The notes below the pieces were generated by a model. The model ran no database searches, had not been told where the DNA came from, and worked only from the letters and a program-made list of their open reading frames with translations. The position numbers were made by a program, and so were the translations under genes. A stretch of 44,756 bases of DNA from a bacterium (GTDB lineage: Bacteria > Patescibacteriota > Minisyncoccia > UBA6257 > WO2-44-18), in contig JAHFLQ010000005.1 in the NCBI GenBank assembly GCA_023244815.1, positions 1 through 44,756 of the forward strand, in the 5' to 3' direction. Shown here one piece after another: positions 1 through 44,756 of this stretch. Positions within the stretch are counted from its first letter, which is position 1, and each line of letters begins with the position of its first letter.

Positions 1-2
1 CG

Positions 3-239
3 ATATCTGTACTAATCGGACTAATCATTGGACTGTTTTATGGGTTAGTCTCTGGACTAGCCGTTGGACTAATCACTGGACTAGTCACCGGACTGTTCAA
101 TGGGTTAGCCTTTGGACTGATCTTAGAACTAGCCCTTGGACTAATCATTGGACTGATCTTTATGGTTTGCACTGTTTTTCAGCTGTTCTTCTCCAGCCCC
201 ACCTTCAAAAAGTTTTCCAGATGGCTTATGGCAAGATAA
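3..239 (+). CDS. 3' part of a membrane protein with GLxx tetrapeptide repeats (truncated by window start)
   Basis: Frame 3 is open from the window edge: ISVLIGLIIGLFYGLVSGLAVGLITGLVTGLFNGLAFGLILELALGLIIGLIFMV...RWLMAR, TAA at 237-239. It is encoded by a degenerate 12-bp GGACTAATCATT repeat and followed by a terminator. Confidence 0.75.
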   Translation: MSVLIGLIIGLFYGLVSGLAVGLITGLVTGLFNGLAFGLILELALGLIIGLIFMVCTVFQLFFSSPTFKKFSRWLMAR

Positions 240-248
240 ACTAGATTT

Positions 249-278
249 CCGCCCCGATAGACACCGGGGCGGTTTTTT
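249..278 (+). terminator. intrinsic terminator
   Basis: CCGCCCCG-atagacac-CGGGGCGG followed by TTTTTT. Confidence 0.8.
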
Positions 279-317
279 CTATACCACCATTAATGGTGAG
301 CGTAGTCGAACAGTTTG

Positions 318-345
318 TTGACAAAATTATTAGGCTTGCTATAAT
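318..345 (+). promoter_or_regulatory. sigma70 promoter P1 (extended -10)
   Basis: TTGACA(318-323), 16-nt spacer ending TGC, TATAAT(340-345). Confidence 0.85.
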
Positions 346-351
346 GCCTTT

Positions 352-452
352 ACCAGGAAGTCGGCCAGCGGGACTTCTGCTCGATCCAGATCGAGAAAAC
401 AGCTGGCAAGAAAGTGCCCCCGAGGCCTGTAGTCTCGGGGGCCTCATATTTT
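352..452 (+). ncRNA. candidate small RNA 1 with possible pseudoknot
   Basis: Downstream of P1 with no sense ORF. Stem GAAGTC/GACTTC has loop GCCAGC complementary to downstream GCTGGC; CTCGAT/ATCGAG hairpin; terminal hairpin GCCCCCGAGGC/GTCTCGGGGGC at 416-442. Confidence 0.5.
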
Positions 453-456
453 CTAC

Positions 457-485
457 TTGACTTATTCCAGATAATAATGTATATT
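457..485 (+). promoter_or_regulatory. sigma70 promoter P2
   Basis: TTGACT(457-462), 17 nt, TATATT(480-485). Confidence 0.65.
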
Positions 486-489
486 ACCA

Positions 490-556
490 GCACCGAAGTA
501 AGAGAGAAAGGTCGCATTGAAGAGGCGCTCTTTGGCTCTTACTTCGGGACAGTTTT
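490..556 (+). ncRNA. candidate small hairpin RNA 2
   Basis: Perfect 12-bp stem CCGAAGTAAGAG(493-504)/CTCTTACTTCGG(536-547) directly after P2. Confidence 0.4.
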
Positions 557-562
557 AAACTA

Positions 563-590
563 TTGACAAAATTTGGCGTGTTGCTATAAT
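563..590 (+). promoter_or_regulatory. sigma70 promoter P3 (extended -10)
   Basis: TTGACA(563-568), 16 nt ending TTGC, TATAAT(585-590); near copy of P1. Confidence 0.85.
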
Positions 591-596
591 CGCTGT

Positions 597-1025
597 AGCT
601 AATAGCCAGCTAAAAGCGAACCAAAAGCATCCCAAGTGGCACCCACCGATGTCGCTCATCGGTGGCAGGTTTGAGGAAGTATCCAGGCCCAATACGGGCA
701 TGGCCAGCGGTCCGGGGCGAACTGCTCCGATCTGCCCCGCTGGTAGGGTGGAGGTGCGCACACACCGTCCATCTCTGGATACTTCTGGGGCTATGACCGG
801 GCCATAGAGGCTCGGCTCACCTGTCCGTAGTTTCGCGGGGAACGCCCGCGAAATGACCGGAGAAAGCCCACTTTTCTACCCTGGAAGGGCTGGGGTCGCT
901 AACGCGACTCCTCGTGAGGTCGGCTCGCTCAGTCGTTTAGCGACTGGGGAACGACTACTCTTCCAAATTTTGCCCCGCCTCCATCAAATGAAGTAGATGA
1001 TGGATCGTGGGGCTTTTTATTTTTT
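597..1025 (+). ncRNA. candidate large structured RNA (~420 nt), family not recognised
   Basis: Lies between P3 and a terminator; no sense ORF of 60 aa or more. At least 9 stems, e.g. CCACCGATG/CATCGGTGG, GAAGTATCCAG/CTGGATACTTC, TTTCGCGGG/CCCGCGAAA, GGGGTCGC/GCGACTCC, CAGTCG/CGACTG. Confidence 0.6.
972..1025 (+). terminator. intrinsic terminator of the large RNA
   Basis: GCCCCGC..TCCATCA/TGATGGA..GTGGGGC then TTTTTATTTTTT. Confidence 0.75.
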
Positions 1026-1080
1026 ATAATTAACTTAAACTACCAAGGCCCTTTTTGAAATTTTATAAAATACTTTGGTT

Positions 1081-1127
1081 GTAGGCCGGGTTGCTATCCT
1101 TAGCGACGACCGTCCGCAAGGATAGCA
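1081..1127 (+). repeat. GTAG-N7 + 36-bp palindrome, solo copy
   Basis: GTAG(1081-84), then TGCTATCCTTAGC-GACG-AC-CGTC-CGCAAGGATAGCA(1092-1127); same geometry and core as the copies at 38488 and 39128. Confidence 0.65.
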
Positions 1128-1170
1128 CGAAGGCCGTACCCAAAAGAGCCCCTATGTTATAATTTAAAAA

Positions 1171-1902
1171 ATGGCGAAACCCTTCCTTTCGGTCATAATT
1201 CCCGCTTATAACGAAGCCAAGCGGCTTCCTTTGACGCTGATAGATGTGGATAAGCACCTTTCCCAGCAGGAATATTCCTACGAAATCATCGTGGTTAATG
1301 ACGGCTCCAAAGACGCAACGGCCGAAATTGTCGAGCGTTTTAAACCATTGATTGAAAATCTAAAACTCATAGATAACAAAGAAAATCACGGTAAGGGCGC
1401 GGTAGTGCGGCAAGGAATGCTTGCGGCAAGGGGAAATTGGCGCGTTTTTATGGACGCCGACAATTCCACTTCCATTACTGAATTTAACAAAATGATGCCT
1501 TACATTGACCAGGGGCATGAGGTCATTATCGGCTCACGCGCCGTAAGAGGAGCCAAGATGAATCCGCCCCAGCCAATTTACAAACGCCTGATGGGCCGGC
1601 TGGGAAATTATTTTATCCAGTTAATGGTGCTCAAGGGCATCAAAGATAGCCAGTGCGGATTTAAGTGCTTTTCGGAAGAAGCGGCCAGCCGGATTTTCCC
1701 TATAATCAAAATTAACCGCTGGGGTTTTGATATCGAAGCGCTGGCTCTGGCGCGCGCGATGGACTATGACGTTAAAGAAGTGCCGGTTTATTGGGTGAAC
1801 GATCCGCGCACCCATGTTTCTCTCCGGTCTTATATTCAGGTGCTGGGCGAGACGCTAAAAGTCCGCTGGTGGTTGTGGAGAAAAGCCTACAGGTTGTTAT
1901 AG
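1171..1902 (+). CDS. GT2 glycosyltransferase, dolichyl-phosphate beta-glucosyltransferase-like
   Basis: SVIIPAYNE, VNDGSKD, GKGAVV, DAD, DSQCGFK and WGFDIE motifs; TATAAT 7 nt before ATG. Confidence 0.9.
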   Translation: MAKPFLSVIIPAYNEAKRLPLTLIDVDKHLSQQEYSYEIIVVNDGSKDATAEIVERFKPLIENLKLIDNKENHGKGAVVRQGMLAARGNWRVFMDADNSTSITEFNKMMPYIDQGHEVIIGSRAVRGAKMNPPQPIYKRLMGRLGNYFIQLMVLKGIKDSQCGFKCFSEEAASRIFPIIKINRWGFDIEALALARAMDYDVKEVPVYWVNDPRTHVSLRSYIQVLGETLKVRWWLWRKAYRLL

Positions 1903-1931
1903 TTGTGGTTGTTTGGTATCATTGCTAAATT

Positions 1932-2384
1932 ATGGAACATTACTTAACTCCGGAACGGCTGGAAGAATTAAAAAAAGAGCTTGAGGAATTAAAAACCGCT
2001 CGCCGCGCGGATGTAGCGGAGCGCTTGAAGCGTGCCAAAGAACTGGGCGATCTTTCGGAAAACGCGGAATACATGGAAGCTCGTGAGGAACAAACTCAGG
2101 TGGAAACCCGAATTGTTGAATTGGAAGACATCATCAAAAATGCTTCGGTCATTAAGCACACTAACGGCAACAAAGTTCAGATTGGATCAACGGTGGAAAT
2201 GGAGCGAGACGGCAATAAAATGACGCTGACGATCGTCGGTCCCAATGAAGCTGATCCCACGGCCGGAAAAATTTCCAATGAATCTCCGATGGGCAAGGCC
2301 TTTCTCGGCCACGCGAGCAACGACTCTGTTAAAGTAAAAACTCCCGGCGGCGAGGTAACGTATAAAATCCTTTCTATAAGGTAA
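1932..2384 (+). CDS. greA: transcription elongation factor GreA
   Basis: GDLSENAEY and ISNESPMGKA motifs. Confidence 0.97.
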   Translation: MEHYLTPERLEELKKELEELKTARRADVAERLKRAKELGDLSENAEYMEAREEQTQVETRIVELEDIIKNASVIKHTNGNKVQIGSTVEMERDGNKMTLTIVGPNEADPTAGKISNESPMGKAFLGHASNDSVKVKTPGGEVTYKILSIR

Positions 2385-3727
2385 TGCTGGAGGATATCCG
2401 CAAAGAACGGCTTAAGAAAAAAGAACAGCTGGAGAGGCTTGGCTATGATATTTATCCCGCCCGAGTTAAACGCACCAATTCAATCGGTGGCGTTGTTCAA
2501 TCTTTCGCGGCACTGTCCAAAAAGAAAACTACAATATCTATCGCCGGACGGGTGATGGGCCTGCGCGTGCAAGGCGCGATTGGATTTGCCGATCTGATGG
2601 ATGCGAGCGGTAAGATTCAGGTTTTTTTAAAAAAGGACAATCTGAAGAGTTTTACGGTTCTTAAAGCAAATCTGGATATCGGTGATTTTCTGGAAGTTGG
2701 CGGCACGCTTTTTAAAACGAAAGCCGGCGAAAAGACTATCGAGGCAAAAAGCGCGCGGATTATTGTAAAAGCGCTCCGTCCTTTGCCGTCGGTTTGGCAC
2801 GGTCTGCAAGACGTCGAAGAGCGCTACCGCAAACGCTATCTTGATTTAGTTCTTAATCCGGAAGTTAAAGAGAAGCTCATTGAGCGCTCTAAAATAATTG
2901 AGTACCTTCGTGAAACCCTGGCCAAAGAAGATTTTTTGGAAATAGAAACGCCGATGCTCCAACCGATTCCGGGCGGCACCAGGGCTCGGCCATTCAAGAC
3001 TCATCACAACGCGCTAAACGCGGACTTTTACCTGCGTATCGCGCCGGAGCTTTATTTGAAGAGATTGCTGGTCGGCGGTTTTGAGAAAATTTTTGAAATC
3101 GGGCGCAATTTTCGTAATGAGGGAATCGATCGCGCGCATAACCCGGAATTTACAATGCTGGAGCTCTATTGGGCGTATCAGGACTATGAAGGCTTGATGA
3201 AGTTTACTGAAAAATTGTTGAAGAAATTCATACCCGGCAAATGGGAGCGAATTAAATATACCGACGCGTTGAAAAAATATTCCGGCAAAGATTACAAATC
3301 CATTAAGCCGGAACAATTAGACGAATTTTTCAAAAAAGAAGTCCGACCGAAAATTATCAAGCCGACATTTGTGACTGACTATCCGGCGTCTGTGCTCGCG
3401 CTGGCTAAGTTTGATGAGAAAAATAAATCATTGACCGAAAGTTTTCAGCTTGTTGTTGACGGTACGGAAATTATCAAAGGATTTTCCGAGCTGAATGATC
3501 CGGTAGCCCAACGAGCGCAAATGCTTGATCAGGAGGAAGAGCGCCGCGGTGGCAACGAAGAGGCGTTTCGCATGGACGAGGACTTCTTAGAGGCGTTGGA
3601 GTACGGCATGCCGCCAGCCGCCGGCTTAGGCTTGGGCATTGACCGATTGGTAGCATTAGTGACTAAATCCCACTCTGTTAAAGAAATAATCGCTTTTCCG
3701 ACTTTGCGCCCGAAGGACCTCGGGTAG
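2384..3727 (+). CDS. lysS: lysine--tRNA ligase (class II, compact form)
   Basis: OB-fold N-terminus, RYRKRYLDL, LRIAPELYLKRL, FRNEGID..HNPEFTMLE, YGMPPAAGLGLGIDRL. Confidence 0.97.
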   Translation: MLEDIRKERLKKKEQLERLGYDIYPARVKRTNSIGGVVQSFAALSKKKTTISIAGRVMGLRVQGAIGFADLMDASGKIQVFLKKDNLKSFTVLKANLDIGDFLEVGGTLFKTKAGEKTIEAKSARIIVKALRPLPSVWHGLQDVEERYRKRYLDLVLNPEVKEKLIERSKIIEYLRETLAKEDFLEIETPMLQPIPGGTRARPFKTHHNALNADFYLRIAPELYLKRLLVGGFEKIFEIGRNFRNEGIDRAHNPEFTMLELYWAYQDYEGLMKFTEKLLKKFIPGKWERIKYTDALKKYSGKDYKSIKPEQLDEFFKKEVRPKIIKPTFVTDYPASVLALAKFDEKNKSLTESFQLVVDGTEIIKGFSELNDPVAQRAQMLDQEEERRGGNEEAFRMDEDFLEALEYGMPPAAGLGLGIDRLVALVTKSHSVKEIIAFPTLRPKDLG

Positions 3728-3747
3728 TTATTTTTCGGAAACAGAAT

Positions 3748-3775
3748 AATCCGGCTCCTGCGGCCGGATTTTCTT
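3748..3775 (+). terminator. intrinsic terminator
   Basis: AATCCGGC/GCCGGATT then TTCTT. Confidence 0.6.
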
Positions 3776-3820
3776 CACCCTCGGTTTTGTTTATTACAAA
3801 ATATAGCTATAATAATTCTT

Positions 3821-5107
3821 ATGCTGGATGTTGAGCTGATCCGCAAAGACCCGGAAAAAGTTAAGGACGGGATCGCGAAAAAGAACGTGGACACAAGCGT
3901 CGTGGACGAATTTTTGAGTTTGGATAAGTCCTGGCGGGAGCTGGTAAAATCTACCGACGAAAAGCGGGCGCTTCTGAATAAATTCAGCAAAGAGCGTAAT
4001 ATCGAAGAGGCGAAAAAGGTTAAGGAACAGATAAAAAGCGAAGAGGCACGATTACCGGAGTTGGAAGCCCAACGGCTCAAAACCCTACGCTCCATTCCTA
4101 ATTTGCCACTGCCGGAAGTAGCTGTAGGAAAAGACGCAAGAGAAAATAAAACTTTACGTGAAGTTGGGGAGAAGCCGAAATTTGATTTTCCGGCGCAAGA
4201 TTACGTTGAGCTTAGTGAGAAGCTGGATTTAATAGATACCGCCCGCGCCGCCAAAGTTTCCGGCAGCCGTTTCGGATATCTGAAGCACGAAGCCCCGCTG
4301 TTGGAGTTCGCGTTAATTCAATTGGCGCTGAATCTCTTAACCAGCGAGAAAGAGATCGGTAAACTTATAAAAGCGAATAAATTAAATATTCCCGCGAAAG
4401 CCTTTATTCCGGTTATTCCGCCGGTGCTTATCAAGCCGGAAGCCATGCAGGCGATGGGCTATATGGAGCGCGGCGGTGACGAGATTTATCAGATAGAAAA
4501 GGACCAACTTTACTTGGTCGGCACCTCCGAGCAATCTATGGGGCCGATGCACATGAATGAGAACTTTCAAAAAGATAGCTTACCGCATCGTCACATTGGT
4601 TTTTCTACCTGCTTCCGTCGCGAGGCCGGATCTTATGGCAAAGACACCAAAGGGATCTTGCGTGTCCATCAATTTGATAAATTGGAGATGTTCGTGACCT
4701 GCGCGCCGGAAACTTCACAAGACGAGCATAAACTTCTGCTGGCTATTGAAGAAAAGTTAATGCAAATGCTGGAATTGCCATACCGTGTGCTGGATATTTG
4801 TAGCGGCGATCTCGGCGATCCGGCAGCGGCGAAATACGATATAGAAGTTTGGCTACCCGGGCAGAATGAGGGCAGTGGGCAATATCGCGAAACCCACTCT
4901 GCTTCTAACACCACCGATTACCAGGCGCGGCGCCTGAATGTAAAAATTAGGCCGGATAATATTTACGTGCATATGCTCAATGGCACCTGCTTCGCCATCG
5001 GCCGTATACTGATCGCGATTATTGAAAATTACCAGATGAAAGATGGGACAGTAAAAGTTCCGAAGGCACTGCAGCAGTACTTGAATTTTAAAGAAATTAA
5101 GCGATAA
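3821..5107 (+). CDS. serS: serine--tRNA ligase
   Basis: MLD..IR, IPNLP, GTSEQ, CFRREAGSYGKDTKGILRVHQFDKLE, NGTCFA motifs. Confidence 0.97.
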   Translation: MLDVELIRKDPEKVKDGIAKKNVDTSVVDEFLSLDKSWRELVKSTDEKRALLNKFSKERNIEEAKKVKEQIKSEEARLPELEAQRLKTLRSIPNLPLPEVAVGKDARENKTLREVGEKPKFDFPAQDYVELSEKLDLIDTARAAKVSGSRFGYLKHEAPLLEFALIQLALNLLTSEKEIGKLIKANKLNIPAKAFIPVIPPVLIKPEAMQAMGYMERGGDEIYQIEKDQLYLVGTSEQSMGPMHMNENFQKDSLPHRHIGFSTCFRREAGSYGKDTKGILRVHQFDKLEMFVTCAPETSQDEHKLLLAIEEKLMQMLELPYRVLDICSGDLGDPAAAKYDIEVWLPGQNEGSGQYRETHSASNTTDYQARRLNVKIRPDNIYVHMLNGTCFAIGRILIAIIENYQMKDGTVKVPKALQQYLNFKEIKR

Positions 5108-5147
5108 TATAGGCAGTTCCTTCATATAGGAGGTTCATCTGAAAAAG

Positions 5148-5504
5148 GTGCTGCGTTACCTGCTTTCTAAATATACAACTGCGACCGTTCTTGCGATCTT
5201 CACCGTTTTCGATGTTTTGTTTACCATCCTAATCCTCCGTCGTTTCAAGGACGTGCTCGGCTCCGAAAACGCGGAGCAAAACGTGATCTTACGCCAACTT
5301 TTCAGCATCTTCGGCATTGAATACACCATGCTGTTGCTTTTTCCGCTGGCGATGCTTTTGGTAATTCTTTGTGTGGTTCGGTTTTGGGATACGCGCGGAT
5401 TGTGCTGGCCGGTCCGAATCTACGCCTGCTACCTTTGCCTGGCCAGGATCTACCTTCTCACTAATAACTTTTCGGTGCTCGCCGCGCTGATAACTGATCG
5501 TTAG
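5148..5504 (+). CDS. small multi-pass membrane protein (DUF5658-like)
   Basis: Three hydrophobic segments, D..T and AEQN motifs; own -10, AGGAGG and terminator at 5511-5538. Confidence 0.6.
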   Translation: MLRYLLSKYTTATVLAIFTVFDVLFTILILRRFKDVLGSENAEQNVILRQLFSIFGIEYTMLLLFPLAMLLVILCVVRFWDTRGLCWPVRIYACYLCLARIYLLTNNFSVLAALITDR

Positions 5505-5555
5505 CTTCAGAAAAACGGCTTTTCAAAAGCTGTTTTTTATTGTAATATCAAGACA

Positions 5556-6665
5556 ATGAATAAGACCTGGATTGAAATAAATAAAACTGCCGCCCGCCAA
5601 AATATTGAGAAAATTAAAGCTCTGCTTCAACCGAAAACCAAACTTTGGGCCGTAGTGAAGTCCAATGCTTATGGCCACGGTCTTTCCGTTTTTTCCAAAA
5701 TCGCCAACGAAAATGGGGCGGACGGATTTTGCGTGGACAGCGTTATTGAAGGGGAAAAGTTGCGGCAGGAGGGGATTAAAAAGCCGATTTTGGTCCTTGG
5801 GCCAACCTTTAAGCGTTTTTTCCCATCAGCTGTTAAAAATAAAATCACAATAACTATTTCTAATTTGGAAAGCCTGAAAGAGTTGGTCCAGTCAAAATCC
5901 AAGCCCGAGTTTCATCTTAAAATTGACACCGGCATGCACCGACAAGGTTTCTATGCCCCCGAATTGTCAAAAGTCGTTCGCCTGCTCAAGACTCAAAAAG
6001 TCAGGAACTCAATAACTGGCGTGTACACCCACCTTGCCTCCGCGAAAGATATCAACTACCCAACCTTTACTGACCTCCAATTTAAGGAATTCCAAAAAGC
6101 CATAAAATTATTGGAACGGGCAGGCTTCCGGAATTTGATTAAGCATGCCGCGGCTACCGGCGGGACTTTAATAAATCCAAAATACCATCTGGATGCGGCT
6201 AGGATTGGGATAGGCCTATACGGTCTTTGGCCGTCAATGGAGCTGGCAATCCAATTATCTAAAATCAAGTTTAAACCGGTTTTATCGTGGCGAGCGCTGG
6301 TGAGCGAAATTAAAAGTTTAAGAACTGGCGATTACGTTGGCTATGATTTGACCGAGAGGATTCAAAGGCCCAGTAAGGCGGCTATTCTGCCCATTGGCTA
6401 TTGGCACGGCTTTCCCAGGGCCCTTTCTGGAATCGGCGAGGTTTTAATCGGCGGTAAAAAATGTCGGGTACTGGGGCGAGTTTCAATGGATATGATTATT
6501 GTCGATGTAACTGGAGTGAAATGCGAGCGCGGGAGCAGGGCGACTTTAATCGGCAAACAGGCCAGTTTCGAAATAACTGTTTACGATATGGCTCGCAAAC
6601 TGGGAGCTAGCCACTATGAAATTATTACCAGAATAAACCCATTGATCGAACGTGTTATTGTCTAA
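5556..6665 (+). CDS. alr: alanine racemase
   Basis: AVVKSNAYGHG (PLP lysine), HLKIDTGMHRQG, RIGIGLYG, GRVSMDM. Confidence 0.96.
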   Translation: MNKTWIEINKTAARQNIEKIKALLQPKTKLWAVVKSNAYGHGLSVFSKIANENGADGFCVDSVIEGEKLRQEGIKKPILVLGPTFKRFFPSAVKNKITITISNLESLKELVQSKSKPEFHLKIDTGMHRQGFYAPELSKVVRLLKTQKVRNSITGVYTHLASAKDINYPTFTDLQFKEFQKAIKLLERAGFRNLIKHAAATGGTLINPKYHLDAARIGIGLYGLWPSMELAIQLSKIKFKPVLSWRALVSEIKSLRTGDYVGYDLTERIQRPSKAAILPIGYWHGFPRALSGIGEVLIGGKKCRVLGRVSMDMIIVDVTGVKCERGSRATLIGKQASFEITVYDMARKLGASHYEIITRINPLIERVIV

Positions 6666-7392
6666 AGCAGACAAACGGCGGCATTACCAGCGAGTACGCC
6701 TGAAACTTTATTGCAGCGCCGGTTTCCTTGTCCTGCTTTTAATTTTTGGTTTTTACGGTTTATTGAATTTCCCCGCCCTGAAAATAAAAAAAATAGAAAT
6801 TGAGGGTGTAACGAAACTAGAAGATATCCGGCCCACGGTTTTAAGCGGCGCATTAGCACGAGTTTTGGGGGCGAGCAATTTCTATTCTTGGCCAAAAAAA
6901 GTTGGGATGATTGATATTAAAAAAGACTACTCCACTGGCACTCTAACGCTTGTCGGAATAGCATCGGAGCGATTCGCAATCTGGTGCGCTGCGGTCAGTT
7001 CGGCACAAGCATCTTGTTTTTGGGTAAATCGTGAAGGACTGGCGCTCGAAGAGGCGCCGGATACAGAGGGAGCGTCTATCGCCAAGGTAAATGATAATCG
7101 CGATCTCATGCCTGTCACCGGAAAGCCAATCTTATTGAGATACTTCCCAAGCGTTACTAGAATTATTGCCGGCTTAGCCAATTTGCCCATCAGCATTGCA
7201 AGTTTTTCTTATAATGACCGTCTTCAGGAACTTACGGCAACCGGCGTAAGAGGTGAGCGGATGATTTTCAGTGTCCGCTTTATTCTGGACGAAAAAGCCC
7301 TTACTTCTCTTGGAGGCCTTATTCAATCCGGCAAGCTTCGCAATTCGGAATATGCCGATTTTACAGTGGAAAACAGGATTTATTTAAAGTAG
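6652..7392 (+). CDS. FtsQ/DivIB-like cell division protein (divergent)
   Basis: Basic N-tail, single TM, IKKIEIEG POTRA-like start, C-terminal YADFTVENRIYLK resembling the FtsQ YIDLR motif. Confidence 0.6.
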   Translation: MLLSKADKRRHYQRVRLKLYCSAGFLVLLLIFGFYGLLNFPALKIKKIEIEGVTKLEDIRPTVLSGALARVLGASNFYSWPKKVGMIDIKKDYSTGTLTLVGIASERFAIWCAAVSSAQASCFWVNREGLALEEAPDTEGASIAKVNDNRDLMPVTGKPILLRYFPSVTRIIAGLANLPISIASFSYNDRLQELTATGVRGERMIFSVRFILDEKALTSLGGLIQSGKLRNSEYADFTVENRIYLK

Positions 7393-7474
7393 CGGCAGCA
7401 ATTTACTTTTATTACGAGCGGCGGTATTCTAAAAGGCAGTATCTTGTACTTCGAAAATAGAAAAGGAGACGCCG

Positions 7475-8014
7475 ATGGCTACAAGATGGCTTTTCCTGCG
7501 GTGGGCCTTGATAGCAAGCCTTACGATAGTCGCAACCATCATCGCGTTTTTTCTGGGACTATTCCGTGCCACCTGGGAATTGGATTCCTCAAAGATAAGT
7601 TTTCTCATTCTGGCGTTTTTCCTGTTTGGCACCATCCGTTCCGGCCTGCTTACTTGGCAGACCAATAGCCTGCTGGAGAAATCGCGGAGCCAGTTAAGCG
7701 ATCAGCAACTTCGTCAGGCGCTCAGTGGGCTAGCGCAACAGAATGACAATGGCTGGTTTGTCAGAACCCTTTGCCAAGAACTCGGATATCTTGGAACGAT
7801 TATCGGGTTGGTGATGGCCTTCGCTAGTTTGGGCAATCTTCACAACACCGAACAGGCATCAGTGATGCGCTTTTTGAGGGAATTCACTTACAGTATGTTT
7901 ACCGCCGCCATCACTACGGTCGTCGGGCTGATCTGCAGCATCCTGCTCTCCTTTCAATGCCAGAATCTTAGCAACGCCATTGATCAGAAATTGAACGGAG
8001 GTCCAGATGACTAG
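7475..8014 (+). CDS. MotA/TolQ/ExbB proton-channel family protein
   Basis: 4 TM segments; LGYLGTIIGL and AAITTVVGL match ExbB/TolQ TM motifs. Confidence 0.8.
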   Translation: MATRWLFLRWALIASLTIVATIIAFFLGLFRATWELDSSKISFLILAFFLFGTIRSGLLTWQTNSLLEKSRSQLSDQQLRQALSGLAQQNDNGWFVRTLCQELGYLGTIIGLVMAFASLGNLHNTEQASVMRFLREFTYSMFTAAITTVVGLICSILLSFQCQNLSNAIDQKLNGGPDD

Positions 8015-8669
8015 AAATCAAAAGCCTTCGGGAATTGCTCAATTGGATACCATCTCCAATACCTTGCTGGGATTTATTTTCTTGTTTGTTATCGTTTTGT
8101 TGTTAATCAGCAAATCATTGAAAGAAGAGAAAAAGAAGATTGATACCGCGGGTATGTTTCTCGTTACGGTTTGTTGGGACGACCGGGTCAATGACGATGT
8201 GGACACCTATGTCATTGACCCTGCCGGGCACTTCGTTTTTTTCAACCGCCAAGAAGACGGGTTGATGCACCTGGAACGCGACGATCGCGGCTTGATCAAT
8301 GATTCTTTTCTTGATAAAAGCGGCGGGCGAGTTGAAATACAAAAAAACGAAGAGCGAGTAGTGATCCGGGGGGTAATTCCCGGAGAGTATATTGTCAATG
8401 TCCACATGTACCGCAAAGACGCCAATGTCTCTAAGCCGACAACGGTTAAGGTGGCCCTGATCAAACTAGTAGGGCAGGATACGGCCATTACCGAAAAGGA
8501 GGTAGTGCTTGCCCAGGAGGGCGACGAGAAAACTGCTTTTCGCTTTCAACTATCTGCCGACGGCCAGGTATCCAACATAAATTATTTACAGCGTAAGATA
8601 GTCGGCCCAGGCGGCCTGCCCATGCCAAGCAACGCAGAGCCGAACAGCCCGAACCAGGAGGACAGGTAA
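8007..8669 (+). CDS. single-TM partner (ExbD/MotB-like TM Asp) with YfaP/DUF2135-like extracytoplasmic domain
   Basis: QLDTISNTLLGFIFLFVIVLLLI TM with Asp; W..DDVDTYVIDPAG, HLERDD, NEE, PGEYIVNVHMY; overlaps the upstream stop. Confidence 0.65.
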   Translation: MTRNQKPSGIAQLDTISNTLLGFIFLFVIVLLLISKSLKEEKKKIDTAGMFLVTVCWDDRVNDDVDTYVIDPAGHFVFFNRQEDGLMHLERDDRGLINDSFLDKSGGRVEIQKNEERVVIRGVIPGEYIVNVHMYRKDANVSKPTTVKVALIKLVGQDTAITEKEVVLAQEGDEKTAFRFQLSADGQVSNINYLQRKIVGPGGLPMPSNAEPNSPNQEDR

Positions 8670-9286
8670 TGCAGCCCAGTACGCTGGCAATCCCGATCGC
8701 CTTTATCGTTTTAGGGGCGATTCTTCTTTGGTGTCTTATTTTTACTAAAGGCAAGTGGCCGATCAAGCTGTTCTTAATTATTACCGTGCCGGCCTTTAGT
8801 GTCGCTGTTTGGAATGCTCTGGATAGCTATCTTGGTTGGCCAGCCACTGATTCAGTTCCGGAAAAATCTATTTTGCTTTGGGGCGAAGTTTACGAACCGA
8901 ATCCCCAAAGCGGCGATCCGGGAAAGGTGTGCGTGTGGCTGATCGCTTATGACGATCTTGCCCAAAACAATTCGCCCTTCAAGTATTCGCCGGAGAAAAA
9001 CGAACCGCGGGCCTACCGACTGCCTTATTCTCGTAAACTGCATGAGCAGTTGGAGCAAGCCAAAAAAATGATTAAGGGCGGCAAAACTGTCTTTATGAAG
9101 CGAGAAAGACCGGCTGCCGGGAAAGGTAAGCCAGGCGGACCCGGCGCTGAAGGAAAAGGAAAGAAAGGCGCCAATTCCGATAAGGCCGGTACAGGCCAGA
9201 GAGACAGCAGCCAAGAAATGGACCCCCAGTACTTCCGATTTTACGAATTGCCGCCACCGAAACTGCCGGACAAAAAACCAAACTAA
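8669..9286 (+). CDS. two-TM protein with G/K-rich linker, third gene of the ExbB-like operon
   Basis: TAATG coupling; LGWP, EPRAYRLPYS, Pro-rich C-terminus; terminator at 9290-9314. Confidence 0.7.
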   Translation: MQPSTLAIPIAFIVLGAILLWCLIFTKGKWPIKLFLIITVPAFSVAVWNALDSYLGWPATDSVPEKSILLWGEVYEPNPQSGDPGKVCVWLIAYDDLAQNNSPFKYSPEKNEPRAYRLPYSRKLHEQLEQAKKMIKGGKTVFMKRERPAAGKGKPGGPGAEGKGKKGANSDKAGTGQRDSSQEMDPQYFRFYELPPPKLPDKKPN

Positions 9287-9289
9287 ACG

Positions 9290-9314
9290 AAGCCGCCGTT
9301 CAAGGCGGCTTTTT
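9290..9314 (+). terminator. intrinsic terminator
   Basis: AAGCCGCC-gttcaa-GGCGGCTT-TTT. Confidence 0.8.
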
Positions 9315-9338
9315 AATAACTTCTGATATAATCATTAC

Positions 9339-9701
9339 GTGATTAAGTTTCCTAAGAACAATGGCAAGTTACGCTGGACGTCGCATATTAAAAATAAGAT
9401 GCTTTTTTACCGCATTTCCGAGCAGAAAATCCAGACGATTATGAAAAATCCTGACCGGAAAGAAGAGGGAATCGCGCCGAATACACTGGCAGTTATGAAA
9501 AGAAACGATACACCGAAGCGCAAAGAAGAGCTCTGGGTGATGTATGCCACCAGCGATCCGGAAGACGCGGCGAAGGCGAGATTCGGCGGGCCGAAAAAGG
9601 TAATGATTTCCACCTGGCGCTATCCGGGCAAATCCAAACCAGGCAAACAGATTCCAATTCCTAACGACATACTTGAGGCAATAAAAAAAGAGTGGTTTTA
9701 A
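9339..9701 (+). CDS. conserved hypothetical protein (DUF4258/RelE-BrnT-like fold possible)
   Basis: W-T-x-H...KM...ISE helix and ISTWRYPG end; TATAAT 6 nt before GTG. Confidence 0.65.
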   Translation: MIKFPKNNGKLRWTSHIKNKMLFYRISEQKIQTIMKNPDRKEEGIAPNTLAVMKRNDTPKRKEELWVMYATSDPEDAAKARFGGPKKVMISTWRYPGKSKPGKQIPIPNDILEAIKKEWF

Positions 9702-9744
9702 CCACTCTTTTAGGATTTTGTTACAGGTTTTGCTCTCCCTCAAA

Positions 9745-11757
9745 TTATCCTTTGAGATCTAGGGCATCAACGGTCGGAATGATGTTTTCCTTTAACCAAC
9801 CATCGAAGTAGCCGTCAAGGACATCTTTAGCCACCGCGCGTGCCTCCGAATCATTATTTTCTTTCAGCGCCGCGAACTCTTTCTGAATTCGGCGTTGCGC
9901 TTCCAGACAATAAAGATCGGCGATCGTCGCGTAGTTGTCGAAATCGCTTGTCTGGTCTCGATAAGTGGCATAGGCGCAAACCGTTGCCATCGCGTAGAGT
10001 TCGGAAGAGGTCTGGAAAAGCCGCCGCAAAGTCAGTTGCTTATTGGCCAGCTTGTCCCGGTACTTTCCGGAAAGTACGATGATCGTTGTCGCTAGACGAC
10101 GAGCATTCGCTTCGACGAAAAGCATATGTTCGGCGAGTTTTGGCTTAAGATGGGCAAAAGCACTCTGCTTTTTCAATTTTTCGGCAAAGCACAAGGCGAG
10201 GAGATCTTTGGCGAATCCCGACGCCGCTTTGAGCTTGCCCCACTTATTGTCCTTGTCGAAGAAGACCTTGCCGCGCTCCATATAATCGTTGAGTCCTTCG
10301 CGGACCACGAACATTCGGAGCAGGGTGCCGGACTCTCCTTCAAAGATACGATTGATGCGCGTGTCGCGCCACCAGCGTTCGGCGGGAATCGGTGCCTCGC
10401 CGCGCTTCTTGAGCGAAGCGGCAGTTTCATAGCCGCGTCCGCCCCGCATCTGAAGCAGGTTATCGGCGATCTCATAACCGCGCTCGGAAGCCAGCACTTT
10501 ACAAGTAGCGGCCTCCATTCGGCAGTCGCGGTGATTGTCGGCTTGTCTTGCGGCGTACCAGACCATCGCCTCCAAAGCGAAGGCGGTCGCGAGATCGTTC
10601 GCCAGCATACCGCTCCCGACTGCTTCGTGCTTTCCGATGAGTTTGCCCCACTGGAAACGTTTGTTGCCCCACCACTTACCAACAGAAACGCAATTCTTCG
10701 CCATCGCCACGCAGGAGGCGGCGAGAGTGATACGCCCGCTGTTCAGGGCTTCAAGGGCGATCCGGAAGCCACAGCCCTCTTGTTTGTAAATCAGCAGCTT
10801 GTCTTCCGGATGAACTTCTATGCCCGTTTCGGCAGTGAGTTTATCAATGTCTGTGTGCCTAGCGGGCAGCACTTTCTTGCCAAGCAATTGCGACTTCGGA
10901 ACAACCACATCGTGGAAATCGGTCATTCCGGTGTAAATGCCGTTCAGGCCAGCCAGTTCACATCGCTGAACAACTTCTATACCGGGGTAATTGGTCGGCA
11001 GAATGAACGCGCCGAAGCAGGGCCTGTAATCCTTGTTATCTCGGTTTTTTTCGAGTTCATCCGGTCGATCAATAATTTTGGCAATGATGATAATGACAGG
11101 CGAAAGATATGTACTGTCGTTCATCGGGCCATTGGTGGTCCACCATTTACGCCCACTAATACAGTAGGCTATAGTTTTGCCGAATCTATTTTTGATTCGA
11201 CCAGCCACAGTTTCCATCGCCGACGGATCGGATCCGGCCTTTTCTTCGGTAAAAGCAAACCCAGAAGGGTGTTTGGCCACGATCGGCAGCCACTCGGCCT
11301 TTTGTTCCGGAGAGCCATAGGCCATAATCGGCCAGCCGACACCGATGGTGTTGGAAGCCGAAAGCAAGGCCACGATTGCTCCCGACCAGGTAGCCGCCAG
11401 CTGGAGAATTTTCATGTACTCCGACTGGACAAATCCCATGCCGCCATACTCTTCGGGAATTTTCAGGCCGAAGTAACCGTTATCGCAAAACCACTGAATT
11501 ACGTCGCGAGGCACTTCCTTTGTTCGCTCGATCTCTTCGGCGTCCACTTTTTTGACAAGAAAATCCGCGAGTTTCGCGCACATTTCGTCAACTTTCGGAT
11601 TCAGCTTGGACGGCTTGCCGACCCAATCAAACAGCAGATCAAGGTCCAACTTGCCTTTAAAAAGTTTGGCCATCAGGCCATCGAGTCGCTCGTTACCACG
11701 AGTTTCCTCGGCAATCGCCGCGCCCGCGCCAAGCTGTTTGCCCACATCAAGCACCAT
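9745..11757 (-). CDS. acyl-CoA dehydrogenase (long, VLCAD/FadE-like)
   Basis: IPEEYGG, FAFTEEKAGSD, GRKWWTTNG, QMRGGRGY, RIFEG catalytic Glu; AGGAGG SD. Confidence 0.92.
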   Translation of the reverse strand: MVLDVGKQLGAGAAIAEETRGNERLDGLMAKLFKGKLDLDLLFDWVGKPSKLNPKVDEMCAKLADFLVKKVDAEEIERTKEVPRDVIQWFCDNGYFGLKIPEEYGGMGFVQSEYMKILQLAATWSGAIVALLSASNTIGVGWPIMAYGSPEQKAEWLPIVAKHPSGFAFTEEKAGSDPSAMETVAGRIKNRFGKTIAYCISGRKWWTTNGPMNDSTYLSPVIIIIAKIIDRPDELEKNRDNKDYRPCFGAFILPTNYPGIEVVQRCELAGLNGIYTGMTDFHDVVVPKSQLLGKKVLPARHTDIDKLTAETGIEVHPEDKLLIYKQEGCGFRIALEALNSGRITLAASCVAMAKNCVSVGKWWGNKRFQWGKLIGKHEAVGSGMLANDLATAFALEAMVWYAARQADNHRDCRMEAATCKVLASERGYEIADNLLQMRGGRGYETAASLKKRGEAPIPAERWWRDTRINRIFEGESGTLLRMFVVREGLNDYMERGKVFFDKDNKWGKLKAASGFAKDLLALCFAEKLKKQSAFAHLKPKLAEHMLFVEANARRLATTIIVLSGKYRDKLANKQLTLRRLFQTSSELYAMATVCAYATYRDQTSDFDNYATIADLYCLEAQRRIQKEFAALKENNDSEARAVAKDVLDGYFDGWLKENIIPTVDALDLKG

Positions 11758-11803
11758 AAAACCTCCTAACTGATAACTTAAAATGTTCTGCCACCATATT
11801 AAT

Positions 11804-11831
11804 AAAAAACCCGCACTTTGTACAGCGCGGG
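11804..11831 (-). terminator. terminator after the multifunctional enzyme gene
   Basis: Minus strand CCCGC..GCGGG then TTTTTT. Confidence 0.6.
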
Positions 11832-11841
11832 CGTGGATATT

Positions 11842-13896
11842 TTAAGTGCGCGCGAGATCGAAGTCCGAACCGAAAATGCCGCGTCGATTCGGGCAGATTC
11901 CCGCGCCGAGAATTATTGCAAGGTCAATCATATCTTTGGATTTCAGCACACCTTCTGCAATGAGCCACGAACCTTCATTGCGCATCTCATTCAGGACGAT
12001 TTGCGCTACTGCTTCAACGAACCAGGGGTCGTTCGTTTTGAGGTTGCGACTGTCGGCCCGTACCTTAAAGTTGATCTCTTGGAATATGCGGTAGTTCGGT
12101 TCGCCGACACGCTCGCCATCCCAAAAATAAAATCCTTTGCCGGTTTTTTTGCCAAGCACGGCTTTGTTCTGCATCAGCTCCATATCCAGCACCAGTTTCG
12201 GATAGCTATCGGGATAATAGCGGCCCATGGACTTAATCACATGGTCCGCGGTGTCAAAACCGACGAGGTCTGTTGTTTTGAAAGGCCCCATCATCATTCC
12301 ATAGCGCTCCAACCAGTCATCCACTTTCCAGGGATCAATCCCAACCGTCAGCATTTTTAGAAAGGCCTTGGCGATGCCGCGGAGTAAGATGCGGTTCACC
12401 ACCAGCCCGGCGCACTCCTTGTCCAGAACGACCGGCGTTTTGCCAAGCGCTTTGGTGAGAGCGAGCGTGCGAGCGAGGGTGTTCGGGTGGGTATCTGGTG
12501 TGCCGGCAATTTCTACCAGCTCCATCTTTTCCGCCGGGTTGAAGAAGTGCATCGCGCCGAACCGATCCTTGTGCTGTAGCGAAGCGGCGACTTCGCTCGG
12601 CAAGAGAGAAGAGGTATTGGTGGCGATTATCGCCGATGGCGAGATATGCTTTTCCAGTTCTGAAAGCAGTGCGCGCTTCCATTCCAGATTTTCGGTGATC
12701 GCTTCCACGATGAAATCGGTAGTGCGGAAACGTTCGTAACGATTGCCCCAGCTAACGGTCAGCAAGGCACGCCTCGCGGCCGCTTCGGCCGGAGTAATAC
12801 GTTTTTTCGCGACTCCGGCTTTCAGGGCGCTTTCAATCAACGCCACCGCGTCGTGAATGCAGTCAGGGCTGATGTCGTGGAGTAGGGTAGGGATACCGGC
12901 CGATATCGCGGCGTAAGCGATTCCCTTACCCATACCCATGCCGTTCTTGCCGGCTCCGACAACGCCTAAGCATCCCGGTGGCTTCTGCGGATCAGCGTTT
13001 ACCCAATTTTTGGATCGCGCTTCGTTCCTGACGGCAAAGATGCTCATCAGATTTCTAGCTTCTGGCGACGCCGCGCATTCGGCGAATAGCTTTCCTTCCA
13101 CTGAAAGGCCGGTTTCTAGGTTTTTACAACTCGCCCCGATCGCTTCGATTGCTCGGAGCGGTGCCGGGTAGACGCCCTTCGTTTCTTTCAGTACGCGCTT
13201 TATGGCGCCGGAAAGAATCAGCTTTCTGCCGAAATAAGGAATGCTTTCGATGCGGTTCTTTTTTGCCGTACGATAGCGTTCTGTTAAACCGAGACGCAAG
13301 CAATCGGCAAAGGTTCGGGCTGTCGCAAGCAAACGGTCCGGCTCAACGACAGTATCCACCAGACCGCACTTTTCGGCGGTTTCGGCGTTCAGCTTTTTCT
13401 GACCGACGATGATTTCTAACGCCCTGGTTAGACCAATGACACGCGGCAGTGTTTGCGTGCCGCCGAAGCCGGGGATGATGCCAATGCTGGTTTCCGGCAG
13501 ACCGAAAAGAGTTCTGGGATGTTTGGCCGCGATCCGCGCGTGGCACGCGAGCGCGAGCTCCAGCCCGCCACCGAGACAGGTGCCGGAAATAGCGGCCACC
13601 ACAGGATATGGCGCGTGACGAATCTTGAGTAAGATCCCCACCGCCTTTTCCCGAATCTGTTTGACCAGCACGGGATTGTTGAGCGAGCCGCGAATTTCTT
13701 CAATGTCCGCGCCGGCGCAAAAACTCTCCGGCTTAGCCGAGGTGATGATTAGCGAGTTCGGGCGCGAGTTAGCGAGAAATTCATCCAACTCTTCCAAAAC
13801 CCGCGCCTTCAATAGGTTTTGCTTTGCTTCAGGGCCGAGATCCAGCGACAACACTATGTTGTCGCTGCTATCTCGTTCCAATTTCCAAAACTGCAT
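11842..13896 (-). CDS. fatty-acid oxidation multifunctional enzyme (enoyl-CoA hydratase + 3-hydroxyacyl-CoA dehydrogenase), FadB/FadJ-type
   Basis: FCAGADI, CLGGGLELAL, GLPE..IGIIPGFGG; Rossmann GAG..GMG, EAITE, TNTSS, HFFNP. Confidence 0.93.
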   Translation of the reverse strand: MQFWKLERDSSDNIVLSLDLGPEAKQNLLKARVLEELDEFLANSRPNSLIITSAKPESFCAGADIEEIRGSLNNPVLVKQIREKAVGILLKIRHAPYPVVAAISGTCLGGGLELALACHARIAAKHPRTLFGLPETSIGIIPGFGGTQTLPRVIGLTRALEIIVGQKKLNAETAEKCGLVDTVVEPDRLLATARTFADCLRLGLTERYRTAKKNRIESIPYFGRKLILSGAIKRVLKETKGVYPAPLRAIEAIGASCKNLETGLSVEGKLFAECAASPEARNLMSIFAVRNEARSKNWVNADPQKPPGCLGVVGAGKNGMGMGKGIAYAAISAGIPTLLHDISPDCIHDAVALIESALKAGVAKKRITPAEAAARRALLTVSWGNRYERFRTTDFIVEAITENLEWKRALLSELEKHISPSAIIATNTSSLLPSEVAASLQHKDRFGAMHFFNPAEKMELVEIAGTPDTHPNTLARTLALTKALGKTPVVLDKECAGLVVNRILLRGIAKAFLKMLTVGIDPWKVDDWLERYGMMMGPFKTTDLVGFDTADHVIKSMGRYYPDSYPKLVLDMELMQNKAVLGKKTGKGFYFWDGERVGEPNYRIFQEINFKVRADSRNLKTNDPWFVEAVAQIVLNEMRNEGSWLIAEGVLKSKDMIDLAIILGAGICPNRRGIFGSDFDLART

Positions 13897-13942
13897 AAAA
13901 TCTCCTTACAAAGGACCAGCCGCATATTACGACTTTTTCTAT

Positions 13943-13974
13943 AAAAAATAAAGCCCCCCGATGCATATCGGGGG
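13943..13974 (-). terminator. terminator after the thiolase gene
   Basis: CCCCCGAT/ATCGGGGG followed by a T-rich tail on the minus strand. Confidence 0.7.
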
Positions 13975-13984
13975 ACGGTGATTT

Positions 13985-15265
13985 TTAATCTAAATTCTCG
14001 ATAACTGCGGCGACACCCTGGCCGCCACCGACGCAGAGGGTGACGATAGCTAATTCCTTTTTCTGACGTTTGAGTTCGATAGCCGCCGTGAGTGCCAAAC
14101 GGGCGCCGCTGGCGCCGACTGGATGGCCGATGGCAATTGCGCCACCGTTGATGTTGGTTCTGTCCCAGGGAAGGGGACCGTACCCCTCTTTTTCCAAGAG
14201 GCGGCTTTGCGCGAGCACCACCGATGCAAATGCCTCATTGGTTTCGATGACGCCAAAGGCATTGAGATCCCAGGCTTGATCCATAGCGTGCATTTTCGAG
14301 AAAAGTTTGCGGATCGCCGCGACTGGACCGAGACCCATCACTGTCGGATCACAGCCAGCCGCTGCCGACAACTCCGAACTCACGCCAGCCAGCCTCGGCC
14401 AGCCCTGCGCTTTGACAAACTCTTTGTCGGCAACAATCAGTGCGACCGCGCCGTCGCTTACCTGCGAAGAATTGCCGGGCGTTGTCGTTCCGCCAGGGTT
14501 GAGCGGGCGGAGCCTCGCGAGATGTTCGATCATCTGACCTTCGCGGACCCCATTATCCTGATCCAATCCCTGGAAGGAAACAATTTCTTCCGCGAGGCGA
14601 CCAGATTTTTGCGCTTTATAAGCGCGGCGCTGGGATTCCAGCGCGAAAAGATCCAGTTCCTTGCGGGAGATTTGGAATTCACTGGCGAGTTTATCGGCGA
14701 TTTTGTCCATGCCGAGGCCGCAATAAGGATCGGTCAGGCCAACCTTAATTAGCCACTCCGGCTCGTGCGCCATGAACCGCGTCTTTGCTTTTTGAGCGAT
14801 CAACCGCGGTCCTTTGAAAACCATCGGCGACTTCTTTTTGGAAATCGCGAGCAGTTTTCCGAACTCGTCGCGCTGTTTCCGGCCATAAGCCGCTGTGTAA
14901 TCGGACATCACTTCTACACCGATCACCAGCACGCATTGGGCGAGGCCAACTTCCACGCGCATTGCCGCGTCGATGATCGCCTCAAGCCCACTGCCGCAAT
15001 TAATGTTGATCGTCCGCGCGTCCACGTGCTGGGGGATGCCGGCGTCCAAGGCGATGAGCCGCGCGATATTGGAACCGTCCGGCGGCAACAACTGGTTGCC
15101 GATATTCGCTCCAACTACGCAATCAATCAATTTTTCCAGCCCAGGATATCGACGCGCCAGCTCCTTTACCGGAACTACGCCGAGTTTCCGAGCGTTGAGA
15201 TCCGGCACACTGCCAGCCCTGAAAAATGCCGTGCGGACGCCATCCACGATTACCACGTTTCGCAT
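13985..15265 (-). CDS. acetyl-CoA C-acyltransferase (thiolase, FadA/FadI-type)
   Basis: INCGSG (catalytic Cys), NEAF, GHPVGASG, LCVGGGQG. Confidence 0.95.
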   Translation of the reverse strand: MRNVVIVDGVRTAFFRAGSVPDLNARKLGVVPVKELARRYPGLEKLIDCVVGANIGNQLLPPDGSNIARLIALDAGIPQHVDARTININCGSGLEAIIDAAMRVEVGLAQCVLVIGVEVMSDYTAAYGRKQRDEFGKLLAISKKKSPMVFKGPRLIAQKAKTRFMAHEPEWLIKVGLTDPYCGLGMDKIADKLASEFQISRKELDLFALESQRRAYKAQKSGRLAEEIVSFQGLDQDNGVREGQMIEHLARLRPLNPGGTTTPGNSSQVSDGAVALIVADKEFVKAQGWPRLAGVSSELSAAAGCDPTVMGLGPVAAIRKLFSKMHAMDQAWDLNAFGVIETNEAFASVVLAQSRLLEKEGYGPLPWDRTNINGGAIAIGHPVGASGARLALTAAIELKRQKKELAIVTLCVGGGQGVAAVIENLD

Positions 15266-15356
15266 ACCGTTTCTCCTAAATCGTTCTTAATGAACCGATG
15301 TTATTTTACAAAACTAATCTAAAGTTGTAAACTTAGTTAAAATTCGGAGGTGTTTG

Positions 15357-15518
15357 ATGAACTGGCTTAAGGTCGCTTGGGTAGTTTTTCTGATACTACT
15401 TGTCCTGGTTATTTTAGCCTCTTTGGCCATCGTCGGTTACGTTTACCTCCTGCAAAAAGCCAGAGAACCGCTTCATATGTTATCCAGCCCCGAAGTACTT
15501 CGGGGCCTTTTATTTTAG
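15357..15518 (+). CDS. 53-aa single-TM small protein (not in ORF track)
   Basis: GGAGGT SD then MNWLKVAWVVFLILLVLVILASLAIVGYVYLLQKAREPLHMLSSPEVLRGLLF*. Confidence 0.55.
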   Translation: MNWLKVAWVVFLILLVLVILASLAIVGYVYLLQKAREPLHMLSSPEVLRGLLF

Positions 15519-15542
15519 CGAAACCCAGCTACAATAAGCCAA

Positions 15543-16574
15543 ATGAAGTTATCTATAGGAATCGTCGGGTTGCCAAACGTGGGCAAGTCCACGCTCTTTA
15601 AGGCCCTGACAAAAAATGAGGTGAATATCGCCAATTATCCATTTGCCACCATTGATCCGAACGTTGGCGTGGTCAGCGTTCCCGATGAGCGGTTGGACAA
15701 ACTCGCGGCAATGTCCAAATCCAAGAAAATTATTCCGGCTATCGTGGAGTTTTACGATATCGCCGGCTTGGTAAAAGGCGCGAACAAAGGCGAGGGTTTG
15801 GGCAACCAGTTTCTGTCCCACATTAAAGAAACCAACGCAGTTGTGATGGTGCTCCGCGTTTTCGGCGGCGAGGAAATTATTCACGTGGAAAATTCCGTGG
15901 ATCCGATTCGTGATATGGACATTGTAAATATGGAGCTCGCTCTGAAAGATTTGGACTTGGTGGAAAAAGCTTTCAAGCGCCTGGAGGGGGAGGCGAGAGC
16001 CGGCAATAAAGACGCGCTAAAAGCCTTGGAGGCGGTGAAGGCAATCAAACCGGCGCTGGAGGCCGGCAAACCGATCAACACACCGGCTTTTGCCGTCGCC
16101 TTAGAAAACCCAAAAGTCCGTGAATTGGATCTTTTGATGAGCAAGAAACAGCTCTACTTATTAAATGGCAAGCCGACAGATGTTTCCGAGGAGCTGAAAA
16201 AGAAAATTGCTGGCATTGGCGCAAGCTATGTTGTAGCCGATCTTTCTACGGCCGAAAATGTGCCGGAGCTGGTCAAAAAGGCTTACGAGATTTTGGACTT
16301 GATCAGCTTCTTCACCACCGGCGAAGACGAGACACGCGCCTGGACGATTAAAAGAGGATTTAAGGCGCCGCAGGCCGCCGGAGCGATCCACACCGATTTT
16401 GAAAAGAAATTCATCCGCGCCGAAGTGATCAACTGGCAAAAATTATTAGAGGCCCATTCGACAAGCTCAGGGCAAGCCGGCTGGGCTGCGGCTAAACAAA
16501 AAGGCTGGCTCCGCCTGGAAGGCAAAGACTATATTGTCGCCGACGGCGACGTTATGGAAATAAGACATGGATAA
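15543..16574 (+). CDS. ychF: redox-regulated ATPase YchF
   Basis: GIVGLPNVGKST, NYPFATIDPN, DIAGLVKGA..GEGLGNQFL, AAGAIHTDFEKKFIRAEV. Confidence 0.97.
   Translation: MKLSIGIVGLPNVGKSTLFKALTKNEVNIANYPFATIDPNVGVVSVPDERLDKLAAMSKSKKIIPAIVEFYDIAGLVKGANKGEGLGNQFLSHIKETNAVVMVLRVFGGEEIIHVENSVDPIRDMDIVNMELALKDLDLVEKAFKRLEGEARAGNKDALKALEAVKAIKPALEAGKPINTPAFAVALENPKVRELDLLMSKKQLYLLNGKPTDVSEELKKKIAGIGASYVVADLSTAENVPELVKKAYEILDLISFFTTGEDETRAWTIKRGFKAPQAAGAIHTDFEKKFIRAEVINWQKLLEAHSTSSGQAGWAAAKQKGWLRLEGKDYIVADGDVMEIRHG
16452..16478 (+). repeat. short palindromic element inserted in-frame in ychF (HSTSSGQA)
   Basis: GCCC-ATTCGACAAGCTCA-GGGC-AAG adds about 8 residues in the TGS-domain region. Confidence 0.6.
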
Positions 16575-17250
16575 AGAAGAGTCGAAGGATAAAGCAAAAG
16601 AATTAGCACTCGCTACTATTAGGGGATTAATTTCTTGGATTCCTGGTGCTGGGGGGCTTATGTCGGAATGGTTTGGGCAAGTAGTTGCTTCTCCAATTGC
16701 TAAGCGTCGAGATGAGTGGGTCAGGAGTATTGAGGAGCGTGTTCGCGCAATAGAAAAAGACGATCCGCGCTTTTCTGCAGAAAATTTAAAGAACAATAAG
16801 ATTTTCGCAACGGCAGTTTTAGCAGCAACGCAAGTTGCCCTACGAAACCATCAAGAAGAAAAGATAGCGGCGCTTAGAAATGGTGTCATAAATTCGGTAA
16901 CTTCAGACATCGAAGAAGACAAAAAGCTAATGTTCTTTAATGTAATCGACCTGCTAACACCAACTCATCTGAAAATTCTGCGATTTTTCGATAATCCAAA
17001 TGCTTGGCTTGGTAAAAGTGAAACGCCTTTGCCAAAATTTCTAATGGCAGGGCACGAGGCACTCCTTGAATATGCCCTCCCTGAGTTTCGTGGACAGGGC
17101 GAATTTTATAATCAAATCCTAAAAGAACTTCACGCGCATGGCTTAACATCGACCCCGGCGATCCATAACGTGGTGGCCAGTGCGGGATTTTTTCATTCCA
17201 TAACAACACTATTTGGTAAAGAATTCCTAAAGTTTGTAGAGGAAAAGTAG
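16567..17250 (+). CDS. hypothetical protein, island cargo (Abi-alpha/DUF4393-like possible)
   Basis: 227-aa ORF overlapping the ychF stop, AT-richer than its neighbours; DLLTPTHLKIL helix and wHTH-like C-terminus ending TLFGKEFLKF. Confidence 0.6.
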   Translation: MDKEESKDKAKELALATIRGLISWIPGAGGLMSEWFGQVVASPIAKRRDEWVRSIEERVRAIEKDDPRFSAENLKNNKIFATAVLAATQVALRNHQEEKIAALRNGVINSVTSDIEEDKKLMFFNVIDLLTPTHLKILRFFDNPNAWLGKSETPLPKFLMAGHEALLEYALPEFRGQGEFYNQILKELHAHGLTSTPAIHNVVASAGFFHSITTLFGKEFLKFVEEK

Positions 17251-17318
17251 CGTTACCGAGATTGACCCCGCGGCTTAAAAGCGGTATTTTATAGACAGTT
17301 ACATTGAAAGGATAGTGA

Positions 17319-18515
17319 ATGAAAAGCTGGCTCGGGCGGGCGGTTTTGCTTTCGTTTTGGATATTTTCCGCCTGGTACCTCTACATCGGTGGACTGCTGA
17401 CGCAGACGCTGACGTTTCCGAAGGCGCTCGCGGCGATCGGCATCGCGAATCTTATCTTCGCTATGCTGTTCGCTTTCTACGCCGGGACCGGCAAGCCGAA
17501 AGATGTCCTGTTTCAGGAGGCCTTCGGTTCCGGCGGCGGGAAATTCATCTCGCTTCTACCGTCGCTGACCCAGATCGGCTGGTACGCGGTAGTGGTGGAG
17601 ATCGGCGGCACGGCGCTGGCCACGTTCTTCGGTCTGAAGAAGGGCGAAACGCTTTTCTACGCGACGCTTCTCGGCTATGGCGCTATCACGATGTGGTTCG
17701 CCATCGGCGGCTTCAAGCGGATGGAAAAATTGAGCTGGGTCTCCATTCCGGCAATGCTCGCGTTTCTGGTCTGGGGCGCGCACGCGCTCTTCAAACAGCT
17801 GGGCACGGGCGACCTCGCGTCGTATCAACCGGCCAACCAGGCCGGGAAGGGAATTCTGACGGGAATCCAGTTGCTGATCGCGTCTTTCATCTCCGCCGCG
17901 GTGGTCATCCCGGACTTTCTACATGACCTCGGAAGCAAGAAAAATGTCTTCCTTGCTTCCTTCTGGGGGATGGTCCCGACGGCCATCCTGGTCGGCGGCT
18001 TGGGAGCGGTGTTCGCGATCGCGGGCAAGAGCTACGATGTGCTGGCGACGCTGAAGCTGATGAGCGGCCCGGCATTGGTCTACGCGCTGTTGAGCGTGGA
18101 CAATCTCTGCGGCGCGCAGGCGGTCTATCCGGTCGGCACCGGACTCGCCAGCGTTTTCCCCGGTGTTGCCAGAAAAGAAACTATCCGCAAGTTTTGGACG
18201 GTGGCCGGCGGACTGGTTTCTGTCGTCCTCGCGATGATCGGCATCGTCGGCAAACTGGACAGCTGGCTGATGATCCTCGGCACGGTCTTCTCGCCGATCA
18301 TCGGGGTCGTGCTGGCGAATCAGTATTTCGTGAGGCGAGATTTCTCCGACCGGAAGATGTTTCTGCCGGCTTTCATCGCCTGGGCGATTGGTTGCGGTGT
18401 TTCTTTCATCCCGTTCGGGATACCGATCTTGCAGGCGCTGGCGGCTTCGGCTATCGTTTTCATCCCGATCGGCAAGCTTTTTGGACGGGAATTCCTTGAA
18501 GGGAACATGAGCTAG
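17319..18515 (+). CDS. NCS1-family cytosine/purine permease (CodB-like)
   Basis: About 12 TM segments; AFG..G, QIGWYAV, PDF, PIIGVVLA; visibly GC-rich codons. Confidence 0.8.
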   Translation: MKSWLGRAVLLSFWIFSAWYLYIGGLLTQTLTFPKALAAIGIANLIFAMLFAFYAGTGKPKDVLFQEAFGSGGGKFISLLPSLTQIGWYAVVVEIGGTALATFFGLKKGETLFYATLLGYGAITMWFAIGGFKRMEKLSWVSIPAMLAFLVWGAHALFKQLGTGDLASYQPANQAGKGILTGIQLLIASFISAAVVIPDFLHDLGSKKNVFLASFWGMVPTAILVGGLGAVFAIAGKSYDVLATLKLMSGPALVYALLSVDNLCGAQAVYPVGTGLASVFPGVARKETIRKFWTVAGGLVSVVLAMIGIVGKLDSWLMILGTVFSPIIGVVLANQYFVRRDFSDRKMFLPAFIAWAIGCGVSFIPFGIPILQALAASAIVFIPIGKLFGREFLEGNMS

Positions 18516-18524
18516 AAATGAACC

Positions 18525-18572
18525 ACCACGGCCTTACGGCCGTGGTTTTCGTTTGGAGGTGCGGCATATAAA
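18525..18572 (+). repeat. 48-bp dispersed repeat, copy A (includes terminator-like hairpin)
   Basis: 43/48 identical to 37891-37938. Confidence 0.85.
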
Positions 18573-18610
18573 TCGCCGACGGCGACGTGATGGAAATGCG
18601 GTACGGCTGA
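18573..18610 (+). pseudogene. duplicated ychF 3' end (att-like remnant)
   Basis: TCGCCGACGGCGACGTGATGGAAAT is 24/25 identical to 16537-16561; encodes ADGDVMEMRYG* versus ADGDVMEIRHG*. Confidence 0.85.
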
Positions 18611-18712
18611 TTCACGAGGAGATTTTAATTTTTAACGAAAACCACCCCGACAATCAGAGCAATAATAGCAAGCATTTTTTTATTTCCAAATTAAATTGCT
18701 ATAATAGTAGGT

Positions 18713-19090
18713 ATGGAACAAAGATTTGAACATGCGGCACTGGAGCAAGAAATAAAGCAATTAGCTGTTGAAATCAAGGAGCGCGGACTCGCGGAAAAAG
18801 GCAAAGAGGGGATTAGGGCGGTTATTCAGGAAAAAACCGGCATACCCGCCGCCGGATCGCAGTCGTCGCAATCAGCAAGCGGTTCGCCAAATCTTCCCGG
18901 GTATCTCGCGAAAGAAGCTCCGGAGGTCAAATTAAAAGTAGAAAAACTTCTGGATATGGCGCTTCACAAAGGGTTAAAAGCCGCGGCTAATGAAGCAAAG
19001 GGCACGAACCCAATCGTGATAGACGCTTTCCATGACGCGCTGGCAGATAAGTTATATGCCGAACTCAAAGCCAGAGGACTAATCAACTAA
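18713..19090 (+). CDS. conserved hypothetical protein co-transcribed with the ATPase
   Basis: 125-aa ORF, DAFHDAL motif, TATAAT 7 nt before ATG, abuts the next gene. Confidence 0.8.
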   Translation: MEQRFEHAALEQEIKQLAVEIKERGLAEKGKEGIRAVIQEKTGIPAAGSQSSQSASGSPNLPGYLAKEAPEVKLKVEKLLDMALHKGLKAAANEAKGTNPIVIDAFHDALADKLYAELKARGLIN

Positions 19091-21427
19091 ATGAATTATG
19101 CGGCCTTGTTAATTTCCTTTGGCATCCCATTAGTGATTGTTTTAGTTGTAGCGCTAATCGCCGCCGGAATCAGTGCCGCCAGAAAAAAGTTTAGCCAACT
19201 TTTAAAATTGAAACTGCTGGCCATCCGTCTGCCCCAAAAACCGGCCGAGAAGGAAGGTTCCCTACAGGAAATAAATCTCACCAGCCAGCTTTTGAGCCTG
19301 CTTTCCAATCTAAAAATTCCTTTTTCGCTTGAGACCGCCGTCCATAATGTTGGCGAAGACATCCACTTTTATTTAGCCGTACCAGAACAGTCGGTAGATT
19401 TTACCAGTCGGCAAATCCAGGGCCTTTGGCACGACGCGCAAGTGATGCCAACCGAAGACTATACAATTTTCAACTCACAAGGAGCGTCGAGCGCGGCCTA
19501 TTTAAAACAAAAACAGCACTACGCTCTTCCGGTGCGTACTTACGTCGAAGCGAATCTAGATACCTTCTCGCCACTCCTTAATAATTTTTCCAAAGTTGAA
19601 CAAACGGGAGAGGGTTTGGCAATCCAAATCGTTGCCAAACCGGCCGGTGTTTCGGCAAATAAAAACATTTCCAAAATAACATATGACTTAAAGCGCGGGG
19701 CAAAATTGGTGGATCTGCTAGTCGGAAAATTATACTCTCCTCCCAAGCCAAAAAAGGACGAACCAATTCCGCCGATTATCGTCGATGAAGAAGCGGTCAA
19801 ATTACTTACGCAAAAGATCGCCAAGCCGCTGTTTGACGTAAACATCCGGCTTGTTTCTTCGGCAATGTCGCCATATCGAGCCGAAGAGCTTTTAAATAAC
19901 CTCACCGGATCGTTTAACCAGTTTACCGCGCCGGGGCACAACGAATTCAAAGTGTTGGAGCAAAAAAATCCGCAAAAGTTGATTTTCCAGTACGTTTTCC
20001 GGGAGTTTGATCCGGCGCAATCAATGGTTTTGGGCGCGGATGAAATAGCGAGTATTTGGCACCTGCCAATCGCTGGCACGGAAATCCCGAAAATTAAATG
20101 GGTGAGAGCGCGTGAAGCCGCTCCGCCGACCGTTCTCCCGACCAGCGGCACCCTGATAGGGGAGAGCGATTTCCGTGGCGAAACTAAGCCGATTTTTATT
20201 ACCGATGAAGATCGCCGCCGCCATGTTTATATCGTCGGTCAGACCGGTACCGGAAAATCCACCCTGCTTTCCAATATGGTTATTTCTGACATTCAAAGCG
20301 GTAAGGGAGTAGCAGTGGTTGATCCACATGGCGAGTTAATTGAAGAGATTCTGGGCAATATTCCGGAAAAGCGACTGGGCGATGTGCTTGTCTTCGATCC
20401 GGGAGATCTGGAAAAACCGCTTGGTTTGAATATGTTGGAATATGATACCGCGCGGCCAGAACAAAAAACTTTTATCGTTAATGAAATGCAGAGTATCTTC
20501 AACAAGCTTTTTACCGCTGAGACGATGGGGCCAATGTTCGAACAATACATGCGAAACGCCCTTTTGCTTTTGATGGACGATCCGAACGAACACGCGACTT
20601 TAATGGAAGTGCCGCGCGTGTTTACCGACGTGGAATTTCGCAAGCGATTGCTGGAAAAAACCACCAACCCCACCGTGATTGATTTCTGGAACAAAGAAGC
20701 GGCTAAAGCCGGCGGCGACGCCTCGCTTGCCAATATGACGCCCTACATCACCTCTAAATTCAATAATTTTATCGCCAACGACTATATGCGTCCGATTATC
20801 GGCCAGCCGATTTCTTCGTTGAATTTCCGCAAAATTATGGATGAGGGCAAAATTCTCTTGATCAACCTTTCTAAAGGCAAGATAGGGGATATCAACGCCG
20901 GTCTTCTTGGAATGGTGGTGGTGGGCAAAATTCTGCTGGCGGCTCTTTCGCGCGTGGACGTCGCACAAGAACAGCGCAGGGACTTCAACCTTTATGTAGA
21001 CGAGTTCCAGAATTTCACGACAGATTCTATCGCCACAATTCTCTCCGAAGCCCGCAAATATCGACTCAATCTGGTGGTGGCCCACCAGTTCGTTGCCCAA
21101 CTGGCCGACAAGATCCGCGACGCGGTATTTGGCAATGTCGGATCGCAAATCGTATTTCGTGTCGGCGCTGACGACGCCAAATTCTTAATCAAGCAATTTG
21201 AGCCGGTTTTTTCTGAAGGTGATCTTGTAAATATTGATAACTTAAACGCGGCGGTGAAGCTCCTAATCAACGGCCAAACCTCCAGACCGTTCAACATGAA
21301 ACTAATTTTGCGCTCGCCGCGTATTATTGAGGGTCTGGCACCAAAAATAAAGGAAGCTTCCCGTGCCGCCTACGGCCGCAACCGTGCCGAGGTAGAGGCA
21401 GATATTTTGAAACGCTTGCGCGGTTAA
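19091..21427 (+). CDS. VirD4/TraD/HerA-like P-loop ATPase (T4CP/DUF87 type)
   Basis: N-terminal TM; RRRHVYIVGQTGTGKS Walker A, DPHGE, YVDEFQNF Walker B, EARKYRL..AHQ. Confidence 0.88.
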   Translation: MNYAALLISFGIPLVIVLVVALIAAGISAARKKFSQLLKLKLLAIRLPQKPAEKEGSLQEINLTSQLLSLLSNLKIPFSLETAVHNVGEDIHFYLAVPEQSVDFTSRQIQGLWHDAQVMPTEDYTIFNSQGASSAAYLKQKQHYALPVRTYVEANLDTFSPLLNNFSKVEQTGEGLAIQIVAKPAGVSANKNISKITYDLKRGAKLVDLLVGKLYSPPKPKKDEPIPPIIVDEEAVKLLTQKIAKPLFDVNIRLVSSAMSPYRAEELLNNLTGSFNQFTAPGHNEFKVLEQKNPQKLIFQYVFREFDPAQSMVLGADEIASIWHLPIAGTEIPKIKWVRAREAAPPTVLPTSGTLIGESDFRGETKPIFITDEDRRRHVYIVGQTGTGKSTLLSNMVISDIQSGKGVAVVDPHGELIEEILGNIPEKRLGDVLVFDPGDLEKPLGLNMLEYDTARPEQKTFIVNEMQSIFNKLFTAETMGPMFEQYMRNALLLLMDDPNEHATLMEVPRVFTDVEFRKRLLEKTTNPTVIDFWNKEAAKAGGDASLANMTPYITSKFNNFIANDYMRPIIGQPISSLNFRKIMDEGKILLINLSKGKIGDINAGLLGMVVVGKILLAALSRVDVAQEQRRDFNLYVDEFQNFTTDSIATILSEARKYRLNLVVAHQFVAQLADKIRDAVFGNVGSQIVFRVGADDAKFLIKQFEPVFSEGDLVNIDNLNAAVKLLINGQTSRPFNMKLILRSPRIIEGLAPKIKEASRAAYGRNRAEVEADILKRLRG

Positions 21428-21472
21428 GCTCTCTGTGTTAGAGTACTGGCAGTTTTTTGATTTGGAGGATGC

Positions 21473-21842
21473 ATGCGCATTTTTTTGATCGCAGCGCTGT
21501 GTGTGGTCGCTTTGATACTTTTCGCCTTGATTGGACTGTATCACTGTCAGGAGATCACAAAACGGATGGTCGTTTTAGAGGTGAAGTATCCATTACAGAC
21601 CCCCATATATTACCTACCCTCCAGGGTTTCCTCTAGATGTTGCTGAAACCGTAGAGTTTAGGACTGAGGAGGGGAAGTCATTCTTTCTCAATAAAGTAGA
21701 TTTTTGCGGCGATGAAAATAGCTGGAAAAGTTTACAGAAAGGACAACTCGTAGAGTTTTATCACTACATTGCGTACTGGAAAATCTCTGACAGCATCAGC
21801 TTTACGAAAAAGCACATCGATCGTATAAAAATTCTAAATTAA
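21473..21842 (+). pseudogene. frameshifted exported/membrane-anchored protein gene
   Basis: GGAGG SD, then MRIFLIAALCVVALILFALIGL..., stopping after 57 aa. The +1 frame continues ...PPGFPLDVAETVEFRTEEG...RIKILN* to 21842; total length is 3n+1. Confidence 0.6.
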
Positions 21843-21847
21843 ACCAC

Positions 21848-21871
21848 AAGCCGCTCTTAATGAGCGGTTTT
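21848..21871. terminator. bidirectional terminator
   Basis: AAGCCGCTC-ttaat-GAGCGGTTT between convergent genes. Confidence 0.65.
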
Positions 21872-21874
21872 CCA

Positions 21875-22657
21875 TTATTTTATATATCCTATTTTCCGTA
21901 ACCAGTACTCATTTTCCCACTGCCATAGCGTCTTAGCACCGAGAAACGCTTCGAAATCCGGCTGCCAGTAGGGAAATTCCTTAATTTCAATAATACCCTT
22001 CATATCGTCCCAATCGTGACCTTCTTCGCCGCAAAATGGCTTGCCGTTGCTTCGGTATGGTTTCTTGATCTTCTGCCGGCCTCCCTTACTGCGCATTGTA
22101 GAGCCGCATAACTTGCAGGTCTGCCCCTGATCTATTCGCAAGATCCAGCGCGTGGAAAGGCCGGCCATCAGCGGATCGCGGGTAAGCGCGTCCATATAGG
22201 CGGAGAGCTGAAGATTATAATCGCGGTAAATTCCTTGAGAGGTCTTTATGTCTAGCACGCCGAATTTGCCGTCAATTAAAGCCAGAGTGTCAATGGTGCC
22301 GGCATAGCGATGCACTTGGTTACAAATTCTTTTTTCCACGTGGGCCGGTTCAACCTGGATGTTGTTCTTTAATAAAAATTCACGGAAAGCGTTAATGGCC
22401 GGCGCGATTAAAGGATCAACTATGGGTTCTTCGCCGATCAATATCTTTTCCGCCGCTTCGTGCACCATCGTACCTTCTTTGGCTGACTGTTCAGTCATTG
22501 CCTGCGCGGCGGCGTAGCTCGGCGAGTCGCCATAATATCTGTAGAGGGCGGGCTTGGATTTTATATCCACGATTTTTGTAACCCTCGGATACCAAAGGCC
22601 GTCAATCACATAGCCGCATTTTTCCATGAAGTCTTCAGCGTTTTTGAAATCAAACAT
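21875..22657 (-). CDS. PD-(D/E)XK nuclease superfamily protein
   Basis: PRVTKI, GTMVHE, YAGTID...LDIKTS, QLSAY; CxxC insert. Confidence 0.85.
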   Translation of the reverse strand: MFDFKNAEDFMEKCGYVIDGLWYPRVTKIVDIKSKPALYRYYGDSPSYAAAQAMTEQSAKEGTMVHEAAEKILIGEEPIVDPLIAPAINAFREFLLKNNIQVEPAHVEKRICNQVHRYAGTIDTLALIDGKFGVLDIKTSQGIYRDYNLQLSAYMDALTRDPLMAGLSTRWILRIDQGQTCKLCGSTMRSKGGRQKIKKPYRSNGKPFCGEEGHDWDDMKGIIEIKEFPYWQPDFEAFLGAKTLWQWENEYWLRKIGYIK

Positions 22658-22660
22658 AGT

Positions 22661-22730
22661 TCGTAAATCGTGAATCGTAAATCTTAAATCGTCTGACGAT
22701 GCGAGATACAGGACTCATGATACAAGATTT
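22661..22730. repeat. heptamer tandem repeats (two opposed arrays)
   Basis: TCGTAAA TCGTGAA TCGTAAA TCTTAAA TCGTCTG, then ACGATGC GAGATAC AGGACTC ATGATAC AAGATTT. Confidence 0.7.
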
Positions 22731-24022
22731 TCGGTGTAGTTAATAATGTCGCCGGCGCCCATCATTACGATAATAGGGGATAGTTTGGGGTTTAGGGCGC
22801 TAACAACCTTAATTAAAATCTTTTTTAAATCTTTCGGGTTCTTTAGATATTCCGCGCCAACTACTCTCGCGAGCGCCTCGGAACTTCTTTTTTTATCCAG
22901 TTCCTGCTCACGGCCAGCCACAATGTACGTAGGGAATAGGATAACTCGGTCAGCGGCCTTAAAGGCGGTTTTAAAGTCATTAAACAAGGCCTTGAGACGA
23001 TGGGCTTGATGGGCCTGAAAAACGCAAATAAGAGGGTTTTTAGGCCATTTCTGCTTGAATGCGGCCAGCGTCGCCCTGATCTCGGACGGGTGATGGGCAT
23101 AATCGTCAAAGACGCGAATCGTGTATCGCGCATCTCGTATCGTTCGAAGATGTGCGCTGTGCGATGTGCGATTCACGCTCAACGTTCCCCGGTACTCCAT
23201 TCGCCGCCAGGCGCCTCGATATTTACCGAGTGCTTTTAAAATAGTTTGTCTAGGAATATCTAAATAGTCGGCGATAGCGTAAGCGTTGAGCGCATTATTA
23301 ACATTATGATCGCCTGGAATTTTCAAAACTTTTTTAATCTCAGCGGCTAGCTTTGGATTCGTCGAACGCTCAACAACTGTCTCACAACGCTCTTTAAACT
23401 GCTCAAAAGTTTTTTGAACGTTGGCGAAATTTTTATAAAAATCCAAATGCTCTTTATCTATATTAGTGATCGCCGCGACATATGGATGATAGTTTAAAAA
23501 AGCCGCCCTCCATTCGTCGGCTTCCAGAACTAACCAACCCGAATTTCCCTTACGAAAGTTTTTCCCACCCAGCTCTTTTAGTTTTGTCCCAATGATTATC
23601 GTCGGGTCAAGGCCAGCCTCAATTAAAATCAGCGAAACCATGGCGGTGGTCGTGCTTTTACCGTGCGAGCCGGCAACGGCAATAGTTTTATATTTTTTGG
23701 TCAGTTCGCCGACTATTTCCGGATAGGATCGCACGGCGGCGCCGGATTTTTCCGCCGCTATCAGCTCCGGATTTTCTTTTGGAATCGCGTTGTTGTAAAT
23801 GACGAGTGATGGTCCGCTCTTTTGGATGTTGTTTGCTGATTGTTTACCAATGTAAACCGCGACACCTTCTTTTTTGAGTTCGTCGGTAGTTCCGGAAGGG
23901 GAAAGGTCGGATCCGCTAACCTTCCAGCCCTCGGACAAAAAATACCGCGCGAGCGCGGACATTCCAATTCCGCCAATGCCAATAAAATGAGCTCTGTTGC
24001 GAACCTTTTCCTTACTAGCCAT
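22715..24022 (-). CDS. murC: UDP-N-acetylmuramate--L-alanine ligase
   Basis: HFIGIGGIGMSALA, AGSHGKSTTT, EADE, DDYAHHP. Start placed at 24022 (MASKEK) because TATAAT lies 7 nt upstream. Confidence 0.95.
   Translation of the reverse strand: MASKEKVRNRAHFIGIGGIGMSALARYFLSEGWKVSGSDLSPSGTTDELKKEGVAVYIGKQSANNIQKSGPSLVIYNNAIPKENPELIAAEKSGAAVRSYPEIVGELTKKYKTIAVAGSHGKSTTTAMVSLILIEAGLDPTIIIGTKLKELGGKNFRKGNSGWLVLEADEWRAAFLNYHPYVAAITNIDKEHLDFYKNFANVQKTFEQFKERCETVVERSTNPKLAAEIKKVLKIPGDHNVNNALNAYAIADYLDIPRQTILKALGKYRGAWRRMEYRGTLSVNRTSHSAHLRTIRDARYTIRVFDDYAHHPSEIRATLAAFKQKWPKNPLICVFQAHQAHRLKALFNDFKTAFKAADRVILFPTYIVAGREQELDKKRSSEALARVVGAEYLKNPKDLKKILIKVVSALNPKLSPIIVMMGAGDIINYTENLVS
23118..23176. repeat. 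heptamer repeat insertion inside murC
   Basis: ATCGTGT ATCGCGC ATCTCGT ATCGTTC / GATGTGC GCTGTGC GATGTGC GATTCAC; in-frame extra peptide before VFDDYAHH. Confidence 0.7.
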
Positions 24023-24051
24023 TGAGCCAATTATACTACTGAACACCGGCA

Positions 24052-24245
24052 GGGAATAGTGCCGAATGAACTTAACCACCTGTCGCACAATATATGTTTT
24101 ATAACGGGAGAATATCAAAGAGCCGCAAGTCCGCCCGTCATAAAACATTGCGCCCGTTTTGCAATGCTTTTCAAGAATCGTCGCAACAACAGGCTGTAAA
24201 GAAATTTGTTTCTGCCAGCGCAAAACAAGCTTTCTTAACTATTCC
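24052..24245 (-). ncRNA. candidate ~190-nt structured intergenic RNA
   Basis: Closing stem GGAATAGT/ACTATTCC, 15-bp stem ATGTTTTATGACGGG/CCCGTTATAAAACAT, CCTGTTG/CGACAGG; G-U pairs favour the minus strand. Confidence 0.4.
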
Positions 24246-24246
24246 T

Positions 24247-24693
24247 TTACAAACTCGCCTTGTACTTATTGATTGCCTGAACCACCTGCGAATCCATTTC
24301 TAAATCTTCTATAAAGATTATCTGGTCGCGGTTGATCATCATTTCATCCTTCGGTTTGTGCAACTCGGTTACCCCTAATTTGGCCAAACTAATGCTTTGT
24401 TGGGGCTGGTTCTCTTTTTTACCCTGGACCGGCTGTAAAACCTGGCTGACTTGCAGATAATAAACATCCTTTAAGGTCACATAGTTAGAATTTATGCCGG
24501 AAGCTTTACCAAAATAGACCTGTCCATTGGTAAGAAAAATTGCCTGATAGTCAGAAACTCTGCCACCCAAACCCAGAGAAACTCCGTTTTTTTGCAGATA
24601 ATATCCGAGCAATACAAGTACGACGACGGTTGCTAACAAAACAACAACTCGTAACCTATTCTTTGGCTTTGGTCGATCCATTAATTGCTCCAT
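24247..24693 (-). CDS. conserved single-TM hypothetical protein
   Basis: TM then YQAIFLTNGQVYFG, YYLQ, ELHKPKDEMMINRDQIIFIE. Confidence 0.85.
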   Translation of the reverse strand: MEQLMDRPKPKNRLRVVVLLATVVVLVLLGYYLQKNGVSLGLGGRVSDYQAIFLTNGQVYFGKASGINSNYVTLKDVYYLQVSQVLQPVQGKKENQPQQSISLAKLGVTELHKPKDEMMINRDQIIFIEDLEMDSQVVQAINKYKASL

Positions 24694-24745
24694 AGTAATT
24701 ATTATAGCGATCTTTTATAAGCAGTAAATACCTTCGTGTGGATAA

Positions 24746-25504
24746 CTAAATCAATGTCAAAATTTCCGGACCTTGTTCGGTAATTGCTACCGTGTGCTCA
24801 AAATGGGCGGACAAACTCCCATCTTCGACCGCATAGCTCTCGTCTTTTAGCTGAACGATCCTTGCTGTGCCGGCGCTGGTCATAGGTTCTATAGCGAGAA
24901 CCATCCCCGGCCTCAAGGCTATGCCACTCCCCTTCTTGCCTTCATTAAACACACTTGGGTCTTCGTGAAGCTCCTTGCCAACGCCATGGCCAGTAAGTCC
25001 ATCAACGACTTTAAATCCATAACCACTTATCGTCCGACTAATGGCCCAACCAATATCGCCGAGGTGCTTCCCAGGCTTTGCGTATTTAATACCTTCAAAT
25101 AAAGCCTTTTCGGTAACCTTAATGAGCTGTTGTGTTTGTTCGGAAATCTCGCCAACTCCAGTCGTCCAAGCGGCATCGGCGTGCCAACCATCATAAGTAA
25201 CGCCAAAATCCAGTTTCAAAAGATCACCAGATCTCAGCCTATAATCATTTGGGACACCATGCACCACCACATCGTTAATAGATGTGCAGATTGAGGATGG
25301 GTATGGCTTCGCCGCGCCATAGGGCTGGTAACCTAAAAAAGCTGGCTTGCCGCCGGCTTTTAGAATCAGTTCTTTCGCCAGCGTGTCGAGCGATTTGAGA
25401 CGGGTACCCTCCTTTGCTTGCGCGAGCACTGCTTTAGCAACTTGGGCTAAAATTTTTCCGGCTTGGCGGATCTTTTCTATTTCTTCTGCTGTCTTAATAA
25501 TCAC
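24746..25504 (-). CDS. map: methionine aminopeptidase type I
   Basis: SINDVVVHGVP, GHGVG..HEDP, IEPM, SAHFEHT. Confidence 0.96.
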   Translation of the reverse strand: MIIKTAEEIEKIRQAGKILAQVAKAVLAQAKEGTRLKSLDTLAKELILKAGGKPAFLGYQPYGAAKPYPSSICTSINDVVVHGVPNDYRLRSGDLLKLDFGVTYDGWHADAAWTTGVGEISEQTQQLIKVTEKALFEGIKYAKPGKHLGDIGWAISRTISGYGFKVVDGLTGHGVGKELHEDPSVFNEGKKGSGIALRPGMVLAIEPMTSAGTARIVQLKDESYAVEDGSLSAHFEHTVAITEQGPEILTLI

Positions 25505-26190
25505 AGCCCTAATTTTTGCTTTAAATCGGCAAAAACGTCAAATGGCAGGGGGTTGGCATCCACTTCGTAAAGCCGGTAGCCGCGTTCTTTAAGTGTCTCA
25601 AGAATCGGCGCAGTTCGTTCCTCATACTCTTTAATCCTTGTTTCAAACACCGCCGGATTATCCACACTGCGCGTGCGAAGCGCTCCGCCGCAAAGCGGGC
25701 AGGTCGTATGTTGGTGCCCCTTCTCGTTATATAAAATAGCGGTGTAGCAGATTGAGCAAATTTTCCGGTTTTTATTGCGCAGAATGGCTTTTTGGGGATC
25801 GATTACCAAGTGTACGGGGTAAATATTTTCCTTTCCATAAGTTTCCTCCAATACAGCGATTAACCCTTTATTTCTATCGTCGCCGAAAGCTTCAAAGAGC
25901 GTCCGAGGCGAACCGCTGAAGGCAATATTAAAATTCGCTTCGCCGATCTTTTTAGCCTCATCGGCAGTGATCTTCAAAACAAACGCGGGCGTGACCAGCT
26001 CACCGGAATCCAGCTGTTTCTGTGCTTCGGCGATTTCTGAATCCTGCTGGTTATCTTTGTCGTGAACCAGGAGATCCAGAAATTTTCCCGTGTCAAAATG
26101 AACAAACCCCTTGGTCCAAGCCAAAAGATTTGCCTGGGTCCCCTTCCCCGCCCCCGGCGGCCCGTAAATTATCACCGCTTTTTTTGCCAT
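25501..26190 (-). CDS. adk: adenylate kinase (Zn-LID type, divergent)
   Basis: GPPGAGKGTQA, GSPRT, CxxC..CxxC lid; lies between secY and map. Confidence 0.9.
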   Translation of the reverse strand: MAKKAVIIYGPPGAGKGTQANLLAWTKGFVHFDTGKFLDLLVHDKDNQQDSEIAEAQKQLDSGELVTPAFVLKITADEAKKIGEANFNIAFSGSPRTLFEAFGDDRNKGLIAVLEETYGKENIYPVHLVIDPQKAILRNKNRKICSICYTAILYNEKGHQHTTCPLCGGALRTRSVDNPAVFETRIKEYEERTAPILETLKERGYRLYEVDANPLPFDVFADLKQKLGL

Positions 26191-26232
26191 AGAAAGATTC
26201 TAACACACAGAGTACCCAGCGAAAAAGCTAGA

Positions 26233-27507
26233 CTACTGCAGCCCCTCGTATTCGCGCAAAGTCAGTTCCGAATCCAGCTGTTTGATTGTTTCTAGCGCCA
26301 CCGATACCACGATCAGCAAGGCCGTGCCGCCGATGGTTAGAGCCTGAATACCAGTCAACATCTGAACCAAATTTGGCAAGACGGCAATTAATCCCAGAAA
26401 GATAGCGCCGAATAACGTAATCCGTTTGGTTAGTTTCCCTAAAAAGTCTCCGGTGGATTCGCCCGGGCGAATGCCGGGTACGAATCCACCGCTCTGTTGG
26501 AGATTTTTGGCGATTTCTTTCGGGTCAAAAGTAACCGCTGTGTAGAAATAGGTAAATAGGACAACCAAAAAGAAATAAAGCGCGCTGTAAATCAACTGAT
26601 TGCTCAAAAATGAATTCACAACCGTCTGCACTTTTACTGAAAGCCCAGGCGAAAAGATCGCCAAAATCTGGCCGAAGAATTGCGGAAAGAGCATTATAGA
26701 AATAGCAAAGATAATTGGAATTACTCCGGCCTGGTTGATTTTCATTGGCAAGTAACTCGCGACACCGCCGTAAACCTTATTGCCACGAATGCGCCGCGAG
26801 TAAGAAATAGGCACTTTGCGTTCTCCTTCATTAATAATTACCACACCGGCAATAATCAGTACGCTCAGTATGATAAAGGCAAGGTAGGTCGGAAGATTTG
26901 CCGGATCAAAAGAGACGATGGCGGTCCGAACCGCTATCGGTATCCGATCCACTATACCGGCAAAGATGATCAATGAGATACCATTGCCAATTTTCTGTTC
27001 AGTGATCAACTCGCCAATCCACATCAAAACTAAGCTACCGGTTGTGATGATCAGCACGTTTACCAGCAAATCCAGGGCCGAAAGAGAGCCTAAGACCTGT
27101 TGGCTCTTTAAAAGATTCAAAAATCCGTAGCCCTGCAGGGCCGCTAGCGGTACGGTTAGCCACCGAGAATAACGATTAAACTTGGCTTTGCCGGCCGCCC
27201 CCTCTTCATAGTAGGCCTGTTTCAACGAAGGAAAAATCATAGTCAACAGCTGCATGATAATAGTCGCGGTTATGTATGGGCCGACGCCCAGCATCACGAT
27301 AGACAAACGGGAAAGCCCGCCGCCGGAAAAGATATTCAAAAATCCGAAAATTTGGTTGGAGTTTAAAAACTGCGTCAAACGAGCGGCGTCAATTCCGGGA
27401 ATAGGGATGGTGCCCAACAAACGAAAAGCAACCAGACCCAATAAAACATAAAAAACCTTTTTGCGAAGGTCTGGAACCCGGAATATTTGTAAAAGTTTTC
27501 CAAACAT
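26233..27507 (-). CDS. secY: preprotein translocase SecY
   Basis: LGVGPYITATII, GNGISLIIFAGI, NQAGVIPIIFA, PGIRPG. Confidence 0.98.
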   Translation of the reverse strand: MFGKLLQIFRVPDLRKKVFYVLLGLVAFRLLGTIPIPGIDAARLTQFLNSNQIFGFLNIFSGGGLSRLSIVMLGVGPYITATIIMQLLTMIFPSLKQAYYEEGAAGKAKFNRYSRWLTVPLAALQGYGFLNLLKSQQVLGSLSALDLLVNVLIITTGSLVLMWIGELITEQKIGNGISLIIFAGIVDRIPIAVRTAIVSFDPANLPTYLAFIILSVLIIAGVVIINEGERKVPISYSRRIRGNKVYGGVASYLPMKINQAGVIPIIFAISIMLFPQFFGQILAIFSPGLSVKVQTVVNSFLSNQLIYSALYFFLVVLFTYFYTAVTFDPKEIAKNLQQSGGFVPGIRPGESTGDFLGKLTKRITLFGAIFLGLIAVLPNLVQMLTGIQALTIGGTALLIVVSVALETIKQLDSELTLREYEGLQ

Positions 27508-27508
27508 A

Positions 27509-27922
27509 CTAATTGCTAATCTCTGTTTTCTCTATTCGCCCGCCGGCGGCCTCTATTTTTTTCTTTGCCGATTCGGAGACAGGCAGCCCCTCGACGGTAA
27601 TCGCCATTTTTACCTCACCGTCACCGAGAATTTTTACCTTTTTGCCCAGAATCCGCTCATTGATTATGCCGTCTTTCGCGTACTTTTCCAAATCGCCCAC
27701 ATTCAAAACCGCTTCAGCCTGACTAAAAGGCCGATTTTTAATACCGCGCAGTTTTGGAAGCCGCATATAAAAATCTCGTTCGGCTGGTCGAATACGCCGG
27801 CCGGCGCGGGCCTTTTGTCCTTTCTGTCCTTTTCCAGAAGTTGTCCCACGCTTGCCGCTGCGGCCAACGCGAGTTTTCTTTTCCGTCAAAGGATGGGCTG
27901 GTTTTAGTTCGTGAAGTTGCAT
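27509..27922 (-). CDS. rplO: 50S ribosomal protein uL15
   Basis: RVGR..KRGTTSGKGQKGQKAR, RLPK, KIEAAGG. Confidence 0.96.
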   Translation of the reverse strand: MQLHELKPAHPLTEKKTRVGRSGKRGTTSGKGQKGQKARAGRRIRPAERDFYMRLPKLRGIKNRPFSQAEAVLNVGDLEKYAKDGIINERILGKKVKILGDGEVKMAITVEGLPVSESAKKKIEAAGGRIEKTEISN

Positions 27923-27985
27923 GCGAATTTTGTCTAAATTTTCGAGCTCAACTGTAGCGAAGAAAATTTAGCCACAAAATTGAGC

Positions 27986-28093
27986 ACCCCGTTAGATGCG
28001 AAAAAGGCTACGGGGATACCCTTGATTCGACTTTCTTTCATTACATTTATTATCATTTTGGTTATTGGTTGTTTGGTCGCTATCTAACGGGGT
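27986..28093. mobile_element. 108-bp TIR-bounded element, copy 1 (MITE/REP-like)
   Basis: ACCCCGTTAGAT ... ATCTAACGGGGT; homologous to 41368-41474. Confidence 0.7.
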
Positions 28094-28148
28094 AAAGGTT
28101 TGGTTTTGCAAAATTCTATGCCTTTGGCTTGAATTTTGCAACCAAGTC

Positions 28149-28727
28149 CTATACTTTTAAATTCTTCAGCGCGGCAATAGTCGCGAGGGCGTTGGTTAAT
28201 TTATTCGGCGTGCGGCCTAGGCATTTGGCAGTAGCATCTTTGATGCCGGCCATAGACAGCACTACCCGGACAGCGCCTCCTGCCTTTAAGCCATGCCCCT
28301 CAACGGCCGGCTTGATTCGAACCTTAGCCGCGCTGAATTTCGCCTCTACCTCGTGCGGGATTGTTCTGCCTTTTAAGGTAATATTAAATAAATTTTTTAC
28401 GGCGTCATTTTTGGATTTAGCAACGGCGGACTGCACATCCAGCCCCTTTGCGATGCCAACGCCAACCCTCCCCTTCTCGTCTCCAAGAATCACTGTGACG
28501 CGGAAACGGAAACGTTTGCCGCCGGCCACTACGCGGGTAACGCGCCGCAAATCTAAAACTTTGTCTTTTAACCCCATGGGGTTTTGCTCTTTCGGTTTGC
28601 CGCCAAAACGGCGATGGCCGCCCGGGCGCCCGCCGAAACCACGGCCCATTGGCTTGCCGGCAGGCATGGTCGGACGATTTCCGTCTGGCTGAGTATTGGC
28701 TGAAACTGTTGGTTTTGTGTTTTCCAT
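28149..28727 (-). CDS. rpsE: 30S ribosomal protein uS5
   Basis: RVTRVVAGGKRFRF, AGGAVR. Confidence 0.97.
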   Translation of the reverse strand: MENTKPTVSANTQPDGNRPTMPAGKPMGRGFGGRPGGHRRFGGKPKEQNPMGLKDKVLDLRRVTRVVAGGKRFRFRVTVILGDEKGRVGVGIAKGLDVQSAVAKSKNDAVKNLFNITLKGRTIPHEVEAKFSAAKVRIKPAVEGHGLKAGGAVRVVLSMAGIKDATAKCLGRTPNKLTNALATIAALKNLKV

Positions 28728-28732
28728 AATCT

Positions 28733-29086
28733 TTAAATATTTAATCCTCCTTCCCGCGCTCCTTCGGCAACGGCCCTGACTCTGCCGTGATATTTATAAA
28801 AAGATCGGCTAAAAACAGCAGTTTTGATGCCAGCCTTTTTAGCTTTCTCCGCAATCAGCGCACCCAGGGCTTTGGCAAGCTCGACTTTCTTCCCCTTTTT
28901 GCCAAGCTCTCTAGTGGAAGCGGCGGCCACGGTGTTGCCTTTAGCGTCATCAATTAACTGCGCATAGGTATACTGATTACTTCGAAATACCGCCAAGCGT
29001 GGCTTTTTAGCGGTACCGAAAATTCTCGCCCGAGAACGATTCTTACGCAATCCCCTATTTAAGTTTTTTTTGTTTAGTTTTTTCAT
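28733..29086 (-). CDS. rplR: 50S ribosomal protein uL18
   Basis: PRLAVFRSN, YHGRVRAVAEGAREGGL. Confidence 0.97.
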   Translation of the reverse strand: MKKLNKKNLNRGLRKNRSRARIFGTAKKPRLAVFRSNQYTYAQLIDDAKGNTVAAASTRELGKKGKKVELAKALGALIAEKAKKAGIKTAVFSRSFYKYHGRVRAVAEGAREGGLNI

Positions 29087-29107
29087 AAAGCTACTCTTAA
29101 TCTATTT

Positions 29108-29659
29108 TTAAGCAGCTGCGCCAACTCCGGCAACCTTTTTACCGGCTTTACGGCGTACTGCTTCACCCTGATAGTGGATGCCCTTTCCTTTATACGGTTC
29201 TGGCGGCGATACTTTGCGGATTTTCGCGGCGGTTTCCCCAACCAAGAATTTGTCCATGCCGGAAACCTTAATCATATTTTTTTCTAAAGTTAATTTAATT
29301 CCAGATGGCGGCGTTAATTTTACGGGATGGGTTAGCCCAACATTTAAAACTAAATTAGCTCCTTCCATATTGGCCTTATAGCCGATACCCTCGATCTCCA
29401 AAACTTTCGTGAAGCCCTTACTGACCCCCTCAACCGCGTTTTTAGCAAGCGATGCTATCGTTCCCCAATTGGCCCGCCCCTGTTTCGTTGGCTGGCTCAG
29501 CGTAAAGGATAATTGATTGTCTTTCAGTTCTGCCGTGATATGGGGCAAAACTTTAACAGCCAATCTGCCCTCTTTTCCGGAAAACTCCAAAACGCCGTCA
29601 GTCAGTTTCGCCTGAACGCCGTCTGGAATTATCAATGGTTTTTTCGCAAGTTTGCTCAT
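29108..29659 (-). CDS. rplF: 50S ribosomal protein uL6
   Basis: MSKLAKKP start, GIGYKA, PEPYKGKGI. Confidence 0.97.
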   Translation of the reverse strand: MSKLAKKPLIIPDGVQAKLTDGVLEFSGKEGRLAVKVLPHITAELKDNQLSFTLSQPTKQGRANWGTIASLAKNAVEGVSKGFTKVLEIEGIGYKANMEGANLVLNVGLTHPVKLTPPSGIKLTLEKNMIKVSGMDKFLVGETAAKIRKVSPPEPYKGKGIHYQGEAVRRKAGKKVAGVGAAA

Positions 29660-29675
29660 TTTATTTATTATCGAG

Positions 29676-30056
29676 CTACCATATTTCGAATAGTAGTTGC
29701 CCGCCAATCTTCGCTTTTTTAGCTGCCAATGTAGTCATTAACCCTTTGGAGGTGGAAACAATCGCGAGGCCGTAACCCTGTTTGATTTTTCGGAACTCAG
29801 AATAGCCGGCATACAGCCTCCGTGACGGCTTACTTAAAATATTGATGCCATTAATTGCCCCTTTCCCGTTAGCGTACTTTAATTTTATTTCGATGATGCG
29901 CTTAGGCATCCTGCCCTTTTTAGCCACAGTGTCGAGGTAACTATTTTTAGCAAGTATTTCCGCGACTGCGAAATCTAGGTTCGAGTAAGGAACTTTCAGC
30001 GCGTCTTTCTTGGCTTTCTGAGCGTTTTTAACTTTAGTTAGTAAATCCGTATACAT
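29676..30056 (-). CDS. rpsH: 30S ribosomal protein uS8
   Basis: DLLTKVKNA, SKPSRRLY, STSKGLM. Confidence 0.96.
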   Translation of the reverse strand: MYTDLLTKVKNAQKAKKDALKVPYSNLDFAVAEILAKNSYLDTVAKKGRMPKRIIEIKLKYANGKGAINGINILSKPSRRLYAGYSEFRKIKQGYGLAIVSTSKGLMTTLAAKKAKIGGQLLFEIW

Positions 30057-30070
30057 AATTTCTGTTGTGC

Positions 30071-30256
30071 CTACCAAGACGACTTTTTCACTCCGGGAAT
30101 TTCGCCGCGGCTCGCTAACTCGCGGAAACAGATGCGGCAAATTCCGAATGACCTCATAAAGCCGCGTCGGCGCCCGCAGCGAAAACATCGGCTGACGATC
30201 CGAGTAGAATATTTTGGTTTTTTTAGCGCTCGCGCGACAACTGATTTTTTAGCCAT
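30071..30256 (-). CDS. rpsN: 30S ribosomal protein uS14 (Zn type)
   Basis: [28 protein letters not shown]. Confidence 0.97.
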
Positions 30257-30776
30257 TTTTATTATTTTTATTTCTGGCTTCTGTTTTGGCGAAAGGCACC
30301 CCAATCTCTTTATAAAGCTCCAATGCTTTCACGCGATCTCTGATCGTTTTTGGTACAACCGTAACCTCGAGGCCAAAACTAATTCTCGAGGCTTCTTGGG
30401 CTATCTCCGGAAAAACGGATGAATCTTTGATGCCAAAAGTAAGATTGCCGTGGGAATCAACATTTTTTTGGTTTAAGCCGCGAAAATCGCGCACGCGCGG
30501 CAAAACTACTTTCGTTACCTTGTCCAAGAACTGGGCCATTCGATTCTTACGGAGGGTAGCCTTCAGGCCAACAATAACGCCTTCCCGCAATTTAAATCCG
30601 GAAATGGATTTAACCGCCGGTCGGAGCATAGGCTTTTGGCCAGTGATATTGGCAAAGTCTTTTTCAATCGACGGTAAAACCTTATCAGAAAAATTAGGCA
30701 ATTGAGCAATTTTTCCAATACCGCTATTCACTACCACCTTCTCGAAGCTTTTGTATAGATTTTTTGTCATCAGCAT
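30249..30776 (-). CDS. rplE: 50S ribosomal protein uL5 (N-terminally shortened)
   Basis: [28 protein letters not shown]. Confidence 0.96.
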
Positions 30777-30778
30777 AG

Positions 30779-31090
30779 TTAAATGGCGCTGTTGCATTTT
30801 TTGCAGTAGCGGGTTTTGACCGAACCGTCTTTTTCCAGCCGGTAACCAACCCTTGCCGCTTCTTTACAGCTAGGACAGACTAACATAATTTTCGAAATAT
30901 TTAAAGGGGCGGGCACAGACACTAACTGGCCCTTTTCGCCCTGTTTTTTGGGGCGTGAATGCTTTTTAATCAGGTTCAGGCCTTCCGCTACCAGAGCCAT
31001 TGCCTTCGGATCAACCCTAAGCACCTTTCCGGTTTTGCCGGAGTCCTTGCCAACCATTACTTTAATTGTATCGCCTTTATGAATTTTCAT
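30779..31090 (-). CDS. rplX: 50S ribosomal protein uL24
   Basis: KIHKGDTIKVMVGKDSGKTGKV (KOW). Confidence 0.96.
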   Translation of the reverse strand: MKIHKGDTIKVMVGKDSGKTGKVLRVDPKAMALVAEGLNLIKKHSRPKKQGEKGQLVSVPAPLNISKIMLVCPSCKEAARVGYRLEKDGSVKTRYCKKCNSAI

Positions 31091-31094
31091 TTTA

Positions 31095-31463
31095 TTAGAG
31101 TATTTCCTCGGCCATTGAAGCAATGCTGTCATAGCCCAATTCTTTTATCTCACGGGGAAGTGGGCCGAAGATGCGCGTACCCTTTGGTTCCATCTTTTCA
31201 TCGATAATTACCGCTGCATTTTCATCAAAGCGGATATAAGAACCATCCAAGCGGCGGGTGGCCTTCCGTTGGCGGACAATCACCGCCTTTACGATATCCT
31301 TTTTCTTAATCGCTTTTCTCGGCTCAGCTACCTGAACGGAGGCAATAATGATATCCCCTAGCTCCGCATAGCGCCGGCGGGAACCGCCGAGAACCCTAAA
31401 GCACCGGATTGTTTTGGCTCCAGTATTGTCGGCAACTTTTAATATGGCGCGTTCTTGGATCAT
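31095..31463 (-). CDS. rplN: 50S ribosomal protein uL14
   Basis: [22 protein letters not shown]. Confidence 0.98.
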
Positions 31464-31473
31464 GGTGCAATAT

Positions 31474-31725
31474 TTAAATCTTACTGATAACTCGCCACCG
31501 TTTTTCTTTGGACAGTGGGCGGGTTTCTTCGATGATCACTCTATCCCCTACTTTGTACTCACGATTTTCGTCGTGAGCCTTAAACCGGTTAGTAACCTTG
31601 TAGTACTTCAAATATTTCGGATGTTTCCGCTCATGAACAATCTCAACCACAACGGTTTTTTGCATTTTGTCCGAAACCACGACTCCTTGGAGTCTTCGCT
31701 TTTTAATATCTTTTGTCATAGTCAT
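31474..31725 (-). CDS. rpsQ: 30S ribosomal protein uS17
   Basis: [26 protein letters not shown]. Confidence 0.97.
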
Positions 31726-31730
31726 TGTAA

Positions 31731-31931
31731 TTATTTATTTTTATTCTGGTTTATCAGTGTCAGAATAATAGCAATCGCTTTTTTAGAAACATTAATTTCC
31801 TTAACATTTTTGACTTTGCCGGCGGCTAGGTCGGTCCTAAGCGTCCAAAGCTTGTCGCGGTATTCTGCCAAATTCTTCTCTAATTCCACAAGCGTCTTAT
31901 TCTTAAATTGTTCCAGCTCTTTTTTCTTCAT
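31731..31931 (-). CDS. rpmC: 50S ribosomal protein uL29
   Basis: Position between rplP and rpsQ; KKAIAIILT helix. Confidence 0.9.
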
Positions 31932-31933
31932 AG

Positions 31934-32350
31934 TTATTTTTTATTTTCTATAATTCTGGTCCGGCACGGCAACTTAAAACCGGCCAGGCGCAAAGCCGCT
32001 TTCGCTATTTCTGGTTTGACCCCGTCCATCTCAAATAAAACCCGGCCAGGCTTTACCGCGAAAACGTAGTGGTCTACGGAGCCTTTACCGCCGCCCATAG
32101 TCAGTTCCGGCGGCCGCTTAGTGATCGGTTTATCCGGAAAGATGCGTATCCAAACCTTTCCTTCGCGTTTTATGAAGTTGCTGATGGTCCGGCGAGCGGC
32201 CTCGATCTGTCTAGAATTTACCCAGGCCATACTTTCGGATTTTAATCCAAAACTTCCGAAGGCTAATGAAGTACCCCGGCTTTCGGTTTTGCTCCAACGA
32301 GCGCGCCCCTTCATCCATTTTCGATGTTTTACTTTCTTAGGAACTAACAT
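31934..32350 (-). CDS. rplP: 50S ribosomal protein uL16
   Basis: RQIEAARR, WIRIFPDKPIT, MGGGKG. Confidence 0.98.
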   Translation of the reverse strand: MLVPKKVKHRKWMKGRARWSKTESRGTSLAFGSFGLKSESMAWVNSRQIEAARRTISNFIKREGKVWIRIFPDKPITKRPPELTMGGGKGSVDHYVFAVKPGRVLFEMDGVKPEIAKAALRLAGFKLPCRTRIIENKK

Positions 32351-32374
32351 GATGGTATTTAAATAGTTGTATGT

Positions 32375-33070
32375 TTAAACATGGCGTCTCGCGTCGTCTT
32401 TTTCAAAAATTTCACCTTTATAAATCCAAACTTTTACGCCCACTGTCCCATAGGAGTTAAAGGCAGTAGCCTCCCCATAATCAATATTGGCACGCAAAGT
32501 CTGCAGAGGAAGTTTTCCTTTGGCTAACCACTCACGGCGGGCGATTTCATTGCCGTCTAACCGACCGGAAAGTCTGATTTTCGCGCCCTGCACGTCTCGG
32601 CTTTGCATAAGATTCTCCAGGTACTTCTTCATTGTTCGGCGGAAAGGCAGGCGTTTTTCCAAATCCCAAGCAATGGATTGCGCCACATACTGGGCTGCTA
32701 CATCCGAACGTTTCAATTCTTCCACGTTAACACTAATGCCAAACTTAACCGGGCCGGAACCGCGTTTGTTCAATAGTTTTTGCAAAGCGGAGCGGATCAC
32801 GGTAGAAAGTTCTTCGATACCTTTACCGCCGCGGCCGATCACCAAGCCCGGTTTGGCCGCCTTAATATTAATTCGGAAAGAGTTGTCGGCTGCCCGTTCG
32901 ATCTCAATGTTAACAATACCAGCCAAGCCGATCTTTTGACCGACAATCTTACGTATCAAAACATCTTCCTGAAGTTGATTTTTAAATTTCAGGTTTTTGG
33001 GCATCCAACGCGAATTCCAGTTGAAGATAATTCCCAGGCGATGCGAAAATGGTCGAATTTTATTTCCCAT
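32375..33070 (-). CDS. rpsC: 30S ribosomal protein uS3
   Basis: PGLVIGRGG, SGRLDGNEIAR, PLQTLRANIDY. Confidence 0.98.
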   Translation of the reverse strand: MGNKIRPFSHRLGIIFNWNSRWMPKNLKFKNQLQEDVLIRKIVGQKIGLAGIVNIEIERAADNSFRINIKAAKPGLVIGRGGKGIEELSTVIRSALQKLLNKRGSGPVKFGISVNVEELKRSDVAAQYVAQSIAWDLEKRLPFRRTMKKYLENLMQSRDVQGAKIRLSGRLDGNEIARREWLAKGKLPLQTLRANIDYGEATAFNSYGTVGVKVWIYKGEIFEKDDARRHV

Positions 33071-33087
33071 AAGGTTGATTTTGAGTA

Positions 33088-33588
33088 TTAAATAGATTTT
33101 CTTTGGAAAATACGCCTAAGGAAGCCTGGTTTTTTAACAGCCGCCGCCTTACTCGCCTCTTCCGTTCTTGGTCGGACCTTTTCTTTGATTTTCTTAGTTT
33201 TCTTAGTCGGAGGATTAATTACGAAACGATTTATTTTCAGCGTTGGCGCTTCCTCGAGAGTCAACACCACGTGGCTCATTTTCTTATGAATGGCGGCGGC
33301 GCGTCCTTGCGCGCGCGGCATAAACCGCTTCAGCATTGGGCCAGGATTTACTAAAATAGAACTGACAAACATTTTTGAAACATCCAATTTGTTATTTTTC
33401 GCGTTGGCTAGGGCCGATCGTAGAAGTTTCAGCAACGGCTTAGAAGATCGCTGGACGCGGAAGAGCAGCTGCGCTTCTGCTTCCTGGACGGACAGGCCTT
33501 TTAGGGTATTGGCAATCAGCCGTACCTTACGCGGGGCGATTTTTAGATAATTAAGTTTTGCGGTCTGTACATTTTTTGTCATCGTCAT
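33088..33588 (-). CDS. rplV: 50S ribosomal protein uL22 (C-terminal extension)
   Basis: APRKVRL, KRFMPRAQGRA, SHVVLTL; exact start among nearby start codons uncertain. Confidence 0.96.
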   Translation of the reverse strand: MTMTKNVQTAKLNYLKIAPRKVRLIANTLKGLSVQEAEAQLLFRVQRSSKPLLKLLRSALANAKNNKLDVSKMFVSSILVNPGPMLKRFMPRAQGRAAAIHKKMSHVVLTLEEAPTLKINRFVINPPTKKTKKIKEKVRPRTEEASKAAAVKKPGFLRRIFQRKSI

Positions 33589-33597
33589 GGTCACTGT

Positions 33598-33942
33598 TTA
33601 TTTTCTTCCCGCCTCCGGCGCAGCTTTCGCCGCCTGGGCCTTTTGAGCTTCGGCGACCTGCTGAGCGGTTTCGAGTTCGCGTTGTATTTTACCGCCATGC
33701 TTAACAAATTTACGTGTTGGCGAAAACTCTCCCAAACGATGGCCGACCATCTCTTCTTTAATTAAAACTTCAATGTGGTTCTTGCCGTTATGAACGCCAA
33801 AAGTAAAGCCCACCATTTCTGGAGAAATTTCCGAATCACGTGACCAGGTTTTGATGACCGTTTTATCGCCCAATTTTAATTTAGCCACCTTTTTAAGAAG
33901 CTTTGGGTCTACAAACGGGCCCTTTTTACTTGATCTGCTCAT
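33598..33942 (-). CDS. rpsS: 30S ribosomal protein uS19
   Basis: [33 protein letters not shown]. Confidence 0.98.
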
Positions 33943-33952
33943 GGTTTTAGGT

Positions 33953-34792
33953 TTATCTCACCTTTGGCCGGCGTTGGATTATCCATTTGCCCGACCACTT
34001 CTTTTTATGGCGGGTTTTCCGACCACCAGTAATCTTGCCCCACATTGTTTTCGGACGACGGGTACCCCGAGGTTGTTTGCCTTCACCGCCGCCATATGGG
34101 TGATCTACCGGATTCATAACCGAACCGCGCACTGTTGGGCGAATGCCCAGCCAACGGGACCGGCCGGCTTTTCCGATATTCGTCAGATTATAGTCAATAT
34201 TGGAGACTTGTCCAATAGAGGCCCAGGACTCAGAAGAAACCTTCCTAATTTCTTTAGAGGACATCCGAAGATCGGTTAAGCCGCCTTCATGAGCCAAGAC
34301 TTCGGCGAAAGTGCCCGCAGAGCGAGCCAGCCGCCCTCCCCCGCCAGAACGAATTTCAACATTATGAACCTGATAGCCGACCGGCACATTTTTGATCTTA
34401 ATGCGATTACCCGGTTTTAACGGAGCTTTTTCAGAAGAAATAATCTCATCGCCCACCTTCAGGTCCTTTGGTGCTAAAATATAGCGCCGCTCCCCGTCTT
34501 TGTAGACAACCAAAGAAATAAAGGCGCTGCGGTACGGGTCATATTCAATGCTCTCTACTCGGCCAGGCACATTAAGTTTATTCTGCAGAAAATCGACAAC
34601 CCGGTAGATTTTTTTGTTGCCGCCGCCCTGATGGCGGGTGGTGATAACGCCACGATTATTGCGGCCAGAGTTGGTCCGCAACCTCATTGTCAAAGGTTTG
34701 TGCCGCTTATCTTTTCCAGAAACTAAAAGCGCTCCATAGTCTACTACGGTCATCTGTCGGCGGGATGGGCTTGTTGGTTTAAATGTTTTCAT
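33953..34792 (-). CDS. rplB: 50S ribosomal protein uL2
   Basis: [32 protein letters not shown]. Confidence 0.98.
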
Positions 34793-34829
34793 AATGAAAG
34801 ATTTAAAAATTTAAATACGGCGTTTCGTG

Positions 34830-35111
34830 TTAAGAATGCGGCAACACGTCTAATTTCTGGCCTTCTTTCAGGGTAATGATCGCCTTACGATACCCCGGCT
34901 TAATACCAACGTAAGAACCCATGCGGCGTGGCTTTGGACGCGCGTTAACAACCTGGATGTTTGTGATGTTGATTTTGTAAATATTTTCCAGAGCTTTTTT
35001 AATCTCTGGTTTAGCGGCACCATCAGTAACCAAAAATATATATTTTCTCATCCCGGCCTGCCGGGTCGCCTTCTCAGTAATTATTGGGTTTTTGATTAAA
35101 AATTTATTCAT
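34830..35111 (-). CDS. rplW: 50S ribosomal protein uL23
   Basis: PIITEKA, KPEIKKALE, KAIITLKEG. Confidence 0.96.
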   Translation of the reverse strand: MNKFLIKNPIITEKATRQAGMRKYIFLVTDGAAKPEIKKALENIYKINITNIQVVNARPKPRRMGSYVGIKPGYRKAIITLKEGQKLDVLPHS

Positions 35112-35126
35112 AGTGAGCTTGTTGCA

Positions 35127-35732
35127 TTATTTAATTTCTTCTACCGCGTTTTTTTCCACCAGAACATTTTTGAATTTCAGCAAATCCTCAACATTCAGAG
35201 AAGGCCCGTTAAGACTTTTCGCTTTGGGAATGTTGCGGGAAACCCGATTAACTAGCTTAACATTTTTAGTCGCGGCGACTAAAAGTGCCGGTAAGAAATT
35301 TTTCACCGCGTTGAACATTAGTTTAGTTTTTGGTGCCGCCACCTCCATAGAATCCAGTATCTTTAATTGGCCGTCGGCCAGTTTTTTAGACAAAACGGAG
35401 TGAATCGCCACGCGAAGCATTTTTTTATTAATTTTTTTGGAATAGTCCCGTTCAACTACGGGACCATGAGTAACGCCACCGCCCCTCCAGATCGGAGAGC
35501 GAATAGAGCCGTGACGAGCGCGTCCAGTGTGCTTTTGTTTCCAGGGTTTTTTGCCGCCGCCGCTCACCTCCGCCCTGTTTTTAGAATGAGCCCAGGGCAG
35601 GCGCCGATTGGCCTGTTGGGAAACCAGTGCCTGATGCACTAAATCGGCATTCCATTCTCGAGCAAAAATTTTATCGGAGAGTTCTATATCCCCAACTGCC
35701 TCGCCTTTTAGGTTGTAGATTTGGGTTTTCAT
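35127..35732 (-). CDS. rplD: 50S ribosomal protein uL4
   Basis: EVSGGGKKPWKQKHTGRARHGSIRSP. Confidence 0.98.
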   Translation of the reverse strand: MKTQIYNLKGEAVGDIELSDKIFAREWNADLVHQALVSQQANRRLPWAHSKNRAEVSGGGKKPWKQKHTGRARHGSIRSPIWRGGGVTHGPVVERDYSKKINKKMLRVAIHSVLSKKLADGQLKILDSMEVAAPKTKLMFNAVKNFLPALLVAATKNVKLVNRVSRNIPKAKSLNGPSLNVEDLLKFKNVLVEKNAVEEIK

Positions 35733-35737
35733 AGCTA

Positions 35738-36157
35738 CTATTTTTTTATCTCCACCTTCCCTCCTGCGTTGCCTGGTACCGCGCCATTTAAAAATAAAAC
35801 CTTATTTTCGGTATTTACGTCCACAACCCTAATATTTTTGGTAGTTACCCGTTCCACGCCCATATGGCCGGCCATGCGACGGCCTGGGATAACTCTTTGA
35901 GGCGTCGTATTGCCGATGGAGCCTGGTCCACGATGGCGGTTTTTTTGGCCATGAGTTCTCGGCCCACCGCTAAAACTGTGCCGTTTGACTACCCCCTGAA
36001 AGCCTTTTCCCTTGGTCACCGCGCTTACTTTTACCAAATCGCCTATTTTTACAGCGTCAAAATTGCCGGTATCAATTTTTACCGGAGTTACTCCGTAAAC
36101 TTTATCATCAGCCCAAAGCTGATCCATTTTTAGTTTTTTCCCAACCAATTTTTCCAT
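35738..36157 (-). CDS. rplC: 50S ribosomal protein uL3, internally deleted (139 aa)
   Basis: LVGKKLKM, KGKGFQGVVKRH, RGPGSIG, MAGHMG, GAVPG; lies between rpsJ and rplD. Confidence 0.93.
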   Translation of the reverse strand: MEKLVGKKLKMDQLWADDKVYGVTPVKIDTGNFDAVKIGDLVKVSAVTKGKGFQGVVKRHSFSGGPRTHGQKNRHRGPGSIGNTTPQRVIPGRRMAGHMGVERVTTKNIRVVDVNTENKVLFLNGAVPGNAGGKVEIKK

Positions 36158-36172
36158 AGTTATGTATGGTTT

Positions 36173-36210
36173 CAACAAAAACAGCGGCTATTCAGCCGCT
36201 GTTTTTGTTG
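36173..36210. terminator. perfect 17-bp hairpin between rpsJ and rplC
   Basis: CAACAAAAACAGCGGCT-attc-AGCCGCTGTTTTTGTTG. Confidence 0.6.
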
Positions 36211-36230
36211 CTGACATAGTGATAACGATT

Positions 36231-36557
36231 CTATACCATTTTAATCTCTATGTCCACACCAGAAGGAAGGTTCAAATGTGAAAGTGACTCGATCAAGCCC
36301 TGATTAGGATTGAGAATGTCAATCAGGCGCTTATGGAGCCGCAACTCGAACTGTTCACGAGAGTTCTTGTGAACAAAAGTCGAGCGATTCACCGTATACT
36401 TTTTAATTTCGGTCGGCAGGGGTATTGGACCAACCACCTCAGCGTCATGCCGCTTGGCGGTATCTACGATTTGCTTCGCTGAATTATCGATCAGCTTGCT
36501 GTCGTAAGCCTTAATGCGCAACCTTAATTTTTCTTGTTCTTCCTTTGGTTTAGCCAT
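36231..36557 (-). CDS. rpsJ: 30S ribosomal protein uS10
   Basis: [26 protein letters not shown]. Confidence 0.98.
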
Positions 36558-36581
36558 AGGTTAGCCACAGGGGCTAAAAAC

Positions 36582-37784
36582 TTATTTGATGATCTTAGTC
36601 ACTACGCCGGCGCCGACGGTCTTGCCACCCTCGCGGATAGCAAACCGCTGCTTCTCTTCCAAGGCAACCGGAGCAATGAGCTTAACAGTGAATTTAACAG
36701 TATCGCCTGGCATCACCATTTCCATGCCTGCCGGTAAAGTAACCTCGCCGGTAACATCAGTAGTGCGAATGTAGAACTGCGGCTTGTAGCCCTTGAAAAA
36801 TGGGGTGTGGCGGCCGCCTTCTTCCTTGCTTAAGATGTATACTTCGGAATCAAATTCGGTGTGCGGGACTACGGAGCTTGGCTTGGCTACCACCTGACCG
36901 CGCTCCACATCCTCTTTTTTCAAACCACGCATTAGAAGCCCAACGTTGTCGCCAGCGCGTCCCTCGTCCATCAGCTTGTTGAACATCTCAATACCGGTGA
37001 TGACAGACTTCTGGTTTGGCTTCAAACCAATAATTTCTACTTCTTCGTTGAGCTTGCAGACACCACGCTCAATTTTGCCGGTGACCACAGTACCGCGGCC
37101 TTCAATCGAGAAAATATCTTCGATGGCCATCAAAAACGGCTTAGCAATGTCGCGGACCGGCTCAGGAATAAATTCATCCAGGGCTTTCATTAGGTCGACA
37201 ATCGGTTTAGCGGCTTCGTCGGTGGCGGCTTTAACATTCATAGCGGCCAGAGCGGAACCGCGGATTACCGGGGTAGTATCGCCTGGGTATTCGTATTTCT
37301 TCAATAGCTCGCGGACCTCGGTTTCCACTAAGTCAACCAGCTCCTTATCATCTACCAGATCAACCTTGTTCAAGAACACTACAATAGAAGGCACGCCGAC
37401 CTGGCGGGCCAAGAGAATGTGTTCACGGGTCTGGGGCATCGGGCCGTCAACAGCGGAAACTACAAGAATGGCTCCGTCCATCTGAGCGGCACCGGTAATC
37501 ATGTTTTTAATGTAATCGGCGTGGCCTGGGCAGTCGATGTGCGCGTAGTGGCGCTTTTCGGATTCGTATTCCAGGTGGGAAACAGCAATCGTAACAATCT
37601 TGCTGTCATCGCGAACTACACCGCCTTTGGCAATGTCCGCATAAGACTTTTCTTTACCGCGTCCAAGCAAAGCAGCGACGTGCGTAATAGCCGCGCTCAA
37701 AGTGGTTTTTCCATGGTCAACGTGACCGATGGTACCGACGTTTACGTGAGGTTTGGTCCTCTGATACTTTTCCTTTTCTGCCAT
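36582..37784 (-). CDS. tuf: elongation factor Tu
   Basis: [37 protein letters not shown]. Confidence 0.99.
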
Positions 37785-37839
37785 ATTTATCTAGAAATTT
37801 AATTATTTAATAATTTGTCTTCGACCGACAATACTAGAG

Positions 37840-37869
37840 AGTATACTCAAAACCAACTAAAAGTGTCAA
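37840..37869 (-). promoter_or_regulatory. tuf promoter
   Basis: Minus strand TTGACA, 18 nt, TATACT. Confidence 0.7.
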
Positions 37870-37890
37870 GTGCTGCGACTGTGAATAAAA

Positions 37891-37938
37891 ACCACGGCCT
37901 TACGTCAGTGGTTTTCGTTCGGAAGTGCAGCATATAAA
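37891..37938 (+). repeat. 48-bp dispersed repeat, copy B
   Basis: 43/48 identical to 18525-18572. Confidence 0.85.
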
Positions 37939-38006
37939 CCCTCCTGTCAAAGAAGCTGGACTTACAAGAATAAAAACCGCCGGATTTGTCCAACGGTTCA
38001 GAGCAC

Positions 38007-38423
38007 CTAACGGGATTTTACCGGCGGATGATTCTTGGGCGGCTTCCAGGATTTCCACTCCCGCAAAGAACGGCGGGAGGCCAATATCCTCTGACGCATT
38101 GGAGCCAACTTTTCTGAAGACATGATGCCGTGACTATTAATGACATACAGCATCGAAAACGCCGCGCGAAGAAATAGGTCCAATTCCTTATTCCACTGAT
38201 CAGTGATCTTCACATCCTCGGCATGTAATGCATCTTGATGCACCATGACGTCGATTGCGAACATCATGTCGAGCACGACCGGCAGGGTCTTTACGATACA
38301 CTCCACTTGGAGGCGCGTACAGCGCTTGCCGCCGCCTTGTACGAACGCTTCCGCGGCATCCTGAAGACACGTGCGGAGATGCGCTGTTTCGCGCTTCGCG
38401 ATCGCTACCGAAACATGAGGCAT
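38007..38423 (-). CDS. hypothetical protein (accessory cassette)
   Basis: GGAGGG SD, TAATCT -10, terminator at 37972-37998; GC-richer than its flanks. Confidence 0.65.
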   Translation of the reverse strand: MPHVSVAIAKRETAHLRTCLQDAAEAFVQGGGKRCTRLQVECIVKTLPVVLDMMFAIDVMVHQDALHAEDVKITDQWNKELDLFLRAAFSMLYVINSHGIMSSEKLAPMRQRILASRRSLREWKSWKPPKNHPPVKSR

Positions 38424-38487
38424 GACCCCTCCAATCTATAAGAACTGACTTAAGATTAATAAAAATCCTCTGCTTTGGCAACAACGC

Positions 38488-38539
38488 GTAGGTCCCAGAA
38501 CTAGGTTATCTTGCGATCGTCAGTTAACCTAGTTATAAT
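38488..38539 (+). promoter_or_regulatory. GTAG-N7 + 36-bp palindrome containing the promoter of the PaaX/Cas2-like gene
   Basis: AACTAGGTTATCTTGCGATCGTCAGTTAACCTAGTT(38499-38534); TTGCGA(38511-16), 17 nt, TATAAT(38534-39). Confidence 0.8.
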
Positions 38540-38551
38540 AAATTTCAATTT

Positions 38552-39136
38552 ATGCGCGGCGAACGATTGTTAAAAGCTTTGGACATTATTGAAACGCTCA
38601 CCTGTAATACGGCTGGGTTTATGGAAGCATTTCTGTCCAGCTCGAAAAGTAAGTACTTGCCCTTATTAAGATTTCGGCCGCGTATTTATAACAGTATGTC
38701 AGAGGGTATCCGAAAAGATGTAAAAGAAAAACAGGAAAGACAGAGGATATATGATCTAATTTCAAGACTCCAAGAAGATGGGCTGATTGAAAAAAGTAAG
38801 CCTGGCCGCTGGTTAATAACGGCCAGGGGTAGGTTAAAGAAAGATAAATTAAAATCTGAATTGGCCAATAGATTGCCTGATCAAAGTTATAAAACTAAAC
38901 CATCTAAAGAGATTATAATTTTTAGTTTTGATATACCAGAAAAATTGAGAAATAGGAGAAATTGGCTTAGATCCACTCTTAAAAATATTGGGCTCTCAAT
39001 GTTGCAGAAAAGTGTTTGGCTCGGCAAGGTAATAATGCCGAAAGATTTTATGGAAGACCTCAAAAAACTGCAATTGCTAAATTATATTGAGATTTTTACC
39101 GTCGGAAAGGCCGGCACTATCAAACAGGTAGTCTGA
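38552..39136 (+). CDS. PaaX-like protein: winged helix + Cas2/VapD-like central domain
   Basis: ISRLQEDGLIEK...WLITARG wHTH; IIFSFDIPEK..RRNWLRSTLKNIGLSMLQKSVWL matches the PaaX-middle/Cas2 pattern; AT-rich. Confidence 0.85.
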   Translation: MRGERLLKALDIIETLTCNTAGFMEAFLSSSKSKYLPLLRFRPRIYNSMSEGIRKDVKEKQERQRIYDLISRLQEDGLIEKSKPGRWLITARGRLKKDKLKSELANRLPDQSYKTKPSKEIIIFSFDIPEKLRNRRNWLRSTLKNIGLSMLQKSVWLGKVIMPKDFMEDLKKLQLLNYIEIFTVGKAGTIKQVV

Positions 39137-39174
39137 CTAACTAGGTTATCTGACGGTCGTCGGATAACCTAGTA
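39128..39174 (+). repeat. GTAG-N7 + 36-bp palindrome, downstream copy
   Basis: AACTAGGTTATCTGACGGTCGTCGGATAACCTAGTA(39139-39174), 30/36 identical to the upstream copy. Confidence 0.85.
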
Positions 39175-39211
39175 GAACACCAGAACTGGCGGTTAAGCCT
39201 TGGTACCGAAG

Positions 39212-41323
39212 TTACTTTTTACCCTCCTTGATAAGTTGGGCGACGTTCTGCGGAACCGGTTCGTAATGGTCAAATTCCATCGTGAAGTTACCGCGGCCCT
39301 GGCTCATGGAGCGCAGTTTTGTCGCGTAACCGAACATTTCGGAAAGCGGCACCTTCGCATCAACCACTTTAATGCCGCCAAGGCGGTCGCTCATCTCTTC
39401 TATGCGGCCACGCTTAGAACTTAAATCGCCAGTAACGTCGCCTAAATATTCAGCTGGCGCTAGCACTTGCAATTTCATCACCGGCTCAAGAAGCACTGGC
39501 CTGGCCTTGTTGGCCGCTTCTTTAAAAGCCATGGACCCGGCGATTTTGAAAGCGGCCTCCGAAGAGTCTACTTCGTGGAAAGAGCCGTCAAAAAGCGTTA
39601 CTTGCACGTCGATCATTGGGAAACCGGCAACCACGCCCTTGGTCATCGCCTCTTTTACGCCTTTTTCCGTTGGCGCGATGAATTCCTTTGGCACCGCGCC
39701 GCCTTTAATTTCGTCAATAAATTCAAAACCTTTGCCGCGTTCCAGCGGCTCCACCTTCAGCCAAACATGGCCGTACTGACCCTTACCGCCGGACTGGCGG
39801 ATATACTTACCTTCGGCTTCCGCTTCGGCCTGCACGGTTTCTTTATAGGCAACCTGGGGACGGCCGACATTGGACTCCACACCAAACTCGCGCTTCATCC
39901 GATCTACGATAATTTCCAGGTGTAATTCGCCCATACCGGAGATGATCGTCTCTCCTGTTTCCGGGTCTCCCGCGACGCGAAAAGTTGGGTCTTCGTCGGC
40001 CAAACGCCGCAAAGCCAGACTCATTTTTTCCTGGTCAGCTTTAGTTTTCGGATCGATGCGTATGCCAATGACCGGCTCTGGGAAGGTGATCTTTTCTAGG
40101 ACGATCGTTTTTTCAGAATCGCAGAGCGTATCGCCAGTGGTGGTATCCTTTAGGCCGACCAGCGCGCCGATTTCGCCGGCGTAAATCTCATCTATTTCTT
40201 CGCGCTGATTGGCATGCATTTTCACGATGCGGCTGATGCGCTCTTGTTTATTTTTACTGGAATTTAAAACGTAGCTTCCTTTCTTGAGGGTGCCGGAATA
40301 AACACGGAAGAAGGTCAGGGAACCGACGAATGGGTCGGTAGCAATCTTGAAAGCCAGCGCCGCGAACGGTTCGGCATCGCTAGCTTTTCTAACAATATCC
40401 GCGCCCCTAGAATCGGTGCCTTTAGCCGGGCGGATACCATCCATATCCACCGGAGAGGGCAGATAGTCCACCACGCCGTCGAGTATCAGCTGAACGCCCT
40501 TATTTTTTAAAGCAGAACCGCAAAAGATCGGGATAATTTTTAATTTTAGGCAAGCGGCGCGAAGGAGAGTTTTTAATACTTCCAGGCTCGGCTCTTTGCC
40601 TTCCAAATACTCGCTCATAGCTTTGTCGTCCTGTTCAACAATTTTCTCCACTAAAGCGTGGCGGTATTTTTTTGCCTCGGCTTGCCACTTTTCTGGAATG
40701 TCCAGTTCAACTATTTTTTCTCCCTTTTCGCCTTCAAAGTGGTAGGCTTTCATCCGCATCAGATCGATAACACCCTCAAAGGCAGATTCCGCACCCATCG
40801 GAATTTGCACCGGCATCGCGTGCGGATTCAAGCGCTCATGAATGGACTTCACGTCGGCAACAAAATCCGCGCCCATCCGATCCATTTTATTAATGAAGCA
40901 GATGCGCGGTACGCCATAGTCGTCGGCATAACGCCAGTTGGTTTCCGATTGCGGCTCCACGCCAGAAACGCCGTCAAACACCACCACCGCGCCATCCAGC
41001 ACGCGGAGCGAGCGCTTTACTTCCACGGTAAAATCAATGTGGCCGGGGGTGTCGATCAGATTGAAGCGAACCTCTTTGCTTTTATCGCCGTGGGCGTAGG
41101 TCGGGACCCAGAAAGCGGTCGTGGCGGCGGCGGTGATAGTGATGCCGCGCTCGCGCTCCTGTTCCATCCAGTCCATCACTGTATCGCCAGTGTGTACTTC
41201 GCCGATTTTGTGGGAAACACCAGTATAAAAAAGTACGCGCTCGGACACGGTCGTCTTGCCCGCGTCGATGTGAGCGATAATTCCAAAATCACGGATTCTA
41301 TCTAAAGGGTATAGTCTGGGCAT
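39212..41323 (-). CDS. fusA: elongation factor G
   Basis: [44 protein letters not shown]. Confidence 0.99.
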
Positions 41324-41367
41324 GCCAATTTTATCTCCAAGCGTAGCGAGGAGCTATAAAATTGAGC

Positions 41368-41474
41368 ACCCCGTTAGATGCGGGAAAAGCTAGAAGGCTT
41401 TCATCCATTCGACTATTATTTTTTGATTTCTTATTTGATAGACTGTTCATAGATTTACCGATATCTAACGGGGT
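41368..41474. mobile_element. 107-bp TIR-bounded element, copy 2
   Basis: ACCCCGTTAGAT ... ATCTAACGGGGT with the same left flank AAAATTGAGC as copy 1. Confidence 0.7.
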
Positions 41475-41532
41475 AAGGGTTTTGTTACTGAAATTCGTTC
41501 GGTTATCACCTCCGAATTTCAGACAAAGCCCC

Positions 41533-42000
41533 TTACCAGCTGAAGTGGGCAAAAGCACGGTTGGCTTCGGCCATGCGGTGCATGTCCTGCTTCTTTTTAA
41601 TCGCGGCACCTTCATTTTTGGAAGCTAGTATAATTTCCTCGGCTAGTTTGGCAGCCATTGGTTTTCCTTTTTTGGCCCGGGCAACGGAAATAATCCAGCG
41701 AACTGCTAAAACGAATTTTCGGTCCGGACGAACTTCTATCGGTACCTGATAGTTAGCGCCACCAACGCGCCGGGTAGCGGTTTCTACCGCCGGAGCGGCA
41801 TTCTCCATTGCTTTTTCAAAAACTTTCATAGGATCTTCTTTCGTGTCCTTTTGGATTTTCTCGAAAGCATCATACATTATTTTTTCCGCCGCCCATTTTT
41901 TACCATCCTGCATAAGATAGTTAATGAATCGGCCAACAATAACGCTGCCGTGTTTCAAGTCCGGCTTCCGTTCTCTTTTATAATTTTGTTTTTTGCGCAT
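41533..42000 (-). CDS. rpsG: 30S ribosomal protein uS7
   Basis: RRVGGANYQVP, HRMAEANRAFAH. Confidence 0.98.
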   Translation of the reverse strand: MRKKQNYKRERKPDLKHGSVIVGRFINYLMQDGKKWAAEKIMYDAFEKIQKDTKEDPMKVFEKAMENAAPAVETATRRVGGANYQVPIEVRPDRKFVLAVRWIISVARAKKGKPMAAKLAEEIILASKNEGAAIKKKQDMHRMAEANRAFAHFSW

Positions 42001-42015
42001 CTGATTTTCTATTTT

Positions 42016-42435
42016 TTATTGCCCCGTTTTGGGCCTCTTGGCTCCATACTTGGACCGCTGCTGCTTACGCGCCTCTACTCCCGTAGCATCCAAAGTACCA
42101 CGGACAATGTGGTAGCGCACACCCGGCAGATCTTTTACGCGGCCGCCGCGGACAATTACGATAGAGTGCTCTTGTAAATTATGGCCTTCGCCCGGAATAT
42201 AGGCGGTGATTTCCATTCCATTCGTCAGCCGCACGCGAGCGACTTTTCGCAAAGCGGAGTTTGGCTTTTTCGGCGTAGTGGTAAAAACCTTAATGCATAC
42301 TCCCCGCTTGAACGGAGCCGGCACTTCCATCGGCCGGTTTTTTAAAAAGTTAAAATACCGCGTCATTGCCGGCGCTTTGGATTTATAGTTCATTTTCTTC
42401 CGTCCTTTGCGGACCAACTGTCGGATCGTAGGCAT
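42016..42435 (-). CDS. rpsL: 30S ribosomal protein uS12
   Basis: [31 protein letters not shown]. Confidence 0.99.
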
Positions 42436-42487
42436 ACAATATGTAGAGAAAACTGTAGCAAAAAAACCCGACTCAAGTCAACTCGTT

Positions 42488-43126
42488 TTAGAACAGCGCA
42501 GCAGGGCCAACAAGCAGTTTGTAAATAACCCCGACAATCGGGACTAAAAATTGAAAGCCAAAAAATATAAATAGAAGGAGGAGCCAAAATCCGTAACGAG
42601 TTAAGAATTGCTGGAGTGGATACAAGCTTCTCGGTAAAACAGCGAAAAGCATATTTGAGCCGTCCAGCGGAGGCAGCGGGACCAGGTTAAAAACCGCGAG
42701 CAATATGTTAATAAAAACAATGTAACTCAGTGTTTCGCTAAAACCCGCTAAAGACCCGGAAAATGCTGGCAAGCCAAGTTGCAAGATTAAACCAAAAATT
42801 GCGGCTACAATTAAATTACTCAAAGGCCCGGCCGCGCCAACAATTCCCGCCCCCCTCCTCGGGTTTTTTAAATTATATGGATTATACGGCACTGGTTTTG
42901 CCCATCCCAAGACAAACGCACCGCCGGAAAGCAAAAATAAAGATATCGGCAGAAGAATCGACCCAAAAAGATCCAGGTGTTTCAAAGGATTAAGAGTAAG
43001 CCGCCCGGCGTCTCTAGCGGTCGTATCACCTAGCTTCAGCGCCGCTAGGCCGTGTGAAACTTCGTGAATAATCACGGAGAAAATCAACACGGCCAGCTGG
43101 AAGATTAGGGCCAGAATGTTGTTCAT
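42488..43126 (-). CDS. site-2 protease (M50) family protein
   Basis: HEVSH, AGPLSN, FNLVPLPPLDG. Confidence 0.93.
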   Translation of the reverse strand: MNNILALIFQLAVLIFSVIIHEVSHGLAALKLGDTTARDAGRLTLNPLKHLDLFGSILLPISLFLLSGGAFVLGWAKPVPYNPYNLKNPRRGAGIVGAAGPLSNLIVAAIFGLILQLGLPAFSGSLAGFSETLSYIVFINILLAVFNLVPLPPLDGSNMLFAVLPRSLYPLQQFLTRYGFWLLLLFIFFGFQFLVPIVGVIYKLLVGPAALF

Positions 43127-43198
43127 GCCTTAATTCTACAGGACTTGAAGTAAAGCGACAAAAAGCCCACGACGTTTCGTGGGCTGGTACTTTACATT

Positions 43199-43675
43199 CT
43201 ATAGCGGATCTGGGAATAACGGATGTTGGGATGGTGGAACGTCACTGTCTTCGCGAAGCCCACTGCATTTCTTGCAAATGGACCTGTTGGCACCAAGCAT
43301 TTTGGCGATTCGCGTGGCTGCGGCGTCAAATTCCTCGCCGCATTTTTCACACTTCACCGGATAAATCCAGCGGTATTCCACTGGCCGTCCAGCTTTTTCG
43401 GCGTTGGCGATGCCATACTGCATGCCTCTGGAGATACCGCGGTCAACGTAAACCACTGTCGCTTCGGCTACTGATCCCCAAACCAAACCGGCATCAATGC
43501 CATGTTGGCGTTCCGCTGAAATCTCGTCTTTCAAAACTCCCGGCTGGGTGTAGAGCAGATGGCTCGCGATCGGCGCCTCACCGCGGAGCAGGCAGTCGCG
43601 CAAACAAGCGCGGGCATATTTCACATTTTCTTCCACATCTCCGGCATACGGACTTTCCAAAATCACTCGCCGCAT
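43199..43675 (-). CDS. phage-like flavodoxin/NDT-fold hypothetical protein (DUF4406-like) with C-terminal CxxC..CxxC
   Basis: VILESPYAGD, EAPIASHLLY, ISRGM..GI; own -10, SD and terminator at 43160-43185. Confidence 0.7.
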   Translation of the reverse strand: MRRVILESPYAGDVEENVKYARACLRDCLLRGEAPIASHLLYTQPGVLKDEISAERQHGIDAGLVWGSVAEATVVYVDRGISRGMQYGIANAEKAGRPVEYRWIYPVKCEKCGEEFDAAATRIAKMLGANRSICKKCSGLREDSDVPPSQHPLFPDPL

Positions 43676-43794
43676 AAAAACCTCTTCTAAAAAACTGAAA
43701 ATATTCTATCCCATCCAACCCCTTCAACACAAGCCGCAAAAACATACACTACCCTACGGGTAGTGCTTTCGCCGACGAAAGCGTTTTATCAATA

Positions 43795-43978
43795 GTTTGG
43801 TCGTAGGCTGGGTTGGTCTGTGGCACATCCCGCAGGCGCGCTAGCTTGGTTCGCTTGTTATAATCTTCTGCCAACAAGCGATAGCGCGCCGAGGGTGAAG
43901 AAAACTTTTTCGTTGGAAAAAAGTTATTCTGGTGACACGGAGCAAGCCGGCCGAGAGACCAATATACCTATGAAAAAC
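43795..43978 (+). ncRNA. candidate ~180-nt structured intergenic element
   Basis: Closing stems TCGTAGG/CCTATGA and GTTGGTCT/AGACCAAT; inner GGCGCGCTA/TAGCGCGCC, CGCTTGTT/AACAAGCG, AACTTTTTC/GAAAAAAGTT. Confidence 0.45.
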
Positions 43979-43979
43979 A

Positions 43980-44004
43980 AAAACACCCCTTTCAGGGTGT
44001 TTTT
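43980..44004. terminator. bidirectional terminator
   Basis: AAAAACACCC-tttca-GGGTGTTTTT. Confidence 0.75.
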
Positions 44005-44015
44005 GCGGTAAACGC

Positions 44016-44315
44016 TTACCAGTTTCCACCTCGACCTCCGCGATCACCCCCTCTGTCTGAGCGAGGCTCCATCGGCCGAGCTTCATTGACGGTAATTTTC
44101 CGTCCGTCCACGTCTTTGCCATTGAACATTTCAATAGCCTTGGTCGCTTCCTCATCATTTTCCATCTCGACGAATCCGAAACCACGGGAACGGCCGGACA
44201 TTTTATCCGTAATGACGGTGGCGGAATTGACTTTGCCAGTGGCCTCAAAAGTCTGTTTTAAAGACTCATCAGTCGTGGTCCAAGCCAAATTGCCAACATA
44301 CAATTTTTTAGCCAT
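44016..44315 (-). CDS. RRM (RNP-1) RNA-binding protein
   Basis: LYVGNL (RNP2), RSRGFGFVEM (RNP1), Gly/Arg tail; promoter TTGACA-17-TACGCT at 44414-44442. Confidence 0.96.
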   Translation of the reverse strand: MAKKLYVGNLAWTTTDESLKQTFEATGKVNSATVITDKMSGRSRGFGFVEMENDEEATKAIEMFNGKDVDGRKITVNEARPMEPRSDRGGDRGGRGGNW

Positions 44316-44445
44316 TAATATTTTTTAACCTAACCTTATCGTTGTAAGCACTAACTCGACACTCCAGTGGCCGCTTTTATTAATAAAGCCACACGAACAC
44401 TTACAATACAGCAAGCGTACTCCTGCCGCTGGCAAATGTCAAATC

Positions 44446-44754
44446 CTATTTAAGATTGCTGATCGCCTGCTGGCTCGCATCGTGGCGCGCTTTCAAAATG
44501 TTGGTAAGCGTGTTGAATTGCTGGGCAACCCTCTGGAGCGCGGTCGGCGCCTTCACCCAGTGGAGCTGGTCCTGCTGTTTCTTGAAGTCCGAAACCACCG
44601 TGCTCGCGAAATTTCCCGCGTCGTTGGTCGCGAAGATCAGCCACCAGGGATGGCCCTGCGCGATATTGCCCTTACCGTCCACTGTAAAAGCGTGGTAGTA
44701 AGCCACCGGAATGAATCCGAAAAGTTTAGCCGGCCGTTTGTATTCAACCTTCAG
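44446..44754 (-). CDS. 3' part of a hypothetical protein (runs off the window)
   Basis: Frame open to the window end: LKVEYKRPAKLFGFIPVAYYH...PWW...NILKARHDASQQAISNLK*. Confidence 0.7.
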   Translation of the reverse strand: MKVEYKRPAKLFGFIPVAYYHAFTVDGKGNIAQGHPWWLIFATNDAGNFASTVVSDFKKQQDQLHWVKAPTALQRVAQQFNTLTNILKARHDASQQAISNLK

Positions 44755-44756
44755 CG

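Follow-up and report, generated by a model that had tools for sequence, protein, structure and literature searches.

The window, by which we mean the whole stretch of 44,756 nucleotides that was analysed, is contig C12 of a groundwater genome that consists of 15 contigs and 597,801 bases and is 96% complete; the host genome measures 0.6 Mb and those of its relatives 0.3-1.5 Mb, sizes that, like the groundwater origin, fit the Patescibacteria. Near the start of the window, a gap of 930 nt separates a small membrane-protein gene from a glycosyltransferase gene (1171-1902; Pfam GT2), which leads into greA and a gene whose product we take to be LysS from its translation. The feature under study occupies positions 597-1025 of this gap on the plus strand, in the same orientation as the glycosyltransferase-greA-lysS genes and 150 nt upstream of them. 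When the four species of the genus are compared, the 930-nt gap is best described as a putative RNA-gene island, the content of which varies from species to species.

The preliminary description of this DNA had proposed a large RNA that begins at a perfect TTGACA/extended TATAAT promoter, runs through a GC-rich stretch made almost entirely of stems and ends at a U-tailed terminator, and all of these elements were recovered by the present analysis (Table 1). Perfect promoter matches are scarce in the 598-kb genome, with only eight occurrences, one of which is the site at 563-590; from its position we infer a transcription start near A597. The terminator, in which the hairpin is followed by UUUUUAUUUUUU, had been overlooked by a simple scanner because of its long loop, and GC hairpins with U tracts occupy the corresponding 3' position in the homologous RNAs of two relatives, one of the same genus (G001) and one of another genus (G017). 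The G017 homologue has the same architecture, including a 12/12 TTGACA-16-TGcTATAAT promoter in front. The G+C content of 597-1025 is 57.3% against 48.1% for the genome, and the plus-strand fold of 597-1013 reaches -205.6 kcal/mol, compared with -159.9 +/- 6.3 kcal/mol for 100 dinucleotide shuffles (z -7.2, with 0/100 as good); the minus strand folds with a z of -5.0. About 19 G-U cells occur among the consensus pairs of the conserved core; read from the opposite strand, they would be A-C mismatches, and this supports the plus strand as the RNA strand.

Table 1. Features of the RNA gene and its upstream region (window coordinates)
Feature	Position	Strand	Remarks
Weaker promoter-like site, TTGACT-17-TATATT	457-485	+	10/12 matches; directly before the conserved hairpin
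Conserved hairpin element, apical motif AAAGGUCG..UUGAA.A.GCGC	493-547	+	Fold z -4.9
Perfect sigma-70 promoter, TTGACA-16-TGcTATAAT	563-590	+	12/12 matches; TG precedes the -10 hexamer
Poorly conserved 5' leader	597-642	+	No counterpart in G001 (alignment A1); weak structure only
P1 hairpin, 9-bp stem, loop GUCGCUC	643-665	+	5/9 pairs with two-sided change relative to G001; loop identical
Conserved core of window, G001 and G017	666-884	+	Alignments A4 and A6; consensus fold
Four-way junction closed by P2	P2 676-684/777-785; P2a 686-699; P2b 703-744; P2c 746-774	+	
Second junction closed by P3	P3 788-792/865-869; P3a 797-815; P3b 824-861	+	
3' domain B, about 85 nt	883-965	+	Outer helix 883-891/957-965; strand CUCGUGAGG invariant; alignment A3 (window, G001, G003)
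Domain B hairpins B1 and B2	B1 892-911; B2 928-948	+	Look-alike, GUCGC/GCGAC stems
Domain B inner helix	918-923/951-956	+	
Intrinsic terminator, hairpin then UUUUUAUUUUUU	972-1025 (hairpin 972-1013; tail 1014-1025)	+	-22.5 kcal/mol, z -4.1

The coding potential of the region is low. As had been described before, there is no sense ORF of 60 or more codons, the sense ORFs being 52, 44 and 47 aa long and the longest antisense ORF 68 aa, and none of the ORFs of the RNA matches a Pfam family above threshold. Translated similarity among the homologues falls in several frames and on either strand, which is what non-coding DNA would show. A small-protein reading was set aside on these grounds, namely the short ORFs, the lack of a Pfam match and the spread of similarity over frames and strands.

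The region was then compared with the known RNA classes. Across the whole 44.8-kb window, Rfam 15 gave no match at the gathering score. Lowering the threshold to E<=10 produced two chance-level rows in the interval 450-1180 (15.8 bits, where the cut-off is 64, and 13.4 bits, where it is 120), and at E<=1 the three homologous loci gave eight rows, all far under their cut-offs and mostly over terminators. The absence of RNase P, tmRNA, SRP and T-box hallmarks noted previously is thereby borne out for 450-1180, where none of the relevant models matched, and the Rfam search that had been suggested as a check returned nothing significant for the window or its homologues. No RNase P model (RF00010/RF00011) matched 450-1180 even at E<=10, ARAGORN found no tRNA or tmRNA gene in the window, and no riboswitch, T-box or cis-regulatory Rfam model matched the RNA. 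The genome's own RNase P RNA lies at C11:54648-55001 (RF00010, 94.5 bits, E 3.6e-30) and is the sole RF00010 match at E<=10, while its tmRNA lies at C2:5103-5421 (124.9 bits); paralogy of the RNA with either of them was tried and rejected, the best blastn E value being 0.8.

These results bear on the possibility that the RNA belongs, in a far-diverged or duplicated form, to some known class, be it RNase P-like, 6S/Ms1-like, SRP-like or an orphan class of Rfam. The resemblance to RNase P RNA is one of size (about 350-420 nt), high G+C content, multi-domain build and stand-alone position, to which may be added the GAGGAAG..CC..GGGCA stretch (GAGGAAGUAUCC..GGGCA), presumably a loose and superficial likeness to CR-I. 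However, no model matches, the genome already has its RNase P RNA elsewhere and without similarity to the present one, and the GAAGUAUCC strand pairs locally and does not form a long-range helix of the P4 type. An RNase P RNA would moreover be expected as a single essential copy in all relatives, whereas the core described below is found in 3/21 family genomes; a housekeeping RNA would not be absent from 18/21 relatives. The 6S RNA model (RF00013) and the SRP RNA models (RF00169, RF01854) match nothing in the window or in the whole genome, so that both roles look unfilled, and the 6S role is formally vacant because no 6S RNA was detected. Like 6S RNA and Ms1, the window RNA is stand-alone, has a strong promoter and is presumably abundant. 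In contrast to 6S RNA, which is a long rod with a central bubble, its predicted and comparative folds are multi-branched, it has no RF00013 match in 450-1180, and it is absent from most relatives. An SRP RNA is not to be expected in this genome, since Ffh and FtsY were not found. With no relevant Rfam family at E<=1 in the window and three homologous loci, we consider membership of a known class improbable. Of the two options named earlier, that of an unclassified large non-coding RNA therefore stands, and that of a strongly diverged representative of a known class is largely refuted, with Rfam silent and RNase P RNA and tmRNA located elsewhere.

The apparent lack of the SRP pathway is an observation in its own right. 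PF00448, the SRP54-type GTPase domain, had no match in the genome under study and exceeded its cut-off in 0/21 family genomes and 0/5 complete genomes that represent other orders of the class; in the order sample, a single weak and partial match (28.9 bits) was obtained among 91 genomes. In the genome itself, PF02978 (the Ffh M domain) and TIGR00064 (ftsY) gave no match, TIGR00959 (ffh) reached 15.7 bits only, and a G3 motif written as a regular expression found no real ORF. RF00169 was likewise found in 0/21 family genomes, and the same searches were positive in 13-14 of 14 control genomes. The 0.6-Mb genome thus seems to have shed the SRP pathway, and our literature search found no published statement of such a loss in these bacteria.

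Homologues of the RNA were not evident from BLAST, which gave short, weak matches only when the RNA was compared with 61 related genomes, and they were found by synteny, with the glycosyltransferase gene, present in 20/21 family genomes, as the anchor from which upstream regions were compared. Within the genus, the RNA is complete in G001, where it occupies the same locus and shows 64% identity over 324 nt, G003 has the 3' domain B alone, without the core, and G002 has neither core nor domain B and retains only the upstream hairpin. Outside the genus, G017 was detected at 59.9 bits (E 1.9e-10, as a rough covariance-model value) with model R2, a two-sequence covariance model of the 5' half that excludes G017. 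The G017 core sits in an RNA of about 640 nt that lacks domain B and has a clean terminator downstream, and its locus is a different one, with mreB on one side and a DNA polymerase III delta-prime-like gene on the other. The features that define the proposed new family were found at 187-223 bits with the three-sequence core model R3: the junction strand AGGUUYGARG, P2 with P2a-c, the GGGGCU...AAAGCCCA pairing and covarying helices.

The comparison of these sequences resolves the RNA into a modular structure, predicted to consist of P1, a core of about 220 nt with two junctions, a 3' domain of about 85 nt and an intrinsic terminator. The core contains two multi-helix junctions and the junction strand AGGUUYGARG, and the GGGGCU that follows the four-way junction pairs with AAAGCCCA (788-792/865-869), enclosing P3a and the long P3b. 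The 11-bp helix GAAGTATCCAG (676-686)/CTGGATACTTC (775-785), put forward in the preliminary description as the closure of a multibranch domain, is present, with nine of its pairs kept in all three homologues, three of them by two-sided changes. The second closing helix proposed there, CGGCTCAC/GTGAGGTCG, did not hold up, as it keeps 2/8 pairs in G001 (alignment A1) and does not occur in the minimum-energy fold; the comparison favours GGGCU (788-792)/AGCCC (865-869) as the closure of the second junction and 883-891/957-965 as that of the 3' domain. A long-range closure of the core by 666-669/880-883 and 673-675/874-876 is possible. Both this closure and P3 are conserved yet unproven, because their pairs never vary and so show no covariation.

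Covarying homologues, the lack of which would have spoken against the earlier proposal, were found for both domains. In the core, 19/71 pairs show two-sided changes, compared with 8.4 +/- 2.0 in column shuffles (0/500 reach the observed count) and 1-6 in slid registers, and 91.8% of the cells of the consensus are paired (3 sequences, 71 pairs). For domain B, the corresponding count is 10/32 against 4.3 +/- 1.5 in shuffles (0/500) and 0-3 in slid registers, with 91.7% of cells paired (3 sequences, 32 pairs); each of the two counts comes from three related sequences of one family and refers to structures derived from the same alignments that were counted. Compensatory changes preserve 10 helices across sequences that are 64% identical. 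These changes, together with the absence of an Rfam match and the location of RNase P RNA and tmRNA elsewhere, support the reading as an unclassified non-coding RNA.

The same evidence weighs on the suspicion that the region is a non-functional G+C-rich relic or a chance structure. That the RNA is dispensable in close relatives would fit such an origin, but the compensated helices, the retention of a perfect promoter in two genera and the recurrence of the identical sequence in metagenomes all argue against it, and we regard it as highly improbable. The metagenomic recurrence concerns three DNA runs and no RNA run, all from groundwater metagenomes of one study, two of which may be the source; the identical sequence, without variants, was present in contigs of two runs and in part in a third, and the locus is therefore not an assembly artefact, with the proviso that runs from a single study, which might be those the genome came from, are involved.

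Could the RNA instead be a cis-acting leader, a giant riboswitch or attenuator that controls glycosyltransferase-greA-lysS through termination and read-through? Its orientation, its position 150 nt upstream and the terminator at its end, as in attenuators, are what such a leader would show. However, the RNA ends in its own terminator, and the glycosyltransferase gene appears to be served by a promoter of its own: TGtTATAAT (1155-1163) is followed by the ATG after exactly 7 nt, and in G001, G002 and G003 the same distance separates the ATG from a TG-preceded -10-like hexamer (TATAAT, TACAAT or TATACT). As an extended -10 element exactly 7 nt before the start codon leaves no room for a leader, the glycosyltransferase mRNA is predicted to be leaderless, and this would hold in 4/4 genomes of the genus. 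G002 and G003 keep the glycosyltransferase gene without the core, and the gene that follows the RNA in G017 is unrelated and set off from it by about 280 nt that contain further hairpins. A length of about 425 nt far exceeds known riboswitch sizes, and no T-box or riboswitch model matches. Control in cis is thus very unlikely.

Upstream of the perfect promoter, the comparison revealed a 55-nt hairpin that aligns, with a promoter of its own, in 4/4 genomes of the genus; its exact pattern occurs in 4/401 genomes of the order, all of this genus, and in 0/397 others. G001, G002 and G003 have an equivalent of the promoter-like site at 457-485 in front of their hairpins. In G001 it is the sole promoter found, in front of the 55-nt hairpin that precedes the RNA, and in G003 domain B follows directly 3' of the hairpin; because no other promoter was found, the hairpin can be considered a 5' module of the downstream RNA in G001 and G003. 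Hairpin, core and domain B of G001 seem to be joined in a single transcript of about 465 nt. In the window, the perfect promoter at 563-590 comes as an extra one after the hairpin and ahead of P1, so that isoforms of two lengths, about 530 and about 425 nt, may be made there, with the site at 457-485 as a possible upstream start of the longer one. The RNA may accordingly begin further upstream than the preliminary description had placed it, as in G001, and the transcript may be longer, with a start at 457-485, or be processed into separate modules.

Taken further, the latter idea would make the locus a set of two or more RNAs, with hairpin element, core and domain B as the units, that are arranged in tandem or cut after transcription. 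The modules do occur separately: G003 has domain B but no core, G017 has the core but no domain B, and G002 has nothing but the hairpin. In addition, the second promoter of the window sits between hairpin and core. Nevertheless, in both the window and G001 the passage from core to domain B is free of promoters and terminators, and P1 and domain B are present together in these two and absent together in G017 (n=3), and we hold a division into separate RNAs to be rather unlikely. The joint presence and absence of P1, with its GUCGCU loop, and domain B, with its GUCGC/GCGAC hairpins, hints that the two may work together, although it concerns three sequences only.

The distribution of the RNA is narrow. 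Model R3 matched 3/21 family genomes, namely the window, G001 and G017 at 222.5, 201.1 and 186.6 bits; as R3 was built from these three, the independent detection of G017 is that by R2 at 59.9 bits. In the class sample, R3 matched 1/151 genomes, the own genome only, and in the order sample R2 matched 2/151. Model R1, which represents domain B, matched 3/21 family genomes, all of this genus, and 3/151 of the order sample, one of them weakly (G091, 24.2 bits), and R2 found nothing at the G091 locus. The samples overlap, and the order sample included only 7/21 family genomes; no core was found outside the family in a sample of about 290 other genomes of order and class. Within the family, the core is missing from 18/21 genomes and from 2/4 species of the genus. 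A further element in G006 consists of a hairpin, then CAGGUUUGAGGAAG, then a terminator; it looks like a truncated relic by its sequence, and R2 did not detect it. Searches of environmental sequences added no further members: a pattern that recovers all three known members had 0 matches in JGI metagenome contigs, six matches to a second, looser pattern were rejected as none was confirmed by R3, and a 16-mer scan of genome contigs gave at least 119 matches in unrelated phyla, which were unspecific and all taken as chance.

A patchy occurrence of this kind raises the question of whether the RNA belongs to an accessory element of a mobile, defence or toxin-antitoxin-like kind, in which it would act as guide, antitoxin or template for a protein partner that is encoded elsewhere or has been lost. 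The presence of the core in 3/21 family genomes, the different locus in the other genus, the gain and loss of modules inside one genus and the truncated relic in G006 are all consistent with this. On the other side, no transposase, nuclease or reverse transcriptase adjoins the RNA in the window, G001 or G017, the neighbours at these loci being genes for a membrane protein, GT2 glycosyltransferase, GreA, LysS, MreB and a polymerase III delta-prime-like protein, among which no conserved neighbouring gene or candidate protein partner was identified. The RNA is a single copy without repeats in its own genome, 50,697 phage records contained no match, a pattern scan of viral contigs gave 0 matches, and the Rfam models for HEARO, group II introns and similar elements are silent. 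An accessory element of this type thus seems unlikely, if still worth considering, and a selfish, defence-related or decaying element would account just as well for the absence of the core from 18/21 family genomes.

It is rare for a new class of large bacterial RNA with an intricate fold to be found, and the known ones are ribozymes, scaffolds of ribonucleoproteins or self-assembling cages. The closest parallels to the RNA described here are the raiA motif, OLE, ROOL and GOLLD, with which it shares the format of a gene that stands alone, has a promoter and a terminator to itself and measures hundreds of nucleotides, the many helices with multi-helix junctions and invariant joining strands, and the lack of an adjacent conserved protein gene, so that the context gives no function. 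It differs from them in its far narrower distribution (3/21 genomes in one family and 0 of about 290 others), in having no phage or prophage context and in its ultra-small groundwater host. The models for OLE, ROOL, GOLLD, raiA and HEARO gave 0 matches at the gathering score and nothing relevant at E<=10 in the window or at E<=1 in the homologous loci; since their Rfam models do not match, the window RNA is not a member of raiA, OLE, ROOL or GOLLD. An OLE-associated protein gene, a phage or prophage and an IscB context are absent from its surroundings, which consist of housekeeping genes.

Taken together, our preferred reading is that 597-1025 (+) is a genuine, independently transcribed gene for a structured non-coding RNA of an undescribed, narrow family, which would act in trans as a stable, abundant and accessory scaffold, and to this reading as a whole we assign a probability of roughly 0.55. 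An accessory role, as opposed to an essential one, is suggested because 2/4 species of the genus do without the core. As to function, an abundant trans-acting scaffold RNA is our best guess. The RNA would be made in large amounts from about 597 to the terminator, as the perfect consensus of its promoter implies, and would then serve as a stable scaffold in trans, either by binding one or more proteins or by pairing with itself. Candidate protein sites are the invariant single strands and, in domain B, the two look-alike hairpins with GUCGC/GCGAC stems; these hairpins and the GUCGCU loop of P1 might be repeated protein sites or might form a tertiary contact between the P1 loop and domain B. Alternatively, kissing-loop dimers could arise through the self-complementary GCGC in the P2c loop region, where all three homologues read GCGCA. 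This tetranucleotide was singled out because several large orphan bacterial RNAs are reported to form RNA-only homo-oligomers (PMC12286853). Both the scaffold and the self-pairing ideas build on invariant motifs, which by their nature cannot covary. Two sponge functions were also considered and rejected: an anti-Shine-Dalgarno sponge, as the GGAGGUG in P2c is not conserved in G001 and G017, and a CsrA-type sponge, as the GGA motifs lie outside hairpin loops.

A bolder version, which we offer as a doubtful one, would make this RNA the first large ornate class of ultra-small groundwater (CPR-type) bacteria, with a core that self-associates through P2c or is catalytic or ligand-binding, and with exchangeable modules (P1, domain B and the 5' extension of G017) that tune it. 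Our search found no published large structured RNA of ultra-small, host-dependent groundwater bacteria, although unnamed motifs in survey supplements could overlap with the present RNA, and CPR names have 0 occurrences in the main text of PMC11109978. If this version were true, a 425-nt RNA kept under a perfect promoter in a 0.6-Mb genome that has apparently lost its SRP pathway would point to an important lineage-specific function, for example in a symbiotic lifestyle. A genome of 0.6 Mb with little room for ballast, a consensus promoter and a structure kept across two genera suggest an unexplored RNA-based biology. The narrow distribution restricts how far any of this can be generalized, and the gain and loss of modules among sister species provide a natural experiment on what each domain does.

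The intergenic island that carries the large structured RNA (window 597-1025) also holds a 55-nt hairpin element with a promoter-like site of its own, present as one copy per genome in all four genomes of the genus; a search with its exact pattern returned no match in the 397 other genomes sampled from the order. In two congeners, G001, which encodes the large RNA whole, and G003, which retains only its 3' domain (domain B), this element appears to serve as the 5' module of the RNA that follows it. Further upstream in the window, a second perfect promoter, a structured stretch and a terminator together make up a unit at 318-452 that we regard as a candidate small RNA; a comparison of the syntenic regions in relatives turned up no homologue.

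In G002 and G003, the two congeners without the core of the large RNA, the same island is occupied by different RNA-like units, rich in G+C and about 215 nt long. Each of these units has a TTGACA promoter of its own and a CCCnGGGGUGCGCACCCCnGGG-type terminator. The presence of such units in core-less congeners suggests that the island is a hotspot at which ncRNAs are gained and lost.

Features of the intergenic island and of related loci (window positions refer to the + strand)
Feature	Location	Strand	Details
Promoter of candidate small RNA	window 318-345		second perfect promoter, TTGACA-16-TGcTATAAT
Structured stretch	within window 318-452		~100 nt, 3' of promoter 318-345
Terminator	window 416-442		11 bp, GC-rich; ends the ~100-nt stretch
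Promoter-like site of 55-nt hairpin element	window 457-485
Conserved 55-nt hairpin RNA element	window 493-547		apical motif AAAGGUCG..UUGAA.A.GCGC
Further stable hairpin	window 1077-1140		GCUAUCCUU...AAGGAUAGC within GGCC...GGCC; z -3.7
Extended -10 of glycosyltransferase gene	window 1155-1163		TGtTATAAT, 7 nt before ATG at 1171
RNA-like unit, G003	L018 about 946-1180	+
RNA-like unit, G002	L015 about 2652-2897	reverse	positions 830-1075 of re-oriented upstream sequence
Truncated look-alike of large RNA's 5' end, G006	L011 about 1555-1460	-
Structured stretch, G017	L039 about 1290-1085	-	3' of the G017 homologue

The truncated look-alike in G006, in which a hairpin is followed by CAGGUUUGAGGAAGAAUCUAGCCCC and then directly by a terminator, is immediately preceded by an ORF of 118 aa that belongs to no known family, and is probably a deletion relic. 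Downstream of the homologue in G017, a genome from another genus of the family, the structured stretch contains GCGACUUAGAAAUGUCGC and GACUCGUGAGAG, which resemble two features of domain B, its GUCGC/GCGAC hairpins and its CUCGUGAGG strand; the stretch gave no score with R1, the covariance model of that domain.

The window's source genome and its relatives seem to lack the SRP protein-targeting pathway. No match to the SRP54-type GTPase domain (Ffh/FtsY) was found in the source genome, none of 21 family genomes scored above the cut-off, and the only match among 91 order genomes was weak and partial; five complete genomes representing other orders of the class gave no match either. A search for SRP RNA had no match in any of the 21 family genomes. 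Of 14 control genomes, 13-14 scored in these searches. We found no statement of such an absence in the literature.

Between the large-RNA terminator and the promoter of the downstream glycosyltransferase gene sits a further stable hairpin. Given that the extended -10 element lies exactly 7 nt before the ATG and that the gene start (window 1155-1173) has no Shine-Dalgarno sequence, the glycosyltransferase mRNA is probably leaderless. The same 7-nt spacing recurs in the three congeners G001, G002 and G003, each with a TG-preceded -10-like hexamer (TATAAT, TACAAT, TATACT).

What the first reader, a model, noticed from the sequence alone, without database searches (positions are those of the whole stretch)
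38488..39174. Stand-alone PaaX/Cas2-like gene bracketed by GTAG + 36-bp palindromes: candidate minimal mobile or autoregulated unit
Seen: an AT-rich wHTH + Cas2-like gene sits antisense between fusA and tuf, which are normally adjacent. It is flanked by two direct-orientation 36-bp palindromes (38499-38534 and 39139-39174, 30/36 identical), each preceded by GTAG exactly 7 nt upstream. The upstream copy contains the gene's own -35/-10, and its deviations from perfect symmetry include the bases that create the -35 TTGCGA. Known: GTAG before a palindrome is the signature of REP elements associated with RAYT/TnpA-REP HUH enzymes; PaaX binds widely spaced inverted repeats; Cas2/VapD share a ferredoxin-like nuclease fold. 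Inference: the protein recognises these palindromes, either as operators (autorepression or looping) or as ends of a REPtron-like element with a non-HUH enzyme. There is no cas1 or array here, so this is not CRISPR. Caveat: the downstream GTAG lies within the last codons of the gene.
Basis: partly seen in the sequence, partly recalled or inferred. Interest (0 to 1): 0.88.

Follow-up and report, generated by a model that had tools for sequence, protein, structure and literature searches.

The report
Palindrome-bracketed Cas2-like DNA-binding gene cassette
A small gene for a DNA-binding protein with a Cas2-like domain sits between two copies of its own private 36-bp palindrome, and this three-part unit recurs across the tiny-genome Patescibacteria as a patchy, apparently acquired cassette that seems not to have been described.

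Summary
Window 38552-39136(+) encodes a 194-aa PadR/MarR-type winged-helix plus Cas2-like (PF20803) protein. It is AT-rich, lies antisense between fusA and tuf, and is bracketed by two 36-bp palindromes (38499-38534 and 39139-39174).

The bracket is general. Upstream and downstream flanks share a cognate palindrome in 73 of 78 homolog loci from species genomes, against 5 of 240 control ORFs, and in 32 of 36 metagenome loci. The centre ACGR|YCGT is conserved family-wide. The arms are private to each gene: own pair beats a co-resident paralog's pair in 28 of 28 comparisons. Strong palindromes of this type occur almost only beside family genes (102 of 104 in 575 kb).

The upstream copy overlaps the gene's promoter, so autorepression is the best-supported step.

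The unit looks accessory and acquired:
- It was found in 0 of 3 same-genus genomes, but in three divergent copies here.
- One copy sits exactly between two comEC ORFs that overlap in three relatives and lie adjacent without it in a fourth.
- GC is 0.37-0.39 against a genome value of 0.48.

The REP/RAYT reading fails: GTAG-N7 is not general, the genome has no HUH enzyme, copy number is low, and there is no hairpin-type mismatch bias.

Whether the Cas2-like domain cuts DNA, and how the unit moves, remain untested.

The parts
38499..38534 (.). Upstream palindrome (P-up), an imperfect 36-bp dyad centred at 38516|38517. Proposed operator.
   Evidence: It is in register with homolog palindromes centred on ACGR|YCGT.
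38511..38539 (+). Promoter-like TTGCGA-17-TATAAT for the family gene. The -35 lies inside P-up and the -10 at its right edge. The ATG follows 12 nt after the -10 and no Shine-Dalgarno is visible, so the mRNA is likely near-leaderless (inference).
   Evidence: 10 of 12 matches. The centre-to-ATG distance peaks at 24-25 nt in homologs.
38552..39136 (+). Family gene, 194 aa: PadR/MarR-type winged helix plus Cas2-like domain.
38552..38881 (+). N-terminal winged-helix part (residues 1-110; residues 31-55 modelled as disordered). This is the fast-evolving half.
   Evidence: AF2 model. VIA-align Z 9-11 to AphA, PadR and MarR chains. Mean pairwise identity 0.33.
38897..39133 (+). Cas2-like ferredoxin-fold domain (residues 116-194). 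It holds the invariant FDIPE motif; the Asp127 codon is at 38930-38932.
   Evidence: PF20803, PF09827 and TIGR01573 hits. All best Foldseek rows are Cas2. D127 aligns with the Asp of YDV in Cas2 chain 3exc. Mean pairwise identity 0.53. Invariant columns are listed.
39139..39174 (.). Downstream palindrome (P-down). It begins 2 nt after the stop codon and lies 37 nt from the fusA stop. Second cognate site.
   Evidence: Downstream copies are the more symmetric ones in homologs (46 against 27, 8 ties).

Best explanation
This is a self-contained three-part module, palindrome-gene-palindrome (P-gene-P).

The protein and its sites:
- The gene encodes a protein of about 190-200 aa with a PadR/MarR-type winged helix and a Cas2-like domain.
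- I infer that it binds as a dimer to its own palindrome of about 36 bp.
- In this model the variable winged helices read the private outer arms. The conserved Cas2-like dimer sits over the family-wide conserved centre ACGR|YCGT.

What the two sites do:
- The upstream copy overlaps the gene's own, near-leaderless promoter, so the protein represses itself.
- The downstream copy, placed just after the stop codon and usually the more perfect palindrome, is a second cognate site kept under selection. Its role is not known. Looping with P-up, or a protein roadblock that insulates the cassette from its neighbours, are the likeliest options.

Status of the module:
- The module as a whole is an accessory, horizontally acquired unit of Patescibacteria. 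It lands between genes without breaking them.
- How it moves is unknown.

Shown: the architecture, its generality, the private pairing, the promoter overlap, the patchy distribution and one insertion event.
Inferred: binding, dimer geometry, repression, and any catalysis.
For: Generality:
- The best up-versus-down ungapped repeat scored 14 or more in 73 of 78 family loci, against 5 of 240 non-neighbour control ORFs of the same loci. CGRYCG occurred in both flanks in 69 of 78 loci, against 2 of 240 controls.
- This was replicated in metagenome contigs: 32 of 36 for the repeat and 34 of 36 for the core.

Exclusivity:
- In 575 kb of those loci, 102 strong palindromes with this centre lie beside family genes and 2 lie elsewhere. 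Both of those are cognate to the neighbouring family gene.

Profile:
- Over 260 half-sites, position -3 is C in 260, -2 is G in 256, and -4 is A in 190. The arms are weakly conserved.

Private pairing:
- For paralogs within one genome, own up-versus-down arm identity exceeded the cross comparison in 28 of 28 cases (median 23/28 against 12.5/28).
- All three G000 paralogs have their own pair.

Domain and site parallel:
- The Cas2-like half shows 0.53 mean pairwise identity and the winged-helix half 0.33.
- Between two same-genus genomes, the gene at the same locus is 57-60% identical while its neighbours are 74-94% identical. DNA similarity is lost over P-up and the winged-helix half in one of the two locus pairs (L238/L241), and over P-up and about the first half of the gene in the other.
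- A distant subfamily has a different centre (GCCA|TGGC and similar).

Promoter:
- TTGCGA-17-TATAAT lies at 38511-38539.
- The homolog centre-to-ATG distance peaks at 24-25 nt.

dsDNA site rather than hairpin:
- G.T against A.C mismatches were 31 against 34 upstream and 46 against 44 downstream.

Accessory and acquired:
- 21 of 41 relatives have a match. None of the 3 same-genus genomes does, while G000 has 3 copies that are 36-46% identical to each other.
- 70 of 301 genomes across the phylum have a match, with 1-10 copies each.
- GC is 0.37-0.39 (GC3 0.38-0.42), against a genome value of 0.48 and neighbour GC3 of 0.52-0.59.
- The C11 copy fills 637 nt exactly between the comEC-N and comEC-MBL ORFs. 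These overlap in G001, G003 and G017 and lie adjacent without a cassette in G019.
- 141 neighbour proteins fall into 102 clusters.
- fusA and tuf lie about 100-150 nt apart in 10 of 30 relatives. Same-genus genomes carry a membrane-protein ORF there instead.
Against: - There is no binding, repression or cleavage data of any kind.
- There is no sign of recent movement. The closest protein in 5.8 billion is 59% identical, metagenome relatives are at most 46% identical, and no relative was found on viral contigs.
- Some clades keep the gene at one locus for a long time: gyrB upstream in 9 loci, a Xer-like recombinase as neighbour in 10, and the same locus in two same-genus complete genomes. It is therefore not a frequent jumper and may serve the host.
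- No target-site duplication is visible around the G000 copies (read).
- The low GC could reflect the protein's Lys/Ile/Asn-rich make-up rather than foreign origin.
- Centre-to-centre distances (599-789 bp) show no helical phasing, so phase-dependent looping gains no support.
- P-down is not at a fixed distance from the next gene.
Confidence: 0.6

Rival explanations
1. A new kind of one-gene mobile element. The protein is both the site-specific binder and the enzyme. The Cas2-like dimer, with its retained Asp pair on the dyad axis, nicks or cuts at the conserved ACGR|YCGT centre of the two palindromic ends. The unit excises, leaving or re-forming a solo palindrome, and inserts elsewhere.
For: - Residues invariant across 29 diverse members include D127, E130, R136, W138, R140, S154 and W156.
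- D127 aligns with the Cas2 beta-1 Asp.
- Passages of PMC11980593 cite reports of DNase or RNase activity for some Cas2 proteins and a conserved catalytic Asp in VapD.
- The palindromic ends are conserved on both sides.
- Three solo palindromes in G000 are cognate to resident genes, and each overlaps the stop codon of a host gene (hpf, tsaD, uvrB).
- There is an insertion between overlapping genes.
- Copy number reaches 10 per genome.
- The size and layout resemble IS200.
Against: - No near-identical copies occur in different contexts.
- No target-site duplication is visible.
- The empty comEC site in relatives has no palindrome, so integration into a pre-existing solo site is not supported there.
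- The gene is held vertically for long periods in some clades.
- Cas2 catalysis is dispensable in its known role (PMC6452270, passages seen).
- A conserved Asp can be structural.
Confidence: 0.2
2. An ordinary chromosomal transcription factor. It is an autoregulated PaaX/PadR-like repressor, and the downstream palindrome is simply a hairpin terminator or stabiliser of its mRNA. The patchiness would reflect loss, not mobility.
For: - The promoter overlaps the palindrome.
- The winged helix is of PadR/MarR type.
- Synteny is conserved in some clades.
- There is no evidence of recent transfer.
Against: - A terminator has no need to copy the operator's arms, yet up and down arms match privately in 28 of 28 comparisons.
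- There is no G.U-type bias on the sense strand, and no T-run follows P-down in the window.
- None of the 3 same-genus genomes has the family, while G000 has 3 divergent copies.
- A cassette sits between comEC ORFs that overlap in three relatives and lie adjacent without it in a fourth, these four spanning three genera.
- GC3 is about 0.15 below that of neighbours for all three copies.
- Apart from 3 solo sites at gene ends, no regulon is visible.
Confidence: 0.12
3. A single-chain addiction or defence gene of the VapD/Cas2 toxin type. The Cas2-like domain is a nuclease toxin. The winged helix is its built-in autoregulator, as in type II toxin-antitoxin operons. The palindromes are only operators.
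For: - The fold is Cas2/VapD.
- The catalytic-position Asp is retained.
- The family is patchy, multi-copy and AT-rich, with fast-diverging specificity, as is typical of toxin-antitoxin and defence genes.
- Toxin-antitoxin operons are classically autoregulated at promoter palindromes (established knowledge).
- VapD-like toxins and fused VapW-VapD forms are described in PMC11980593 (passages).
Against: - There is no partner antitoxin gene. Neighbours fall into 102 clusters of 141 proteins, and none is general.
- PADLOC gives only Cas2 models.
- This reading does not explain a conserved second site after the stop codon.
- No fused or longer forms were found (weak evidence).
Confidence: 0.1
4. 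A REPtron-like or IS200-like single-strand-hairpin element. The palindromes would act as folded single strands, marked by GTAG.
For: - GTAG lies 7 nt before both window copies.
- A gene is flanked by palindromes in the same orientation.
Against: - None of 130 homolog palindromes has GTAG at offset 7, and the third copy in this genome lacks it.
- There are 3 copies only.
- No Y1/HUH match was found in G000.
- There is no G.T over A.C bias.
- Many sites are near-perfect dyads, with no conserved bulges or asymmetry apart from promoter bases.
Confidence: 0.02

Closest known systems
PaaX (phenylacetyl-CoA-responsive repressor of the paa operon; Pfam PF07848 + PF20803 + PF08223; PDB 8a39)
   Same: - It has a winged helix followed by the Cas2-like middle domain. 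PF20803 is the best Pfam hit, and 8a39 aligns over the whole model at Foldseek rank 17.
- It acts at inverted repeats in promoters (recalled knowledge).
   Different: - There is no hit to the PaaX N-terminal family or to PaaX_C.
- The protein is 194 aa, against the 305-residue chain of 8a39.
- No longer forms were found.
- It is found in genomes of about 0.6-1.5 Mb in this phylum.
- It has two private sites that bracket its own gene.
Cas2 (CRISPR adaptation subunit; TIGR01573, PF09827)
   Same: [quoted passage not shown]
- The beta-1 Asp is retained.
- It scores 26.6 bits against the NCBIfam cut-off of 24.5, which is why databases name it Cas2.
   Different: - It carries an N-terminal winged helix.
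- G000 has no Cas1 and no array.
- The flanking repeats are two copies about 640 bp apart around the gene itself, not an array.
IS200/IS605 and REP/RAYT (REPtron) elements
   Same: - One small gene of about 0.6 kb is flanked by similar palindromes in the same orientation.
- Solo palindromes occur elsewhere in the genome.
   Different: - There is no HUH/Y1 enzyme.
- There is no conserved tetranucleotide such as GTAG.
- Copy number is very low.
- There is no single-strand hairpin signature.
Type II toxin-antitoxin modules of the VapD family
   Same: - The fold is shared.
- The distribution is selfish-looking, patchy and multi-copy.
- There is a palindromic operator at the promoter.
   Different: - It is a single gene with no antitoxin partner.
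- There is a second site after the stop codon.
Free-standing homing endonuclease genes
   Same: - It is a small AT-rich gene inserted between conserved, normally adjacent genes (fusA/tuf; comEC halves) without breaking them.
   Different: - It has no known homing-endonuclease domain.
- The presumed recognition site stays intact on both sides of the gene instead of being split by it.
PadR-family regulators
   Same: - The N-terminal domain superposes on AphA and PadR chains at Z 10-11, rmsd 1.6-2.5 Angstrom over 72-86 residues.
   Different: - The C-terminal partner is a Cas2-like domain instead of the PadR dimerisation helix.

Membership tests
PaaX family | Central Cas2-like domain (PF20803) | tested here: met
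   45.5 bits against a cut-off of 24, E 8.3e-12. All three G000 paralogs score over the cut-off.
PaaX family | PaaX N-terminal winged-helix family and PaaX_C helical ligand/dimer domain | tested here: not met
   Neither family appears at E up to 1 in Pfam. The protein ends after the Cas2-like domain at 194 aa. No longer relatives were found (weak).
PaaX family | Control of phenylacetate catabolic genes | not tested
   No paa gene search was run. Neighbours of 78 loci fall into 102 clusters with no general partner.
Cas2 (CRISPR-associated) | Cas2 fold and sequence signature with the beta-1 Asp | tested here: met
   TIGR01573 scores 26.6 bits against 24.5. The best Foldseek rows are Cas2 chains, with probability up to 1.00 and TMt about 0.5, though none reaches E<=1e-3. 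D127 aligns to the Asp of 3exc.
Cas2 (CRISPR-associated) | Partnership with Cas1 and a CRISPR array | tested here: not met
   There are no PF01867 matches in the 96%-complete G000. No array-like repeats were found by a 20-mer scan.
REP/RAYT (REPtron) | HUH Y1 transposase-like enzyme | tested here: not met
   There is no PF01797 match in G000. The flanked gene is a winged helix plus Cas2-like protein.
REP/RAYT (REPtron) | Conserved GTAG-type tetranucleotide at the palindrome, and many dispersed copies | tested here: not met
   None of 130 palindromes has GTAG at offset 7. There are 3 copies of this palindrome in 598 kb.
Type II toxin-antitoxin (VapD type) | Adjacent antitoxin gene | tested here: not met
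   There is no recurrent neighbour. The largest neighbour cluster covers 10 of 78 loci and is a Xer-like recombinase.
Type II toxin-antitoxin (VapD type) | Toxicity of the nuclease domain | not testable with these tools
   This needs expression assays.
PadR/MarR winged-helix regulators | Winged-helix fold of this type | tested here: met
   VIA-align gives Z 9-11 over model residues 1-108. Pfam PadR, TrmB and Mrr_N hits fall below their cut-offs.
PadR/MarR winged-helix regulators | Binding to a palindromic operator at its own promoter | not testable with these tools
   The architecture fits, but binding is not shown.

The most novel reading that the evidence does not exclude
P-gene-P is a previously unrecognised class of minimal mobile element specific to Patescibacteria. 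A Cas2-like dimer is the catalytic core that cuts or nicks at the conserved ACGR|YCGT dyad of about 36-bp palindromic ends. Fast-evolving winged helices give each element a private address.

If so, a stand-alone Cas2 relative would have a DNA-site-specific, repeat-recognising function outside CRISPR. That bears on where the Cas2 subunit and palindromic CRISPR repeats came from.
Probability: 0.2. Interest if true: 0.93.

Novelty: new variant of a known kind. Interest (0 to 1): 0.78.

Why it matters
The family is common in Patescibacteria. A scan of species genomes found 392 relatives, and 70 of 301 sampled genomes of the phylum carry it. It is routinely mislabelled 'CRISPR-associated endonuclease Cas2' in organisms that have no CRISPR.

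The work here shows that it is one half of a protein/site pair with a fixed three-part architecture. That gives three things:
- A correct annotation.
- A ready-made set of many orthogonal pairs of protein and roughly 36-bp operator, with a conserved core and private arms.
- A concrete, testable case for a DNA-directed role of a Cas2-like domain outside CRISPR.

It also shows that very small symbiont genomes still take up and keep selfish-looking cassettes, inserted between tightly packed or overlapping genes. A second family (TrpR-like) shows the same bracket, so the design may be general in this phylum.

In my searches of the held library I found no paper describing it.

Tried and rejected
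- Homodimer prediction gave no verdict (score 0.05 against a mark of 0.42). I do not count it either way.
- Sequencing runs: no RNA holder was listed. There were only Logan DNA contigs of one study, two of them possibly the source sample. One contig of 1876 nt spans 37714-39589 with one difference. The joints seen were short-sided, at 85% likeness, and probably come from other organisms' tuf and fusA. Nothing was learned about excision or expression.
- Rfam on 36000-41500 at E up to 1 gave only three sub-threshold sRNA rows near 36130-36260 and nothing in the cassette.
- Foldseek against PDB gave no row at E<=1e-3, because the query has two domains. The wide VIA search listed only the winged-helix domain, so it says nothing on the C-terminal domain.
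- A sequence search of PDB with the family profile gave only weak MarR and Cas2 rows (E 0.025-0.6).
- Helical phasing of the two sites: no signal (Rayleigh p 0.34-0.80 for periods of 10-11.5 bp).
- P-down as the promoter of the next gene: this holds plausibly for the C11 copy (TTGCCA-17-TGTTAT before comEC-MBL, read). It is not general, because distances to the next start range from -8 to 433 nt.
- Xer/dif-like site: a Xer-like recombinase is the immediate neighbour in 10 of 78 loci. However, the positions next to the centre, where a conserved recombinase would bind, are the most variable. I rejected this as a general reading.
- Integration into a pre-existing solo palindrome: not supported at the comEC site, where relatives have no palindrome.
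- orfx (38007-38423) as cargo: it has no homolog in the 234 loci held at that point or elsewhere in G000, and no family match.
- Empty-site comparison for the C5 copy: the flanks are not collinear in relatives, so I dropped it.
- Viral contigs: 29 pattern matches, none a relative.
- Rows dropped before counts:
  - L044 (no ORF bounds) and L078 (short flank).
  - 100 'near' control ORFs were kept apart.
  - 16 of 81 gene pairs were not centred on a core.
  - The L024 upstream window holds Ns and gives a spurious symmetry score.
  - In one search, of 58 loci, 13 had short flanks and the rest not evaluated were duplicates.
- L008's 140-bp perfect palindrome lies at a contig end. I treat it as an assembly fold-back.
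Full report
WHAT IS THERE. The window is contig C12 of a 598-kb, 15-contig, 96%-complete genome. Between fusA (39212-41323, minus) and tuf (36582-37784, minus) lie 1427 bases holding two ORFs:
- 38552-39136 (plus, 194 aa), the gene of the finding.
- 38007-38423 (minus, 138 aa), with no family match.

The 194-aa protein matches PF20803 PaaX_M (45.5 bits, E 8.3e-12) and Cas2 PF09827 (E 9.4e-6). Weak winged-helix hits cover the N-terminal half. NCBIfam's cas2 equivalog scores 26.6 bits against a cut-off of 24.5, which explains why sources name such proteins 'CRISPR-associated endonuclease Cas2'.

An AlphaFold2 model built on 29 homologs has mean pLDDT 81. [quoted passage not shown]
- The N-terminal domain superposes on AphA, PadR and MarR chains at Z 9-11.
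- All best Foldseek rows for the model are Cas2 chains (probability up to 1.00, TMt about 0.5). E. coli PaaX 8a39 is at rank 17. No row reaches E<=1e-3.

THE PALINDROMES. The copies at 38499-38534 and 39139-39174 are 86% identical over 35 nt, and each is an inverted repeat. The arm motif occurs 5 times in the window against 0.62 expected. GTAG sits 7 nt before both copies. A promoter-like TTGCGA-17-TATAAT spans 38511-38539, with the ATG 12 nt after the -10 and no visible Shine-Dalgarno.

THE SAME GENOME. The identical arm pair occurs once more, as a perfect 34-bp dyad at C9:62352-62385. It starts at the stop codon of an hpf-like ORF and has no GTAG before it.

The genome has two paralogs over the PF20803 cut-off:
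- C5:10564-11181 (46% identical).
- C11:17376-17927 (36% identical).

Each has its own pair of palindromes:
- C5 has a perfect 42-bp dyad just after its stop, and an imperfect copy over a TTGCAG-17-TAGCAT promoter-like stretch.
- C11 has TATAACA...TGTTATA dyads on both sides.

Two further solo dyads with C11-type arms overlap the stop codons of tsaD (C2:40750) and uvrB (C3:20198).

IS THE BRACKET GENERAL? A scan of one genome per species found 392 relatives, and I examined the 80 loci returned. Two loci dropped out, leaving 78.

For each locus I compared 155 nt around the start with 155 nt around the stop:
- The best ungapped repeat scored 14 or more in 73 of 78 loci. Among 240 control ORFs of the same loci that are not immediate neighbours, 5 reached that score.
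- CGRYCG occurred in both flanks in 69 of 78 loci, against 2 of 240 controls.
- Three of the five control outliers proved to be other flanked genes: two TrpR-like genes and one IS200-type Y1 transposase.

An independent set of metagenome contigs gave 32 of 36 for the repeat and 34 of 36 for the core.

In the 575 kb of the 78 loci, strong dyads with this centre number 102 beside family genes and 2 elsewhere. Both of the latter are cognate third copies, 760 and 997 nt downstream.

ANATOMY OF THE SITE. Aligned on the dyad, 260 half-sites give C at -3 in 260, G at -2 in 256, A at -4 in 190 and R at -1. The family-wide centre is therefore ACGR|YCGT. The arms out to about -18 are only weakly conserved.
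- The distance from the centre to the start codon peaks at 24-25 nt.
- Many upstream copies carry TTGACG at the left of the centre and a -10-like TAAAAT, TATAAT or TGnTAAACT at the right edge. The promoter is thus built into the site.
- Downstream copies are the more symmetric ones in 46 loci, the less symmetric in 27, and equal in 8.
- Mismatched pairs show no excess of G.T over A.C on the sense strand: 31 against 34 upstream and 46 against 44 downstream. This argues for a double-stranded protein site, not a selected RNA or single-strand hairpin.
- GTAG at offset 7 was found in none of 130 palindromes.

PRIVATE PAIRING AND CO-VARIATION. In genomes with two or three family loci, the arms of a gene's upstream copy match its own downstream copy better than a co-resident paralog's in 28 of 28 comparisons (median 23 of 28 positions against 12.5).
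- The Cas2-like half of the protein is much better conserved than the winged-helix half (mean pairwise identity 0.53 against 0.33). This parallels the conserved centre and variable arms.
- In two complete same-genus genomes the gene sits at the same two loci but is only 57-60% identical, while its neighbours are 74-94% identical. DNA similarity persists over the Cas2-like half. In one of the two locus pairs (L238/L241) it is lost over the winged-helix half and P-up; in the other (L235/L240) it is lost over P-up and about the first half of the gene.
- A distant subfamily in relatives is also bracketed, but with other centres such as GCCA|TGGC.

My structural reading is that a Cas2-like dimer lies over the centre and the winged helices sit on the arms. 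This is an inference. The homodimer prediction gave no verdict.

ACCESSORY AND ACQUIRED.
- With the family profile, 21 of 41 relatives have a match. None of the three same-genus genomes (84-96% complete) does, while G000 has three.
- Across the phylum, 70 of 301 genomes have 1-10 copies. The distribution is very uneven by family, for example 9 of 10 in one family and 0 of 15 in another.
- All three G000 copies have GC 0.37-0.39 and GC3 0.38-0.42, in a genome of GC 0.48 whose neighbouring genes have GC3 0.52-0.59.

The C11 copy gives the clearest case of insertion. In G001, G003 and G017 the comEC membrane ORF and the comEC MBL ORF overlap; in G019 they lie adjacent with no cassette between them. 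These four relatives span three genera. In G000 the stop of the first ORF is followed at once by P-up, the gene, P-down and then a new start for the second ORF, a total of 637 nt. The relatives have no palindrome at that junction.

At fusA-tuf the spacer is variable across the family:
- About 100-150 nt in 10 of 30 relatives.
- 330-1270 nt in 5 relatives.
- Over 1500 nt in 14 relatives.

The same-genus genomes carry a membrane-protein ORF of about 300 aa there. They have neither the family gene nor orfx. tuf keeps its own strong promoter-like site at 37869-37840 (TTGACA-18-TATACT), so the insertion need not silence it. Contexts are diverse: 141 neighbour proteins fall into 102 clusters.

WHAT SPEAKS AGAINST A JUMPING ELEMENT.
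- No close copies exist anywhere I could search. The best protein hit is 59% identical, metagenome loci are at most 46% identical, and none is on viral contigs.
- Some clades hold the gene at one locus: after gyrB in 9 loci, next to a Xer-like recombinase in 10, and at two loci shared by two congeners.
- No target-site duplication is visible.
- G000 has no Cas1, no Y1/HUH enzyme, no CRISPR-like array and a single tyrosine recombinase.

MECHANISM, WITH ODDS.
- Most likely (about 0.6): a palindrome-binding dimer that represses its own promoter at P-up. A second cognate site at the 3' end is kept under selection, for looping or for insulating the cassette. The whole P-gene-P unit is an accessory module that spreads horizontally by means not yet known.
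- The bolder rival (about 0.2): the Cas2-like dimer, whose invariant D127 aligns with the Cas2 beta-1 Asp, cuts at the conserved dyad and moves the unit. The solo palindromes would be footprints.
- An ordinary regulator plus terminator (about 0.12) does not explain the private arm matching, the lack of hairpin bias, or the gains in G000.
- A single-chain VapD-like toxin with built-in regulator (about 0.1) fits the population behaviour but not the second site.
- The REPtron reading is essentially excluded.

LITERATURE. Six full-text searches returned no paper on a winged-helix/Cas2-like family with flanking palindromes in this phylum. I read passages only of two papers:
- PMC11980593: VapD and Cas2 fold, conserved catalytic Asp, and reported DNase or RNase activity of some Cas2 proteins.

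Statements about PaaX operators and about IS200, REP, dif and integron sites are recalled, not checked here.

VERDICT. The operator reading is well supported by architecture, the REP reading is not, and enzymatic mobility remains open. I rate it a new variant of a known kind (an autoregulated winged-helix protein of the PaaX/Cas2-like lineage). Its consistent two-site bracket and cassette behaviour appear to be undescribed.

Noticed in passing
G000 C3:13410-13924 (not in the window); also L071:5293-5679 and L046:268-672: A second, unrelated family shows the same bracket. A 144-aa TrpR-like HTH gene (PF01371, 27 bits) is flanked by GCTATGACATGTCATAGC palindromes on both sides. It lies between the polA 5'-exonuclease ORF and the polA polymerase ORF. 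Two more TrpR-like genes with flank repeats turned up among the control outliers.
   Followed up: partly
G000 C1:785-818, C1:1120-1159, C2:83357-83398, C9:31764-31797, C13:39096-39129: A further family of about 34-42-bp palindromes (TTATCGGCTAATTCGTACGAATTAGCCGATAA type) has five copies in the genome. No associated gene was identified.
   Followed up: no
window 37893-37940 and 18525-18572; G000 C9:42417-42463 and C9:62484-62530: A repeated element of about 48 nt has a CCACGGCC-TTAC-GGCCGTGG hairpin. In the window copy an A-run precedes the hairpin and a T-run follows it, so it looks like a two-way intrinsic terminator. Here it lies between orfx and the tuf promoter.
   Followed up: partly
window 38007-38423 (-): An orphan 138-aa ORF is divergent from the family gene. 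It is GC-rich (0.53, GC3 0.63), has a GGAGG before its ATG and a terminator-like hairpin after it (37999-37974). It has no family match and no homolog in the 234 loci held at that point or in relatives' fusA-tuf gaps.
   Followed up: partly
fusA-tuf spacer in relatives (L092, L118-L121): The spacer is a variable spot in this family. G001, G002, G003 and G017 have a membrane-protein ORF of about 285-300 aa there. G004 has four small ORFs. Ten of 30 relatives have the genes adjacent.
   Followed up: partly
L019:4597-5400 and L068:5530-5570: Third cognate palindromes occur downstream of the family gene. In L019 the third copy brackets a 167-aa HTH_11/LexA-like ORF on the other strand. In L068 it lies in frame inside a uvrC-like ORF.
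   Followed up: partly
L016, L023, L026, L028, L036, L042, L045, L046, L053, L075: A XerC/D-like tyrosine recombinase gene is the immediate neighbour of the family gene in 10 of 78 loci: upstream on the same strand in nine, and downstream on the opposite strand in one (L028). Lineage synteny was not told apart from a functional link.
   Followed up: no
G000 C9:62436-62475: Another 40-bp palindrome (centre CCGTCGACGG, arms unrelated to the three paralogs) lies about 50 nt beyond the solo site after hpf, just past an intrinsic terminator.
   Followed up: no
L008:1-160: A perfect 140-bp palindrome at a contig end folds the start of the family gene back on itself. It is most likely an assembly fold-back at the real 36-bp dyad. 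Many family genes lie near contig ends.
   Followed up: no
G000 C11:15978-18837 and relatives L158, L159, L161, L164: comEC is split into a membrane ORF and an MBL-domain ORF in different frames in this bacterial family. The two ORFs overlap by about 30 nt in three relatives.
   Followed up: partly
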